A stretch of DNA of 64,000 nt from an uncultured Bacilli bacterium (GCA_905235515.1 CAJOLV010000003.1:5680-69679), one strand, 5' to 3'; counted from the stretch's first letter, positions 1 to 64,000 are shown. Notes: generated by a model not told the origin, from the sequence alone. Translations and numbers: made by a program.

Positions 1-2667
1 AGAATGAAGAGTCCTAGCCACAATAAAAGAGCAAACAATTGAAATGACAACTATTTCTAAGCACGCAATAAGAAGGGAAATTAAACAAGACACAAAAGCG
101 TGGTAAATCACAAATTTTTTCGATTCTTTTTTAGAAACACCTAAACATCTAGATAGAGCAATTTCTTTCTTGCTATCCAATACATGAAGATAAGTACACA
201 TGGTCAGTAATAGAGAGGCCACTAACGTAGCAATAATAGAAAAAGCAATTAAAGCTATTTCGATATAGGAGCATATTTGATCAACACTTTCATTGATGCT
301 ATTCATAGGATTTACAACTTCGTAATTAGGAAAGGCTTTAGTTATTTTGTTTATAATTTTTTCATTATGTTTATCAGTTGTATTAAAAGCGATTGAACTA
401 ATAATGGTGTCGAAACCTGAAACACCTAAACGAGATTTAAAATAATTAGTAATCCAATAGGGTTGCTGATAGATTTCATACTTATCATTTTCAATCAAAC
501 CAGTAACTCGCAAACTTCTATTAACGTAGGTTCTTTTTAAAGAGCCATCTTCTAAAATCATCTCCACATTGTTATAGGCGATAAATACATTTTTGCCTAA
601 AACTTCTAATGACCCATTTAATTGATTCGCTAGACCGGTAGAGATGACTATTTCATCCAAAGATTCTGGTTGACTTCCAGCAAATAAATTTTCAGATATT
701 GGCGCAAAACGCACACTTTCCGTCATTATTTTCGAAAAATGGCCTACCATTACCCCTTCTTGCAAGATAATATATTCGTTCCTCTCAAGATTTAAAGATG
801 AGTTTTCGTCAATTACTGATTCTAGTTTGGATTGACTAAATGAAAAAAATGTTTGATGAGCAAATCCTGATAACATATTTGAAGGGTAAAAGACATAACC
901 GCCACTACTCCCATAAATCGGCGATGATATTTCTTCGTTTTCTCTCATTAAAATGTTTGCGTACCTCTTGGGAATACTTTTTGCTGTATTAAGGTAAAAC
1001 GAGACTCGATGTCTATCCTCCACTTCCACATTCCGATATAACCACGGGTAGTCATAATCGTTAGCGATATCCAATATATAATCATCAAGATATTGCGATT
1101 GCTCTGCTTGTATTAAAAAATCATCAGTATTCCCAAATGTATGAAAATAATATGCTTTTTTCATAACCCATGGATAATAGTCAATTTGTGATATGTTGTC
1201 ATTGGTGGGAAATCTCATTCGATCCTCAAACATATATTCATTCCAAAGGTGATTTGAATGATAAATCCCCGGATTGGTTTCTAAAACAAAACCCTTTAAT
1301 GTAAATAATTGCTGGTCTCGATATTGCCAATCATTATTTGCGGCATCCAAGTAAATTAATAATTCATTGTTTTTAAGATAGTCTGATAGTGATTCAACCG
1401 TTCTTTCAATTCTCAATTTTAAACATATATCTTGCACCATAGGAAAATTTAAAGCAAATATTACTTCGTCATCTTTTAAATCTTTGATTTGTTTTGGATA
1501 AATAACGGGATTATAAAAATCTAACCATTTAAATTCATTAATATGCCTAATGGATAATCCTTCAATTGGTTGACGATATACAGTTGACGCAATTGCGAAT
1601 TCATTTTTGTCTTTAAAAAATTTTTCAAAATCAACTTGATAATTCACTCCCACATCCATAATGTGTTCTGGAAACTTTTTAGCAATTTCCATCGCCTCAT
1701 AATAATCGCCTGAACTTTTAATTATTTTTTGAGGTGGATTTTTAACGGTCATTACTATTTTTGAATCATCAATCATCGATGAATAAGCCTTTTTTATATT
1801 TGTGGAAATCGTAGAAGATAAGCTAATTGCTAGTCCAACCCCAATCAATCCTAGCGAAGTAATTAAATTACAAATTATCGTTCTCCATTTCTTTTCTTTC
1901 ATTGATATAAGAGAATGCCTAAAAAGAAATGAAGGGGGAATTGAAGGCTTTTTATTTGTTTCTTTATTTTTAAAAATAGGTAAATAAACCTCTCTTTCTT
2001 CACGATTTGGATATTCATTTGACGATATTTTTCCATCTTTCATGTGAATGATTTTGGAAGCATATTTATGCATCAATTCCTCATCATGGCTAACAACAAG
2101 AACAAGTGATTTCTTTGAAATGCTCTCTAAGATTTTCATCACTGCTTCTGAGTTTGTTGAATCCAAAGCACCAGTTGGTTCATCCGCTAAAATGATTTTT
2201 GGATCATTCACTAACGCTCTTGCGATAGCAATTCTTTGTCTTTCTCCACCAGACAATAAATTAATTTTTTGATCTTTATATTTCTTTAGACCCACTATTT
2301 CTAATAAGTCATCCACTTTTCTATCTTTGTATTTATCTTTCATATCGTTAGATAATTCTAATGGTAATAAGATGTTTCTTCCTGCTGTTTCGCTATTGAA
2401 CAATTTAAAATCTTGGAAAATAAAACCAATATGTTTTAATCGATAAATATCTCCTTCTTCTTCACTCAGTTTAGATAAATTAACTCCATCAACAATAATT
2501 TCACCTTCATAATCTAATAAGCATGATAGACAATTGAGAAATGTGGTTTTACCGCATCCCGAATCTCCACATATTGCAATTAAACCTGTACGTGGAAAAG
2601 AGGTATTGATATTATCTAATACCATTCTATCCTTATATTTCTTGGTCAATTTTTTAATTGTAATCAT
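1..2667 (-). CDS. ABC transporter, fused ATP-binding and FtsX-like permease protein (MacB-like); partial, C-terminus runs off the window start
   Basis: Reverse-strand ATG at 2665-2667 opens a frame that seems uninterrupted to position 1 (889 codons). The ORF track has no complete ORF of 60 aa or more in 1-1800, consistent with one long edge-truncated gene. N-terminus has Walker A GDSGCGKTT, ABC signature LSGGERQRIAIARAL and Walker B ILADEPTGALD, followed by a long hydrophobic and extracytoplasmic permease region. Start overlaps the stop of the upstream permease gene (ATGA-type coupling). Confidence 0.75.
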   Translation of the reverse strand, partial: MITIKKLTKKYKDRMVLDNINTSFPRTGLIAICGDSGCGKTTFLNCLSCLLDYEGEIIVDGVNLSKLSEEEGDIYRLKHIGFIFQDFKLFNSETAGRNILLPLELSNDMKDKYKDRKVDDLLEIVGLKKYKDQKINLLSGGERQRIAIARALVNDPKIILADEPTGALDSTNSEAVMKILESISKKSLVLVVSHDEELMHKYASKIIHMKDGKISSNEYPNREEREVYLPIFKNKETNKKPSIPPSFLFRHSLISMKEKKWRTIICNLITSLGLIGVGLAISLSSTISTNIKKAYSSMIDDSKIVMTVKNPPQKIIKSSGDYYEAMEIAKKFPEHIMDVGVNYQVDFEKFFKDKNEFAIASTVYRQPIEGLSIRHINEFKWLDFYNPVIYPKQIKDLKDDEVIFALNFPMVQDICLKLRIERTVESLSDYLKNNELLIYLDAANNDWQYRDQQLFTLKGFVLETNPGIYHSNHLWNEYMFEDRMRFPTNDNISQIDYYPWVMKKAYYFHTFGNTDDFLIQAEQSQYLDDYILDIANDYDYPWLYRNVEVEDRHRVSFYLNTAKSIPKRYANILMRENEEISSPIYGSSGGYVFYPSNMLSGFAHQTFFSFSQSKLESVIDENSSLNLERNEYIILQEGVMVGHFSKIMTESVRFAPISENLFAGSQPESLDEIVISTGLANQLNGSLEVLGKNVFIAYNNVEMILEDGSLKRTYVNRSLRVTGLIENDKYEIYQQPYWITNYFKSRLGVSGFDTIISSIAFNTTDKHNEKIINKITKAFPNYEVVNPMNSINESVDQICSYIEIALIAFSIIATLVASLLLTMCTYLHVLDSKKEIALSRCLGVSKKESKKFVIYHAFVSCLISLLIACLEIVVISIVCSFIVARTLHS

Positions 2668-4034
2668 TCGTCCTTTAATTCCTCCTTTAAAGAGATTTTT
2701 TTAGAAAACGCGATTGGCAAAAGAGTAGAAATTATCGAGATAAAAATAGTAGAAGCAAAGACCAGTAAAGGCAAACCTAATGGTATTTTCATAAACGTCA
2801 GTAAGGGGATTTTAATCAACTGTTCAAAGCCACTGAATGATTTAACAATCCAATTGATTAATAATTGCAATAATGGCGCAATTGTTATTGATATAACAAA
2901 TGCAGTAATGCCAATCATCATATTTTCGGTGCAATATATGTCATTTATGTCACTCATCTTTCCTCCTAAACACACTAATATTGCAATCGTCTTCTTATCT
3001 TCTAAATAGAAGGAAAATGAAACTATTCCCATAATTAAAGAGGTACCAATTAATGCGATGATTAAAAACACTTCCATTCCCGTTGTGGCGGCGTTAATCA
3101 AACTAGTTAAAGCGTTTAATCTCGTTAAAGATGAACAAGTTATTTCAAATGGCTCTTTGATTTGAGCAATGTCTTCTTCTAATGATGGAATAAAATTATA
3201 GTCTTTTAAAAATAGTCGATATGAGTAACTAGAAACGGAATCCGCTCCGCTTGATTCGTCTATACGATTTATCCAGGATATATCTTTTTCGTAATATGTA
3301 GATAAATTATTGAGATAAATAGTAGATAAATAATCTTTTAACGCTAAATAGGAATAATAAACCTTAGGTGTAGAGAGAAAATTTAAATCATCGACAACAC
3401 CAACAATTGTTACTTCTTTTTCAAAGATAAAATAATCTGTGATTGCTGGTTGTTGATCATCGTCCGTATAATATGTAATTTCACATTCTTGATATAATTT
3501 TAATTGTTTATTTAAACAAGATTCGTTTAATTCTTTAAAAGCCTTTTTATTAATTACCACTTCATCCAATATATCTTTATTTGGCATTTTTCCATCAATA
3601 AGTAAATCTTTATTGATGTAGTTACCCGTAAAAGAATAAATACATTCATATGTAAAATCCTTTAATGTTTCTTGATCATAAGTAATGTTTAAATAATTTG
3701 GCAAAATAGCATCAAAGTTGAGGTCAACTTCATATTGTGTTAATTGGGAGTTGATACTCTGCATTTCTTCAATTGTGGGACGATTATTTCTCACGACAGA
3801 TAGCCCACCATTTTTGCTTTCTGTTTTAATTTCTTTTGTAATGGTTAAACTTCCATATTCCAATTGCCGGTAACTTTGATTGATAACTGATTTCATAGCG
3901 TTATTAGAAAAACCAATAATTAAAAACGAGGCCGTTAATCCAATTACCAACGCTGCAACAGAAAAGAAGTTTCTTTTCATATGCTTTTTTAAATTAGAAA
4001 TAGCTAAATGATTGACCCATTTTCTTTTTCTCAT
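2664..4034 (-). CDS. ABC transporter permease, FtsX-like, with N-terminal TM helix, large extracytoplasmic domain and C-terminal TM bundle
   Basis: 456-aa ORF with N-terminal TM (FFSVAALVIGLTASFLIIGF) and C-terminal multi-TM FtsX-like region. Sits directly downstream of an ABC ATPase and is translationally coupled to the next gene. Confidence 0.75.
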   Translation of the reverse strand: MRKRKWVNHLAISNLKKHMKRNFFSVAALVIGLTASFLIIGFSNNAMKSVINQSYRQLEYGSLTITKEIKTESKNGGLSVVRNNRPTIEEMQSINSQLTQYEVDLNFDAILPNYLNITYDQETLKDFTYECIYSFTGNYINKDLLIDGKMPNKDILDEVVINKKAFKELNESCLNKQLKLYQECEITYYTDDDQQPAITDYFIFEKEVTIVGVVDDLNFLSTPKVYYSYLALKDYLSTIYLNNLSTYYEKDISWINRIDESSGADSVSSYSYRLFLKDYNFIPSLEEDIAQIKEPFEITCSSLTRLNALTSLINAATTGMEVFLIIALIGTSLIMGIVSFSFYLEDKKTIAILVCLGGKMSDINDIYCTENMMIGITAFVISITIAPLLQLLINWIVKSFSGFEQLIKIPLLTFMKIPLGLPLLVFASTIFISIISTLLPIAFSKKISLKEELKDE

Positions 4035-4039
4035 TAACT

Positions 4040-4756
4040 TTACCTCAATGTTTTTGCTTTCTGTTTTATGATGGCACCATCTTTGATGGTAATAATCTCA
4101 TCAGCGTATTTATCAATTAATTTGTTATTGTGTGATACCATGATGACCAATTTGCTTTTGCTGATGTCTTTAAACATTTTCATGAACAATTCAGAGTTTT
4201 TACTATCTAACGCTCCTGTAGGCTCGTCCGCTAAAACAATTCGTGGATTGTTAGCAATAGATCTCAATATCGCCACCCTTTCTTTTTCGCCACCACTTAA
4301 ATCTCTAACTTTTTGTTGATAAAGGTTATTTCTAAATTCAATTGAATCTAGTAATTCTTTGGCGTGTTTGATTGCTTTCTTTTCGCTTTTTCCCGCAATT
4401 AGTTGAGGAAGAGCAATGTTATAAATAACACTTTCACTTTCAATAAGGTTATAGTGCTGAAAAACTATACCTATATCTTGGAAACGATATTGTCTTTTTC
4501 TTTTTTCATTCCATTTTTGGATATTTTCATTAGTGAAATAAATATCTCCACTAGTGGGTTTATCTAATAAAGAAATGAGATTTAACAAGGTAGATTTACC
4601 CGAGCCCGACTTTCCAATCACTCCAAAAAAGCCTGTGGAAGGAAAGGTATAAGAAAAGTGATGAAGAGCGTGTTTAATCCCTCCACTAGTTTCATAAGAA
4701 CGGGTCACGTTGTTAATGTTTAATAAATCCATAAATTCCCTAAATTGCGGAGGCAA
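4040..4756 (-). CDS. ABC transporter ATP-binding protein (MacB/LolD-like); the ORF-track start is a TTG, and the likely true start is the ATG at 4732 (MDLLNINN...)
   Basis: Walker A GKSGSGKST, signature LSGGEKERVAILRSI and Walker B VLADEPTGALD. First gene of a three-gene ABC exporter operon on the minus strand. Confidence 0.9.
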   Translation of the reverse strand: MPPQFREFMDLLNINNVTRSYETSGGIKHALHHFSYTFPSTGFFGVIGKSGSGKSTLLNLISLLDKPTSGDIYFTNENIQKWNEKRKRQYRFQDIGIVFQHYNLIESESVIYNIALPQLIAGKSEKKAIKHAKELLDSIEFRNNLYQQKVRDLSGGEKERVAILRSIANNPRIVLADEPTGALDSKNSELFMKMFKDISKSKLVIMVSHNNKLIDKYADEIITIKDGAIIKQKAKTLR

Positions 4757-5044
4757 GAACTTCCCGCCAATTGATATTGGTTCCTCCTGTTGCTATAAAG
4801 AAGTAGTTTGTTATGGGAATAGTCAAGAAACAATGCTATCCCCCTTCTTTTTTATCTAGATAGTCAAACTAGGATAGAGCAAAACCGTTTCAACTGACTT
4901 CTTCAAAAACATTTGTCGAGGAGGGTGGCGGTACTCGGTGAATGTTGAGTTCACATTAAAAAGTCCTCCTATAAACTATTCGGAGAAATTTAAATTTAGT
5001 TGCACATTTTTGTAAAATTTTTGAATAAAGTTTTTAGGAAATAT

Positions 5045-5075
5045 AAAAACGCTACTAAGTAGCGTCTTCTTTTTT
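5045..5075 (-). terminator. Rho-independent terminator downstream of fhs (hairpin CGCTAC-taa-GTAGCG followed by a U-run on the minus strand)
   Basis: GC-containing 6-bp stem with a 3-nt loop, followed by TTTTT on the minus strand, placed 20 nt after the fhs stop codon. Confidence 0.6.
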
Positions 5076-5094
5076 ATTGTTGGTTATTTTTTTG

Positions 5095-6699
5095 CTATTC
5101 GTCTTCCATTTTTACCGCAGCTGGAATCTTTGGTAAACCTGGCATTGTCATAACTGCTCCAGTTAATGGAACTAGGAATCCGGCACCTGCAGATAAGCGA
5201 ATTTCTCTAATGGTTATAACAAAGTTTTCTGGTCTTCCTAATACCTTTGGATTATCAGTTAATGAGAGAGGCGTTTTAGCAATGCAAATTGGTGTTTTAT
5301 CAAATCCCAATCTCTCATATTCTTTAATTTGTTCTAAAGCCTTTTCACCATAGATAACATCGCTAGCGCCATAAATTTCCTTACAAATCGCGCCTATTTT
5401 TTCAGGAATTGATTGATTTACATCATAAAGTGGATGGTAATGTGACTCTTTGTTTTCCAAGACATCTTTCACTTTTTGAGCAAGAGCAACTGAACCTTCA
5501 CCACCACAGGAATAACCATCACAGAAGGCGTAATCATAACCTTTGGATTCAATCCATTTGATTAAAGCTTCTGTTTCAGCTTTGGTATCTTTAGTGAAGT
5601 GGTTAATACAAATAACGGCTGGGACATCATATTTTGCCATATTCTCCATGTGTTTTTCTAAGTTGCAAACACCTTTTAATAAAGCTTCAATATTTTCATT
5701 GTCTAAATCTTCAAAAGCTTGCCCACCGTGCATCTTAAGAGCGCGGATAGTTGCAACCATCACGATGGCGTCTGGGTGTAAACCACCAACACGGCATTTG
5801 ATGTCTAAGAATTTTTCGGCGCCTAAGTCACCGCCGAAGCCAGCCTCTGTAATGACAACTGGAGCCAATTTAAGTGCTAAGCTTGTTGCAATTAAAGAGT
5901 TACAACCATGAGCGATATTAGCAAATGGTCCGCCATGGATAATAACTGGATTTTCTTCTAATGTTTGAACAAGATTTGGTAATAACGCTTGTCTCATTAA
6001 TTTCATAATGGCGTTACTAATCTTTAATTCTTGTAAACGAACTGGTCTGTCATCAAATGTATAAGCAACAACAATGTTGTTAATACGATTTTTAAAGTCT
6101 TCAGCGTCTTTAGAGATACAAAGAATCGCCATTAATTCAGAGGCAACAGTGATAACGAATTCATCGTGTCTTGGTTGACCTTTCTTTTCGTCTTGCATAA
6201 CTGTCACGCTTCTTAAAGCGCGGTCATTCATGTCTAGTGCTCTTTTCCAAATGATACGAGATGGATCAATACCAATTTCATTGCCTTGGAAAATGTGATT
6301 ATCAATGATAGCGGAGATTAAATTAATTGAACTTGTCAAAGCGTGCATATCGCCTGTGAAATGTAAATTGATATCTTCGGTTGGGATAACTGTGGCTAAT
6401 CCACCACCAGTTGCGCCACCTTTTAAACCAAAAACAGGGCCCAATGATGGCTCTCTTAAGCAGAGTAAAGAAGGAACACCAATCTTATTCATTCCATCAT
6501 GCAAACAGATGGAAGATGTGGTTTTACCTTCACCAACTTTAGTTGGGGTAATCGCGGTTACTAAAACTAACTTACCAGTTTTGTTGCCTTTTACTTCTTC
6601 TAAAATATCAGATGAAATTTTAGCCTTGTCGTTACCATATTGGATAACGTATTTTTCATTAATACCGGCTTTTTTGGCAATTTCAACAATATGTTTCAT
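5095..6699 (-). CDS. fhs: Formate--tetrahydrofolate ligase
   Basis: 534 aa. N-terminus MKHIVEIAKKAGI..., P-loop TPTKVGEGKTTSSI, and a full-length match to the FTHFS family. Confidence 0.95.
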   Translation of the reverse strand: MKHIVEIAKKAGINEKYVIQYGNDKAKISSDILEEVKGNKTGKLVLVTAITPTKVGEGKTTSSICLHDGMNKIGVPSLLCLREPSLGPVFGLKGGATGGGLATVIPTEDINLHFTGDMHALTSSINLISAIIDNHIFQGNEIGIDPSRIIWKRALDMNDRALRSVTVMQDEKKGQPRHDEFVITVASELMAILCISKDAEDFKNRINNIVVAYTFDDRPVRLQELKISNAIMKLMRQALLPNLVQTLEENPVIIHGGPFANIAHGCNSLIATSLALKLAPVVITEAGFGGDLGAEKFLDIKCRVGGLHPDAIVMVATIRALKMHGGQAFEDLDNENIEALLKGVCNLEKHMENMAKYDVPAVICINHFTKDTKAETEALIKWIESKGYDYAFCDGYSCGGEGSVALAQKVKDVLENKESHYHPLYDVNQSIPEKIGAICKEIYGASDVIYGEKALEQIKEYERLGFDKTPICIAKTPLSLTDNPKVLGRPENFVITIREIRLSAGAGFLVPLTGAVMTMPGLPKIPAAVKMEDE

Positions 6700-6744
6700 A
6701 CTATCAAATCTCCTAACATTGTTTTTTATTATAAAATAAACTTT

Positions 6745-7632
6745 CTACATATCAATCAATTTTACATTTATGTAATCAAATAAATCTTTGGGCTTATTAA
6801 ATTCATGTGTTTCAAACTGATGTTTGAAGAATGTGACTTGTCTTTTTGCGTAGTTTCTTGTTCTCTTTTTAATCAATTCCTTGCATTCTTCTAAAGTGGT
6901 TTGGCCATTTAAATAATCGATAACTTCTTTATATCCAATCGCCTGATATGCGGTGAGAGAGAACTGATACTTTTCTAATAGTTTTTTTACTTCTTCTACT
7001 AAGCCATTTTCAAACATTTGATCGACTCGGTCATTGATATGTTCATATAAGTCTTCTCTTTTTGGATTTAAGAATAATATTTCAATATCATTGTATCTTA
7101 ACTTATGTTCTTGTTTAGCGATGTTTTCACTTTTAGTGAGACCGCCATTTTCCGCAAAGACTAACGCACGTATTACCCTTTTACGATTGTTTGGGTGAAT
7201 TGTTTCAGCAGAAGAAGGATCAATTTTTTCTAACATTTGATGAAGTTCTTCGTTAGAAAAGTCGTTATATTTGGAGTTATCAAATTCTTCCTCTTCTGGG
7301 AATTGATAATCATATAACGCTGCGCGGATATATAATCCTGTGCCACCGCAAATAATAACATCTTTATTACTTTGCAATAATTTTGGAAACACTTTATCAA
7401 AATCTTCACGATATTGTTTCACTGAATAAGTTTGAGCAGGATTGATTATATCAATTAAATAATGCTTTTGATAAATTGGATCACTCTTCTCAATTTTAGC
7501 GGTGCCAATATTCATTTCTTGATAAATTTGAAAAGCATCCGCATTAACAATAGGCAAATGATACTTGTCGCTTAATTGGCAAGCAATAGCTGTTTTCCCA
7601 CTACCAGTTGGACCAACAATTACGTAAATCAT
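6745..7632 (-). CDS. miaA: tRNA dimethylallyltransferase
   Basis: 295 aa. N-terminal P-loop VIVGPTGSGKTAIA and the MiaA-family motif PIVNADAFQIYQEMNIGTAK. Lies downstream of miaB as in Bacillus. Confidence 0.95.
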   Translation of the reverse strand: MIYVIVGPTGSGKTAIACQLSDKYHLPIVNADAFQIYQEMNIGTAKIEKSDPIYQKHYLIDIINPAQTYSVKQYREDFDKVFPKLLQSNKDVIICGGTGLYIRAALYDYQFPEEEEFDNSKYNDFSNEELHQMLEKIDPSSAETIHPNNRKRVIRALVFAENGGLTKSENIAKQEHKLRYNDIEILFLNPKREDLYEHINDRVDQMFENGLVEEVKKLLEKYQFSLTAYQAIGYKEVIDYLNGQTTLEECKELIKKRTRNYAKRQVTFFKHQFETHEFNKPKDLFDYINVKLIDM

Positions 7633-7673
7633 TTCTCGTATATTATAAACAAAAGAAAAGCGAGTAGTTAATA

Positions 7674-7952
7674 CTAATCGCTTAATATGTCTTTAATTTG
7701 GGTTAACAATGTCACAACCTCATCTCTAGCTATGGAATAATTCGAAACAAGAGGATGAGAATTATAGACTTTTATCAAATTATCATGTTCCAACTTTTTT
7801 CCTTCACTAGCCAGCCGAGCAATATCTTGTCGCATTGACTTTAGTGATTCATCTTTTTCCAAGGCTTCTTTTAATTGAAGGAATTCTTTTATTTCAGGGA
7901 GTTTATATAATTCTTCACTGAGATTTTTTAATGCTTCATCAGTTTTATTCAT
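7674..7952 (-). CDS. Small helical YmcA/YlbF-family (RicA-like) protein
   Basis: 92-aa charged helical protein placed immediately downstream of miaB, exactly as ymcA (ricA) follows ymcB (miaB) in B. subtilis. The K/E-rich heptad composition is typical of the Com_YlbF family. No catalytic motifs. Confidence 0.5.
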   Translation of the reverse strand: MNKTDEALKNLSEELYKLPEIKEFLQLKEALEKDESLKSMRQDIARLASEGKKLEHDNLIKVYNSHPLVSNYSIARDEVVTLLTQIKDILSD

Positions 7953-9384
7953 TGACTAATTCTCCAATCAAAGAATAAGTATGTGATTCAATAATTCTCA
8001 CTTTAACAATCTTACCGATTAAAGAATTATCACCCTTAAAATGCACCATTTTGTTGGTTTCTGTATATCCAGACATCATTTCTTTGTTGTTTTTGCTCTC
8101 ACCATCAACAAGAATATCATAGATATTGCCCACCATTTCTTTTGATGATTTTTCAATATTTACTTCTAAATGTTTAACTAATTCTTGGAAACGTCTTGAT
8201 TTTACTTCGTATGGCACATTGTCCACCATCCGAGCAGCAGGAGTGCCTTTTCTTGGTGAATAGATGAATGTGAAGGCAGCTTCATATTTCACGATATCCA
8301 CTAAAGAGACTGTATCTAAGAATTCTTCTTCGGTTTCATTTGGAAATCCCACAATAATATCTGTTGATAAAGATAATCCCGGAATCTTCTCACGCATTTC
8401 CTTCACCAAATCTAGATATTTTTGACGCGTATATCTTCTCCCCATCTTTCTTAAAATTTCATCATTACCGGATTGCACTGGTAAATGAATGAATTTCATA
8501 ATATTTGGATATTTTGCAATCACATCAATCATCTTAGATGAGAAATCCCATGGATGAGAGGTGGTAAATCTAAGTCTTGGAATGCCTAATTTAGCAACTG
8601 CTTCCATTAAATCCGCAAAGTCATGGCCTTCATCGAGATCTTTACCATAGGCATTAACATTTTGTCCTAATAAAGTAATTTCCTGATAACCAGCATCCAC
8701 TAGTTGTTGACATTCTTTAATAACTTCATCAAATTTACGACTTCTTTCTTTGCCTCTAGTATATGGGACAATACAATAGGTACAGAATTTATCACAGCCA
8801 TAAATGATATTAACAAATGCTTTGTAGTTGTTATTTCTTCTCACTGGAAGTTCTTCTATAACTTCCCCTGCTTTGCTCTCAACGGCGACAATTCTTTCAC
8901 CAGTAGTAAGGCATTGATAAAGCAAATTATAGAGATTTGCAATCTCATGAGTACCAAAGAATAAGTTAACCTCTTTAAAAGTATTTAAAACATGATCCAA
9001 AATCTCAGGCTCTTCAACCATGCAACCGCACAATGCAAGGACCATATTTTTTTTCTTTTTTCTGAGGTATTTAAGGTTACCAATTTCACCATAAACTTTG
9101 TCCTCAGCATTCTCCCTAACGGCACATGTATTGATGATGATTAAATCGGCGTTTTCAACATTTTCAGCGGGGAAATAACCAATATTTTCCATCATTCCAC
9201 GCATTGTTTCCTCATCTCTCACGTTAGCTTGACACCCATATGTTTTGATATAGTATTTAAGCCCTTTAACAAGGGGCATTAACTCGTTCATTTTATCGAG
9301 GTGAATTTGGTCAAAACGGGTTGCCTCTCTTTTACGAGAAGCAGCCTTTAATAAGTCAGGCGAATTTATAACCTTCGTTTTCAT
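7945..9384 (-). CDS. miaB: tRNA-2-methylthio-N6-dimethylallyladenosine synthase (radical SAM methylthiotransferase)
   Basis: 479 aa. MTTase N-terminal domain (YIKTYGCQANVRDEE), radical SAM CxxxCxxC (GCDKFCTYCIVPYTRG) and a C-terminal TRAM domain. Confidence 0.95.
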   Translation of the reverse strand: MKTKVINSPDLLKAASRKREATRFDQIHLDKMNELMPLVKGLKYYIKTYGCQANVRDEETMRGMMENIGYFPAENVENADLIIINTCAVRENAEDKVYGEIGNLKYLRKKKKNMVLALCGCMVEEPEILDHVLNTFKEVNLFFGTHEIANLYNLLYQCLTTGERIVAVESKAGEVIEELPVRRNNNYKAFVNIIYGCDKFCTYCIVPYTRGKERSRKFDEVIKECQQLVDAGYQEITLLGQNVNAYGKDLDEGHDFADLMEAVAKLGIPRLRFTTSHPWDFSSKMIDVIAKYPNIMKFIHLPVQSGNDEILRKMGRRYTRQKYLDLVKEMREKIPGLSLSTDIIVGFPNETEEEFLDTVSLVDIVKYEAAFTFIYSPRKGTPAARMVDNVPYEVKSRRFQELVKHLEVNIEKSSKEMVGNIYDILVDGESKNNKEMMSGYTETNKMVHFKGDNSLIGKIVKVRIIESHTYSLIGELVNE

Positions 9385-10176
9385 TTAACAATTTTTCCCT
9401 TCAATGTAATAAATTGAGAATATATCCCTTGCTAAACCAGTCAATTCATCAATATCAATAACGACCGCCGAGAAGAGTGCTTCTCCTTCGTCATGAAGTT
9501 GGAATTTTGCTTGTGCACCATAAATTGTTTTTTGGACAACTGATTCTACTTCAAAACCCAAGATGCTATCATATTCCCCACACATGCCAACATCACTGAT
9601 GAAAGCTGTACCTTTTGGTAATACGTGAGCATCATTAGTTTGAACGTGTGTATGAGTGCCTAATACCGCAGCGACCTTGCCATCAAAAGCTCGGGCAAAA
9701 GCCATCTTTTCGGCAGTGGCTTCTCCGTGAAAATCAATAATATCAATGTTGACTTGTTCATCATCTGACATGACTTCTAACATGGCGTAATATGGATTAT
9801 TCACTTGTTCATTTATGAAAGCTTCACCCAGAATGTTAGTGACTCTGATATTAATACCATCAACATCAAAGATGACGCTTCCTTCACCTGGGAAAGGTTT
9901 CAATAAATTGACTGGTCTCACTAAACGATCGACTCGCTCAATATAACGAGTAATCTCATTTTTTGAGTCATAATGATTACCTAAAGTAATCACATCAATA
10001 CCAGCGTTAATTAATTCGTTATAGTGATTATAAATTAATCCCTTGCCGTGGGTAGCATTTTCCCCGTTAGCGATAACAAAATCAATATTGTATTTTTCAA
10101 CAAAATAATTGAGTTTGTCTTTAACGATACGGCGACCAATTTTACCAACGATATCTCCGATAAATAAAACTTTCAA
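9385..10176 (-). CDS. ymdB: YmdB-family metallophosphoesterase (2',3'-cyclic-nucleotide phosphodiesterase)
   Basis: 263 aa. MKVLFIGDIVGKIGRR..., GNHY and GTHTHVQT metallophosphatase motifs. Sits directly downstream of rny, as in Bacillus. Confidence 0.9.
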   Translation of the reverse strand: MKVLFIGDIVGKIGRRIVKDKLNYFVEKYNIDFVIANGENATHGKGLIYNHYNELINAGIDVITLGNHYDSKNEITRYIERVDRLVRPVNLLKPFPGEGSVIFDVDGINIRVTNILGEAFINEQVNNPYYAMLEVMSDDEQVNIDIIDFHGEATAEKMAFARAFDGKVAAVLGTHTHVQTNDAHVLPKGTAFISDVGMCGEYDSILGFEVESVVQKTIYGAQAKFQLHDEGEALFSAVVIDIDELTGLARDIFSIYYIEGKNC

Positions 10177-10198
10177 AATAACTCTTTTCTATGAAACA

Positions 10199-11782
10199 CT
10201 ATTTCGCTGTTTCGACGGCGCGATATTCTCGGATAACTGAGACTTTAATTTGTCCTGGATAAGTCATTTCCGCTTCAATGCGCTCTTTGATGTCTCTTGC
10301 TAATTTGAAGGCAGCAACATCATCAATCTTTTCTGGGATAACCATCACGCGGAGTTCACGACCACTTTGCATAGCATAGCTTTGGTAAACACCATCATAT
10401 GATTTACAAATTTCTTCTAATTGTTCAATACGTTTAATGTAATTCTCTAAGATTTCGCTACGAGCACCTGGACGAGCAGCAGATAATGTATCAGCGGCTT
10501 GAACGATGTTAGAGATGACATATTTTGCTTCGACATCACCATGGTGAGATTCAATGGAATTAATAACCACATCTGGTTCACCATATTTCTTGGCCAAGCG
10601 AGCACCGATTTCCACATGGCTGCCATCCATTTCAAAGTCTGCCGCTTTACCAATATCGTGTAATAAACCAGCGCGTTTGGCTAAGTTTTGGTCTAAACCT
10701 AATTCAGCGGCCATAATGCCAGATAAATATGCCACTTCAATAGAGTGATCTAAAGCACTTTGACCATAAGAAGTACGATATTTTAATCTACCGACATAGT
10801 CGAGTAGTTCTTTATTGATTCTTGGTAAACCAAGTTTGAAGGCCACTTCTTGACCAGTTTTATGAATGGACTCGTTGACTTCATGCTTACATTTTTCGAC
10901 AATTTCTTCGATTCTTCCTGGTTGAATACGACCATCTTTAATTAAAGCTTCGAGAGACATTCTAGCAATTTCTCTTCTAATTGGGTTGAAACTGCTAACA
11001 GTGATAACTTCTGGTGTATCATCAATAATTAAATCAACACCTAATAATTGTTCTAATGAACGAATGTTACGACCTTCTCTACCAATAATACGACCTTTCA
11101 TTTCATCACTTGGTAAAGCAACGACTGAAACTGTCTTTTCAGTAGTCACATCTTGGGCATATTTAGATAAGGCTAAGCCTAATAATTCTTTAGCTTTATC
11201 ATCACATTCTTCTTTTGCTTCTTCTTCTTTTTGCTTAATATAAGCAGCGATTTCTTTAGAAATCTTTGATTCCACTCTTGCGAAAAGTTCATCTTTAGCT
11301 TCTTGAGTAGACATTTGTGCAACTTTCTCTAATTCAGAAATGATGCTATCGATTTTAGTTTGTAAAGTCGCTTCTTTTTTATCTAATTCTTTTAAGCGAC
11401 GATTTAAGTTTTCATTTTTCTCTTCAAGAGAAGTTTCCTTTTGAATGAGAGCAGCATCTCTTTTATCAATGCTTTGTTCTCTTTGAGAAAGTTTGTTTTC
11501 TTGATTAACTAAATCTTGTTTCTTTTCTTGAATTTCTTTGTTTGCTTCTTGTTTCATTTCATAGATAGCTTGTTTGCCATCTAATTGGGCGTTTTTAGTA
11601 ATGTGTTCTGCTTTGATTTCTGCTTCACGAATGATTTTTTTAGCGTTGTTTTGGGCTCTTTGTTTCTTGAAAAATGGAATAAAGAAAACGATAGCCATAC
11701 CAATTATGATGCCAACAACCGCTAAGATAATAGGAAAAGCAACATCTTTAAAAGCATCAACCATGACAAATTTTGATACCAT
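10199..11782 (-). CDS. rny: Ribonuclease Y
   Basis: 527 aa. N-terminal TM helix, coiled-coil region, KH domain ([12 protein letters not shown]) and HD domain (LLHDIGKA). Confidence 0.95.
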
Positions 11783-11961
11783 AATAAATCCTTTCTATAT
11801 ATGTAAAAATTATAACTATAATTTTGCCAAAAATCCCCGATTAGGGTATAAATATTGGCGTATATTTAACAGACTAGGTCTGATAAAAAGTTCTCAAAAG
11901 AGAATATATAGTTAAGTACCAACAAGGTACGCTTTAATTATACTTATTTATTTTATAAATG

Positions 11962-12516
11962 CTATAACAAATTATTCAATTTTAATTTGCCTACTTCAAT
12001 AGCCTTCTGTAATCGGTCTTCCACTTCTTTTTCAGACAAATAATCCAAATTGTAAGCGCTGACACAATCAAACTCTTTAATGCCCCATAATGAGCACAAA
12101 GCTTTTAAATATGGGGTGGCTTGTTCTAAATCAGAGCCATCTGGAATATACATTCCGCGAGTAGTGATAAAAAACATAAATGGGCATTTTGCAATACCTG
12201 AACAGGTTTTGCCATTATCCTCAAACATCACATCTGCAATTGATAATTTTTCTAAAAATACTTTTAAAATTGATGGGAAAGACATGTCCCAGAAAGGGGC
12301 AGCAATAACTAAGCCATCACATTTAGCAATCTTCTTGGCCAGTCTCACAAATTTTTGATCAATAGGTTTATTGGTCGGGTTATTTTTTTCAGTATAAGGC
12401 TTTAAATCTAAATCGCTGAGATTAATAGTTTCCGCTTCTTGGCCTCTGATGATTGAGCGGGCTAATTTTAAGGTGCGTGAATCTTTACCACGCATACAGG
12501 CATTAATAAATATCAT
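11962..12516 (-). CDS. Flavodoxin-like fold NAD(P)H-dependent FMN reductase or oxidoreductase
   Basis: 184 aa with a flavodoxin_2 / FMN_red-like pattern (MIFINACMRGKDSRT...GLVIAAPFWDMSFPSILK). Confidence 0.6.
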   Translation of the reverse strand: MIFINACMRGKDSRTLKLARSIIRGQEAETINLSDLDLKPYTEKNNPTNKPIDQKFVRLAKKIAKCDGLVIAAPFWDMSFPSILKVFLEKLSIADVMFEDNGKTCSGIAKCPFMFFITTRGMYIPDGSDLEQATPYLKALCSLWGIKEFDCVSAYNLDYLSEKEVEDRLQKAIEVGKLKLNNLL

Positions 12517-12566
12517 ATGTTAATTACTCCACAAAAAGAAAATAAGCCCAATAAAAGGGCTTAAAA

Positions 12567-13565
12567 TTATTCAACGACTCCGTTTTTGATTTGTTCAGTT
12601 AATTCTTTAGCAACATCTTCGTTAACTTTGATGTAATCCTTAGCGGCTTCTCTACCTTGTGCAATCTTATTGCCTTTATATTCAAACCAGGAACCACTCT
12701 TCTTGATTAAACCTAATTCTACTGCTTTATCTAAGATTTCACTTTCCTTGCTGATACCTTGACCATAGATGATATCTAATTCACAAGTTTTAAATGGAGG
12801 GGAGACTTTGTTCTTCACTATCTTCACTTTAACTGTGTTACCAACAATGTCTGAACCAGTTTTCAAAGCTTCAGTTCTACGAATATCAATTCTAATAGAT
12901 GCATAGAATTTTAATGCGCGGCCACCCGAAGTTGTTTCTGGATTGCCATACATCACACCAACTTTTTCTCTTAATTGGTTGATGAAGATGACCGCACAAT
13001 TTTGCTTATTGAGAACACCAGCAAGTTTGCGCATGGCTTTTGACATAAGTCTCGCTTGTAAGCCAACTGATGAATCACCCATTTCGCCATCTAATTCAGC
13101 TTGTGGGACTAAAGCTGCGACAGAGTCGACAATGATTAAACTAATAGCACCACTACTCGCCAACATCTCAACGATTTCTAATGCTTGTTCACCGTTGTCT
13201 GGTTGGGAAAGTAATAACTCATCAATATCAACACCTAAATTTTTCGCATACACAGGGTCGATTGCGTGCTCAGCATCTACAAATGCAGCGCGCCCACCTT
13301 GTTTCTGGCATTCTGCGATTGCGTGTAACGCGAGTGTTGTTTTACCACTTGATTCAGGACCATAGATTTCAATGATTCTGCCCTTTGGATAGCCTCCTAC
13401 ACCGAGTGCATCATCGAGTAGAAGTGAGCCGGATGGAATGACATCAACATCAACGGCTTGACGTTCGCCTAATTTCATCACGGCGCCTTTGCCGAACATC
13501 TTTTGAATCTGTTTAAGCGTTTCGTCTAATTTTTGTTCTGTTTCTTTAATTTCTTCTTTTGCCAT
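12567..13565 (-). CDS. recA: Recombinase RecA
   Basis: 332 aa. [12 protein letters not shown] Walker A and the canonical RecA core ([20 protein letters not shown], loop L2). Confidence 0.97.
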
Positions 13566-13620
13566 AAAAAGTACCTCTATAAACTATTGTCGAAAAATCG
13601 TATTTTAGTTTCACATTTTT

Positions 13621-14091
13621 TTAATTTTTTTGAAAAATCATGTTTTTGAGCATTTCCATTCCCAGCTCTACAGCGCGATGTTGAATCTCATCTCTAGTGC
13701 CATTTAATTGGAACTTTTGCACCTGTGCAAGATCTTGTGTACAAATGCCAATATAAATCTCTCCAACAGGCTTATTTTCCATTGCCTCCGGTCCTGCATT
13801 GCCTGTGAAAGAAATGCAGTAATCAACATTTAATAAATATTTCCCATGAGCCACCATTTCTCCCGCGACTTCTTGGGAAACAACCCCGAATTGTCGCACT
13901 GTATTTTCATTTACCCCGACAATTCTAATCTTCTCTTCTGTAGCGTATGAAACGATTCCACCTTTAAAAAATTTACTAGCTCCTGGGACCTTGGTCATCT
14001 CTCTAGCGAACAAACCACCGGTAAATGATTCAACGCAGCCAAGCGTTCTTCCTCTTTTAACAAACTCTTCCTTTAATTCGTTAGGAGTCAT
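13621..14091 (-). CDS. CinA C-terminal domain protein (nicotinamide-nucleotide amidohydrolase PncC-like)
   Basis: 156 aa. LGCVESFTGGLFAREMTKVPGASKFFKGGIVSYATEEK matches the CinA_C family. The pgsA-cinA-recA order mirrors Bacillus. Confidence 0.85.
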   Translation of the reverse strand: MTPNELKEEFVKRGRTLGCVESFTGGLFAREMTKVPGASKFFKGGIVSYATEEKIRIVGVNENTVRQFGVVSQEVAGEMVAHGKYLLNVDYCISFTGNAGPEAMENKPVGEIYIGICTQDLAQVQKFQLNGTRDEIQHRAVELGMEMLKNMIFQKN

Positions 14092-14735
14092 TATTCTTTT
14101 TCTCCTTCCGTTAAGAAAACTTGTCTATTTTGCCATACATAGATAACACCAGAAATAAATGACATAGCTGTAGCGAGATATACTAAGAAATCAGCAATAT
14201 GCAATCCTGCTGGCCAATTAGCATCAAAATATTTAAATGGGAAGCCGTTGAGTAATACTGCACCAATAGCTACCATTTCAAATACTGTTTTCATTTTGCC
14301 AAAGATATTAGCGGCAATAACTATTTTCTTTTGAGCGGCAATAAATCTTAAAGCGTCAACTACAATGTCACGAACAATTAAAATAATCGCACACCACATA
14401 TTAAAACTAATTACTTGCTCAGGTGCGTATTTAGCAAAAATAGAGGGAGCGATTAAGAAAATCACCATACTGTTAATAAGTAATTTATCAGCCACTGGAT
14501 CTAAAAATTTCCCTAAATTTGTGATTTGATTATTCTTTCTGGCTAAATGGCCATCAAGATGGTCTGTGTAACTAGCTATCACAAAGAAAACAAAAACAAT
14601 TAAGAAAACTAAGTTAATACCAGTATTGCCTAATGTTGGGGCTTGGAAATTGATAAAAGACATAACAAATAATGCGATTATCAATAATACTGTCGCAATA
14701 ATTCGAGCAAATGTAATTTTTGTTGGAAGATTCAT
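14091..14735 (-). CDS. pgsA: CDP-diacylglycerol--glycerol-3-phosphate 3-phosphatidyltransferase
   Basis: 214 aa multi-TM protein with the CDP-alcohol phosphatidyltransferase motif DHLDGHLARK...GKFLDPVADKLL. The RBS AAGGAG sits 7 nt upstream of the ATG at 14735. Confidence 0.9.
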   Translation of the reverse strand: MNLPTKITFARIIATVLLIIALFVMSFINFQAPTLGNTGINLVFLIVFVFFVIASYTDHLDGHLARKNNQITNLGKFLDPVADKLLINSMVIFLIAPSIFAKYAPEQVISFNMWCAIILIVRDIVVDALRFIAAQKKIVIAANIFGKMKTVFEMVAIGAVLLNGFPFKYFDANWPAGLHIADFLVYLATAMSFISGVIYVWQNRQVFLTEGEKE

Positions 14736-14751
14736 AATTCTCCTTTTGAGT

Positions 14752-15075
14752 ATTCGATCCTGTAAGCCATGTTTTGTCTAGGATAATTATTTATCTAAGC
14801 TATGCTTATTGGTCTCCATTCAATTCTTTTGACCAATCTCCCCTACCAAATTTGGGTTTCTCGCTTGTGGGGTTTACCGCGTTCCACCTTTATGTTTCCA
14901 TAAAGCTACGTCACTGTGGCACTTTCAGAATTTCCACCATGGTTACCTTTAGGTGGTCCTTCGCCGTCACGCACTCCTACGTGCCTAGCGTTATTAGTTC
15001 CGCTAGCGCAATCACTACAAGCATCTCAGCTTGTGCGAGCATGGACTTTCCTCTACTAAATAGCAGCAATTATCC
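14752..15075 (-). ncRNA. rnpB: RNase P RNA, bacterial type B
   Basis: The minus strand reads AGAGGAAAGUCCAUGCUCGCACAAGCUGAGAUGCUUGUAGUG (CR-I/P4). It also carries GAAAGUGCCACAGUGACG...GGUGGAACGCGGUAAACCCCACAAGCGAGAAACC (CR-II/III region) and ACAUGGCUUACAGGAUCGAA (CR-V). All three align closely with B. subtilis rnpB. P1 forms from CUUCGAUC (5') and GAUCGAA (3'). The segment is locally GC-enriched and non-coding, and rnpB lies next to gpsB as in B. subtilis. Ends are accurate to about +/-5 nt. Confidence 0.9.
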
Positions 15076-15090
15076 AGATCGAAGTTTTAA

Positions 15091-15453
15091 TTATTTAATA
15101 GTTTCAGGAATGATACCGTGTTGATATAAGTATTTTTCATAACGGTTAATCTTCTTGATGAGTTCGATGTTATCCATGGAGACAACATCTGTTTCTCTGA
15201 TGTCTTTTAAACGGCTTTCATACTTACTAACTTGGATTTTTAATTCTTCGTTTTCGGCCTCTAATTTATTAATTTTATCTCTTAGATTTTCAATGTCTCT
15301 TCTTTCGACTAAGAAGTTGGCTTCTACAACCTTATAATCTCTTCTAATCTTATCAAGAAACTCATCGACTGAAAGAGGATCATAGCCTCGAGGAACATTA
15401 TTGAATTCTTTTTCTAAAATTTCTTTTGAATTTAATGTAAGTTTAATTGCCAT
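15091..15453 (-). CDS. gpsB: DivIVA-domain cell-cycle protein (GpsB-like)
   Basis: 120 aa. The N-terminal DivIVA domain KEFNNVPRGYDPLSVDEFLDKIRRDY is followed by a coiled coil. Lies next to rnpB and near recU as in the B. subtilis ypsB (gpsB) locus. Confidence 0.75.
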   Translation of the reverse strand: MAIKLTLNSKEILEKEFNNVPRGYDPLSVDEFLDKIRRDYKVVEANFLVERRDIENLRDKINKLEAENEELKIQVSKYESRLKDIRETDVVSMDNIELIKKINRYEKYLYQHGIIPETIK

Positions 15454-15542
15454 TTAGTGACCTCTTATACTATAATATAAGAGATTAAAGAGTATTGCAA
15501 TCTTTTTTCTAACGAAAAAAGAATAGATATAGTCAAAAAAAG

Positions 15543-16268
15543 ATGAAAAAAATCGACAGCCTTCTCAAAGGGAGAAAAAGTATCGCGTTCGTGGATTTTG
15601 AAGGAACGCAATTTTCTCATGAAATGATTGCAATAGGTGCTGTATTAGTTAATTTAGATAAAAACAATCATGTTAAAAATATGAAAGAGCCATTCATGAG
15701 ATTCGTGAAGGCAAAAAATAAAATTGGTAATTATGTTGTTAATTTAACCCATATCACCGAAGACACTCTTAAAAAGGAAGGTATTTCTTTTAACGATGCG
15801 ATGCAACAATTTAAGAAATATTTAGGTGTTAAATGGAAGAAGTGTTTGTTTGTCACATATGGCAATCACGATGTTAGAATTATTAATCAATCTGTCGCTT
15901 ATAATTTCCAATATCCAAAGGACATTTGTTCACAATTTCATAAAAATTATGCCGATTTTGCCACATTTATTGGTGAATTTATTCGTGATGACAACGGCAA
16001 CCCACTCAGTCTCGTGCATAATTGCGAATTCTTTAAAGTGAAGATGAGAGAGCCTGCTCATGACCCTGTCAGTGATGCAGTTAATCTCGCTAATTTGTAT
16101 GACGCTGTTTTAAAGAGCCCACTATTAATTGAGGCTGAATATAAGAAGGCAATTTTACACACCAATCACTTCCCAGCGCCTGTTAAAGCGGTATTAAAAA
16201 GGCTTAACAATGGAGAAGCAGTTACCGCTGAAGAATATAACCAATTTGTGAAGGATTACATCGAATAA
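15543..16268 (+). CDS. DEDDh-family 3'-5' exonuclease (DnaQ/KapD-like)
   Basis: 241 aa. Exo I FVDFEGT (D-x-E), Exo II GNHDVRII, and Exo III HDPVSDAVNLANLY (H-x4-D). Stop overlaps the recU start (TAATG). Confidence 0.55.
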   Translation: MKKIDSLLKGRKSIAFVDFEGTQFSHEMIAIGAVLVNLDKNNHVKNMKEPFMRFVKAKNKIGNYVVNLTHITEDTLKKEGISFNDAMQQFKKYLGVKWKKCLFVTYGNHDVRIINQSVAYNFQYPKDICSQFHKNYADFATFIGEFIRDDNGNPLSLVHNCEFFKVKMREPAHDPVSDAVNLANLYDAVLKSPLLIEAEYKKAILHTNHFPAPVKAVLKRLNNGEAVTAEEYNQFVKDYIE

Positions 16269-16855
16269 TGCGTTATCCAAATGGTAAACAATATCAAAAG
16301 AAAGAAACCAAGAAGAGAAAAACTTCTTCTGATATTTCTTTGTCTGCCGCTAATAGAGGCATGGATTTAGAAAATGATATTAATGAATCTAATGAATATT
16401 ATAGTGAGCACGATATTGCCTTAATTACAAAAAGACCGACACCTATAAATATAGTTAAAGTTGATTATTCAAAAGGAGCAAAAATAGTTGATGCTTACTT
16501 TGAAAAGCAATCTACGACTGACTATAACGGTGTATATAAAGGAAAATATTTAGATTTTGAGGCTAAAAACACAAAAAACAAAACTAGTTTTCCTTTAGCA
16601 AACATTACATCTCATCAAATCATTCATTTAAAAAGAGTTAATCAACATGGCGGCATTGCTTTTTTTATCATCGCGTTTGAATCATTAAACGAAGTTTACT
16701 TGTTAGATTCTTCCTTTGTTATCCACTTTTATGAAAAAGAAAAAAGAAAATCGATTCCATACGATGTTTTTAAAAAAGAAGGCATATTAATAAAACAAGG
16801 GTACCATCCACGCTTACATTATATTGACGCTGTCGAAGAAAAATATTTCAAATAA
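16268..16855 (+). CDS. recU: Holliday junction resolvase RecU
   Basis: 195 aa. The sequence MRYPNGKQYQ...NRGMDLENDINESNEYY...ITKRPTPINIVKVDY...TTDYNGVYKGKYLDFEAKNTKNKTSFPL aligns nearly end-to-end with B. subtilis RecU. Confidence 0.93.
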   Translation: MRYPNGKQYQKKETKKRKTSSDISLSAANRGMDLENDINESNEYYSEHDIALITKRPTPINIVKVDYSKGAKIVDAYFEKQSTTDYNGVYKGKYLDFEAKNTKNKTSFPLANITSHQIIHLKRVNQHGGIAFFIIAFESLNEVYLLDSSFVIHFYEKEKRKSIPYDVFKKEGILIKQGYHPRLHYIDAVEEKYFK

Positions 16856-17479
16856 TTATTTATGACAAAGGTGAGCCAGTTTGCAAGATTCGCAAGCTGG
16901 TTTTTTAGCGGTGCAAAAATATCGACCGAAATGAATTAATTGATGATGGGTTTTAATCCAACGTTCTTCATCTATTAGTTTTTTTAGTTTTTGTTCTACT
17001 TCATATGGATCAGCATCTTTATTTACTAAATTAAATCTTTTACTAATTCTTAATATGTGTGTGTCCACAGGTAAATCTGGAATCTTAAAGATTTCCGCTC
17101 TCACAACTCCTGCTGACTTATTTCCAATGCCTGGTAGTTCTTGTAATAAATCTTTATCAGATGGAATAACGCCATTAAATTTTTTGATTAATGTTTGAGC
17201 GATACCAATGATGTTTTTAGCTTTGTTTTTATATAAACCAATGGAGTGAATTTCATTTTCAATATCTTCTAATTTGGCGTTCGCTAAAGATTCTAAAGTT
17301 GGATAATGTAAAAATAAATGAGCTGTCACAGCATTAACTGAAGTATCCGTTGTTTGCGCGGAAAGCATCACTGCAATAACCAATTCATAATCTTTTTGAT
17401 AATTTAATTCACAGGCGACATTTGGGTAAATTTCATCCAAATAATCGAGGATTTGCGATATTTTTAGCTTATTAGTCAT
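16856..17479 (-). CDS. nth: Endonuclease III (DNA glycosylase/AP lyase)
   Basis: 207 aa. HhH-GPD motif (LPGIGNKSAGVV), catalytic D, and a C-terminal 4Fe-4S cluster CTAKKPACESCKLAHLC. The dnaD-nth order matches Bacillus. Confidence 0.9.
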   Translation of the reverse strand: MTNKLKISQILDYLDEIYPNVACELNYQKDYELVIAVMLSAQTTDTSVNAVTAHLFLHYPTLESLANAKLEDIENEIHSIGLYKNKAKNIIGIAQTLIKKFNGVIPSDKDLLQELPGIGNKSAGVVRAEIFKIPDLPVDTHILRISKRFNLVNKDADPYEVEQKLKKLIDEERWIKTHHQLIHFGRYFCTAKKPACESCKLAHLCHK

Positions 17480-18119
17480 CGTTATCTAACCATGGCGTCT
17501 TAGCGATACGAATGGTTTCTTCAAGGTTTTTGTCCCAATCTTCTCTATTAGTGGTGACCCCATATTTTTCCATATCCTCACGGTTAGACCAAGACAAAAG
17601 AATCTTATCTACAGAACGGAGAGATTTTTTGTTTTTAGAAAGGGCTTCTTTTAAAGCGTTAATGATTTGTTCATCGGAGAAACCATAGTCAACCCATTCT
17701 CTAATTTTACTGATTTCTACTGGCGAGAGTTGCCTACCAAGTAACTTATCAAAAGCAGCGTAGATATTTTCTAATTCTTCTTGTACATTTTTCTTTTCTT
17801 CTGCTTTTGATTCTTTAACGATGGATAAACTATATTCACGGAACAAAATTTTCTTTAAAGGATCTAATGTCGTAATTGTGCGATTATCTTTAGTTTCGTA
17901 GGCAACATAGCCTTTGGTTAAAAGAGCTGCTAAAATTTTATCAATTTCTTTAACATCTAAAGACATTTTTAAAGATAATAAGTCTTGTGTCACAAATGGA
18001 TTACCTTGACTAATTAAATGATCAATCATAAAGATAGTTGCGAGCTCTTGCTCATTCAACTTAAGTTTTTTATAGTTCTCTAATAAGAGAAAACGGAAAT
18101 CTAATGCTTCTGAGACCAT
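17472..18119 (-). CDS. dnaD: DnaD-domain replication initiation and membrane attachment protein
   Basis: 215 aa. N-terminal winged-helix-like region and a C-terminal DnaB_2/DnaD-type helical domain (ISKIREWVDYGFSDEQIINALKEA). Immediately upstream of nth as in B. subtilis. Confidence 0.7.
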   Translation of the reverse strand: MVSEALDFRFLLLENYKKLKLNEQELATIFMIDHLISQGNPFVTQDLLSLKMSLDVKEIDKILAALLTKGYVAYETKDNRTITTLDPLKKILFREYSLSIVKESKAEEKKNVQEELENIYAAFDKLLGRQLSPVEISKIREWVDYGFSDEQIINALKEALSKNKKSLRSVDKILLSWSNREDMEKYGVTTNREDWDKNLEETIRIAKTPWLDNDD

Positions 18120-18129
18120 ATGTGCTTTA

Positions 18130-18810
18130 TTACTCTATCACATCTTTAAGATGTTTGATAGAATATTTCTCCAACATTTCATCCAATTCTTTAGCATTTA
18201 TATTTTTAAATTTCTTAAATTCCATTTTGATTTTGTCTTGGGAAATCTTATTTAAAAATTTTACTGAATTAATCAAGGCATTTTCTAGATGTGATTCTAT
18301 AGTTAATTGATAGGTTAGAGAGAAACGTATCGCTCTTAGGATTCTTAATGGGTCCTCTTTTAAACGCTTTTTTGGACTACCAACCATCCTTAAAATTCGT
18401 TTACACAAATCATTCTCCCCACCCTCAAAATCTATGAGTCTAAAGTGATTATCCATATACATAGCGTTCACTGTAAAATCTCTTCTAAGGTGGTCGGTTT
18501 TTAAATCTTTTACAAATATAACATCAGTGGGATGGCGATAATCCTTGTAATGTTTTTCTTTTCTTAATGTAGTGATATCGAATTTAACACCATTAAAAAC
18601 ATATTTCACTGAACCCATTTTAGCATAGGTATAATCACCCTTAATGAATTCTTTCATCTCTTTTGGCGTGGCATCAGTCACCACATCCATATCTTCAAGG
18701 GGGACACTTAAAAGAATATCTCTTACTGTTCCACCAACAAGGTAAAGATGATAATTGTGTTCATGAAAAATGTTAAATAATTGTAGAAATGCCTTAGTTT
18801 TTTCTAACAT
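18130..18810 (-). CDS. Short tRNA nucleotidyltransferase / poly(A) polymerase-family protein (CCA-adding enzyme head and neck only)
   Basis: Pol-beta NTase head motifs GGTVRDILL, DMD and RRDFTVNAMY. Only about 226 aa from the ATG at 18810 (the ORF-track TTG start at 18846 is preceded by an in-frame TGA), whereas typical CCA enzymes are about 400 aa. No downstream ORF supplies a tail domain. Confidence 0.7.
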   Translation of the reverse strand: MLEKTKAFLQLFNIFHEHNYHLYLVGGTVRDILLSVPLEDMDVVTDATPKEMKEFIKGDYTYAKMGSVKYVFNGVKFDITTLRKEKHYKDYRHPTDVIFVKDLKTDHLRRDFTVNAMYMDNHFRLIDFEGGENDLCKRILRMVGSPKKRLKEDPLRILRAIRFSLTYQLTIESHLENALINSVKFLNKISQDKIKMEFKKFKNINAKELDEMLEKYSIKHLKDVIE

Positions 18811-18885
18811 ACTTTTATTATAGATAAAAAACAAAAAAAGAGACAATCAATGTTGCCTCTATTTTTCTATTTCAGATAATAGCTA

Positions 18886-19170
18886 TTATTTATTAATTTT
18901 CTCTTTGAGATCTTTAGCCAATCTGAAGGAAATGGATTTTGTTTCTTCAATTGTTAATGGAGTGTGTTTCTTTGGGTGAGTACCAGCTCTACTCTTTCTC
19001 ACTTTTGGTTGGAACACGCCGAAGTTTGTAACATTAACTTCTTCGCCCTTAATTAACGTTTCAATAATTAGGTCAAAGCATGTGTCTAACGCTAATCTTG
19101 CATCTCTTTTTGATAGATGAGCTTTTTCAGAAACCATCTCTACCAAATCACTTTTGTTCAATTTTTTCAT
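18886..19170 (-). CDS. hup: Nucleoid-associated DNA-binding protein HU
   Basis: 94 aa. The HU/IHF fold signature FGVFQPKVRKSRAGTHPKKHTPLTIEE marks the beta-arm with conserved R/K/P residues. Confidence 0.8.
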   Translation of the reverse strand: MKKLNKSDLVEMVSEKAHLSKRDARLALDTCFDLIIETLIKGEEVNVTNFGVFQPKVRKSRAGTHPKKHTPLTIEETKSISFRLAKDLKEKINK

Positions 19171-19263
19171 AAAAAATACCCCTCAGTCTTATATACTAAA
19201 CTAATATAAAAATTATTTCTAGTTTTAATATATTTTTTTCTGAAATTATATATTTCTTGTAGG

Positions 19264-20583
19264 TTATAATTTGCCACGTTTTTGTCGACAAATAATCTTG
19301 ATTGGAGTCCCGTCGAAATTAAATGTTTCTCTCAATCTATTTTCTAGATAACGTTGATAGCTAAAATGCATGAATTCTGGATTATTCACAAACAAGACAA
19401 ATGTTGGTGGCGCGGTAGAAACTTGTGATGCATACAAGATTTTTATTCTTCCACCATTGAAGTGTGGAGCTAAATTCATCATTTGTGCATCTTGCATAAC
19501 TTGGTTCAAAATTGAGGTTTGAACACGCGTATAATACACTAAATGAACCATCTCTAAAGTCTCAAAAATGGTATCAATTCTATTCTTTTTTAGTGCCGAA
19601 ACATAACATATTGGAGCATAGTCCAAAAATTTATATTCTTCTCTAATTAATCTAGTGAAATCGCTCATTGTGTTGGTTTGTTTATCCACGATATCCCATT
19701 TATTCACAACAATAATAATGGCTTTATGTAAATCAGTTGCGTATTGAATAACATGCTTATCTTGATCTAAAATTCCTGCTTTTCCATCAATAACAAGTAG
19801 CACTATTTCACTGCGTTCAATAGCTTTTAAAGCTCTGATTGCGGAATATTTATCAATAGATTCATAGATTTTTCCACGTTTTTTCAAACCTGCAGTATCA
19901 ATAACGACATAATTCTTGCCGTCTTTTTTAAATGGAGTGTCAATAGAGTCTCTAGTTGTGCCAGAGATATCAGAAACGATAACTCTATTTTCATTTAAAA
20001 TTGCGTTCACTAAAGAGCTTTTACCAACATTTGGTCTTCCCACCATACAGAAAGTAATTGTGTCTTCATCAATTATATCTTCTTCAGTGTCTGGTAATGA
20101 CTCCACTATTTTATTTAATAAATCACCGATACCAATACCATGAGCACCTGAAACAACTATTGGTTCTCCTAAACCTATGGAATAAAATTCTTGTGCTTCT
20201 GCAATTAATGAACCTTCATCAATTTTATTAACAGCGAGAATAACTGGCTTGTTTACTTTATAAAGCATCTTTGCTACTACTCTATCATCAGCAGTCACGC
20301 CAAGTTTGGCATCAGTAACAAAAACGATAACATCAGCCTCATCAATAGCGATTTGGGCTTGGGCTCTGATTTGTGTTTGGAATGGGGCATTTTTAATTTC
20401 TACACCACCGGTGTCAATGATAGAAAAAGTTTTACCAAGCCATTGGCAAGTTCCATATAATCTATCTCTTGTAATACCGGCCTCATCGTCTACAATCGCA
20501 TGTCTTTCGCCAATCATACGATTAAAAATCGTTGACTTACCAACGTTAGGAGACCCAACAACTGCAACGATTCCTTTTGGCAT
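19264..20583 (-). CDS. der: Ribosome-biogenesis GTPase Der (EngA)
   Basis: 439 aa with two tandem GTPase domains (GSPNVGKST and GRPNVGKSS P-loops) and a C-terminal KH-like domain. Confidence 0.95.
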   Translation of the reverse strand: MPKGIVAVVGSPNVGKSTIFNRMIGERHAIVDDEAGITRDRLYGTCQWLGKTFSIIDTGGVEIKNAPFQTQIRAQAQIAIDEADVIVFVTDAKLGVTADDRVVAKMLYKVNKPVILAVNKIDEGSLIAEAQEFYSIGLGEPIVVSGAHGIGIGDLLNKIVESLPDTEEDIIDEDTITFCMVGRPNVGKSSLVNAILNENRVIVSDISGTTRDSIDTPFKKDGKNYVVIDTAGLKKRGKIYESIDKYSAIRALKAIERSEIVLLVIDGKAGILDQDKHVIQYATDLHKAIIIVVNKWDIVDKQTNTMSDFTRLIREEYKFLDYAPICYVSALKKNRIDTIFETLEMVHLVYYTRVQTSILNQVMQDAQMMNLAPHFNGGRIKILYASQVSTAPPTFVLFVNNPEFMHFSYQRYLENRLRETFNFDGTPIKIICRQKRGKL

Positions 20584-21260
20584 TATTTTTCCTCTAATTG
20601 TTCAGTTTTATCTTTGATAATTCTGATAACTTCTGCAACAACTTCATCAATTGTCATATCAGATGTATCTAAACAAATTGCATCTTCTGCCTGTTTTAAT
20701 GGGGCAAAATCACGATGTGAATCGATATAGTCTCTTCTTCTCACATCTTCTTCAATATCTTTCATCGTGCATGGGATACCTTTAGAGATGTTTTCGTCAT
20801 ATCTTCTCTTAGCGCGACATTCAACACTAGCAATTTGATAAATTTTTACTTCTGCGTTTGGTAAAACATATGTGCCAATGTCTCTACCATCCATAATGAC
20901 TGAATCGCTTTCCGCCATTTTACGTTGCAAATCAACTAAGGCCAAACGAATATCTTTATAAGTCGCAATAAAAGAAACATTAAAAGAAACATCAGCTAAG
21001 CGGATTTCTCTTGTGACATCTATGCCATTACATAAAACAACACGATTTGGTTTTAATTCAATATTCACTTCTGGAATTAAAGCGCAGCAAGCAGCTTCAT
21101 CTTCACAATTAACGCCTTTATACATGCAATACCATGTAAAAGCACGATACATTGCACCTGTATCGATATAAACCATACCTAATTGTTCTGCGACTTTTTT
21201 CGCAATTGTTGATTTTCCAGCAGCGGCTGGACCATCAATAGCAACAGCAATTTTCATCAT
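20583..21260 (-). CDS. cmk: Cytidylate kinase
   Basis: 225 aa. IDGPAAAGKSTIAK P-loop and the Cmk motif YIDTGAMYRA. Confidence 0.95.
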   Translation of the reverse strand: MMKIAVAIDGPAAAGKSTIAKKVAEQLGMVYIDTGAMYRAFTWYCMYKGVNCEDEAACCALIPEVNIELKPNRVVLCNGIDVTREIRLADVSFNVSFIATYKDIRLALVDLQRKMAESDSVIMDGRDIGTYVLPNAEVKIYQIASVECRAKRRYDENISKGIPCTMKDIEEDVRRRDYIDSHRDFAPLKQAEDAICLDTSDMTIDEVVAEVIRIIKDKTEQLEEK

Positions 21261-21550
21261 TATTTCCTCCAGGCAAAATAGCCTAATACAACAAGACCTG
21301 CTAAGAGTAAAACAGACACTAAAATTTTCACTACTATAATAGCGATATGCTTTCTTTTGCTTTGTTGTAGAAGGGTTGTTTTAATCTCATCTTCTTTAGC
21401 GGCGCCCATTACATCTTTAATTGGTAAAGTGGTTGTTGTCCCTTTAACATTAATCGTTGTTGTTTGGCCACCTTCATCAGTAGCAATAGAGCCTTCTTTG
21501 ACAAAAGAATTACGATATTCCTTAAAACGTTCAACTCTTGTTTCTTCCAT
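21260..21550 (-). CDS. Small membrane-anchored hypothetical protein (C-terminal TM helix)
   Basis: 96-aa ORF translationally coupled to cmk, with C-terminal hydrophobic helix IAIIVVKILVSVLLLAGLVVLGYF. No recognisable domain. Confidence 0.4.
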   Translation of the reverse strand: MEETRVERFKEYRNSFVKEGSIATDEGGQTTTINVKGTTTTLPIKDVMGAAKEDEIKTTLLQQSKRKHIAIIVVKILVSVLLLAGLVVLGYFAWRK

Positions 21551-21668
21551 ATCTAATTTATTTTAATAGATAATAATCTATTTTAATAGTGCTAAATGTT
21601 TTTTTATTCCTATTGAAAACTATACCCATTTAACTATATACTTTAATTACAAATAGGAGGAAATATCG

Positions 21669-21848
21669 ATGGATAAAAAGAAAATCAGTATCGATAAATC
21701 TGTGTGCATCGGATGTGGCTGCTGTGCAGGTACATATCCAGAAGACGTCCAAATTGGTGATGATGGCTTAGCAGAAGCAATCACTGGTGTCGCTGAAGAA
21801 GGTGCCGCGGCTGTCTGCCCTGTTGGTGCAATTTCCGAAGAGGAATAA
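21669..21848 (+). CDS. fer: Small 4Fe-4S ferredoxin (59 aa), absent from the ORF track
   Basis: Strong RBS AGGAGGAAATATCG-ATG. Translation MDKKKISIDKSVCIGCGCCAGTYPEDVQIGDDGLAEAITGVAEEGAAAVCPVGAISEEE has the CxxCxxC...CP cluster ligands of Bacillus-type Fer. Followed by a strong terminator. Confidence 0.8.
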   Translation: MDKKKISIDKSVCIGCGCCAGTYPEDVQIGDDGLAEAITGVAEEGAAAVCPVGAISEEE

Positions 21849-21856
21849 CTTATATG

Positions 21857-21886
21857 AAAAACTAGGCCACTCGCCTAGTTTTTTTC
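21857..21886. terminator. Bidirectional rho-independent terminator between the convergent fer and ribU genes
   Basis: AAAAA-CTAGGC-cactc-GCCTAG-TTTTTTT: a perfect 6-bp GC-rich stem flanked by an A-run and a T-run. Confidence 0.75.
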
Positions 21887-22567
21887 TTGCCCTAATCTAT
21901 CAATAAATCTGTGCAATCTCTTATATAGTAGCATTGTTATCACAATAACAATTGCGTCTTTTAATGCGTTAAATGGCAAGGCTACAAAAAACATAAATGG
22001 CCATTGTAGATTGGTGATATGAGGATTAATGGCTTGGCACATTCCTAAGATCATACCTTCTGACATACCCATGACAAATATATAAAATTTTAAAATCAAG
22101 AACGTTGTCACAAAACAAGCAACGATTAATTGAGAAATTGTTCCAACTGCTAAACTCACTAAAGCTCCCTTAAAAGTCTTGTGTTTACGATAAATAATTG
22201 CTGCCGGAAAAACAAAAGCAGCGGAATAAATTAAATCAGCTAATTCGCCCACTCCACCAGTGCTTGTCATTGGTAGTTTTGCTAATGTTTTCACGATCAA
22301 AATAAAAACTGCTGACCAAGGTCCATAAGCAAAACCCGCAATAAAGACTGGTATTTCATCAATGTGGATTTTTAAGAAAGCTGGGAAAATAGGTAGAGCA
22401 ATATTGAAATAAGGAACAATATAAAGAATGATAGAAATCGCTGCAAAAACAGCACTTCTAGTGATGAATTTCGTGGAAATAAAGTGCTTTTTGCCAGTGT
22501 TTTTGGCAAATAACCAGATAAACACCATTGCCATCACCGCGATAGAAATTATTCCTCTATAGTCCAT
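21875..22567 (-). CDS. ribU: ECF-transporter substrate-specific (S) component, probably the riboflavin transporter RibU (YpaA-like)
   Basis: About 230-aa six-TM protein (ECF S-component-like). Sits directly downstream of an FMN riboswitch, as ypaA/ribU does in Bacillus. The ORF-track start (22594) would read through the riboswitch terminator hairpin, so the ATG at 22567 (MDYRG...) is preferred. The start remains uncertain because there is no clear SD. Confidence 0.7.
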   Translation of the reverse strand: MDYRGIISIAVMAMVFIWLFAKNTGKKHFISTKFITRSAVFAAISIILYIVPYFNIALPIFPAFLKIHIDEIPVFIAGFAYGPWSAVFILIVKTLAKLPMTSTGGVGELADLIYSAAFVFPAAIIYRKHKTFKGALVSLAVGTISQLIVACFVTTFLILKFYIFVMGMSEGMILGMCQAINPHITNLQWPFMFFVALPFNALKDAIVIVITMLLYKRLHRFIDRLGQEKN

Positions 22568-22569
22568 AA

Positions 22570-22712
22570 AAATAAAAGCCCTTTCCCAGGGCATAAAACA
22601 TTTTAACTTCTTTCATCCAGACTATACTGTCGCCACTTGAATTTCACAAGTTCCTGCTCTACCGAGCTCGCGGGGTTTACCGCCGGTCACGATTTACGTT
22701 GCCCTGAAGTTA
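22570..22712 (-). promoter_or_regulatory. FMN riboswitch (RFN element) with terminator-type expression platform
   Basis: The minus strand reads CUUCAGGGCAACG...GACCGGCGGUAAACCCCGCGAGC...GGCGACAGUAUAGUCUGGAUGAAAGAAG. This matches the RFN consensus GGGCAGGGUGAAAUUCCCGACCGGCGGUA...AGCCCG...GACAGUGAAAGUCUGGAUGGGAGAAGG. It is followed by the hairpin GCCCUGGGAAAGGGC + UUUUAUUUUU immediately before the ribU ATG. Confidence 0.85.
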
Positions 22713-22755
22713 TATACATTATAGAATTATTTTCACATAGTTCCATATTTATTTA

Positions 22756-23457
22756 TTACAAAGGTAATTTTTTAATATCTTTATAATCTCTTGGATATTT
22801 TTTATTGGTCTCCTTGTCTTTTACTATGTAAACAATATTTCTTGTCTCGGAAGATTCTGGTAGTTCGTCAACGATAATTTTATTAACTCGACAATTCAAT
22901 TTCTTTAATGCATTTTGTGATTGAACAATTTCTTCTTCTGCTCCGGGACCTTTTAATGCGATAAAAGTACCGCCTACTTTTAATAGAGGCAGACATAATT
23001 CTAAAAGAATGTTCAATGGAGCGACTGCTCTGGCAAAAACATAATCATATTGTTCACGATTGTTTCGTGCATAATCTTCTGCACGAGCTACCACAGTGTG
23101 ATAACCAAAATCATTATCATAAGCATAATTCTTTAAAAGATTAATCTTTTTAGCGGTTGAATCTAATAGTGTAATATTGGCTTTTTTATTTAACAAATAT
23201 AAAACTACGCCTGGAAATCCGGCGCCAGTACCCACATCCAAAACTTTTTTATTAGATAAATCTAAATCTGTTAAACCAATCGCACTGTCAAAGATCATTT
23301 TTTCTAAAAAGGTGTCTTCATCTTTAATAGCGGTGAGATTAAATTTTTCATTCCAAGCTAAAACATGCCTCATGAATTTTATTAATTCATCAGCGGTTTC
23401 TTCATTACACGAAATATCTCTTTTTGTTAATTCTTTAATCAACAATTCTTTATTCAT
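22756..23457 (-). CDS. rsmG: 16S rRNA (guanine527-N7)-methyltransferase
   Basis: 233 aa. SAM-binding motif VLDVGTGAGFPGVVL. Translationally coupled downstream of mnmG. Confidence 0.93.
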   Translation of the reverse strand: MNKELLIKELTKRDISCNEETADELIKFMRHVLAWNEKFNLTAIKDEDTFLEKMIFDSAIGLTDLDLSNKKVLDVGTGAGFPGVVLYLLNKKANITLLDSTAKKINLLKNYAYDNDFGYHTVVARAEDYARNNREQYDYVFARAVAPLNILLELCLPLLKVGGTFIALKGPGAEEEIVQSQNALKKLNCRVNKIIVDELPESSETRNIVYIVKDKETNKKYPRDYKDIKKLPL

Positions 23458-25327
23458 GATTCATCACTCTTCTCACATTTAAGATAAGGACAGAAATATC
23501 ACTTGGATTAACTCCAGAAACACGAGATGCTTGACCGATAGTGAGAGGTCTAATCTTATCTAATTTTTGTCTAGCCTCCAAGGCTAAACCATCCATATTA
23601 AGATAATCTAAACCTTCTGGGATTTTCATCTCTTCAATCTTTCTCATGTTCTCTGCTTCATGGATTTGTTTAACAATATATCCTTCATATTTCGCAATAA
23701 TTTCAATTTCCTCAATTGTTTGTTTATCATATGAAATTTCCTGTAATTCAGGGATAAATTCCTTAATTTTTGCAAATTTTACGTTTGGACGTTTTAATAA
23801 TTCAAAGGCTTGAACACCACCTTTTAATTCGTTAAAGCCAAGAGACATTAAATACTCTTCTACTTCTTTTTTCTTGCCTAGCCAGGTCGCTTTTAATGTT
23901 TCTACAGCTTGATTTATTTTATTTTTCTTATCAATGAATTTGGCATATCTTTCTTCGTTAATTAAACCAATTTCATGACCTAATTCAGTAAGTCTTAAAT
24001 CTGCATTATCATGTCTCATTAGTAAGCGGAATTCCGCTCTTGAAGACATTAAACGATATGGTTCTTCGGTACCTTTTGTGACTAAATCATCAATCATCAC
24101 GCCAATATAGGATTGATCTCTTCTTAGAATAATCGGTTCTTTCCCTTCAATTTTTAAAGATGCATTTATGCCTGCGATTAATCCTAAACCCGCTGCTTCT
24201 TCATAGCCAGAGGTGCCACAAATTTGACCACCGATATATAATCCTGGCCATTTCTTTATTTCTAAAGAAGGACCATATTCTTCAGTTCTGATTGCGTCAT
24301 ATTCAATTGCATAAGCATATTTTAAGAATTCTGCTTTATCAAAACCTGGTAAAGATCTCACCATTTCCTCTTGGACTTCTACTGGCATAGAAGTAGAAAA
24401 ACCTTGTAAATAGATAGAATCGGTATAACGAGATTCTGGTTCTAAAAATAATTGATGTCTTTCTTTATCGGCAAAATTAACAATTTTACTTTCAATAGAT
24501 GGGCAATATCTTGGTCCAACACCCACTACTAAACCATTATTAATAGCCGCTTCATCTAAATGAGCACGAATAATATCATGAGTTTCTGGAGTGGTGTGAA
24601 TTAAATAACAAGGAATTTGTTCTTCTACTGGAATAAACTCTGTTGTTTCGTAGGAAAATGCTAGCTCTCCACGAGTGCCAGGTTCCAAAGAACCTTTTGA
24701 GAAATCAATCGTATCTTTTTTGATTCTTGGAGGAGTACCTGTTTTTAATCTATATGTTTTAATTCCCATACTTCTAAGATATGGGGATAAACCTTTAGAA
24801 GGAGCTTCTCCATCTGGCCCTTCTTCTAACACTGTCTTACCACGGAAAATTTTACTTTCCATATATGTACCAGTAGTTAAAATAACGGCTTTCGATTTAA
24901 TTTCTTCCCCTTTATTAGTGATTACTCCAAAGACTTTTTTATCATCATGAAGGAGAGACACCACCATTGCTTCTTCAATGTGAAGATGCTCTGTGTTAAA
25001 GGCAACTTCTTTAATATAAGCTGGGTATTCAATCTTGTCTTGTTGGCACCTTAAACATTGAACACCTGGGCCTTTACCAGTGTTTAGCATTTTCATTTGT
25101 AAATAATGATGGTCTGCAAACTTACCTTGCATACCACCTAAAGCATCAATTTCACGGACAACAATACCTTTCGCGGATCCTCCAATAGATGGATTACAAG
25201 GCATATTACCCATTAAGTTTACATTTAACGTAATAAGGAGGGTTTCATGCCCTTTATGAGCACTAGCAAAAGCGGCCTCTAAACCGGCATGACCTGCACC
25301 CACAACAATAATGTCAAATTCTCTCAT
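23450..25327 (-). CDS. mnmG: tRNA uridine 5-carboxymethylaminomethyl modification enzyme MnmG (GidA)
   Basis: 625 aa. N-terminal FAD motif DIIVVGAGHAGLEAA and a full-length GidA-family match. Confidence 0.97.
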   Translation of the reverse strand: MREFDIIVVGAGHAGLEAAFASAHKGHETLLITLNVNLMGNMPCNPSIGGSAKGIVVREIDALGGMQGKFADHHYLQMKMLNTGKGPGVQCLRCQQDKIEYPAYIKEVAFNTEHLHIEEAMVVSLLHDDKKVFGVITNKGEEIKSKAVILTTGTYMESKIFRGKTVLEEGPDGEAPSKGLSPYLRSMGIKTYRLKTGTPPRIKKDTIDFSKGSLEPGTRGELAFSYETTEFIPVEEQIPCYLIHTTPETHDIIRAHLDEAAINNGLVVGVGPRYCPSIESKIVNFADKERHQLFLEPESRYTDSIYLQGFSTSMPVEVQEEMVRSLPGFDKAEFLKYAYAIEYDAIRTEEYGPSLEIKKWPGLYIGGQICGTSGYEEAAGLGLIAGINASLKIEGKEPIILRRDQSYIGVMIDDLVTKGTEEPYRLMSSRAEFRLLMRHDNADLRLTELGHEIGLINEERYAKFIDKKNKINQAVETLKATWLGKKKEVEEYLMSLGFNELKGGVQAFELLKRPNVKFAKIKEFIPELQEISYDKQTIEEIEIIAKYEGYIVKQIHEAENMRKIEEMKIPEGLDYLNMDGLALEARQKLDKIRPLTIGQASRVSGVNPSDISVLILNVRRVMNHE

Positions 25328-26727
25328 TATCCGACACTACCTTCCATATCCATTTTAATCAATTGATTCAATTCAACAGCGTATTCCATAGGAAGTTCTC
25401 TAGAGAATGGTTCAATAAAGCCCATAATAATCATTTGAGTAGCGTCTTTTTCACTAATTCCCCTACTCATTAAATAGAATAATTGTTCTTCACTAATCTT
25501 ACTGACTGTTGCCTCGTGTTCAATATATGAAGTGTTGTTATGAACCTCATTATTTGGAATAGTATCACTACGCGATATGTTATCCAAAATTAATGTGTCA
25601 CATTCCACATGACTACGACAATTATTAGCTCCTAGTTTATGTCTTACTGTGCCTCTATAATTAGCGACACCACCATTTTTTACAATAGATTTAGAAATAA
25701 TTGTGGAAGTTGTATTGTTTGCTTCATGAATCATTCTTGCACCAGCGTCTTGATATTGGTTTTTACCTGCGACTGCAATAGAGATACATGTCCCTTTTGC
25801 TCCTTCACCTTTTAAGATACAGGCTGGATATTTCATATTGGTTTGACTACCAACATTACCATCAATCCATTCCATAGAGGCGTTTTCATAGCAAACCGCT
25901 CTCTTGGTGACTAAATTGACAATATTTGTCGACCAGTTTTGCACTGTTGAATAACGACATCTTCCACCTTTTAAAACTATAATTTCCACCACCGCAGCGT
26001 GTAATGATTCTTTGCTATAAGTAGGAGCGGTACAACCCTCTACATAGTGAACGTCTGCGCCTTCATCAACGATGATTAAAGTGCGTTCAAATTGACCAGA
26101 TTTTTCATTGTTAATTCTAAAATAACTCTGCAAAGGTTTATCCAAATGCACGTTTTTTGGAACATAAATAAAACTTCCGCCTGACCAAACCGCACCATTT
26201 AAAGCAGAGAATTTGTTGTCTGCAACAGGAACCACTGTCCCAAAATATTTCTTAAATAAGTCAGGGTATAATTTGAGTCCCATATCAGTGGATAAGAAGA
26301 TTACACCTTTCTCCTCAATTTCTTTTAACATATTGTGATAAACCACTTCTGATTCATATTGAGTAGAAACACCCGCTAAATATTTTTGTTCGGCTTCTGG
26401 AATACCTAATTTATTAAATGTATTTTTTACTGTTTCAGGAACTTCATCCCAGTTTTGAGATTCTTTATTCGCAGTTCTTGTGAAATATGTATAGGAATCA
26501 TAATCTAAGAAAGATAAATCTGGTCCAAATTTTGGTAAAGGCATGGCCTTAAAAGATTTGAGAGCATTTAATCTGAACTCAAGCATCCATTCAGGTTCGT
26601 CTTTAAGACGAGAGATTTCTTTTACCACTTCTTCGCTAAGACCAACTTTGGTTTTAACAATGGAGACATCCTCATCTTTAAACCCATATTTATAATCTTC
26701 TTGGAATTTGATATCGTCTTTGGGCAT
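25327..26727 (-). CDS. sufB: Fe-S cluster assembly protein SufB
   Basis: 466 aa. Typical SufB/UPF0051 sequence (beta-helix core; ...[10 protein letters not shown]...). Confidence 0.95.
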
Positions 26728-26728
26728 A

Positions 26729-27175
26729 TTATTTTCCTTGTAAAATGTTTTCAGCAGCGGTCCAACCTATGGTTGCGCATCTAATTCTCGCTGCTTGTTT
26801 TGATGTATTAATAAAGGCGACCGCCTCATCTAAAACATCTTCATCAAATGGCTCTTCATGAATCATTTTGTTATATTGTTCAATTGCGTATAAAGCATCT
26901 TTAATAGTTTTACCAACAACAACTTCACACATAATATCTGTGGAAGCAGTTGATATCGCGCAGGCAACGCCTTCAAAACACGCTGATTTAACTAAGTCAT
27001 TTTCTACTTTTAAATAAATATTTAAATCATCTATGCAATTATCAGAGTGCATATGAACCATTTGGTAGCCATCGCCCTCAGGCGCATGTTTATTAATTGG
27101 ATGAGAATAATGATCTAAAATGATGGAACGCATCATATCATTAGTTAAAGTAGGCATCGAGAATGTCACCTCCAT
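26729..27175 (-). CDS. sufU: Fe-S cluster assembly sulfur-acceptor SufU (IscU/NifU-like)
   Basis: 148 aa. HYSHPINKH...[16 protein letters not shown] with the three conserved cysteines and the Gram-positive SufU insertion. The annotated start overlaps sufS; the true start is probably a few codons downstream. Confidence 0.85.
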
Positions 27176-28373
27176 TAATTAAGTTTTCCACTAAATAATC
27201 GATTTCTTCTTTAGTGGTATATAAATAGAAAGACGCACGACAAGTCGCAGGTGTCTTTAAATAGCAATTTAATAATTTATCGCAATGTTGACCACTTCTA
27301 ATTGCGATACCTTTATAGTTCAAGTAAGTGGATTCATCTTGTGAAAATCTATCTTTTACATTAAATGTAACGATACCATTTCTTGCTTTTGGGTTATAGA
27401 TAACAACATTTTCTACACCTTTCAATTTATCCATCGCGTATTTTTTCAGTTCTAATTCATATTTATGGATATTATCCATACCGATAGACATTAAGAATTC
27501 AAGAGCGGCTTTTAAACCAAAAATACCAGAGATATTTTGTGTTCCACCTTCAAATTTAGCAGGGGCATCAAAAGTCACAACATTATTTGGCTTTGTAAAT
27601 GTTTCATTCATTCCTCCACCTAAAATAAATGGATCCATGTTTTGTAATAATTCTTTTTTACCAATTAAACAACCGATACCTGTTGGACCACACATTTTGT
27701 GAGCGGAGAACGCTAAGAAATCGATATCCCAATCTTTAAAATCAGTTTTCATGTGTGGCACAGATTGAGCACCATCAACAATAAATATCGCGCCAACTTC
27801 ATGGCATAACTTAGCAATTGCTTTGACATCTAAGTCATAGCCCATCACATTACCAACATGAGCTAAAGAAACAACTTTGACAGTTTTATCCAAAACTTTT
27901 TTAAGATTTTCAATAGTGACACATCCATCTTCATCTAATGGAATATATCTCATTTCTGCCCCTGTCATTTGTGACACTCTAAACCATGGTAGTAAGTTAG
28001 AAGCATGTTCACCTTCACTAGTTAATATAACATCACCTTTAGTGAGATATTTTAAACCATAGCCAAAAGCTACAGTATTTAATGCCATAGTGTCACCGCT
28101 AGTGAAAACCACTTCATCAATATCACAATTAACAAATTTAGATACAAGTTTTCTCGTATCTCTAACTCTTTTATCAACGAGATACATCAAATCATAATCA
28201 CCACGATGTGAATTAGCAGTACATTCAGTGTAATATTCATTCATCGCATCAATAACACATTGGGGTTTAAAAGTCGTAGAAGCGTTATCTAAATAGACAA
28301 GTTTATGACCTTGCATCTTCTTATTTTCATCTAACATTGGGAATTGTTTACGTATTTCTTTAACATCGTACAT
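27141..28373 (-). CDS. sufS: Cysteine desulfurase SufS (class V aminotransferase)
   Basis: PLP-lysine region SAHKMCGPTGIG. The ORF-track start at 28391 is a TTG; the ATG at 28373 (MYDVKEIRKQFP) has a GAGGAG RBS. Confidence 0.93.
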   Translation of the reverse strand: MYDVKEIRKQFPMLDENKKMQGHKLVYLDNASTTFKPQCVIDAMNEYYTECTANSHRGDYDLMYLVDKRVRDTRKLVSKFVNCDIDEVVFTSGDTMALNTVAFGYGLKYLTKGDVILTSEGEHASNLLPWFRVSQMTGAEMRYIPLDEDGCVTIENLKKVLDKTVKVVSLAHVGNVMGYDLDVKAIAKLCHEVGAIFIVDGAQSVPHMKTDFKDWDIDFLAFSAHKMCGPTGIGCLIGKKELLQNMDPFILGGGMNETFTKPNNVVTFDAPAKFEGGTQNISGIFGLKAALEFLMSIGMDNIHKYELELKKYAMDKLKGVENVVIYNPKARNGIVTFNVKDRFSQDESTYLNYKGIAIRSGQHCDKLLNCYLKTPATCRASFYLYTTKEEIDYLVENLINGGDILDAYFN

Positions 28374-28374
28374 A

Positions 28375-29169
28375 TTACATTCTCCTCTCAATCAAAGAAG
28401 AGATTTCCCCTTTAATATCTTCTTCAATAAAACCATTCATAATTGGCTTTAAATAACCAAAAGTAATAAGCTGTTTTGCCTCAGATTCAGTTAACCCACG
28501 AGAAGTTAAATAGAACAAATGCTCATCATTAATTTTACCGACCACAGCAGCGTGACTTGCTTCAATATCATTTTCATCGATTTTTAAGATTGGTTTAGCA
28601 ATTCCATTAGATAAAGAATCAAAAACCATTATCTTAGAATTTTGATGGGTTTTGCTACTCCTGGAACCGTTGTATATTGCGCTGAGGCCAGAAAAAACCA
28701 ATTTGCCATTATCTTTACAGACACCATAATTATCCATTCTGGCGTAAGTTCTAGGTGCGATATGGTTCACAGAAATATCAAATGTCTTGTTATCATTAGA
28801 TGCCGCTAAAGATGATAGGTGCCAGTTTAAAGTAGAATCACTTTCTAATAAGTTACCAACAAAGGAAAAACGCAATTTTTTACTGGAAAAGTCCGCAAAA
28901 AAGGTCTCAATTTTTGAATTTCCTTTAACATTAATAGTAATCTTATATTCTGCTGGAATATCTTTTGCTAAGAAAGAAATAGTTAATATAGAATCCTTCT
29001 CAACATCGATAGTGATATTAGGATTAATTGGTAAAACCGGAAACAAAATATCAGCGTTTAACCCTACTGGTAATTTAATAGAGCCAACGCCTTGATCAAC
29101 AACAAAATATTGCTTATCCGAAGCAACGTTTTTAATTTCTAATTGTTGATTGAGCAAGACTCTTTCCAT
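28375..29169 (-). CDS. sufD: Fe-S cluster assembly protein SufD (short form)
   Basis: 264 aa, related to the SufB/SufD beta-helix family and positioned between sufC and sufS. Shorter than proteobacterial SufD (about 430 aa). Confidence 0.8.
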   Translation of the reverse strand: MERVLLNQQLEIKNVASDKQYFVVDQGVGSIKLPVGLNADILFPVLPINPNITIDVEKDSILTISFLAKDIPAEYKITINVKGNSKIETFFADFSSKKLRFSFVGNLLESDSTLNWHLSSLAASNDNKTFDISVNHIAPRTYARMDNYGVCKDNGKLVFSGLSAIYNGSRSSKTHQNSKIMVFDSLSNGIAKPILKIDENDIEASHAAVVGKINDEHLFYLTSRGLTESEAKQLITFGYLKPIMNGFIEEDIKGEISSLIERRM

Positions 29170-29175
29170 ATATCC

Positions 29176-29994
29176 TTATTTAATTATTTCTTTGACAGCG
29201 CATGTGCCAATAGAAACAGTGTTCATTTTTTGCTCTTCTTTTTCAATTTCAATCCCGAGTTCAGTCTTGATAAATTCATAACCTTCTTTATCAATTCTTT
29301 GGATTGTTTCTGGACCGCTATCAATGACGATTCTTCCATTAATCATAACAACCGCTCTAGTTGGATGAATTAAATCATATAATCTAGCGTAATGGGAGAT
29401 GACAAAAAAGCCCATTCCTTTTTCTTGTTGTTCTTTAATGACATCAGCAACGATTTGAATTGCATCAACATCTAGACCAGAATCAATCTCGTCTAGCATC
29501 GCAATTGTTGGTTGTAATAATACGAGTTGGAGAATTTCATTTCTCTTTTTTTCGCCACCAGAAAATCCCTCATTTAAGGATCTAGTTGCGAGATCAAACG
29601 GCATTTTAACATCTTTTGTGGCTTTGTCTAAAAGTTTATAGAAATTATATGTAGAAATAGGTCTTTCAGCTCTTGCGTTTAATGCTGCTCTTAAAAAGTC
29701 AGAATTAATAACACCAGGAACTTCTGATGGATTTTGCATTGCGAGGAATAAACCTAATCTCGCTCTTTCATCGGTTGTTTTTGACAACACATCAACATCA
29801 TCAAAATAGATGCTACCCTGAGTAACAAGATATTTCGGATGACCCATGATGACGTTTAACAATGTGGACTTGCCGTGTCCATTAGGACCAAGCAACGCAA
29901 TTGTTTCATTACTGTTTACAGTAAGGTTAACGCCTTTAAGGATTTCTTTCCCTTCCACTTCGACGTGGAGATCTTTAATTATTAGATTCGCCAT
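29176..29994 (-). CDS. sufC: Fe-S cluster assembly ATPase SufC
   Basis: 272 aa. Walker A GPNGHGKST, ABC signature FSGGEKKRNEILQL and Walker B MLDEIDSGLD. Confidence 0.95.
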   Translation of the reverse strand: MANLIIKDLHVEVEGKEILKGVNLTVNSNETIALLGPNGHGKSTLLNVIMGHPKYLVTQGSIYFDDVDVLSKTTDERARLGLFLAMQNPSEVPGVINSDFLRAALNARAERPISTYNFYKLLDKATKDVKMPFDLATRSLNEGFSGGEKKRNEILQLVLLQPTIAMLDEIDSGLDVDAIQIVADVIKEQQEKGMGFFVISHYARLYDLIHPTRAVVMINGRIVIDSGPETIQRIDKEGYEFIKTELGIEIEKEEQKMNTVSIGTCAVKEIIK

Positions 29995-30182
29995 AATGAT
30001 CTTTTTTCTCCAAAAACCGAAATAAATTGTATATGTTGACGATTAAATTAGCAATTAAAGTGATAAAGAATATTTCCTCACCATTCTTTCCCTATTTATA
30101 TAAAAATAGGTAAAATTGCTTGCATTATTTTTTAATAATAATTAAGATTAAAACGCTATGTATCAGAAAAGGAGAACAAAAA

Positions 30183-32108
30183 ATGAAGAAAAGTAAACTA
30201 TCCCTAGGATTAGTTACCAGCTTCGTTGCAGCACTCGCATTAGCGGGTTGTAGTGATGTCAAGGCGAAAGATAATAGCATTCTCACCTTCAAAGGTTATG
30301 ATGGTGTGACATATGAACTCGCCACTGACGCACTGTATGATCAGTACCGTAAAGATAACAGCGTTATTTCCACCTTCTATGACAAGGTGCTTGAAGTATT
30401 AATTCGTGACCGTTTCGAATCTGGAGCAGTCATTGAAAACGCATCAAAGGACTATCAACAAATTAAAGATGAAGCACAGGTAGATGTCCAAGCCGCGAAA
30501 GCAAAAGCGACAGAAAACGCTAAATCTAATAAGACCAAGTATGAAACAGAATGGGATGCCATTCTCTCTAGCGAAGGTGTTGAAGATGAGGAAGAGCTTT
30601 TACAAAAGTACATCTACAATAAAGAAAAAGCGGTTTTAGAAGATGCATTATATGCATCCTTAACATCCAAGACAGATGACAAGTTAAAGAAAGAATGGAT
30701 TGAAGGCGCACACCCATATCACATTCGTCACATCTTAGTGAAAGTCGAATCAGGTGCATCTGATTACACCAGAGGCACACTTACATCTGATCAAGCCATC
30801 AATTTATCCAATATTGGTTTAGCTTTAGGCAAATCCACAGACACATTTGGTGGTATCGCTTCTCGTTTAAGCGAAGATGAAAGCTCAGGCGCTTTATATG
30901 GTGACGTTGGCACAACCACAGTGAAAGCCAGTACATCTGGAACATTCTCTATGGTTACAGAATTCCAATTAGCCATCTATATTTATGATGCTTTATATGC
31001 TGGTAAAGATGCTACTAGCACTGTTTATACTGATTTAATTCCAGAATCAGTTCCATCAACAGCAACCGCTCCAGCAACAGCGTTCAACAGCATTACCAAA
31101 GTTCCATACGAAGTTTTCGAACTCTTAGCCAGTGAAGACAACGGTGGTTATGGCGATGTTACAAAGAACAATAATAAGATTGTTGGCCAAGGTGAAGAAG
31201 TCGTTTATCCAAGAAATATTCTTTGGAATAAATATTTAAATCATCACGAACCATTCCTCATTACAGACGAATCTGTCGTTGATGAATATGACTCCACTAC
31301 ATTTGACTTAGACAATACAGCTGCTGAAATTTCTTCAATGTTAACAGATGCTAAAGCAGACTGGACAAAAATGAATGTCGGTGCAACCAAAGCCGGCTAC
31401 GCAGTCGATGACAAGAAAGATGGCGCTACAGGTTTTGTGGCCGCTGACTCATTAGGCATCCAAGCCTTAACTGACAAACTTGGTGCAACCAAAATCTTAG
31501 TTGATGAAAAGAATAACCCAATCTTTGGTGTTCGTAGTGAATATGGCATTCACTTCATCATCATTGAAAAGAGTGCATTTGAAGAAACATCCACATTAGA
31601 AAAATGGTATCAAGTTTATTCACCAAAACAAGCTGACTATCCAACAGAAGATGGTAAGCAAGTGACATCTTATGTCAACTACGCGAAGTTCAATGACGAT
31701 CAAATGGCTGCACGTGCAAGTGCTATTAAAGATGCCATTAAAGGTTTTGATGGTTCTTACCAATATAGAATTTATGAAAAACTTATTGAAGACGCTAACA
31801 CTGCTGGGAGATTCGACATTTCTGGCGAATCAGAACAAGCTAAGAAAGCTAAGGAATTATTAGATTCTATCGATAATTACATCACCTTGCAAAAAGAAAA
31901 GAACGCATACGATCAAGAAGTTGGTTACGAATTAGCATGGGATAACTTTATGCTCAAATTCGATGAACAAACTGCTGAACGTGCGAAAGATCAACGTGTT
32001 GTCCCATGGGTTGCCGCAATCGGCTTCAAGAAGGGTATTAATTATTCAGACGTTGAAGATTTATACAAGATTGGAGGACTCTGTTATTATGGCGACAAAG
32101 CTCAATAA
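30183..32108 (+). CDS. Large surface lipoprotein with parvulin-like (PpiC/PrsA-type) motifs
   Basis: Signal peptide with lipobox MKKSKLSLGLVTSFVAALALAGC. The internal segments HPYHIRHILVK...GALYGDVGT...FSMVTEF and, about 250 aa later, YGIHFIIIEK resemble a split parvulin PPIase signature. The ORF-track start at 30120 is an upstream extension; the ATG at 30183 has a GGAGAACAAAAA RBS. Confidence 0.5.
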   Translation: MKKSKLSLGLVTSFVAALALAGCSDVKAKDNSILTFKGYDGVTYELATDALYDQYRKDNSVISTFYDKVLEVLIRDRFESGAVIENASKDYQQIKDEAQVDVQAAKAKATENAKSNKTKYETEWDAILSSEGVEDEEELLQKYIYNKEKAVLEDALYASLTSKTDDKLKKEWIEGAHPYHIRHILVKVESGASDYTRGTLTSDQAINLSNIGLALGKSTDTFGGIASRLSEDESSGALYGDVGTTTVKASTSGTFSMVTEFQLAIYIYDALYAGKDATSTVYTDLIPESVPSTATAPATAFNSITKVPYEVFELLASEDNGGYGDVTKNNNKIVGQGEEVVYPRNILWNKYLNHHEPFLITDESVVDEYDSTTFDLDNTAAEISSMLTDAKADWTKMNVGATKAGYAVDDKKDGATGFVAADSLGIQALTDKLGATKILVDEKNNPIFGVRSEYGIHFIIIEKSAFEETSTLEKWYQVYSPKQADYPTEDGKQVTSYVNYAKFNDDQMAARASAIKDAIKGFDGSYQYRIYEKLIEDANTAGRFDISGESEQAKKAKELLDSIDNYITLQKEKNAYDQEVGYELAWDNFMLKFDEQTAERAKDQRVVPWVAAIGFKKGINYSDVEDLYKIGGLCYYGDKAQ

Positions 32109-33861
32109 AAAATTCGTATTAGTAATGTTATTAGGTGCTCTCGGATTAGTCGCTTGTAATGATGAAGTTAAAGCCTATCCAGATGCTGGTGCAATTCTCC
32201 CTCCAGCACAAAGCCAAGAAATCTATAACAACGAGTTAGAGAGTATCTACGAAAGTATTCGTAGTGGCTCATTACCATCTGATGTATTAGACAAATTATT
32301 ATATGAATACGCCAATAGCATTTTTGGTAGATATTCAGCCTCCGCTCCTGCTTATAAAACAGTAGTAGAAGATGAAAAGACTTTAACAGACATTATCGCT
32401 GGTAGCGATGCTGATAAAGAAGCATTTATTAAATCACACAAAGCCTATTGGGTTGGTGATGCTGAACCAACTGGTGATGAAATGGTCCAAGCTAAAGCAA
32501 GATTACAAGCTATCTATGATTCCATTGAAGAAAGAATCGCTGAAGCTTTATACAAACAAATCTCTGGTGGATCCTATTCCACACACAACCTTTTCGAAGA
32601 AAAGAAATTCTTAGCTAGCTTATATTTCTCTGGCAAAGATGTTGCAAAATTTGATACCGTCCCAGCTACAGATTTATATACTGGCTTACTCGCTCCAGAA
32701 GTGGAAGCTAAAGATGTCTTCACCGCTGGTTATCTCCACAAAGAACATTATTTCTCTGCAGAAAATACCTACGCTGTGAAAGAAAACATTGAAAGCATTT
32801 ATAAACAATTGTTAACAGAACAATATGTTATCGATGAATCTTATTCCACAATCGGTCGTTCCTATGCAAGAAAAGTTAATGTTTTATCCATTAAAGTTGA
32901 TAGTGCTAACCCATTAGATGTTCCTGCATTAGCGGACTACTTAGTGAAAAACCTCATTGCTAAGAAACCAGATACTGGTTACCGCTTCAATAGTGAAGAA
33001 GATGTTAAAGCATTATATGCTTCCGTCTCTAAAATCATGAGAGGCTTACCAGAATACTTCACTGGTTCAACAAAAGATGAAACTGCTTATGCTGCAGTTG
33101 AATCATTATATGATGATTATGGCTTATATGGTGATCCAGCCTTAATCGATGCAGACCACCCATTAACTTCTACAGAATATGGTGCAATGCAAAAAGAAAT
33201 TGCGAAGATTAAAGATAATCTTTCCGACACAGACTCCAGTGTTGAAAGTTCTTACACAGGTTCAGGTGCCTACACAATTGAAAAAGGTATCGAATATAAA
33301 GAAAGAGAAATCTCTTTAAAGAACTACACAACCTCTGGATGGTTCATCAAAAACGGTGGATTAAGCTCCTTACCAGAATCTATTAGAAGCAAATTATTCA
33401 ACCACGCAGTCGCCGTTGCTTTAGATAAGACCGGTGAAGGCGCCTTAGTCGACAGAGTCGATGTTGCTGAATGGAATGACGCTGCATATGATGCAGAAGC
33501 CAAAGTCAGCAAATATGTTGCTAAAGTTAATGGTGCTTACTTCTTAAAGAGCGACACACTTGAAAACAAAGGTAGCAATAAAGACTTATACTTCTACGAT
33601 TCCAGTAGCCAAACATACTACTTTGTCCAAATCGAAGAAGCCGTCAACAGTGCAAAATTATCCGCTAGTGACGAAAGCTACTCCACAGACAAAAAAGCTT
33701 CTATCGCTCGTTCTGTCTGTAAAGTTGTTGGAGAATCCTCCACATACGAAACTCTCGCCAAAGAACATTGGTTAAAGAAGATGGAAATTGAATATCATGA
33801 CCAAGCCGTCTATGATTACTTCAAATCCAACTATCCAAAGCTCTTCGACGATGAAGACTAA
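32088..33861 (+). CDS. Large surface lipoprotein (unknown function), tandem to and overlapping the preceding lipoprotein gene
   Basis: Signal peptide and lipobox MATKLNKKFVLVMLLGALGLVAC. About 590 aa, acidic and alanine-rich. Overlaps the upstream gene by 21 nt. The ORF-track 5' extension to 31963 lacks a signal peptide. Confidence 0.55.
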
Positions 33862-33875
33862 TCATTAATACAAAT

Positions 33876-33899
33876 TAGGGGATATAAATCCCCTTTTTT
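33876..33899 (+). terminator. Rho-independent terminator after the lipoprotein pair
   Basis: AGGGGA-tataaa-TCCCCT followed by TTTTTT. Confidence 0.7.
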
Positions 33900-33928
33900 G
33901 TTTTATAATTAATTTATAGGAGATTTAT

Positions 33929-34345
33929 ATGAAAGAAAAAGATATATTTTGCCGTATTATCAATGGGGAAATTCCTTGTCACAAATTATATGAAGATGAT
34001 GATGTATTAGCGTTTTTAGATATCAGCCAAGTGACTAGAGGTCACGCTTTGGTTATACCAAAAAAACATTATGACAATTTCTTATCTGTCCCACATGAAG
34101 AAATGCATAAAGTTATGGATGTCGCTCAAAGGATTGGTCAAATTGCTATTAAATTCCTAGGAGCAAAAGGTGTTAATATCTTAACTAATTGCTATGAAGC
34201 AGCAGGTCAAACTGTTAATCATTTCCATGTCCATGTCATTCCAAGATATGAGGACAAGGAAGGCTTCCATCTTGAGATGAGGAATAATTCTTCAGAAGAA
34301 CTTAATTTGCCAGCGCTCGCGCGTGAAATTAAAGAAAACCTATAA
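33929..34345 (+). CDS. HIT-family (histidine triad) nucleotide hydrolase
   Basis: 138 aa. HALVIPKKH and the histidine triad NHFHVHVIP. Confidence 0.9.
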   Translation: MKEKDIFCRIINGEIPCHKLYEDDDVLAFLDISQVTRGHALVIPKKHYDNFLSVPHEEMHKVMDVAQRIGQIAIKFLGAKGVNILTNCYEAAGQTVNHFHVHVIPRYEDKEGFHLEMRNNSSEELNLPALAREIKENL

Positions 34346-34361
34346 TTTATCACATATTATG

Positions 34362-34390
34362 AAAAAGCGGCTTCAACAAGCCGCTTTTAT
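34362..34390. terminator. Bidirectional terminator between the convergent hit and yhaM genes
   Basis: AAAAAGCGGCTT-caac-AAGCCGCTTTTAT. Confidence 0.75.
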
Positions 34391-34405
34391 CGTTTAAATA
34401 ATAAT

Positions 34406-35329
34406 TTATTTATGTTTGTATAAGCTTCTACCATCTAATGGGTAGATTTTTTGAGTGAATTCACCTTCATTAACTGTTTCTAATGCTTTGGTGACTATGG
34501 CCATCTTACTATCAAGATTGTCAATCATAGAGAGTAATAATGCTTCTTTTGTCATTGGAGGAATTGGAGAACCGAATTCTGGTTTATCATGGTGAGATAA
34601 CACCATATGTTCTAAGAGCATTGGAATCTCACTATCGATTTTTAATTCACTCGCGGCTTTTTTAATCTCTGCAACCATTAAAGAGATATGGCCTAATAAT
34701 TTACCTTCTGTGGAATAATGGAAGACGACTAGTCCTTCTAATTCAATTAATTTACCAATATCGTGGAGTAAGATGCCAGTGATTAATAAATCTCTATTAA
34801 TTGGTTGATATTTACTAGCGATATATTCTCCTAAATCCGCCATAGAGGTGAGATGAGTTAATAATCCAGAAGAGTATTCGTGATGGACACTAACTCCTGC
34901 TGGGTAGGCATATAATTTATCTTTATATTTATTAATAAAATAATTTAATAAGGCGGAGCAATCTTCATCCTTAATAGAACTAACATAGCCATTTAATCTT
35001 TTGATTAATTCTTCTTTAGGTACTGGAGGAGGGGTTAATAAAGAGGTGAAATCAATATCTTCTTCCTCTACTAAAGAGGCTTTTAATATTTTTAATTGCA
35101 AAGCATCACGATATTTGACCACTTCACCAGAGACAAAAATGACATTACCCGCTACTAAAATCTTTTCATCTTCACTTGTCACTTCCCATTTTTTACCCTG
35201 GATATTACCAGAGGCATCTCTTAATTCTAATGTGTAATAAAATGAGCCTAAATTATTAACACTTTTTGCTGCGTTTCCTAAAAGGAATTGTCCTTCAATA
35301 CGCATACCATCACTGAAATCAGAAATCAT
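34406..35329 (-). CDS. yhaM: 3'-5' exoribonuclease YhaM-like (OB-fold + HD domain)
   Basis: 307 aa. N-terminal OB-fold region and a C-terminal HD domain (LLHDIGK...HH). Confidence 0.8.
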   Translation of the reverse strand: MISDFSDGMRIEGQFLLGNAAKSVNNLGSFYYTLELRDASGNIQGKKWEVTSEDEKILVAGNVIFVSGEVVKYRDALQLKILKASLVEEEDIDFTSLLTPPPVPKEELIKRLNGYVSSIKDEDCSALLNYFINKYKDKLYAYPAGVSVHHEYSSGLLTHLTSMADLGEYIASKYQPINRDLLITGILLHDIGKLIELEGLVVFHYSTEGKLLGHISLMVAEIKKAASELKIDSEIPMLLEHMVLSHHDKPEFGSPIPPMTKEALLLSMIDNLDSKMAIVTKALETVNEGEFTQKIYPLDGRSLYKHK

Positions 35330-36149
35330 AATTATTTCCTCCCATTACTCTTTTAATATCACTAACGCGATAGCCTTTTCTTCTCAAGGTTTGAAATATT
35401 TTATCATTAAGTTCTCTGCCGTCATATTTTTGTTTATAACGACTATAAACATTTTTGTAATCAATTTTGATTTTATTCTGTTCATCTTTCTCATTTATGT
35501 GAGATATATTATTTAAACAAGATGAGGCAACTTCATGGCTGAAACCACGATTTAATAATGCAGCGTAGACATGTTGCTTTTTTTGTTCATAAGAGTATTT
35601 ACTAAACTTCTTTTCTAAGTTTGGAATTAACGCTTTCGCTTTCTTCTTTTCTTCCACTTCGTCAAAGCGAATTTTATCAATTTCCTCTGCAAAAATGCCT
35701 TTTTTTAATAATTCTTGCTTAATTTTATTTTTGCCATAGCCTTTTTCTTCAGCGTATCCTAAATAGTCTTCAATATAGGCTCTATCATCAATTAAATCGA
35801 TACTTTTTAATCTTTTAATAATATAATCAACATCCTCTTTGGTGGCCTCTTTAGCGTATAACTTTTCTCGCATTTTCCATTCTGTATAATGGTTTTTCAT
35901 TAATAGAGATAAAGCATATTCAGATAACTTTTTCACTGAGGTAATGCGATCTAATTTTTCTAAATCTTCTTTGCTTAATTCTTTGCCTTCATATAAATAT
36001 GCAGAAACGTAAGCTTCTTGCGAAATAGAAAGTTTTTCTCCATCGGTAAAGGTAATAGAGACGTTCTTTTTGTTTAAACGAATTTTTTTAATAATCTTAC
36101 CAGTGTTTCCTTTGGGCACGGTTATAGACCTCCAATACCTTTTCAACAT
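35319..36149 (-). CDS. recX: RecX-family regulatory protein
   Basis: The N-terminal part ITVPKGNTGKI...ISQEAYVSAYLYEGKELSKEDLEKL and the C-terminal three-helix repeats match Bacillus RecX (YfhG). The annotated 5' end overlaps the upstream GT4 gene by 53 nt, so the true start is probably internal or non-ATG. Confidence 0.65.
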   Translation of the reverse strand: MLKRYWRSITVPKGNTGKIIKKIRLNKKNVSITFTDGEKLSISQEAYVSAYLYEGKELSKEDLEKLDRITSVKKLSEYALSLLMKNHYTEWKMREKLYAKEATKEDVDYIIKRLKSIDLIDDRAYIEDYLGYAEEKGYGKNKIKQELLKKGIFAEEIDKIRFDEVEEKKKAKALIPNLEKKFSKYSYEQKKQHVYAALLNRGFSHEVASSCLNNISHINEKDEQNKIKIDYKNVYSRYKQKYDGRELNDKIFQTLRRKGYRVSDIKRVMGGNNYDF

Positions 36150-37272
36150 ATTGATTAACGGTGAAATCTTGACTGAGTTTTTTATTAGCGGCAGCTTTCA
36201 TCTTTTCTAATTCATTATTCTCGCCGTTGAGTATTTTATAAAGTTTGTTTACAAATTCATCATCATCGACATAAATGAAACCATTTACTTCGTCATCTAT
36301 TAATTCACTTAATAAATTATCATCTCTTGCTAAAACGAGTGTTGAAGCCGCCATAGATTCAAGAATTGCGATACTTTGTGTTTCACTAAGCGAAGCAGTA
36401 ACAAAAGCATTCGCCATAAGATAATACGACTTAATCTTTTCGTGATTAACTTTGCCAGCAAAGATGACTTTATCTTCGATATTTAATTCATGGCTTAAGG
36501 ATTGCAATTCACTAGCTTGTTCTCCATCGCCAACAAGTAACAATTTTGTTCTTTCTTGATATGTATCAAGATATTTTTTAAACGATACCAATAAGGAATC
36601 AATGCTCTTCTCTTTAATTAAACGACCAACATATAAGACAATTTTATCGTTTTCATCGAATTCATATTTCTTATAAAGATACTTAATATCTTTCTTAGTA
36701 GCTTCATCTAATTCAAAGCGTTTTGGATCCACTCCAGTTTGAATGACATTGATATACTTATCGACACCCTTTTTTCTAAGATAATTTTTAATCTTTAAAC
36801 TTGGGGCAATAATCTCTGTAGCGACCTTAGTCATTTTTTGGAACAATCTTCTCTCATTAGCCCGAGTTATACGATTCATTAATCCACCTTCAAGGTAGGA
36901 AACATATTTTTCATGATAGGTATGATAAGTATAGACAAAAGGTATATCTAAGAGAGTGGAAGTATATCTACCTAATTGACCAATTTGACCATTTGTTTCT
37001 ATATGAATGACTTCTGGTTTAAATTCTTTCATATGTTTAAGCATGGTTAAAACATAAATACTACGTGTTGCGGAATAACCCCTATTTCCTTTTTCTGGAT
37101 AGGTGATATTAATCACACTACCTTCTTTAAAAGATTGTTTGTTAGATATTAAAGATGTCACCACCATGACTTGGTGGCCATAAGCTTTTAAAGTGTCCAC
37201 TAAAACCTTGGTAGACATCGCTACTCCATTAGTTTCCGGATAATATGTATCGGTAAAAATAACAACATTCAT
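36097..37272 (-). CDS. GT4-family glycosyltransferase (probable glycolipid / diacylglycerol glycosyltransferase)
   Basis: 391 aa. N-terminus MNVVIFTDTYYPETNGVA... and a C-terminal GT-B EX7E region. Typical of membrane glycolipid synthases in wall-less or low-GC bacteria. Confidence 0.75.
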   Translation of the reverse strand: MNVVIFTDTYYPETNGVAMSTKVLVDTLKAYGHQVMVVTSLISNKQSFKEGSVINITYPEKGNRGYSATRSIYVLTMLKHMKEFKPEVIHIETNGQIGQLGRYTSTLLDIPFVYTYHTYHEKYVSYLEGGLMNRITRANERRLFQKMTKVATEIIAPSLKIKNYLRKKGVDKYINVIQTGVDPKRFELDEATKKDIKYLYKKYEFDENDKIVLYVGRLIKEKSIDSLLVSFKKYLDTYQERTKLLLVGDGEQASELQSLSHELNIEDKVIFAGKVNHEKIKSYYLMANAFVTASLSETQSIAILESMAASTLVLARDDNLLSELIDDEVNGFIYVDDDEFVNKLYKILNGENNELEKMKAAANKKLSQDFTVNQYVEKVLEVYNRAQRKHW

Positions 37273-37351
37273 TATTGCGTTAATTATACCATATCTTTGT
37301 TACATATAAGAGCAAAACATAAATGTCTTCGCCTTATAAATAAAGAAGACG

Positions 37352-37711
37352 TTAGTGAGCACCAAGGTCGACTCTTTTAATTTCAATGGCTAATACTCCA
37401 TGTTGATCAATTTGTTCTTTTGTATAATATTGAAGCATATCATCTGAATTAGCTATTTCGTTAATCTTATAACCCAATCTTTCTTTTGGATAATGATTAT
37501 ATAACTCCACGAATGTCTTAAATTTAAGTAGGTTAGTAACTTTGCAAACTATTATTTCAGAAGTGACATTATTCATAAATTCAATATGATCACCAATTTT
37601 AATAGGTTTACGCCTCTCATCATATAGGCGCATTTCCACATCTTTAAATCCACTTTTGATCAGTTCAAAAGGCTCTGGATGGAGATTCATTTTATAAGTC
37701 ATATTTATCAA
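37352..37711 (-). CDS. ASCH-domain protein
   Basis: 119 aa. The LHPEPFELIKSGFKDVEMRLYDERRKPIKIGDHIEF pattern fits the ASCH beta-barrel fold. Confidence 0.6.
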   Translation of the reverse strand: MINMTYKMNLHPEPFELIKSGFKDVEMRLYDERRKPIKIGDHIEFMNNVTSEIIVCKVTNLLKFKTFVELYNHYPKERLGYKINEIANSDDMLQYYTKEQIDQHGVLAIEIKRVDLGAH

Positions 37712-39403
37712 TTACTTCTTTTTTGACTGGTTTTTGATGGATTTTTTGACAGTTTTCTTAATAGTGTTATTTACTTTCTTTTTGGCTTTTTTACTACCAA
37801 ATTTAGCAAATAGAACAATGACAACGATTAATAAAACTAATAAACCAACACCACAAACGATAAACCACACTTTGTTGGCTTCAAAGAAAGTTTTGAAATC
37901 AAAGGATGATTGGTTTTCATTATCATCACTTTGTGGGGTAGTTTCTCCATCAGATGACTTCTTTTCACTAACGACAATTTTAAATGTTTTAGATTGTTGA
38001 ACGCCACCAATTGTCGCGGTTGCAATAACCTTTGTTTCGCCGTCTTTTAAAGCAGTAACTGTAACTGATTCACCTGATGCTGTTGATGTCTTATCTAACG
38101 AAGCAATTGTGCTATCTTCAACAGACCAAGTAATTGGACTATCATCTTCTGTTGTGGCTTTTAATGTCTTAGTGTTGCCAACTTCAAATGTCGCTTGAGG
38201 AGTTCCGACTTCTTCAAGTTTTAATAATTCACTATCGTTGATTGAATCTGTCGCCGGATTTGCAGCACCTGTTGGAGTGGAAACATATGTGCCGTTATTT
38301 GATTGACCCCATACATATTCTGCCCATTGAGGGAAGTCGATGAATGGATTTCTATTATTTGTGTAATTGTTATAACAAAGATTGTTTCTATGAATTTCCC
38401 ATTCATCTGGTGGATCAATTCTATTCCATTCAAGTAAGTCTTGAAGAATGCCCATCTTACCAGTCTTTGTGGTTGTGGAATAATATTCTGCTTTCACAAA
38501 AGAGGTAACATTGTTAACGATTTCAAGGTTTGGATTGCCAGAATCAATGCCATCAGAATCAGAACCAGATAAATAATTATATCTAGCCGCCATATAGAAG
38601 ATTGCTCTAGCAATATCACCTTTATCACTATCTTGTGGTTCAAAAACAGGATTGGTGCCACCAAAGGTTTTTGATGTCCCTTTTAAGTTACCAGCTAAAT
38701 ATGGATAATCATTGCCAGCGTCATCATATGATTGATTTTTATCAACAAAGCCATAATACCAGTTATTATGGTGATAGCCATTAACTCTACCATTGCCCGC
38801 CCAAAGGTGCATAATATCACCACGAGCCCCTGTACCATATTCATCTTGACCGAACCCTGCTGATTTAGGCCAAATATGTTCTTGGTTGATGCCATAATTT
38901 GTTTGAGTGTGGTCACCCCACGCTTTGGTGCCATTTTCTTTATCTCTATTCACGTATAAAGCGTGAATATATGGGTTCATACCTGGTGAACTAGCACTTT
39001 TACCATAACTATAGTTAGTAATTGTGTTTGTTGCAGCGTCATATCCCGGAATAGCGGACGCTGGAGATTTTTCCCAATCACGATCCACTATTTCATACAT
39101 TTGCCAAACTGCTGTTGTTGCGCCACTACCATAGGAGAAATATTTTTGATTATTTTTAAGAATAGGTTTTAAATTCTTTAATAAATTAGTGCCTTGTCTT
39201 TCGCTTTCTGGTAAAGATGATAAGCTAGAATAATAAGCACGGATATCACTATCGCTTAAATCATTTAAATTAATATTTTTCGTTACCGAACTTGTTGGAT
39301 AGGAAGTTGCTAACACTTCTTTATAAGAATTTCCTTTTAAAAAACCAACCGAAGCAAAAGTTAATGCAATAGATAATACTGATAATGGGATGATTTTTTT
39401 CAT
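37712..39403 (-). CDS. Membrane-anchored extracellular endonuclease-I-family nuclease with Big2-like domain
   Basis: The true start ATG at 39403 follows an AGGAGG RBS (MKKIIPLSVLSIALTFASVG signal peptide). The Endonuclease_1 motif is EHIWPKS...DIMHLWAGNGRVN. An Ig-like Big2 segment is present (TFEVGNTKTLKAT...VTVTALKDGETKV). The C-terminus has a TM helix plus a lysine-rich tail. The ORF-track 5' extension to 39532 is unsupported. Confidence 0.7.
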   Translation of the reverse strand: MKKIIPLSVLSIALTFASVGFLKGNSYKEVLATSYPTSSVTKNINLNDLSDSDIRAYYSSLSSLPESERQGTNLLKNLKPILKNNQKYFSYGSGATTAVWQMYEIVDRDWEKSPASAIPGYDAATNTITNYSYGKSASSPGMNPYIHALYVNRDKENGTKAWGDHTQTNYGINQEHIWPKSAGFGQDEYGTGARGDIMHLWAGNGRVNGYHHNNWYYGFVDKNQSYDDAGNDYPYLAGNLKGTSKTFGGTNPVFEPQDSDKGDIARAIFYMAARYNYLSGSDSDGIDSGNPNLEIVNNVTSFVKAEYYSTTTKTGKMGILQDLLEWNRIDPPDEWEIHRNNLCYNNYTNNRNPFIDFPQWAEYVWGQSNNGTYVSTPTGAANPATDSINDSELLKLEEVGTPQATFEVGNTKTLKATTEDDSPITWSVEDSTIASLDKTSTASGESVTVTALKDGETKVIATATIGGVQQSKTFKIVVSEKKSSDGETTPQSDDNENQSSFDFKTFFEANKVWFIVCGVGLLVLLIVVIVLFAKFGSKKAKKKVNNTIKKTVKKSIKNQSKKK

Positions 39404-39516
39404 ATTTTTCCTCCTTGATATCTCTATATCATTATCCTTATTTAAGGATAGATTAACAAGTTTTTTCACTTTTAAGTGTTTCTTTATTCCATAAAAGAGT
39501 GATAAAATGATTTCGT

Positions 39517-40950
39517 ATGTACGACGTAACAATCATTGGTGCTGGTATTACCGGCACGCTCATTGCGAGGGAACTTTCTAAATACCAACTTTCGGTTGCA
39601 GTTTTAGAGAAGTGCAATGATGTGGGCAATGGCACCACAAACGCTAACTCAGCGATTATTCACTCTGGCTATGACCCAGTCCCAGGGACATTAAAAGCCA
39701 AATTCAACGTTCTTGGTAATCCAATGTATGACCAACTCACTAAGGAATTAGATGTTCCTTTCTATCGACTTGGTTCTTTAACTGTCGCTATCCACGACTC
39801 TCAGTTGCCACTACTCCAAGAACTCGCCGAACGCTCCAAAGTAAATGGGGTTCCAGTCAAACTATTAGATAGAGGGGAAACTTTAGCGATGGAACCTAAC
39901 ATTAACCCAGAAGTAAAGGCATCCTTATATGCCCCAACATGTGGCATTATTGACCCGTTCAACTTAACTGTAAGAGCGATGGAAAACGCTATTGATAACG
40001 GGGTTAAGCTTTTCTTAAGTCAAGAAGTTATCGCTATTAAAAAAGTTAATGACCATTATGAGGTTCAAACCAAAAAAGGCGTTTTTGAAACCAAAGTAGT
40101 TATTAATGCTGCAGGTAATTATGCAGATAAAATTGCCGCAATGGTTGAACCAATTGATTGGAATATTTCTCCAAGAAAAGGTGAATATTTTGTCTTAGAT
40201 CACTATAAAGCAGGTTTAGTCAATCGCACCATTTTCCCATTACCAAGTGAAAAAGGTAAAGGTATTTTAGTCAGTGTCACAACATCTGGTAACTATATCG
40301 TTGGTCCATCTAGTGAGCCAATTCCCAATAAAGATGATGTCTCTACCGATGCAGAAACATTAAGAAATGTCCGCTCTCAAGCTACTGACTTAGTGCCTTT
40401 TATTCCATTTAACCAAGTGATTAGAACATTCTCTGGTAATAGACCAAGTTGTTCAAGACACGATTTCATCATTGAATATGCAAAATCTGATAAACAATTT
40501 ATTAACGTGGCGGGTATTGAATCTCCAGGTATTGCTTCTTCACCCGCTATCGCTAAATATGTTGTCGAAGAATTAGTAAAACCTTTGATTGAACTAAAGG
40601 AAAATCCATCATTCAATCCTAATGTGAGAAAAGTTCATAGGTTATATTATGAGAATTTAGAACATGATTATACCTATAGCAATGAACATGAAAATTATAG
40701 TGAAGTAATTTGCTCTTGTGAAAAGGTCACCTTAGGTGAAATCTTAGATCAATTAAATAGAAGTTGCCCACCTCATTCTGTTAAAGGCGTAAAAAGAAGA
40801 ACGAGAGCAGGCTTTGGCAAATGCCAAGGTGGTTTCTGCCAATCTAAGATTGTTCTTTTACTCGCTAAACACTATGGAGTGTCTCCATTAGATATCCCAC
40901 TAGATGATGAAGGCAGTAACATTCTACTAGAAGAGGTGAAGCCATTATGA
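39517..40950 (+). CDS. FAD-dependent oxidoreductase (GlpA/LhgO-like glycerol-3-phosphate dehydrogenase family) with C-terminal BFD-like [2Fe-2S] domain
   Basis: 477 aa. N-terminal FAD motif VTIIGAGITGTLIAREL. C-terminal CSCEKV...C-x-G-x-C (CQGGFCQ) is a BFD-like domain. First gene of a conserved three-gene cluster. Confidence 0.8.
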   Translation: MYDVTIIGAGITGTLIARELSKYQLSVAVLEKCNDVGNGTTNANSAIIHSGYDPVPGTLKAKFNVLGNPMYDQLTKELDVPFYRLGSLTVAIHDSQLPLLQELAERSKVNGVPVKLLDRGETLAMEPNINPEVKASLYAPTCGIIDPFNLTVRAMENAIDNGVKLFLSQEVIAIKKVNDHYEVQTKKGVFETKVVINAAGNYADKIAAMVEPIDWNISPRKGEYFVLDHYKAGLVNRTIFPLPSEKGKGILVSVTTSGNYIVGPSSEPIPNKDDVSTDAETLRNVRSQATDLVPFIPFNQVIRTFSGNRPSCSRHDFIIEYAKSDKQFINVAGIESPGIASSPAIAKYVVEELVKPLIELKENPSFNPNVRKVHRLYYENLEHDYTYSNEHENYSEVICSCEKVTLGEILDQLNRSCPPHSVKGVKRRTRAGFGKCQGGFCQSKIVLLLAKHYGVSPLDIPLDDEGSNILLEEVKPL

Positions 40951-42197
40951 GAAATGTCGATTTAGTTGTTATCGGTGGCGGATCTGCTGGTATGGCAGCG
41001 GCCATTCAAGCCAAAAAAGATGGCGTTGATGATATCCTCATTTTAGAAAAAGATAACCATTTAGGTGGTATCTTAGATCAATGCATTCATAATGGTTTTG
41101 GTTTAACCGAATTTAAAGAAGAATTATCTGGTCCAGAATATGCAGCAAGATTTGAAAAACAAATAAAAGAACTTGGTATTCCATACTTGCTGAATACTTA
41201 TGTATTGGATATTACAAGAGATAGACAAGTGACCTACTCATCAAAAGATGAAGGTGTTCATACAATTCAAGCCAAGGCAATTGTTATTGCGACAGGTTGC
41301 TATGAACGTAACGCTGGTGCGATTCAATTAGCAGGCGATAGATGTGCAGGGGTCATTACCGCAGGAAGCGCACAAAGATATTTAAATATCCATGGCTATA
41401 TGTGTGGTAAAAGAATTGTCATCTTAGGTTCAGGCGATATCGGTCTAATTATGGCTCGTAGATTAACATTAGAAGGGGCAAAAGTCTTATGTGTTAACGA
41501 ATTAATGCCTTATTCTAATGGTTTAAATAGAAATATCGCTCAATGTTTAAATGACTTTGGGATTCCACTGCAATTATCGACAACCGTTAAAGCTGTTAAA
41601 GCCACTAATGGCAGATTATCAAAAGTCATCTTAACAAAAGTTGATGAAAAATTGAGACCAATCCCAGGAACCGATCAAGAGATTGAATGTGATACTTTAA
41701 TCTTATCGGTTGGTTTAATTCCTTATGTCTCATTATTAGAGAACATTAATTGTCCAACTAGCTCTACTAAAGGAGCCTATGTTAATGAAAATATGGAAAC
41801 AGAGATTGAAGGTATCTTCTCAGCTGGCAACTGTTTACACGTCCACGATGTTGTTGACTTTGTCACTGATGAAGGTCGTTCCGCTGGAGCGGGTGCTGCC
41901 AAATATATTAAAGGCTTAAGACATGGACAAGAACGTCTTGAAGTTAAACCTCTCGATGGAGTGGGATATGTCGTTCCTCAACATGTTCATGTGGATACTG
42001 ATGAGGATGTGACCTTAAAATTCCGCGTTAGAGCCCCGATGAAAAATGCGGTGATTGAAATATCCTCTGGTGAACAAACACTCGCAAAAATCAACAAATT
42101 AGCGGTTATTCCTAGTGAAATGAATCTTATTAAGATTAGTAAAGATAAAATAGCGTTAGCGAAGGACACAATTACTGTGAAGGTGTACGCAAGATGA
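40947..42197 (+). CDS. NAD(P)/FAD-dependent pyridine nucleotide-disulfide-family oxidoreductase
   Basis: 416 aa. Two Rossmann motifs (VVIGGGSAGMAAA and ILGSGDIGLIMA). Start overlaps the upstream gene (ATGA). Confidence 0.8.
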   Translation: MRNVDLVVIGGGSAGMAAAIQAKKDGVDDILILEKDNHLGGILDQCIHNGFGLTEFKEELSGPEYAARFEKQIKELGIPYLLNTYVLDITRDRQVTYSSKDEGVHTIQAKAIVIATGCYERNAGAIQLAGDRCAGVITAGSAQRYLNIHGYMCGKRIVILGSGDIGLIMARRLTLEGAKVLCVNELMPYSNGLNRNIAQCLNDFGIPLQLSTTVKAVKATNGRLSKVILTKVDEKLRPIPGTDQEIECDTLILSVGLIPYVSLLENINCPTSSTKGAYVNENMETEIEGIFSAGNCLHVHDVVDFVTDEGRSAGAGAAKYIKGLRHGQERLEVKPLDGVGYVVPQHVHVDTDEDVTLKFRVRAPMKNAVIEISSGEQTLAKINKLAVIPSEMNLIKISKDKIALAKDTITVKVYAR

Positions 42198-42544
42198 AAA
42201 AAGAATTTGTCTGTATTGTCTGCCCAAGAGGCTGTCCGTTAAGTATTGATTTAGATACTTTAGAAGTTACTGGTAATACTTGTCCTAGAGGCGCGATTTA
42301 TGCAAAAAACGAAGTAACTAATCCAACAAGAACTATCACCAGTTCCGTAAGAGTTAATAATCGTGAGCATCAATTAGTGAGTGTTAAAACCACTAATGCG
42401 GTCCCGAAAGGAAAGATTATGGAAGTAATGGAAGAGATTAACAAAGTTAGTGTCTCCGCTCCAACACACATTGGTGATGTTGTCATCCATAATATCTTAG
42501 GACTTGATGGCGTTGACATAGTCATTACCAAAAATATCGAGTAA
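42194..42544 (+). CDS. DUF1667-domain protein (partner of GlpA-like oxidoreductases)
   Basis: 116 aa. CIVCPRGCPLSIDL...CPRGAIYAK cysteine motifs. Translationally coupled to the upstream gene. Confidence 0.8.
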   Translation: MKKEFVCIVCPRGCPLSIDLDTLEVTGNTCPRGAIYAKNEVTNPTRTITSSVRVNNREHQLVSVKTTNAVPKGKIMEVMEEINKVSVSAPTHIGDVVIHNILGLDGVDIVITKNIE

Positions 42545-42547
42545 ATA

Positions 42548-42584
42548 AAAAAGTGAGCAAGGTGTTATTTTGAGCTCACTTTTA
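42548..42584 (+). terminator. Rho-independent terminator after the three-gene oxidoreductase cluster
   Basis: AAAAAGTGAGC-(14 nt)-GCTCACTTTTAAT. Confidence 0.65.
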
Positions 42585-42599
42585 ATATAGATCAAATAA

Positions 42600-43038
42600 T
42601 CAAAAAACACTTTTGGCAATTGATTCTATGTCTTCTAATGGTATTTCAAACGCTTCTTTTGTTTTTTTTAAAAAATAATCATACGTGTTTGAAAAGTCGG
42701 TATAAAGATATTTGTATGCCTTTATAACATCGTCATAAGAGCAGGATTCTTTTTTAATCCTCAATTCGTAAATCATTTTGGTGATATCGCCTAAATCTCC
42801 ACCGGTAGGTCTAGATGATTTTATTTTCATCGCTATCAAATAAATTGGTTTTATCACTTTTAAACATTGCATCAACGTCAATTGTTGATTCTCTAAAATC
42901 AAAATTAAAAACAATAGCAGCGCCACCAACAATATAAATATCAATTGGTTCTTTCAATCCATTATTAATGCAATTTTTAGCGAAGCACATAAAAACAGTT
43001 TCAAAGTTTTCTTTTGTAAGTACCCTATTATGCAACAT
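42600..43038 (-). pseudogene. Frameshifted nucleotidyltransferase-fold gene (two overlapping ORF fragments, 42811-43038 and 42600-42944)
   Basis: The N-terminal fragment has a Pol-beta NTase-like motif (IYIVGGAAIVFNFDFRESTIDVD). Translation shifts frame near 42812-42830 (...DENKII* versus ...RPTGGDLGDITKMIYEL). The text upstream of the annotated ATG of the second fragment is hydrophobic nonsense, supporting a single original gene of about 150 aa. Confidence 0.45.
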
Positions 43039-43594
43039 TAAAAACGTCCTCCTCTAATATATTAAAACGCTTAAATTCCGGAATGGCGACGACATGCAAG
43101 TCTCTTTCCGCTTCCTCAACCGTTTTAAAGTTAAATAAATCGCTATCGGCAAAACACACTTTATCAAGTTTTTCTTTTCTTAATAGATTATATCTATCTG
43201 TATAAATTGGTTTTTTATTAATTCGGCACAAATAATCTATTAATGCTAATAAATATAAAGCTCTATCCGCACCATTGTTTTTATAATAAAAATCTATTTC
43301 TTTGTTTCGAATAATGTTTCTAATGAATTGATTGTAGCCAAGTCGTTTTAATTCTTCTAAAACGTTATTCCGAAAATAACGAAACTCTATTAGCTTTACG
43401 CTTTCCAAATCTGCAAAATCTCTTATATCAACATTTAAATACTTAGCGATTGACAAGGCGTTTCTTAAAGAAACGTTATTTACATTAGTTTTTCCATTAA
43501 GCAAATCGCAAATGGTTGTATATGGGATGCCTGTTCCTTTTGAAAGAGCGTATCCAGTTATTTTTTTGTTTTCTAAAAGTTCTTTAAAAGTCAT
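43028..43594 (-). CDS. HTH (XRE-family) domain protein with uncharacterised C-terminal domain
   Basis: 188 aa. N-terminal HTH_3-like segment (YALSKGTGIPYTTICDLLNGKTNVNNVSLRNALSIAKYL). Overlaps the downstream frameshifted NTase gene by 11 nt, giving a TA-like two-gene architecture. Confidence 0.55.
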   Translation of the reverse strand: MTFKELLENKKITGYALSKGTGIPYTTICDLLNGKTNVNNVSLRNALSIAKYLNVDIRDFADLESVKLIEFRYFRNNVLEELKRLGYNQFIRNIIRNKEIDFYYKNNGADRALYLLALIDYLCRINKKPIYTDRYNLLRKEKLDKVCFADSDLFNFKTVEEAERDLHVVAIPEFKRFNILEEDVFNVA

Positions 43595-43647
43595 GTGAAT
43601 AATATAACGAAATTCCGTTATAAAATCAACTGATGTTATATGGGCAT

Positions 43648-44127
43648 TTACCCATAAATCTTAATTCCCTCCGACAAAATATCTTCAATCATAGATTCAC
43701 TATCCACAATTTGCCTGTGGGTTTGCAAATCTACATCTTTATGTAAAACGTCCTCTAATTCTCCAATCATGCCATAAAATGATAAACCCATGCCGGAACA
43801 AACCACTAAAATATCAACATCGCTTTTTCCGGTGGCCTCACCTCTAGCGTAGCTACCATATAGATATGCACATTTTACTTCTGGATGTTTTTCAAACACT
43901 TGTCTAGAAGCGTATTTAATAAATTTCAGATTTAAAATATGGTTAGTACCATCTAAAATACCCATTTCATCCAGTTTTTGGATTAATTCATCAAATGTTT
44001 TATTCTTAATATCCGTTTCTTCATACGTTTGGTACGTACGACGAGAAACACCGCAGGCCCTTGCAACTTGTTCTTGTGTTAATCCTAATTCTTTTCTTTT
44101 TTGTTTTAATTCATTCATAACAATCAC
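43648..44127 (-). CDS. HTH (XRE) - minimal nucleotidyltransferase (MNT) fusion protein
   Basis: 159 aa. N-terminal HTH (LGLTQEQVARACGVSRRTYQTYE) and a C-terminal canonical MNT motif LYGSYARGEATGKSDVDILVV. Confidence 0.7.
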   Translation of the reverse strand: MIVMNELKQKRKELGLTQEQVARACGVSRRTYQTYEETDIKNKTFDELIQKLDEMGILDGTNHILNLKFIKYASRQVFEKHPEVKCAYLYGSYARGEATGKSDVDILVVCSGMGLSFYGMIGELEDVLHKDVDLQTHRQIVDSESMIEDILSEGIKIYG

Positions 44128-44195
44128 TCTTTTTTGGCGTTTTACATCTCACTTATATTATATCTGCGCTTTTAGAAATGCGCAACAAATGAGAA

Positions 44196-44224
44196 GAAAA
44201 AACTCCGACATGTTTAATCGGAGT
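44196..44224 (-). terminator. Rho-independent terminator downstream of fba
   Basis: The minus strand reads CUCCGAUUAAACAUGUCGGAG followed by UUUUUU. Confidence 0.6.
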
Positions 44225-44231
44225 AAATATT

Positions 44232-45068
44232 TTATTTATTATAGAAGACTCTCATCGCTTTCAAGGAGTCAGCTTTCATCGCTAAGTAGGCATTATTAAT
44301 GACTCGATGGAAGACAGAATAGTTATTAGATTCAACATCAGCTTTTAATGCTTCATAGCCCGCTTTCATCATATATGTGCAGTAATTAATTTTTTCTACA
44401 CCGCACTTGATTGCATGAACATAATCTTCTTCTGGTAAACCAGAACCACCATGCATCACTAATGGGATATTAATTAGTTTTCTAATTATTTTAATTCTTT
44501 CAAAATCTAATTTTGGTTTAACTTTATAAACCCCATGTGCTGTTCCAAAGGAACAAGCCAATGCGTCAATACCAGTATCATCAACAAACATCTTAGCTTC
44601 ATTTGGTTCGGTATAAACCGCTCCACCATTAATCTTTTCTCCACCTTCACGAGCGGCTAAGGCACCGATTTCTGCTTCCACAGTGGCGTTATGTTCATGG
44701 GCGTATTTTACAATCTCTTTTGTGTTATTCACATTAATTTCATATGGTAATAAGGAGCCATCATACATAACAGAGGTAAAACCTAAATCAATTGCTTTTT
44801 TTAAATAATCAACGTGTTCTCCGTGATCAACGTGGACACAGACTGGGACTTTTGCTCTTTTTGCGAGTTCAATCATCACTGGCCCAATAATCTTAATTGG
44901 TGTAATATTTTCGTGCATTTCAGCGTGCATAATAATAACTGGAACATTGAGCTCTTCGGCGTTTTCTAATACAGCGCGTAAGTTTTCTAATGTCGGAGTG
45001 TTAAACGCTCCAATCGCACATTTATTTTCTTCTGCGTATTTGAATACTTCTTTGAGATTAACTAACAT
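44232..45068 (-). CDS. fba: Class II fructose-/tagatose-bisphosphate aldolase family protein
   Basis: 278 aa. Zn-binding and catalytic motifs VHVDHG, GFTSVMYDGS and HGGSG. Confidence 0.85.
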   Translation of the reverse strand: MLVNLKEVFKYAEENKCAIGAFNTPTLENLRAVLENAEELNVPVIIMHAEMHENITPIKIIGPVMIELAKRAKVPVCVHVDHGEHVDYLKKAIDLGFTSVMYDGSLLPYEINVNNTKEIVKYAHEHNATVEAEIGALAAREGGEKINGGAVYTEPNEAKMFVDDTGIDALACSFGTAHGVYKVKPKLDFERIKIIRKLINIPLVMHGGSGLPEEDYVHAIKCGVEKINYCTYMMKAGYEALKADVESNNYSVFHRVINNAYLAMKADSLKAMRVFYNK

Positions 45069-45136
45069 AATAATTCTCCTGATGTTCTATACTAGTATAA
45101 TTATTTTTTATAGAAAAAGGAGAGTAAAATCTCCTT

Positions 45137-45481
45137 TTAAATTACTTTGATATCTCTAATTGAGACGTCTTTACCAGTGATTAAGTAAGTGCGTTCACTC
45201 CCACAGTGTGGACAAGTTTTACCAAATTCTGTGGTTTTATAGGTTTGTTGACAATCCTGGCAATATGATTTGCCCTCAATAATGATGATATTGAGCTGGC
45301 AATCTTTCATATATTCTGTTCTCTTTTTTGCCCATTCAAAGGCGTCGAGGAAATATTGTTTAACCACACCAGAGACCTCACCAACTTCCATAGTGAGTTC
45401 TTTGACTTCTTTGACTTGTCTCTCTTTGGCGAGAGCTTCAATTTGCTTAATAACGTGGACGACGATTCCTAACTCATGCAT
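45137..45481 (-). CDS. hypA: Hydrogenase/urease nickel-incorporation metallochaperone HypA
   Basis: 114 aa. N-terminal MHELGIVVHVI (Ni-binding MHE motif) and a C-terminal zinc finger CQDC...CPHCGS. Confidence 0.85.
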   Translation of the reverse strand: MHELGIVVHVIKQIEALAKERQVKEVKELTMEVGEVSGVVKQYFLDAFEWAKKRTEYMKDCQLNIIIIEGKSYCQDCQQTYKTTEFGKTCPHCGSERTYLITGKDVSIRDIKVI

Positions 45482-48368
45482 CGAGAGAGTTACCTGTATG
45501 TGGATTTTCTTTGATGAATTCTTTGTTCTCTTTGCTCCACGCTTTACGTTTCGCTCTCATTTCGCGAGCTTCTTTAGAACCACTATGACCAATAATCTTG
45601 AACATACGTTTTAAGGCATAGCCGGCTAAGCCACCGACTTTCTTTTCCGCCACTCTCATATTGGACATTTCTGGATGATCTCTCACTAAGTGGATAGCGT
45701 CAAATTTACATTTTGTGGTACAAATGCCACAACCGATACATTTATGTGGATCAACAGCAGCAGCGCCACAAGATAAGCATCTGCCAGTTTCAATCTTTAC
45801 TTGTTCTTCGGTTAAGGTCTTATGAGCGTCTCTGAAGGAGTGTTTGTAATCAATGGATTCATCCATACCTTCTTCTTGTCTACCAACTGTGTCATAACCT
45901 GGTAAAGTGATATCTTCTTTATTTAACATTGTGAAACCACGGCGGTTATAAGCAATGGTTGGGTGAGCATTTGGACGGACGTGTCTTGCTAAGGCATCCG
46001 CGACTGCGTGACCAGCTGCGATAGCGTCAATTACAAATTTTGGACCTGTATAGACATCACCACCGACAAAGATATCTTCGTCTGCGGTTTGATATGTCAT
46101 CTTATCCGCTAATGGGTAATTGCCATGCCAGAAGGTCACTTTGCTACCTTCTAGTAAATTACCCCATTCAATGGCTTGACCAATCGCGAAGACGATTTGA
46201 TCAGCTTTAACTTCCATAACTTCTTCTTCGTTATAGGCTGGGTTAAATTTACCATTTTCATCAAATGTTCTAGTACATCTCTTAAAGATGATACCAGTGA
46301 CATGGCCTTTTGCGTCAACTTTGACTTCTTTTGGACCCCAAGAGTTATTAATTTCAATATCTTCTTCTAAGGTTTCTCTAATTTCATCTTTAGATGCTGG
46401 CATTGTTTCTCTATCTTCTAAGCAGAACATGGAGACTTTCTTAGCACCTAATCTTTGAGCGGTTCTCGCGCAGTCAACAGCGACGTTACCACCACCGACA
46501 ACAACGACTTCGCCATTGAATTGTTGTTGTTTGCCTAAGGCTTCTTTTAAGTAATGAACAGCAATATCTGTACCTTCAGCGGTATCATTAGCAACGCCTG
46601 GTCTTCTACCACCTTGGCAACCAATAGCGATATAGAAGGCTTTATAACCTTGTTCTTTTAATTTAGCGATTGTGATGTCTTTTCCAACTTCAACACCACA
46701 TTTAATTTCAACACCTAATTCTTTTAAGACAGCGATTTCCGCTTCAATAACATTCTTTTCTAATTTATATGAAGGAATGCCATACATTAACATTCCGCCT
46801 GGATTTTCATTCTTTTCAAAGACGGTTGGTTTAAAGCCCATCACAGCTAAATAATAAGCGGCAGTTAAACCAGCAGGGCCAGCACCAATAATGGCAATCT
46901 TTTCATCAAAGTGGCCATATGTTGAGGCAACAATCTTTTCTGGAACATATCTTGTTTCCGCTCTTAAATCAAAGTCAGCGACGAATTTCTTAACGGCATC
47001 AATAGCGACAGCTTGGTCAACTGTACCTCTAGTACAAGCTTCTTCACATCTCTTATTACAAACACGACCACAGACGGCTGGGAATGGGTTTTGCGTTTTG
47101 ATTAAAGCTAATGCTTCTTGATATTTGCCTTCGTGAGCTTTCTTTAGATAGCCTTGTACTGGGACATGAGCTGGGCAAGCCACTTTACATGGAGCAGTAC
47201 CACTATCATAAGAATCTGATTTTCTCGCAGTGTTGCGATAGTTTTCATCCCAAGCATATTTACCCCAATGTAATTTATCTGGTAATGGAGCTTGTGGATA
47301 TTTCACTTCCTTGCCATCTTTAGCGCATAATTTTTGACCTAATTTAACAGCACCGGCTGGGCAGTTTTCGACACATTGTCCACAAGCCACACAATTAGTC
47401 TTTGTGACATTCGCGGTATAAGAACTTCTAGATAAGTTAGGAGTGTTAAATAACATGGATGTACGTAAAGCATTACAAATCTTCACGTCACAGTTACAAA
47501 TATCAAAAATCTTATTTTCACCATCGATATTAGTGATTTGATGGACGAAACCATTCTTTTCACTTAATTCGAAAATTTCTAAAGCTCTTTCTTTTGTAAT
47601 ATAGTGGGCTCTGCCAGTTTCCACTGTATAATCCGCCATATCACCAAATTGAATACACCAATCATCGACATCATCGATACAGCCATCACCTAAGACTGCT
47701 CTACTAGCTCTACATGAACAGATACCAGCGGCGATATGTCCTTCATATTTCTTCATCCAGTGGGAAATCTTTTCCACGTCGATTGCTTCATTATTAGCCT
47801 CGATAGCTTTTTCAACTGGGATAACGTGCATACCAACACCATCACCACCTGGAGGAATCATTTGAGTGATACCCGCTAATGGGATGAATGTCATTCTTTC
47901 AAAGAAAGAAGCAACAGCAGGGTTACGATTGATTCTTTCGACTGTGGAGTTCATTAATTCCGCACTACCAGGGACAAAGAAACATACTCTATATCTCTTG
48001 ACCCTTGGAGCGTCAGTGATTGGGTGATCCCAAGCATAATTATCACCATAGTCATATTCGATTAAACCAATGACTGATAAATCATCTAACATCTTTTGTA
48101 AATCAGCAGGTTCTAATTCACGATTCATCTTCATCAATTCTTCAAAAGAATAGAATTTACGAAGTTTCATTTTGTTGAGAAGTCTCACTTGTTCAATGGT
48201 TAAAACTTCTCTTAATCCCCAATATTCTGGGTCAGTGGTTTTCACACCTGCAAGTTTGTGAACAACTACATCTGTAATCTTTTTGGCTAATTTCTTAAAC
48301 TCTTTTTCAAATTCATAACCTTGTTCACCATCATACTTCGATACGATAACCTTGTTTTGTTCAGACAT
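45474..48368 (-). CDS. Large multidomain iron-sulfur flavoprotein: Cys-rich N-terminal domain + ferredoxin + GltD/NfnB-like NAD(P)H/FAD domains + C-terminal 2x[4Fe-4S] ferredoxin (YgfK-like)
   Basis: 964 aa. Cys clusters CSCRASRAVLGDGC...CNCDVKIC and CVACGQCVENCPAG. The GltD-type N-terminal motif is CKVACPAHVPVQGY...NPFPAVCGRVCNKRCEEACTRG. Two Rossmann motifs are present (IAIIGAGPAGLTAAYYL and VVVVGGGNVAVDCA). The C-terminal ferredoxin segment is CLSCGAAAVDPHKCIGCGICTTKC. Overlaps hypA by 8 nt and is followed 2 nt later by hypB. Confidence 0.7.
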   Translation of the reverse strand: MSEQNKVIVSKYDGEQGYEFEKEFKKLAKKITDVVVHKLAGVKTTDPEYWGLREVLTIEQVRLLNKMKLRKFYSFEELMKMNRELEPADLQKMLDDLSVIGLIEYDYGDNYAWDHPITDAPRVKRYRVCFFVPGSAELMNSTVERINRNPAVASFFERMTFIPLAGITQMIPPGGDGVGMHVIPVEKAIEANNEAIDVEKISHWMKKYEGHIAAGICSCRASRAVLGDGCIDDVDDWCIQFGDMADYTVETGRAHYITKERALEIFELSEKNGFVHQITNIDGENKIFDICNCDVKICNALRTSMLFNTPNLSRSSYTANVTKTNCVACGQCVENCPAGAVKLGQKLCAKDGKEVKYPQAPLPDKLHWGKYAWDENYRNTARKSDSYDSGTAPCKVACPAHVPVQGYLKKAHEGKYQEALALIKTQNPFPAVCGRVCNKRCEEACTRGTVDQAVAIDAVKKFVADFDLRAETRYVPEKIVASTYGHFDEKIAIIGAGPAGLTAAYYLAVMGFKPTVFEKNENPGGMLMYGIPSYKLEKNVIEAEIAVLKELGVEIKCGVEVGKDITIAKLKEQGYKAFYIAIGCQGGRRPGVANDTAEGTDIAVHYLKEALGKQQQFNGEVVVVGGGNVAVDCARTAQRLGAKKVSMFCLEDRETMPASKDEIRETLEEDIEINNSWGPKEVKVDAKGHVTGIIFKRCTRTFDENGKFNPAYNEEEVMEVKADQIVFAIGQAIEWGNLLEGSKVTFWHGNYPLADKMTYQTADEDIFVGGDVYTGPKFVIDAIAAGHAVADALARHVRPNAHPTIAYNRRGFTMLNKEDITLPGYDTVGRQEEGMDESIDYKHSFRDAHKTLTEEQVKIETGRCLSCGAAAVDPHKCIGCGICTTKCKFDAIHLVRDHPEMSNMRVAEKKVGGLAGYALKRMFKIIGHSGSKEAREMRAKRKAWSKENKEFIKENPHTGNSLDA

Positions 48369-48370
48369 AA

Positions 48371-49045
48371 CTATCTCTCCTTATGTTGCTGCACTTTCTT
48401 TATGAAATAGTTCGCGACTAAATCAATACCATCCTCTGTTTTTGCGCTGATAGGAATAATTGTCGCGTGCTCATTTCTCATTTTAATATATTTTTGACAC
48501 TTTGATAAATCAAAATTAAAGTATTTTAAAGCATCCATCTTATTTATAATCACTAAATCGGATTTTTCAAACACTAAAGGATACTTTAATGGTTTATCAT
48601 CGCCTTCTGGAATTGAGAGGATCATCACATCTAAAGATGCTCCAGTATCAAATTCTGCTGGGCAGACTAAATTACCAACATTTTCTAAGAAAACGATATC
48701 TAAATCAGAGATATCTATTTCATCCAAACCAGTCTTAGTCATACCGGCATCTAAATGACACATACCACCTGTGTGTAATTGTATAGATTTAACTCCAGTT
48801 TTTTCAGCAATTTTTATTGCATCGACATCACTATCGATATCAGCTTCCATGACCCCCACTCTTAAGGTGGTTTTTAATTTATTAATTAATTTAGTTAATG
48901 TTGTGGTTTTGCCTGCTCCAGGAGAGGACATTAAGTTAACAACTAAAACACCTTTTTCTTTAAGATAACTTCTTAATGCCTCCGCTTCTAAATCATTATC
49001 GGCGTAGGCAGAGCGATGTAATAATATAGTCTTAACTTTTCCCAC
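48371..49045 (-). CDS. hypB: Nickel-insertion GTPase HypB
   Basis: 224 aa. P-loop SSPGAGKTT and the HypB signature ENVGNLVCPAEFDTG. Confidence 0.9.
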   Translation of the reverse strand: MGKVKTILLHRSAYADNDLEAEALRSYLKEKGVLVVNLMSSPGAGKTTTLTKLINKLKTTLRVGVMEADIDSDVDAIKIAEKTGVKSIQLHTGGMCHLDAGMTKTGLDEIDISDLDIVFLENVGNLVCPAEFDTGASLDVMILSIPEGDDKPLKYPLVFEKSDLVIINKMDALKYFNFDLSKCQKYIKMRNEHATIIPISAKTEDGIDLVANYFIKKVQQHKER

Positions 49046-49090
49046 GGTATCTCCATTATAGTGTATACTAGTCTATTTTGGTATCAGTTT

Positions 49091-49440
49091 TATTTTAATA
49101 AACTTTGGGAAATCCACTCCTTGATGAAGGCTTCTTTCGGCATTGGTGTGAAAGACCCTCTTTTAATTGTCAGTTTGCTAAGGGGATGATTTTCTAAGAA
49201 TTGAACAACACTTTTAATATCCACTAATTCATCTTTAGTGCCATAAAGTATCTCAGTTGGGTTGTTCCAAATGTCTCGCTAATTCTTTAGGAATTGATAA
49301 AAATCATAATTAAGTGTTTACCCATTACTGCATATAATTGTGTGCACTAATTTGAGATTATCTTCCGAGATGCCATTTTCTATCATCAAATCTTGTGTTA
49401 TTTTCTGTATATCTGGTTTTCGATGTCTCAGTTCCGAGTT
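49091..49440 (-). pseudogene. Decayed remnant of an alpha/beta-hydrolase-like gene in the hypB-hypB intergenic region
   Basis: The minus-strand frame reads ...RDIWNNPTEILYGTKDELVDIKSVVQFLENHPLSKLTIKRGSFTPMPKEAFIKEWISQSLLK* (stop at 49091-49093). Upstream continuation is broken by stops (...TQDLMIENGISEDNLKLVHTIICSNG*). No start codon or RBS. Confidence 0.4.
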
Positions 49441-49545
49441 TTAACAACTTTTTTTAGTCAATAACATATAAATACATTTATATCCGTTTGAATTAAGTTT
49501 CATAATACACTATAGTAAGTAGTTGTGATAACAGGTTATAAATAT

Positions 49546-50208
49546 ATGGATTTTCAAGTCGTAAAAGTTAAAGAAGATATCTTACAAGATAATAACCAGA
49601 AAGCTAATGAATTACGTGCTTATTTAAAATCTAAGCATATCTATTTTATTAATGTTATGGCGTCACCTGGTTCAGGTAAAACAACCTTATTAGTTAATCT
49701 CATTAATAAATTAAAACAAAATTTTAATATCGGAGTGATGGAAGCGGATATTGACGGAGATGTCGATGCGGAAAGAATCTCCTCTTTAACTGGTGTGAGA
49801 GCCATACAAATCCATACTTCAGGAGCGTGTCATTTAACCGCTCAGATGGTCGAAGATGCGATTAAAGAATTTGATATTGAGGGATTAGATTTATTGTTTT
49901 TAGAGAATGTTGGTAATTTAGTCTGCCCGGCAGAATTTGACACCGGCAGTAACATCAATATGATGTTATTATCTGTCCCAGAAGGTGATGACAAACCTCT
50001 TAAATATCCATTAATGTTTGAGGTTAGCAATATCGCTGTTATTACAAAGATTGATACAGCGGAAATCTTTGATTTTGATTTCGATAAATGCTATCAAAAT
50101 ATTAAAAAGAGAAATGAAAAAGCCGAGATATTTAAAGTCTCAGCTTTAGAAGATGAGGGCATTGCCCCATTACTGTGTCATATTAAAAAGTTAGTGAATA
50201 ATAGATAA
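49546..50208 (+). CDS. Second HypB-family nickel-insertion GTPase (paralog), divergently oriented
   Basis: P-loop ASPGSGKTT and an identical signature ENVGNLVCPAEFDTG. About 50% identical to the upstream HypB. The ORF-track start at 49525 is an extension; the ATG at 49546 (MDFQVVKV) is preferred. Confidence 0.9.
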   Translation: MDFQVVKVKEDILQDNNQKANELRAYLKSKHIYFINVMASPGSGKTTLLVNLINKLKQNFNIGVMEADIDGDVDAERISSLTGVRAIQIHTSGACHLTAQMVEDAIKEFDIEGLDLLFLENVGNLVCPAEFDTGSNINMMLLSVPEGDDKPLKYPLMFEVSNIAVITKIDTAEIFDFDFDKCYQNIKKRNEKAEIFKVSALEDEGIAPLLCHIKKLVNNR

Positions 50209-50338
50209 GTAAATTTTTGTACGATTTATTAGCGAATCTTATTGTTTAATAAGTAGATGAATTATACATTTTAGTGACGGTTGTGATAGAGTCATTATAC
50301 TCAATGACATTATCAATAGTACATTTTATGTCTATGCA

Positions 50339-51871
50339 TTATGCATAGAAGACATCTCTTTTATTAAAAGCATTATTGGATGATCTAAAGTCAGAGGCAT
50401 AGAGGGTGTGTCCGCCTTGATTATATTGATTTTCTAATAACCAATCTTTTAATATGGTGCGATAGTTTTTATCTAATTTAATATGTTCCTCGATTGGTTT
50501 GTTATCAATTGATGGTAATCGATCGTAATATCTTCTCGTATTAGTGTGAAACGCGATATAGTCAATTGTGGCGATAGTTATTGTTTTGTTATCGCTTAAT
50601 GTGATAGGTGTATCTTTGTCTTTACATATCCAACTATCTGACATGACCTGATTAATATATTCATTTTTAGTTATTTCAAAGATATATATATCATTATCAA
50701 ATGGGAATGCTTCATAGATATCTGCATATGTCCAAGTTCCCCTTGGCAAATAGTGTCTGGCTTGATTGCAATAGCTGAAATCAATATCGTAACCACACTC
50801 CTTAGAGTAGTCATAGATAGCTTTACACATGACCATTGGAGCCTCTTCAGTTGCATCAAAGGAGCCATTCACATTAGTGGCCAATATTTGACTAGCTTCT
50901 TGCTCACACTCTGTAGCGTAGGTATCAATAATCGCTTGTATAGTAGGATTAATAGTTTTCACACTAGAATTCACTGTAGATGTGGAAATAGTTTTAAATG
51001 TATCGGTAGTGACTTCGTTGGTGTTTTTATGATAAGTCAATTCAATATATCCTAATCCATTAGTGTTACTACCAAATTGACCATAATATAATGTCTTATC
51101 TTCGATATATTTTTCATTTTGATGGCTATGTCCACATAACACTAAATCGACATAATTAGATAATCCATATCCTTTTAAATCGTCTTGATCAGCGTGACAA
51201 CAGGCAATAACAATTTGGCAGCCCTCTTCTCTTAACTTACTAGCTTCTTTTTTAATGACATCAACATGGTTTTTAAATGTTAATTCTCTCACATAAAAGG
51301 AGTTTATGGAGGCGATTTGTTTGTCACCAATTGTCCCCACTATCCCGACTTTTACATCTTCATCAAATGTATATGTCACTGTGGTGACACCAATTTGACT
51401 TTGTTGAATAGAACCCACTCTTTTAGTGGTAAAGTCAAAATCATAGACATTCGCTGCTAAAACAGGAGTCTTATACCCTAGAAATTCTCTATTCGTGTTA
51501 TTAATTAGATATTGGGCGCCCCAGTCAAAGTCATGATTGCCAACAGTGCGAGCGTCATAATGAACATAGTTCATAATGTCAGTAATCATATTGCCATAAT
51601 TGATATTGGAGTAAATACTCCCTTGCCAAGTGTCACCTTGATCCAATAGTAAAACATTATCTTCACTATCTTTTTTATCTTTAAGATAAGTCATTAGTTT
51701 ACCAACGCCAATGCGATTAGATTCAGGATAGACTTGTCCGTGTATATCATTTGTGGCATATATTCTAATCACTGTGTCCCCTATTTCTCTTTTCTCGTGG
51801 CAAGCACAAACTGAGATTAATAGAGATACAATAGTGACACTTAAACCAAATAATTTATGAGTAGACTTCAT
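50339..51871 (-). CDS. Lipoprotein 5'-nucleotidase / bifunctional metallophosphatase (UshA-like)
   Basis: Signal peptide with lipobox LLISVCAC. Calcineurin-like motifs NDIHG, DQGD and GNHDF, plus a C-terminal 5'-nucleotidase substrate-binding domain. Start taken at the second ATG (MKSTHKLF...). Confidence 0.8.
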   Translation of the reverse strand: MKSTHKLFGLSVTIVSLLISVCACHEKREIGDTVIRIYATNDIHGQVYPESNRIGVGKLMTYLKDKKDSEDNVLLLDQGDTWQGSIYSNINYGNMITDIMNYVHYDARTVGNHDFDWGAQYLINNTNREFLGYKTPVLAANVYDFDFTTKRVGSIQQSQIGVTTVTYTFDEDVKVGIVGTIGDKQIASINSFYVRELTFKNHVDVIKKEASKLREEGCQIVIACCHADQDDLKGYGLSNYVDLVLCGHSHQNEKYIEDKTLYYGQFGSNTNGLGYIELTYHKNTNEVTTDTFKTISTSTVNSSVKTINPTIQAIIDTYATECEQEASQILATNVNGSFDATEEAPMVMCKAIYDYSKECGYDIDFSYCNQARHYLPRGTWTYADIYEAFPFDNDIYIFEITKNEYINQVMSDSWICKDKDTPITLSDNKTITIATIDYIAFHTNTRRYYDRLPSIDNKPIEEHIKLDKNYRTILKDWLLENQYNQGGHTLYASDFRSSNNAFNKRDVFYA

Positions 51872-52240
51872 ACACATTTATGATATGCAAATAAGTTATT
51901 TAAGCAAAGAAATATATTAAACAATCTATTCACAAGGAGGCCTATCTATAGGCCCAGAACGGATTATCTATCTTTTATGATTGTTTACTTTTGATGTCAA
52001 AATAAGGAATTACTTTTTAAATACAAAAATTTTTATTGATTTAAAGATAATAAATATGGTGGGTTTTGAGATTTATCAAATATATGATTTATTACACAAT
52101 TATCACTCTCTAAGGGAACGGAAATTACTTTAAGAATTCACGGTTAACAAATTAAAAAGCAATTTCAGTTATCACTAACTAAAACTGCATATACATCAGA
52201 TAGCCACAACATGAGGCAAAAGACTTCTGAAGAACGTTTT

Positions 52241-53293
52241 TTAATTCTTTTTCCAGTAGTAACTAACACCATTAGTGTTACCAACCTTCTCAATTAATCC
52301 TTCCTTAAGAAGTCTAGATAATTCTAATTCAATGGTGCTATAGGAAATATCGGGCCAAAAATTATGGATTTCTTCTTTGGTAATTTTACCAAGAGTTTGC
52401 TTTATAGTTTCCTCAACTCTTTCGGCTTTAGAAAGCTTCTTGTCCTTAATAATGATATAGCGGCCAGCCAGTTCATTATATGTGGACAAAAGCATAAGTA
52501 AGAAATTTTCTATAAAAGGCCAATAAGAGTTTTGATTATCTGCCCATCCAGTAGATGATTCATAAAGTTTTTGATAATATGCTCCTTTGTTTTTGTTAAT
52601 CATATATTCCAAAGAAACATATTTGCCCACATCATATCCACTTTTATAAAGAAGTAACAAAGAAATTAATCTAGACATTCTTCCGTTTCCGTCTTCAAAT
52701 GGGTGAATACATAAAAAATCTAAAACAAAACACGGAATTAATAATAGAGGATTGATGTTGGAATTTTGTCTCGCTTCAAAGAAAGCTAATATCATTTGCT
52801 CCATTGATTCTGGAGTTTCTATCGCATTGACTGGTATATATCTTATAGATCTACTGCCATCAGGATTCTTTTGAGCAATAACATTATCAACTTGTTTCCA
52901 ACTTCCTCTAGTTGATGTCTGAGCGTGTTCCAAAAGAATTCTATGTAGCAACAATAATTGTCTTGCATCGACATCCATTGTCATGTATTCATTATGAATT
53001 CTTTCTAAAGCGTCCCTATAACCGGCAATTTCTTTTTCGTTGTGGTTTAAAGGCTCAGTATCTTTATTAACAATGCTTTCTATTCTTTTATCAGTGGTAA
53101 CAATACCTTCAATGGCATTACTGGCCTTAACAGATTGAATTTTAGCAATCTTCACTAAATTGATAAAAACCTTAGGATAATTTGTTTTAAAAGTATCAGA
53201 AAGGTTTTTGTTTCTTTCAATTGCAAATAAATATGAGGCTATATTTGATGGGATAGCTTCTTTTTCCAAAAACGAATAATCGTATTTTCTCAT
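52241..53293 (-). CDS. Fic-family protein (AMPylator-type) with N-terminal inhibitory motif and C-terminal winged helix
   Basis: 350 aa. Fic motif HPFEDGNGRMSRL, an inhibitory-helix-like SNAIEG upstream, and a C-terminal wHTH-like region (LIEKVGNTNGVSYY). Confidence 0.9.
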   Translation of the reverse strand: MRKYDYSFLEKEAIPSNIASYLFAIERNKNLSDTFKTNYPKVFINLVKIAKIQSVKASNAIEGIVTTDKRIESIVNKDTEPLNHNEKEIAGYRDALERIHNEYMTMDVDARQLLLLHRILLEHAQTSTRGSWKQVDNVIAQKNPDGSRSIRYIPVNAIETPESMEQMILAFFEARQNSNINPLLLIPCFVLDFLCIHPFEDGNGRMSRLISLLLLYKSGYDVGKYVSLEYMINKNKGAYYQKLYESSTGWADNQNSYWPFIENFLLMLLSTYNELAGRYIIIKDKKLSKAERVEETIKQTLGKITKEEIHNFWPDISYSTIELELSRLLKEGLIEKVGNTNGVSYYWKKN

Positions 53294-53422
53294 AGCAAGG
53301 CTCCTATCTGCATAAAATATATAGCATTTTAGTTAAATAATCAATCAATAAGTGGATATATTTGCCTAATTTGACGCTGTTTTTAGTTAAATAAAAGCAC
53401 CAAGCTCTACCACATTAATTTT

Positions 53423-53698
53423 TTGTCATTTTTTAACGCTAAATTAAATGTGACAAAATTAATAACATTAATCATCTTCACATTAACATGCTGGGGGGCA
53501 CCATTATGTATTCAAATACCATTTCTAATTATTGATTTATTGTTAGAGAAAAAGGCTATCAAAGTAATAGTTAAAATAATCTTTGTAATAATATCTTTGA
53601 TTCTTTTCTTTTTGGTTCCTAGTTCAATAAGAGTTTCAATAGCTTTATTCTTTCTTCAACTGCTAATTGAATATCTTGTTTCTGATAAATTTAGCTAA
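53423..53698 (+). CDS. Hypothetical small hydrophobic protein (doubtful)
   Basis: 91-aa ORF that is almost entirely hydrophobic and AT-rich. No RBS or domain. Could be an AT-rich artefact. Confidence 0.2.
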   Translation: MSFFNAKLNVTKLITLIIFTLTCWGAPLCIQIPFLIIDLLLEKKAIKVIVKIIFVIISLILFFLVPSSIRVSIALFFLQLLIEYLVSDKFS

Positions 53699-53812
53699 TT
53701 TATTTATTCAATTGTAAATACCAAATTTATAGATGTCTTTAACGTACTGTAACAATCCCTAATTTTTCAAAATGCAAAAATATTCATACTGTAACAATCC
53801 CAATTAGAGGTG

Positions 53813-53879
53813 TGTTAAACATATATCTATATTATTCTATAATATAGTGTGTTAAGTTTTAGATACGCTGATAATAGTA
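53813..53879. repeat. Copy A of a repeated ~67-bp promoter/operator-like element containing a perfect 9-bp inverted repeat CTATATTAT-tct-ATAATATAG
   Basis: GTTAAAC-ATATAT-CTATATTAT-TCT-ATAATATAG-TGTGTTAAGTTTTAGATACGCTGATAATAGTA is about 80% identical to copy B at 56954-57020. It carries a -35-like TTAAAC and a -10-like TATAAT. Confidence 0.6.
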
Positions 53880-54035
53880 AGAAAAAATGCCTTTAGATTA
53901 AAAGCTGGCACGACTATATTAATCCAAATGGTATAAATGCGAGTAAAATTGCGCTTGATTGTGAAAAAGATTATTAACCGACTATAATAATCCCGTATAA
54001 AAACAGAATAATTTCGGTGTGCCTAGAAAAGATTA

Positions 54036-54770
54036 TTATTTAAATGCGTTCTTATCAAATGTTATCAATTTATATCCGTGAATTTGAAAATAAAAATCGT
54101 TAACATAGTTTTTAATCCATTCAACCTTTGAAATTGAACTTTCATTATGATTGTCATGGGCTAAGATGGCAGAATTTATGATATTATTAGCAACTCTATT
54201 TTTTAACGCTTTTCGAATCTTTTCATTAAAGAAGAATAGCGGATTTACACACACGGATGAATCTGAGTCTTTAAAAAACGGTTTATCAAATTGCCTTGTA
54301 GGCATGGATTCGATATCAATATTTTCTAAAACATTTTTATCAATAATTGTTCTAGGGTATATAGCCACTTTGGATTCAAGCTCATAAGCTCTAATTAACG
54401 ATTCACCTAAAACTATTTCAGAATCAATATGAAGCAACCCTTTAACGATTGCACCACGAACAAGTAATTCATAAACTGATAAACATTCTACAGCAAAACC
54501 AGCAGCAACATTAAAAAGCGAATTGAGTGATTCGGTTGGATTATCACCATTAATTTTCACAGCAAATAAAAAATTATCTGAAAAAGATCTAATAATCACA
54601 TCTTTTGAACGATGTTTTTTTATAAAATTGCTGACAAGCCAAAGCTTAGAAAAAGTGCTTTTTTCATCTTTTTTTAAGCTTGCCTTTGTACCCAAGGCAT
54701 CAAAATATGCAACGTAATACTCTTCACACGTCAATTCTTTATCTGGTAAGCCGTTGATAATCAAGCTCAT
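54036..54770 (-). CDS. Hypothetical protein (244 aa), third gene of the AbiEi-like/ATPase operon, with weak class-III nucleotidyl-cyclase-like sequence features
   Basis: Translationally coupled to the upstream ATPase. Segments YFDALGTKA and, about 40 aa later, IRSFSDNFLFAV resemble the two metal-binding Asp strands of cyclase/palm domains. VLGESLIRAYELES resembles the cyclase signature VWGDTVNLASRMES, but the key N and R are not conserved. No confident family assignment. Confidence 0.5.
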   Translation of the reverse strand: MSLIINGLPDKELTCEEYYVAYFDALGTKASLKKDEKSTFSKLWLVSNFIKKHRSKDVIIRSFSDNFLFAVKINGDNPTESLNSLFNVAAGFAVECLSVYELLVRGAIVKGLLHIDSEIVLGESLIRAYELESKVAIYPRTIIDKNVLENIDIESMPTRQFDKPFFKDSDSSVCVNPLFFFNEKIRKALKNRVANNIINSAILAHDNHNESSISKVEWIKNYVNDFYFQIHGYKLITFDKNAFK

Positions 54771-56011
54771 TAGTTAAACCGCCTATTCTCTTCCATGAAC
54801 TTCATTAAGTTTGCATGTATAATTCCGTTTCTCTTTTGGATTAAGAAATCTGTAGTCAATACATACTTAGGAAAATTATCTTGAATCTTTTCTAAAGGAG
54901 CATACTCTCTATTTTCTGTATCTTCACTGCTTAAGATAGTATATGCAACTTGAACATAAGAATAATTTAAGAATAAGTCTTTCAAGATAAAATCACATTC
55001 TAATGCGCCAATTCTACCAACTGATACATCATAGTTCTTAGATTTGGCATAAAGATATGCAACATTTTCCAGTGCGGGTCCGTAGTTAATTTTGCTATTT
55101 GGATTTGTAAATTGTGCAAACGATAAGTCGGCTAGATAGTATTTCTTTTCATTTTGAAACATCTTTCTGGACTTCATATCGAATCTGCCACATTCATAAA
55201 TAATCTTGGCATCAATCAGATGTTGAATATACTTCGCTACTGTGCGGAATTGGATGGCAATGCCATTCTTGTTTAAATCTTTAACAATGTTATTAATGCT
55301 GGTTGTGGCTCCATAATTATTAATGATGTAATCTCTAACCAAATTAAAGACTTCGACATTCTTGATTTTTACTCGCTTCTTAATGTCTTTCTTAAAGATT
55401 TCGTCCACTATTTCACTAATGTATACTTTTTTAGCGGCGATATCAGGTAAGAACAGTGTTCTTGGAAAACCGCCTTCAACAATATAGTGTTCTAATTCAA
55501 TAGAAAGATTTCCGTCCACTGGCATCTTGTAGAATTTTTTCATGTCTAAGTATTCGTAGAAATTAAGAGGAAAAACCTCAAATTCAAGATATCGTCCAGT
55601 AAGATGCGTCATCAATTCTCCGCTGAGAAGATAGGAATTGCTACCAGTTATGAAAATTGAATAATCTTCTTCAGCTCTAAATGCATTTATCATTCTCTCG
55701 AAATCTTTAACATTTTGAATCTCATCAATAAATAAATACTTAGTGCCTTTTATTCCTTTGGATAATTTATCAATCAATTCTTCAAGAGCATCCGGAGTTT
55801 TAATCTTTGTATATCCTCTTTTATCTAAATCAATATAAATAATATTGTTAGGATTCACTCCACCTTCAACTATTTCCTCACTTATCATTTGCATGATGGA
55901 AGATTTTCCGGATCTACGAACACCAGTAATAACTTTAATTAAATCATTTTCATGGTAAAAAGGTCTGATTCTAGATAAATAATTTTCTCTTTTGTAAAGC
56001 TTCTTTTTCAT
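54770..56011 (-). CDS. COG1373-type AAA+ ATPase (AAA_14 domain + C-terminal DUF4143)
   Basis: Walker A GVRRSGKSS about 35 aa from the ATG at 56011 and Walker B LFIDEIQ. The C-terminal region has the DUF4143 length and pattern. The ORF-track start at 56065 adds 18 aa with no RBS. Confidence 0.8.
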   Translation of the reverse strand: MKKKLYKRENYLSRIRPFYHENDLIKVITGVRRSGKSSIMQMISEEIVEGGVNPNNIIYIDLDKRGYTKIKTPDALEELIDKLSKGIKGTKYLFIDEIQNVKDFERMINAFRAEEDYSIFITGSNSYLLSGELMTHLTGRYLEFEVFPLNFYEYLDMKKFYKMPVDGNLSIELEHYIVEGGFPRTLFLPDIAAKKVYISEIVDEIFKKDIKKRVKIKNVEVFNLVRDYIINNYGATTSINNIVKDLNKNGIAIQFRTVAKYIQHLIDAKIIYECGRFDMKSRKMFQNEKKYYLADLSFAQFTNPNSKINYGPALENVAYLYAKSKNYDVSVGRIGALECDFILKDLFLNYSYVQVAYTILSSEDTENREYAPLEKIQDNFPKYVLTTDFLIQKRNGIIHANLMKFMEENRRFN

Positions 56012-56118
56012 ATTTTCTGACTCTATATTATCTATTTTTCTAGTTAAATGCAAGTTATCGCACAATAATTTACAATATTTTAAGATTTTAGTGCCATAAC
56101 CGCCATTTATCTCACATT

Positions 56119-56745
56119 TTATAGTCCTAACAGCAGATTGTGGATATTATTTTCGATTCCTAAATTATCTAGTACGGTCTTCAATCTAACAAATGTTATC
56201 TGATTGTATTCGGCTAAAAGATGTGTCGTAATATATTCATCTTTATATCCTTTGGCGAGTTCATTTAAAACTTCGATATTCTCTAAGCATTCAATCTTTG
56301 TTTGTTGGCTTAATATTTCAAGAAGCTCTCTAAAGGATCTATTGTCTTTAGTTATCATTGTTTTAGTTGGAATAATCTTGTTATTGCCAATAGCCTTATT
56401 CCTTTTTACATAGCACTTAATCTCAACGCAACTAGGCGCATCTTCTATTAATCTATATTTATATAATAAGGATAGGCCTGATAGCATTCCGTAGTTATTA
56501 TCAACATAGAAATCTACCATTGCTTTTTGAATATCTTCTTCAGTTGGATTCTTGCCAATATAATAAACACCTTTACCAATCTGGGTCATTTTAAGAACAG
56601 CGTTAGCTCTAGTGAGATATTGCCTAAAAGAATCGAAATCATTTGTTTGAAAATAGTGGGTAGCTAAAATCTCCACATCAAATATGGTGTTCTGATGTGT
56701 TCTCCCATAATTAATAATTTGTTGTACGATAGATAAATTTTCCAT
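56119..56745 (-). CDS. AbiEi-family-like regulator/antitoxin (winged HTH)
   Basis: 208 aa. RANAVLKMTQIGKGVYYIG (the xGVY motif of the AbiEi N-domain) and YGMLSGLSLLYKYRLIED (the GxLSGxSA...GL-like motif). First gene of an operon with the AAA ATPase. Confidence 0.5.
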   Translation of the reverse strand: MENLSIVQQIINYGRTHQNTIFDVEILATHYFQTNDFDSFRQYLTRANAVLKMTQIGKGVYYIGKNPTEEDIQKAMVDFYVDNNYGMLSGLSLLYKYRLIEDAPSCVEIKCYVKRNKAIGNNKIIPTKTMITKDNRSFRELLEILSQQTKIECLENIEVLNELAKGYKDEYITTHLLAEYNQITFVRLKTVLDNLGIENNIHNLLLGL

Positions 56746-56953
56746 ACACCTATATTATATATAAATGCAATTGCGAGACAAGTTAAAATATCAAAAATTA
56801 CTTGATACTTTACTTTATATATTTTATATATAATAATGAGTATATCAAAATACTACTGTCTCGCAAGTCCCCATTGTCTTTCACCGGCTGTATAAATACC
56901 AATTTTATAAATGAATAAAAAGTTTTCGACTATAATAACACCATCAAAAAGCA

Positions 56954-57020
56954 TGTTAAATCTATATACTATATTATAAATAATATAGTGCGTTAATCTC
57001 AAGATACACTGATAATAGTA
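56954..57020. repeat. Copy B of the ~67-bp palindromic promoter/operator-like element (CTATATTAT-aa-ATAATATAG)
   Basis: GTTAAATCTATATA-CTATATTAT-AA-ATAATATAG-TGCGTTAATCTCAAGATACACTGATAATAGTA. Lies about 210 bp upstream of the AbiEi-like gene start. The minus-strand reading gives -35 TTGAGA, an 18-nt spacer and -10 TATAAT. Confidence 0.6.
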
Positions 57021-57248
57021 GCCTTCTTCAAACTGCAATATGCTGTTTTTAATAAGTGTTTCACTTTCAACAGTATTTGATTTGCAAAAAAGTTATCAAT
57101 ATAATACTAGTCCATAAAAAAGAAGTGTTAATTAAACTAATAATCTCATTTCTATTTTCAATTTGAGACTTTTTAAGATGATTAGATAATTGGCTTTCAA
57201 ATAATGAATCTAAATCGTTTGACATTCTTTTTTATTATATAAACTCAA

Positions 57249-58349
57249 TTAAAATGATCCAAATTTCGGATTCTTTCTAGCATTCATGTATGCGCATTTT
57301 CTTAATTCACTATATAGTTCCTTATCTTGAAGCGCTAATTGAATTTTTTGTTTATATTTGCCAAAAAAACAGGTTGAATCAAGTATCTCAACTGAGCCAA
57401 TATCGTTATTGAACAATATTTTGGTCGCCAAAACATAAACTTTTGTTGCCATTTTAATGAGCGCTTCACTAGAAACACTTCCGCCTAAAACATAGGCATT
57501 AAAACCATTTAATCCTTGCATTAAAATTTTATATTCATCTTTTGGACCAAACTCACCATAATCAATAATGTTTGAACAAGTCAAAATCGTGTCTTCCAAA
57601 CAATCTTCGACTTTATTGACATTCTTATAATAAGGGATCGAATTAGTTATTAATTTACGATATGTTTTAGAAATTAATTCAAAATCAGTTGAATAATCGA
57701 GAAGAGTAGAAACATCATATAACTGTTTAATTATCTCAATATGTTTTGGTCTTTCATCTTTATAATAGTCGGTGAATTTAATACCAGATGTATGAGGGGC
57801 AAATGCCACTAATTTGTCGCCAATTAATTCATCAACGGTTGGTAAATTAACTTTATAAAACGGCTCTTCAAAAACAAATAACTCATTATCTATATTTTTA
57901 ATTTGAACAACAGAATAAGTATTGTCTTCAAAAACAATATCTAGCAAAACAAAAGACTCCTCAACTTCTTCGTCGATTATGGATTCATAATTAAACTGAA
58001 AATGGGCTTTGTCTACACCTGGTTTTGGTGGTCTTATTTGTTCATTAATTTCGCTAAAGAAATCAGACTTAATGTTTTTAATTTTGTTGATAATTTCTTC
58101 TTTTTTGCTATTTGGACACAAAATGTCTATATCAATAGATAGACGATTCAACTTATTCAAGAGAAGCAAAATCGAAGTGCCGCCTTTAAAAATAAAATCG
58201 ATCTCGTTTTCCACTAGTGTTTCCAAAACTTTAAAAGCATATGCAAGTTTCTCTAAATGTTCATTACTTACATTTTGAGTTTTGGCTATTTTATTTATTC
58301 TTTCTTTGTCGAAGTTTTTATTGCTAATCATATCGTATTGCCCTCTCAA
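57249..58349 (-). CDS. AbiEii/AbiGii-family nucleotidyltransferase (type IV TA toxin)
   Basis: 366 aa. The FIFKGGTSILLLL...RLSIDIDIL pattern matches the AbiEii GGT(S/A)L and RxSxDxD motifs. Overlaps the upstream partner by 26 nt. Confidence 0.8.
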   Translation of the reverse strand: MRGQYDMISNKNFDKERINKIAKTQNVSNEHLEKLAYAFKVLETLVENEIDFIFKGGTSILLLLNKLNRLSIDIDILCPNSKKEEIINKIKNIKSDFFSEINEQIRPPKPGVDKAHFQFNYESIIDEEVEESFVLLDIVFEDNTYSVVQIKNIDNELFVFEEPFYKVNLPTVDELIGDKLVAFAPHTSGIKFTDYYKDERPKHIEIIKQLYDVSTLLDYSTDFELISKTYRKLITNSIPYYKNVNKVEDCLEDTILTCSNIIDYGEFGPKDEYKILMQGLNGFNAYVLGGSVSSEALIKMATKVYVLATKILFNNDIGSVEILDSTCFFGKYKQKIQLALQDKELYSELRKCAYMNARKNPKFGSF

Positions 58350-59085
58350 ATTCTGGGTTTGCTTTTTTCAATGTTGATAAAACTTTTTGTTGTCTATTTC
58401 TTTTGGTGGCATAACGAAGAAGGGTAGAATAATTGATGGAATACCGTTTGATTAGTTCGGAGTAAATATGTGGTATCTCATTAGATAACATTTCATCCAA
58501 AAAAGAATCTGAAACAATATCCACCATCATTTTTTCCAATTTAGGCTGCGTTAATCTAGGGCCTTCTTCTTTCTTTTTGCACCTGTAAATGGGTGCATCT
58601 TCATTAAAATTTTTCACTACATAAATCGTTCTATCTGTATTGTATTTTGAAAAAGTTTTCAAATCTTTATAGAAAACCGCAGAAATTCCTTTTTCTTTTA
58701 ATTTATTAATCACATGTTCTGTTGCAAACTTCTGGCACTCAAAGATAACGAAGTTCTTATTCGGAATCAAATGCGAGTATTTTGAAATCCAAGACGAATC
58801 CCAAACAGAAACATCATAATCAATAACATCTCCTTCAAAATAAAAGAAATATTTATCCAACATCTTTTTTTTGAAAGAAGGAAGAATGTTATTAATTTTG
58901 TATTTGTTAAAACTATATTTGGAGATAATGTTGTCTTTGCAAAGCTCATCCACAACCATATAAATCTCGTGTTGTTCCTTTATTTTCATTTGTGACGAAA
59001 CAATCTTAAAAAGTTCATCTTTGGCGATGAAGTCACTTTTTTTGGCTTTCTCTTCAATAATTACAATCAATTTCCTATTTTTCAT
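58324..59085 (-). CDS. AbiEi-like antitoxin / transcriptional regulator partner of AbiEii
   Basis: 253-aa gene immediately upstream of, and overlapping, the AbiEii NTase gene (the canonical AbiEi-AbiEii arrangement). Assignment is mainly positional; sequence similarity to AbiEi is weak. Confidence 0.5.
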   Translation of the reverse strand: MKNRKLIVIIEEKAKKSDFIAKDELFKIVSSQMKIKEQHEIYMVVDELCKDNIISKYSFNKYKINNILPSFKKKMLDKYFFYFEGDVIDYDVSVWDSSWISKYSHLIPNKNFVIFECQKFATEHVINKLKEKGISAVFYKDLKTFSKYNTDRTIYVVKNFNEDAPIYRCKKKEEGPRLTQPKLEKMMVDIVSDSFLDEMLSNEIPHIYSELIKRYSINYSTLLRYATKRNRQQKVLSTLKKANPEFERAIRYD

Positions 59086-59218
59086 AAAATCGGGTTTTTT
59101 CTAATGTTTTACCCGTTTTCATATTACAAAATTATCGTTAGATAGTAAAGAAAAAATGGTTTGTAGAGTTATCTTTACCAATAGGTGTTGATTTCAATTT
59201 TTGCTTATAAATATTGTA

Positions 59219-60508
59219 TCATTTGCCATAATGCAGTTTAACACCATCAATTAATACTGATTTAAATTTTGTAAATTGATAATAATACTCCCAAATATAT
59301 AAAATAGCGGTAAATAGATCAACACACATCTTTCCAAATTCCAAAAAAGAAGTTTTATATGTTTTTGTGCCGTTTTTTGTTTTATTTATAAAAGTGACTT
59401 CTTGATTAAGACCATCGGTAAAAATAGAATTATGGCCTTCTGCATTTCTAATAATGTTATTTAGAACGCCCCTTATTCCATCAAACAAATCGGAATTGTT
59501 ATTAGTAAAGTATTCATATTTGTTATATTTTGAGCCCATGCCATTTAATCTTTCGTTGAAATCATATATTCCTGTATCAAAGTGGTTATATGTTCCGTTA
59601 GTTTCAATGTTATAAAGCCCAACCAATAAATCTATTGAATCGCAAAGAAGTTCAAATCCCTTTTTATACAAAACCGCTAAGTCATCAATAGATATTGTTG
59701 AGACCCCTTGTTTTGTAAAATCAATATTACCGAATTTATCAAAGTTATCATAAACAGGCAAAAGCTGGTCAACACATTTGATGTAGTCGATTATGTAAGA
59801 AGGCATCTTAAAAAGATACGTTTTGAAGTAATCATTATCAAGATTGTTTAAATAATCTTTTACAGACAAAACATGCTTTTTAACTATGCGTCTAGTCTTT
59901 TCATTCATTATTTGATACATATTGTTAAAAACACCTTCAGGCATTATTGGTTGTAGCAAAGAATTTACATAATGTTTTGTTGCTAACATAGCATCTAACT
60001 CATTGATTATGTTGTTTGCATTATTGTGTTTATTGAGTTCGACTAAGATATTCTCGTTCGTGTTTAAAAAATACTTTCTAATTAAATCCACTCTATTGGT
60101 GCTTAATAAGTTATAAATGTTCTCAATTTTATTAATGTAAATATCAGATTGATTAACAAAATATAAAAGATTTTGCATCCTTTGGTTCTTAGAAGGAGTA
60201 GTAAAACCTCTTCTTACAAACATGCTCATTTGAACATCAGTTGTTTCATCTCTTTGTTTATACTTATCGATTAAGAATTCTGTTGCTAGTTCGAGTACAT
60301 AATTATAATCTTTATTGTTTGTTTCTGTGGCGCCGATAATGTTTTCGCTTATCGTGGTGTTTTTATTGTCGATCACTATTGTTCCAGAAATATGGCAATT
60401 ACATTTTGGACAATAGATGCTTACAGGAATATTAAAATAACCAACTTGATATCTAAGTCTTAATAAACAATTACAATAATTGCATTTATAAATACTATTT
60501 CTAACCAT
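59219..60508 (-). CDS. Zinc-ribbon protein with C-terminal HEPN-like RX4H motif (possible Abi-type effector)
   Basis: 429 aa. N-terminal CNYCNC...CPKCNC zinc ribbon. C-terminal IIRNAEGHNSIF fits the HEPN R-x4-6-H motif. Sits 58 nt downstream of the DGQHR gene on the same strand. Confidence 0.45.
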   Translation of the reverse strand: MVRNSIYKCNYCNCLLRLRYQVGYFNIPVSIYCPKCNCHISGTIVIDNKNTTISENIIGATETNNKDYNYVLELATEFLIDKYKQRDETTDVQMSMFVRRGFTTPSKNQRMQNLLYFVNQSDIYINKIENIYNLLSTNRVDLIRKYFLNTNENILVELNKHNNANNIINELDAMLATKHYVNSLLQPIMPEGVFNNMYQIMNEKTRRIVKKHVLSVKDYLNNLDNDYFKTYLFKMPSYIIDYIKCVDQLLPVYDNFDKFGNIDFTKQGVSTISIDDLAVLYKKGFELLCDSIDLLVGLYNIETNGTYNHFDTGIYDFNERLNGMGSKYNKYEYFTNNNSDLFDGIRGVLNNIIRNAEGHNSIFTDGLNQEVTFINKTKNGTKTYKTSFLEFGKMCVDLFTAILYIWEYYYQFTKFKSVLIDGVKLHYGK

Positions 60509-60566
60509 GTGTGATTATTTCAAAATTTGCTGGCCATTAAACGGGTGACAAACTTGCATAAATGTT

Positions 60567-62366
60567 TTACAAACTATCTCTATTTTGCTTGTTAATTGCA
60601 GGAATGATTAAGGCCTTTGCAAATTTACTATATTGTGCTCCTGCATATGGAAAATTAGTATTATCCGAAGAAAAATCTAAATTAAAATCTCTAAAGGCGT
60701 TCAAATAAAAATCATAATTTTTTGGTCCTTGTGTGTTAGCAAGCGTCTCTTTAAAAGCAATGATAAATGCGTTCAAAGAAATGACTTTCAACAAGCGAGA
60801 GTTTTTATCCCAATAATTTAAAAATCTTCCTTTAATTGCTTTAAAATAAGTTCGCAATGAATTAGCACAATATTTTATATAGTCCTCAATATCTTTGCTT
60901 TGCTCTAGAACAAAATCATTACTATAGTTATTCTTTTTTAACCAATACTTATAAAGGCTTGTTGGCACATTCTTTGCCACAAGAAGACTAGACATAGCGT
61001 ATTGTATGATTGATGCGATTTTTATAGGAGCGTCATCAGTCTTAGATAATTGAAACATATTTTCAAAAGGTGCATCGTTATTTAACAATTCTATAACTCT
61101 TCTAGAAACAGCTTCCCCAGAAGTTGGATTCATAATTGCTTGAATCTGAATGAGGGTATCTGCATCAACAGGTTTAGCGTTTTTATTAATTGACACAAAC
61201 AATTCGCTTTCAAACCTTCTCCTTTCGGACAAATGTTTGTATTTTTCATTATCTGGATAAATAATGCCGGTGACTAATAAATTGTATGAATCACGCATTG
61301 GTTTAATTAATTGTTCATCCGTATTATCTTTGTCACAATCTTCATAAAACGCAAAAACACGATGTTGACCATCAATAATGCCAATCGAATTATATTCAGT
61401 TGGAATCTCCATCATAATATTATTATCAAAGCGAACAACATTATCTAATATCACTGTTTCTCTATTGTCTTTGTTAAAGAAGCGAACTCCATCTGGCAAT
61501 GTGACAATAATGTTGTTAATAAATGTTGTTTTCTTTGCAATAACAAAATCTCTAATAGATTTGATTCTTTTAACGGTTAATAATCTTTGATACATATCTG
61601 GTTGTTTTTCCCAACCATCTTTTCTTAAAACATATGAATATTTAATTAAATCGATTGGTTTCATCATAAAAGAAACCATTCTTATGCCGTCCTTGTATCC
61701 AGTCACAGAATCTGGATAAATGATCGGAGTAACTATTGGTAAATTAACTGAATTCCCGGAAGGGTCTGGTTTTCCAATATCTTGAATTCGTAATTTTAAA
61801 TATTTAAATAATTCATATTTGAAAGATGCTTTAATGCTTTTTGACATCAAACAAAAATAACTAAAAGTAGATTTATCAATAAGATTTAAATGTGTGTACC
61901 TTTCAATATCTTCCTTGATATATCTTGTGATTCCATATTCGAAATATAAATAATAAATATTAAACTCTTGTTGTGTGTATCTTTGAAGTGTCTCTTCGCT
62001 CGGGAATTTATCTCTTAAAAGTTTGATAAACGAGGCTTTTTCCGTTTCTCTTATAATTTTAGACGTTTCTTCTTTTTCTAATTTGTGGTTTTTATTAAAC
62101 GGCATACCAGCCGCCAAAGCTTGTTCTTTTTCTTTGACAAACCTTATTGTGTCTTCACAAATGATGATTATGTTTTCGTAGATGAAACAGTGATCTAATT
62201 CATTTTGCTTTCCACCGAGAAGAAATTGCCAACCCTTAACACTTAATTTTGTAAAACCAGATAAAACAAATATGTTCTCAATTTGTTTAGAAAATGCATC
62301 TCTTTTCTTTTTCTCCGCAAGTTGTTCTTTGGTTAGTTTTGGCTTTTTGTTCTTTTTCTTTACCAT
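60567..62366 (-). CDS. DGQHR-domain protein (DndB-like, ParB/Srx-fold)
   Basis: 599 aa. The hallmark IIDGQHRVFAF motif is followed by an FVSINKNAKPV-type conserved segment. Has a lysine-rich N-terminus. The start overlaps the stop of the upstream methyltransferase by 7 nt. Confidence 0.8.
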   Translation of the reverse strand: MVKKKNKKPKLTKEQLAEKKKRDAFSKQIENIFVLSGFTKLSVKGWQFLLGGKQNELDHCFIYENIIIICEDTIRFVKEKEQALAAGMPFNKNHKLEKEETSKIIRETEKASFIKLLRDKFPSEETLQRYTQQEFNIYYLYFEYGITRYIKEDIERYTHLNLIDKSTFSYFCLMSKSIKASFKYELFKYLKLRIQDIGKPDPSGNSVNLPIVTPIIYPDSVTGYKDGIRMVSFMMKPIDLIKYSYVLRKDGWEKQPDMYQRLLTVKRIKSIRDFVIAKKTTFINNIIVTLPDGVRFFNKDNRETVILDNVVRFDNNIMMEIPTEYNSIGIIDGQHRVFAFYEDCDKDNTDEQLIKPMRDSYNLLVTGIIYPDNEKYKHLSERRRFESELFVSINKNAKPVDADTLIQIQAIMNPTSGEAVSRRVIELLNNDAPFENMFQLSKTDDAPIKIASIIQYAMSSLLVAKNVPTSLYKYWLKKNNYSNDFVLEQSKDIEDYIKYCANSLRTYFKAIKGRFLNYWDKNSRLLKVISLNAFIIAFKETLANTQGPKNYDFYLNAFRDFNLDFSSDNTNFPYAGAQYSKFAKALIIPAINKQNRDSL

Positions 62367-63259
62367 TTGAAATCCTCCGGTTTCTGAGCCACCTTTTGAG
62401 TCAAATCTGGTTCAATCACTGGAACATCTGGCCTATACTCAATCGTTCCTTCAATAGCCTTTGCAATACGTTCTTCTGCAATTGCTACATACTCTTTTTT
62501 GAGTTCACATCCAATAAATTTTCTTTTTTCCATTACGCAAGCAACCGCTGTTGTTCCACTACCAAAAAAAGGATCTACAACAACATCGTTCTCATTTGTA
62601 AGGGCTCTGATTAAACGTTGTGGAATTACTATTGGAAATTGGCACGGATGATCCGTTTTTTCAACGTGATTAGCTTTGACATTTGGAATTTCCCAAACAT
62701 CAGAAGGGTTTTTGCCTAAAGGATTGCCACTGAATTGACCGGCTTTTTTTCCTCTATAATATTTTTTGCCAGGATATTTTTGAGGAACCCTAATCATATC
62801 GAGATTAAAAGTATATTCTTTTCCTTTGGTGCACCAGAGAATTGTTTCATATCTACCACTGAGTCTTTTTTCGGCATTAAGGCCATGACCAAAAGTCCAG
62901 ATTATCCTGTTCCTTAAAAGCATTTGTGAGTCAGGTTCAAGATTCTCATTAATTTTTTGAATGATATTATAAATAATAATATCTAATGGAATAGATACTG
63001 AATCCTTAATATGAAATCCAACTTGCCAACACAAACTGCCACCTTTTTTTAATATACGGATAGACTCTCTAAGAACTTTCTCATTCAATGATGAAAAGGA
63101 CTTGATGTCATCTTTAATATTTTCATATTCTTTACCCATGCAATATGGCGGAGAAGTTACAACTAAAGAGACAGATTCATCATCAATTTTCTTTAATATT
63201 TTAAGGCAATCTTCGTTATATAGCCTTATATCATCCGATTGGAAACTAATTGTTTTCAT
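62360..63259 (-). CDS. DNA methyltransferase, beta-class amino-MTase (SPPY motif IV; probably N4-cytosine or N6-adenine)
   Basis: 299 aa. Motif IV TSPPY near the N-terminus and motif I DPFFGSGTT near the C-terminus, which is the beta-class order. ParB-like/MTase-associated context. Confidence 0.88.
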   Translation of the reverse strand: MKTISFQSDDIRLYNEDCLKILKKIDDESVSLVVTSPPYCMGKEYENIKDDIKSFSSLNEKVLRESIRILKKGGSLCWQVGFHIKDSVSIPLDIIIYNIIQKINENLEPDSQMLLRNRIIWTFGHGLNAEKRLSGRYETILWCTKGKEYTFNLDMIRVPQKYPGKKYYRGKKAGQFSGNPLGKNPSDVWEIPNVKANHVEKTDHPCQFPIVIPQRLIRALTNENDVVVDPFFGSGTTAVACVMEKRKFIGCELKKEYVAIAEERIAKAIEGTIEYRPDVPVIEPDLTQKVAQKPEDFKW

Positions 63260-63415
63260 TTTTAATAGTTTGTCCTATTTATTAATTTAACTTTTAGTTA
63301 ATTAGTTTTCAATCAAAATAAAGAGAATACTAACTAACCACCAGCTCTTTATTTTAGGAAAAAAGAAACAATTTTTAAATTGTATTAAAGAATGAGAATT
63401 ATGATAATAATTATA

Positions 63416-64000
63416 TGGAAAGAAAGACATTAGTTATTCTTGGTAATGGATTTGATTTAAAATGTGGCCTTCATAGCAGTTATAAAGACTTTTTTGACCA
63501 CCAGATTAAATGCTATCCGAACTTTAAAACGTTGTTTAAATATTTGAAAAATAATAAAGAAGCCTCATTCAACGAAAATAAAATAAACGAAATTATTCCA
63601 CTGATGTCGCTTGAAAAAGAATTATCTTTTTTTGACTTATATTTTCTTGTTAGTGACTGGCGAAATGGTTTTTTACAAACAAATAGAATATGGTCAGCAA
63701 TTGAAGACATGTTGTTATCTGGAATTACAGCTTCTAAGAATTCAATAAGTTTTAACATTTGTCATTCTGTCTTTATATCAATTAAATCGAAAGATTATTA
63801 TTTCTTTTATCAACATCAATATGCAGAAAAAATAATCGGTCATTATTTATATAAACTGTTCGACGGAAAGACATTGTCTGAAAATCTATACCATGATTTT
63901 TTAATAAAGGAGCTAAACAAATTTTCAATCAATTTTGCTAGATATATCACAAATCAAACAAGCAACAACGATGAATATATGCATGAGGCACAAGTTTTAT
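63416..64000 (+). CDS. AbiH-family abortive-infection protein (partial, 3' end beyond the window)
   Basis: ORF from the ATG at 63416 runs to the window end. The N-terminus MERKTLVILGNGFDLKCGLHSSYKDFF matches the AbiH signature (IIGNGFDLxHGLxTSYxDF). Confidence 0.75.

Follow-up and report, generated by a model that had tools for sequence, protein, structure and literature searches.

The two DGQHR proteins that have been characterized serve in modification or regulation, DndB as a regulator and DpdB as an ATPase helper of DpdA (PMC4507180, PMC10164549). In GmrSD, SspE, and BrxU (DUF262 ParB-like NTPase with DUF1524 HNH), a ParB/Srx-fold NTPase with DGQ(Q/H)R and a DNA nuclease form one fused protein that has a role in defense (PMC4619093). 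That COG1479/DGQHR ParB-like domains can be PD-(D/E)xK nuclease fusions was noted, generically, in a survey from 2013 (PMC3632139), and the phage ParB-CTPase fold and N6_N4 methyltransferases are two domain families that are recurrently linked (PMC12704722). In the literature searched, no published description of a DNA methyltransferase (MTase) paired with a DGQHR protein was found. Such a pair is encoded in the window analyzed here, a stretch of 64,000 nucleotides from an uncultured Bacilli bacterium, and most likely represents an undescribed kind of restriction-modification (R-M) system.

An earlier reading of the window, made from the sequence alone (the sequence-only reading), had placed here genes for an MTase, a DGQHR protein, and a zinc-ribbon protein, the first two overlapping by 7 nt, within a defense island containing AbiH and AbiE. 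All three ORFs are present at the coordinates below, all on the minus strand, the overlap (a stop plus a start codon) is real, and the neighboring genes confirm the island.

62360-63259, minus strand: MTase gene, 299 aa (PF01555 and SPPY)
60567-62366, minus strand: 599-aa PD-(D/E)XK-DGQHR gene, the proposed restriction subunit (TIGR03187, AF2 model)
62360-62366, minus strand: overlap of MTase stop and DGQHR start, ATGGTAA, 7 nt shared
59219-60508, minus strand: zinc-ribbon gene, 429 aa, with RNxxxH motif; a neighbor outside the conserved module
63260-63414, no strand: divergent intergenic region between the MTase operon (minus) and abiH (plus), presumed promoter region
63415 to the window end, plus strand: AbiH N-terminus
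58324-59085 and 57249-58349: AbiEi/AbiEii

Because each of the three ORFs has many full-length homologues, they are genuine genes and not chance ORFs. The same ATGGTAA overlap occurs in the related loci L003 and L007 and constitutes translational coupling, with M before R. A promoter scan of 63260-63414 returned only consensus-level matches, which were no more common than in shuffled sequence, so that the promoter role of this region is presumed. The AbiEi/AbiEii genes are followed by a second AbiEi-like gene, PDC-S01, and SoFic. No Dnd, Ssp, or Dpd genes were found in scans of the nine large ORFs between 52 and 64 kb, of ten of the larger ORFs between 34 and 52 kb (housekeeping genes), and of the genes called in the 7 kb past the window end, in agreement with the earlier statement that DndACDE and SspABCD are absent. 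The annotated related loci likewise lacked dndC, dndD, dndE, and sspABCD, and none of them contained a gene of the TGT family (DpdA).

Of the 79 genome loci whose flank is intact, all 79 have the MTase gene beside the DGQHR gene, as do all metagenome loci checked. The genome loci come from Bacillota, Campylobacter, Actinomycetota, Bacteroidota, Saccharibacteria, Kiritimatiellae, and archaea; among the cultured strains that have the pair are Campylobacter concisus H32O-S1, Butyricicoccus pullicaecorum ET57, Gorillibacterium timonense SN4, Salegentibacter salinarum DSM 23400, Spirosoma validum BT704, and Arsenicibacter rosenii SM-1. Reciprocally, two independently picked MTase homologues both had a DGQHR gene directly downstream (2/2), and the MTase and DGQHR identity matrices were correlated (Mantel r = 0.68; 0 of 2,000 permutations gave a value that high). 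Thus, the proposed pairing of MTase and DGQHR protein is genuine, strictly conserved, and inherited as a unit across genomes, as is characteristic of type II R-M. Of 76 non-redundant pairs, 74 are co-oriented, all of them overlapping or ≤42 nt apart; the other two, from actinobacterial loci, are divergently oriented. The cassette is mobile, and the contexts in which it occurs are unrelated (between guaA and pyrD, beside integrases, in defense islands). One locus (L093) retains an intact MTase next to a frameshifted partner gene, and the only homologue without an MTase (L107) has lost the nuclease domain too, a pattern of decay typical of R-M systems. No other conserved neighbor able to serve as nuclease was found in the related loci. 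In the 71 genome loci where an ORF was called downstream of the pair, 12 have there a member of a family of small convergent ORFs (∼80-96 aa, without family match), which the window lacks and which was rejected as a conserved third gene. The conserved unit thus consists of two genes, not three.

The MTase is a compact β-class amino-DNA methyltransferase of 299 aa. It belongs to the N6_N4_Mtase family (PF01555; E 3.3e-57), matches the PADLOC model MTase_II with 246 bits, and has as its closest solved structure the type II MTase M.RsrI (E 1e-33). It therefore has the SAM-binding and catalytic motifs of a site-specific DNA MTase as found in type II R-M (PF01555, SPPY, MTase_II), although source annotations of its homologues read only “site-specific DNA-methyltransferase,” without specificity. 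The SPPY motif is present in 73 of the 76 partner MTases. In a β-class MTase this motif presumably denotes an N4-cytosine (m4C) product, and the enzyme is probably an N4-cytosine methylase, judging from the motif. Across the family, the DGQHR proteins are partnered with several MTase subtypes (300-aa SPPY, 430-470-aa SPPY, and DPPY/DPPF). The term “orphan,” used for this MTase in the sequence-only reading, is a misnomer, as the DGQHR partner is always present.

The 599-aa protein, which annotation pipelines label only “DGQHR domain-containing protein,” belongs to a family of more than 1,400 clusters at 90% identity. It matches the DGQHR domain model TIGR03187 over residues 232-540 with 86.4 bits (cut-off, 58.85), and its AF2 model (pLDDT 88.5, pTM 0.83) has three parts, an N-terminal nuclease-fold domain, the DGQHR domain, and a helical tail:

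61797-62330, minus strand: N-terminal PD-(D/E)XK-fold nuclease domain, residues 13-190
62193-62195, minus strand: D58, in the nuclease-fold domain
62154-62156, minus strand: E71, in the nuclease-fold domain
62148-62150, minus strand: T73, in the nuclease-fold domain
61167-61682, minus strand: DGQHR (ParB/Srx-fold) domain, residues 229-400, with the D-G-Q-H-R motif at 61359-61373
60570-61166, minus strand: C-terminal all-helical domain, residues 401-599 (secondary structure from the model; inside the TIGR03187 match up to residue ∼540)

The DGQHR domain carries the hallmarks of its superfamily (the DGQHR pentapeptide, here within IDGQHR at residues 331-336, the QR pair, and the FxxxN motif, besides the score above cut-off), and all of these motifs are kept in 76 of 76 family members. 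The C-terminal helical domain contains no conserved Rx4-6H motif. By sequence, comparison of the whole protein or its N-terminal domain with solved structures and Pfam families gave only noise; by structure, the nearest relatives of the nuclease-fold domain include BspD6I and FokI. This domain is confined to one architecture, being N-terminal in every one of 345 representatives. D58, N65, E71, and H94 are invariant in 76 of 76 family members, down to 29% identity, K98 is kept in 74, and T73, standing where (D/E)xK has its canonical lysine, is found in 72. The best reading of the motif is E-x-D58 ... E71-x-T73, of the type of the FokI/BspD6I cleavage module, with the basic residue that it lacks probably contributed by H94 and K98 from the helix that follows. 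Because of T73, catalysis is not assured, and the substitution counts against the R-M reading. The PD-(D/E)XK restriction-nuclease fold at its N-terminus nevertheless makes plausible what had been proposed for the DGQHR protein, namely, that it is the anti-DNA component.

The third gene proposed for the module, encoding the zinc-ribbon/HEPN-like protein, does not belong to it. The 429-aa protein has an N-terminal CxxC...CPxC and a C-terminal RNAEGH (Rx4H), and matched no family, HEPN or other, and no PDB entry. That it would act jointly with the MTase and the DGQHR protein, as a second effector, would be in keeping with its gene being co-oriented and only 58 nt downstream of the DGQHR gene, with the invariance of R354-N355 and H359 in its family (RNxxxH), and with the lack of a clear terminator between the genes, although the AT-rich DNA made terminator scans and folding of the spacer uninformative. 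However, the zinc-ribbon gene occurs in 0 of 80 related genome loci and, among metagenome loci, only on the contig of the window itself and on a fragment with identical genes (L001 and L002), whereas its homologues are found alone in other defense islands, beside unrelated systems (Wadjet, Shedu, and GmrSD-like genes). On the basis of these gene neighborhoods, a three-gene module was rejected as very improbable; the zinc-ribbon gene is probably an independent single-gene defense candidate.

Compared with described systems, the pair resembles type II R-M of the FokI or BspD6I/Nt.BstNBI type in that a separate small MTase and a single putative nuclease gene make up a mobile cassette, with M upstream of and coupled to R, and in the PD-(D/E)XK fold with BspD6I and FokI among the nearest structures. 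It differs in that the 599-aa partner matches no restriction-enzyme model of PADLOC (PADLOC-DB v2) or Pfam, has an E-x-T instead of a (D/E)-x-K motif, and would be expected to involve an NTP; to our knowledge, no characterized type II enzyme has a ParB/Srx DGQHR domain. The closest functional analogy is probably with GmrSD, SspE, and BrxU, as NTP-gated nucleases. Those systems, however, depend on or sense modification and have no paired protective methylase, and their nuclease is a C-terminal HNH domain whereas that of the 599-aa protein is an N-terminal PD-(D/E)XK domain; accordingly, neither DUF262/GmrSD_N (PF03235) nor HNH was matched by the latter in Pfam. The phage ParB-MTase proteins, in turn, are single fused polypeptides without a nuclease and are thought to serve anti-defense, whereas here the genes are separate and the ParB-like protein has a nuclease domain.

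Taken together, the pair is probably a two-gene, horizontally mobile R-M cassette, a candidate known from its genes and a structural model. The small β-class MTase would mark a specific site in host DNA, probably with N4-methylcytosine, and thereby protect the host. The translationally coupled second gene, whose start overlaps the stop of the preceding M gene as suits such a cassette, would encode the restriction subunit, a nucleotide-gated nuclease. Its DGQHR domain would bind an NTP and act as a switch, and the helical tail, common to DndB and DpdB, may bind DNA. On unmethylated DNA, the ParB-like domain would license the nuclease to cut via NTP-dependent dimerization, clamping, or sliding; at methylated sites, no such license would be given. 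More tentatively, the pair might even define a new class of NTP-dependent restriction enzyme, in which a ParB-type switch instead of a helicase or translocase motor couples recognition of unmethylated sites to cleavage by the fused PD-(D/E)XK domain, through clamp closing and sliding; in such a scheme, the small methylase may read the site as part of a complex resembling Type III.

The main rival to the restriction reading is that the DGQHR protein is a modification-side helper or regulator, which would load, target, or repress the MTase through the binding of an NTP, in the way of DpdB with DpdA or of DndB with dndCDE; the pair would then be a regulated solitary methylation module, with an epigenetic or anti-restriction function but without restriction, and the PD-(D/E)XK domain a degenerate DNA-binding module. 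The resemblance to DndB and DpdB is real, comprising the DGQHR domain (QR, DGQHR, and FxxxN motifs), the helical tail, and a DNA-modifying enzyme encoded next door. The only family-level relatives of the 599-aa protein are DGQHR proteins (TIGR03187), its weak matches are to DpdB and DndB, those of published function are on the modification side (PMC4507180; PMC10164549), and the threonine in place of the catalytic lysine would suit a dead domain. Yet the scores against the DpdB and DndB models are far below the cut-offs (DpdB equivalog NF041060, 41.7 versus 300 bits; DGQHR_dnd_1 TIGR04172, 38 versus 450 bits; Pfam DndB PF14072, 20.1 versus 29.1 bits). DndACDE or DpdA neighbors are missing, and the 599-aa family has an extra N-terminal nuclease domain, the DGQHR and DpdB models aligning only from residue ∼230. 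That the protein is a stray DndB, or the gene part of a Dnd, Ssp, or Dpd cluster, was rejected on these scores and on the absence of such genes among the ORFs scanned at 34-64 kb and those called in the 7 kb past the window end. The invariance of D58, E71, N65, and H94 at very deep divergence is hard to reconcile with a dead domain, small β-class type II-like MTases require no helper, defense islands are enriched in this mobile cassette, and the decay seen in L093 and L107 suits a toxic partner. A helper role is thus improbable.

About equally improbable is a holoenzyme in the manner of Type III R-M, which would be a sub-variant of the R-M cassette rather than its true opposite. The DGQHR protein would have no sequence specificity of its own and work only in complex with the site-reading MTase, as Res does with Mod, with a ParB-type NTP switch in place of the helicase-type ATPase that triggers EcoP15I sliding. 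Proteins of the ParB fold act as sliding clamps gated by NTP (PMC12704722), and the mod-then-res order with overlapping genes, the affiliation of the MTase to PF01555, the family of Type III Mod, and the combination of PD-(D/E)XK nuclease and predicted NTPase switch in one polypeptide are all shared with Type III. The covariation of MTase and DGQHR protein and the variety of MTase subtypes with which the DGQHR family pairs are also consistent with such a complex. On the other hand, the 599-aa protein has no SF2 helicase-type ATPase (it matched neither helicase nor ResIII models of Pfam, NCBIfam, or PADLOC, and has no RecA-like domains in the model), its predicted NTPase being of the ParB/Srx type. 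Type III Mod subunits are far longer than 299 aa, the MTase of the window being half the size of Mod, and the nearest solved relative of this compact enzyme is the type II M.RsrI. The divergent gene orientation in the two actinobacterial loci also speaks against this arrangement.

DGQHR genes of this kind should not be taken for Dnd or Dpd remnants, which corrects a likely misannotation. Should the pair turn out to restrict DNA, it would represent a widespread restriction enzyme architecture overlooked by present annotation, in a family ranging from gut Bacillota and Campylobacter to Methanoperedens. The emerging theme of the ParB-fold NTP switch would then reach past chromosome segregation into classical methylation-guarded restriction, and the cassette would offer a simple two-gene model of a ParB-like switch gating a nuclease and perhaps also a new biotechnological enzyme.

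Three co-oriented ORFs, which the sequence-only reading had combined into one restriction or defense module, lie in the window next to a divergent abiH gene.

62360-63259, minus strand: methyltransferase (MTase) ORF, 299 aa
60567-62366, minus strand: DGQHR ORF, 599 aa
59219-60508, minus strand: zinc-ribbon ORF, 429 aa
from 63415, divergent to the MTase operon: abiH

These ORFs, and the 7-nt overlap (ATGGTAA) shared by the MTase and DGQHR ORFs, were confirmed as that reading had described them; the zinc-ribbon ORF starts 58 nt beyond the DGQHR ORF. Downstream of the three genes, AbiEi/AbiEii, a second AbiEi-like gene, PDC-S01, and SoFic were found, and housekeeping genes start below ∼52 kb of the window. 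The surroundings are a defense island, and the proposed setting beside AbiH and AbiE holds, abiH and AbiEi/AbiEii both having been identified. No Dnd, Ssp, or Dpd gene was present among the scanned ORFs of the window, nor among those called over the 7 kb past its end, which, within this range, bears out the claimed absence of Dnd and Ssp. The second AbiEi-like antitoxin gene (56119-56745, minus strand; PADLOC AbiEi, E 1.7e-15) has no directly adjoining AbiEii toxin gene; ∼500 nt with nothing but small ORFs lie between it and the complete AbiEi/AbiEii pair. At 54036-56065 (minus strand), a 244-aa ORF without family match overlaps the PDC-S01 (AAA_14/DUF4143 ATPase) gene by 1 nt, and the two possibly form a two-gene defense unit. 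Outside the island, among housekeeping genes, a 606-aa protein with an Endonuclease I domain (PF04231) is encoded at 37712-39532 (minus strand).

Homologues of the 599-aa protein fall into more than 1400 clusters, most of them full length (570-650 aa). In every metagenome context examined (loci with 65, 55, 42, and 39% identity), a PF01555 MTase gene was immediately upstream of the DGQHR gene, often with the same stop/start overlap, while the remaining neighbors were wholly different; the 39% locus adjoins integrases, and in the 42% locus the pair is inserted between guaA and pyrD. Scanning one genome per species yielded 80 loci from Bacillota, Campylobacter, Actinomycetota, Bacteroidota, Sphingopyxis, Saccharibacteria, Kiritimatiellae, Verrucomicrobia, Methanoperedens, and Methanosarcinales. 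The MTase gene was adjacent in all 79 with the flank present (the 80th ends at a contig edge), being divergently oriented in two actinobacterial loci; the label "orphan" given to the MTase from sequence alone was, thus, wrong. Reciprocally, two of two MTase homologues chosen blind to context had a DGQHR gene directly downstream. When 76 non-redundant pairs were compared, the identities of the MTases and of their partners were correlated (r = 0.68, reached by 0 of 2000 permutations), the MTase being more conserved (mean identity 53% versus 43%). The zinc-ribbon gene, in contrast, occurred in 0 of the 80 genome loci and its homologues stand alone in other islands; thus, the conserved unit is two genes, MTase and DGQHR, and the proposed three-gene model is contradicted by the gene neighborhoods.

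Homologues of the zinc-ribbon protein (a small family of ∼30 clusters) were found directly after JetABCD (Wadjet; L020), between Shedu-like and FRG/AbiH genes (L019), and adjoining a GmrSD_N and HEPN pair (L018). The N-terminal cysteines (CxxC...CPxC) are nearly invariant and an RNxxxH (HEPN-type) motif is invariant. No family was matched in Pfam, PADLOC, or PHROGs and no structure in the PDB; NCBIfam gave only a sub-threshold hit (E 0.007). The protein is a candidate single-gene abortive-infection effector.

Several loci of relatives deviate from the common arrangement. In a Saccharibacteria MAG (L093:6001-7723), the DGQHR gene is frameshifted at approximately residue 181-188 beside an intact MTase gene, reflecting either a decayed gene or an assembly error. 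The only MTase-less homologue is a 365-aa remnant (L107:4001-5098 and L108:2405-3502; residues 240-590, 63% identity), which has lost the N-terminal domain as well and adjoins a T5orf172/MUG113 gene and Ku/LigD. In 12 of the 71 genome loci for which a downstream ORF was called (L033:7700-7990 and L039:7713-7955, both minus strand; L048, L051, L052, L061, L063, L070, L077, L085, and L090), an ORF of ∼80-96 aa runs convergently toward the DGQHR gene and meets the 3′ end of that gene or overlaps it slightly. This small ORF has no Pfam match, is absent from the window, and may have an accessory or regulatory role in one clade; judging by placement, a 78-aa ORF in L009-L013 (7736-7972, minus strand) probably belongs to the same family. 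Next to archaeal pairs (L097:5732-6496, L100:132-563), small proteins are encoded in which two CxxC pairs occur together with a pattern resembling D...QxK; these are possibly zinc-ribbon PD-(D/E)XK nucleases.

The MTase is a beta-class amino-methyltransferase (PF01555, E 3.3e-57; SPPY motif) that scores up to 246 bits against PADLOC type II MTase models, and its closest solved structure is M.RsrI. SPPY is present in 73 of the 76 partner MTases; those of the most distant loci are other PF01555 subtypes (SPPY forms of 423-477 aa, DPPY or DPPF forms). The 599-aa protein passes TIGR03187 (DGQHR domain; residues 232-540) with 86.4 bits against a curated threshold of 58.85. It does not qualify as DndB or DpdB by the family models, its scores being well under the cut-offs of PF14072 (20.1 versus 29.1), TIGR04172 (38 versus 450), and NF041060 (41.7 versus 300). 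It matched none of the restriction-enzyme models of PADLOC and no such family in Pfam, and NCBI sources name homologues only "DGQHR domain-containing protein". The AlphaFold2 model (54 family members; pLDDT 88.5, pTM 0.83) and fold comparison, as the sequence-only reading had suggested, returned a predicted ParB/Srx fold (residues 229-400) and, in addition, an N-terminal PD-(D/E)XK fold. The DGQHR hallmarks Q260-R261, D332-R336, F390, and N394 are all invariant in 76 members; in the helical tail, no HEPN motif is conserved.

The N-terminal domain (residues 13-190; alpha-beta-beta-beta-alpha-beta) reached a pLDDT of 94.4 when modeled alone. Its nearest structures (score in brackets) are AF1548 (9.6), the R.BspD6I small subunit (9.2), N.BspD6I (8.6), Can2 (8.4), FokI (7.7), NgoMIV (7.2), BstEII (7.2), HindIII (6.9), PspGI (6.7), and SduA (6.6). 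The family motif is E56-x-D58...N65...E71-x-T73...H94-x3-K98, in which D58, N65, E71, and H94 are invariant (76/76) and K98 nearly so (74/76), down to 29% identity. In the PD-(D/E)XK fold, PD and (D/E)xK sit at the start of the second and the end of the third core strand; in the model, D58 starts the second and E71-x-T73 ends the third, so that, on secondary structure and general fold knowledge, they may be read as occupying these positions. The canonical lysine of (D/E)xK is a threonine in this family. The same lysine is also replaced in BamHI and BglII; despite this precedent, the exchange leaves catalysis by the domain unproven. Neither a Pfam family nor a PDB sequence was matched, and when 1.84 billion representatives were searched with a profile, the domain occurred in only 345 proteins, always N-terminal, with lengths that fit a single PD-(D/E)XK-DGQHR architecture or its fragments.

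We consider the pair somewhat more probably than not a restriction-modification cassette, in which the methylase would protect host DNA and the DGQHR partner would act as an NTP-gated PD-(D/E)XK nuclease. This is proposed because the pairing with a DNA methylase is strict, reciprocal, and co-inherited in a mobile cassette, because the MTase gene precedes the DGQHR gene and is translationally coupled to it, because both putative active sites are deeply conserved, and because the gene neighborhoods of related loci contained no other conserved neighbor able to serve as nuclease. The losses are also those expected of a toxic restriction gene: a frameshift beside an intact MTase (L093) and the double loss in L107/L108. 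The serious rival is that the DGQHR protein is a modification-side helper or regulator, the role of both characterized DGQHR proteins, DndB and DpdB, and one favored by the K-to-T change; the invariant acidic residues of the nuclease-fold domain, the cassette biology, and these decay patterns argue against it. The suggestion that the DGQHR protein is the anti-DNA component is plausible, via its PD-(D/E)XK domain.

In the restriction-modification reading, the ParB-like domain may be an NTP switch by analogy: ParB-fold proteins are switches binding CTP, ATP, or GTP, and binding of ATP and GTP has been demonstrated for one DndB-like protein (PMC12704722); in the DUF262-HNH enzymes GmrSD, SspE, and BrxU a related domain is coupled to a nuclease (PMC4619093). 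Sites may be read either by the nuclease subunit itself (type II-like) or via the methylase (Type III-like). Fusions of ParB-like COG1479/DGQHR domains to PD-(D/E)xK nucleases were noted generically in a 2013 survey (PMC3632139), and ParB-MTase fusions are known in phages (PMC12704722); full-text literature searches found no description of the MTase-partnered DGQHR family, although a prior unpublished assignment is possible. That the pair represents a class of NTP-dependent restriction with a new mechanism, driven by a ParB switch, is a tentative, rather doubtful extension. Judged against Pfam, PADLOC, and the full-text literature, the pair itself is rated as a probable restriction-modification system whose nuclease would have an architecture not described before.
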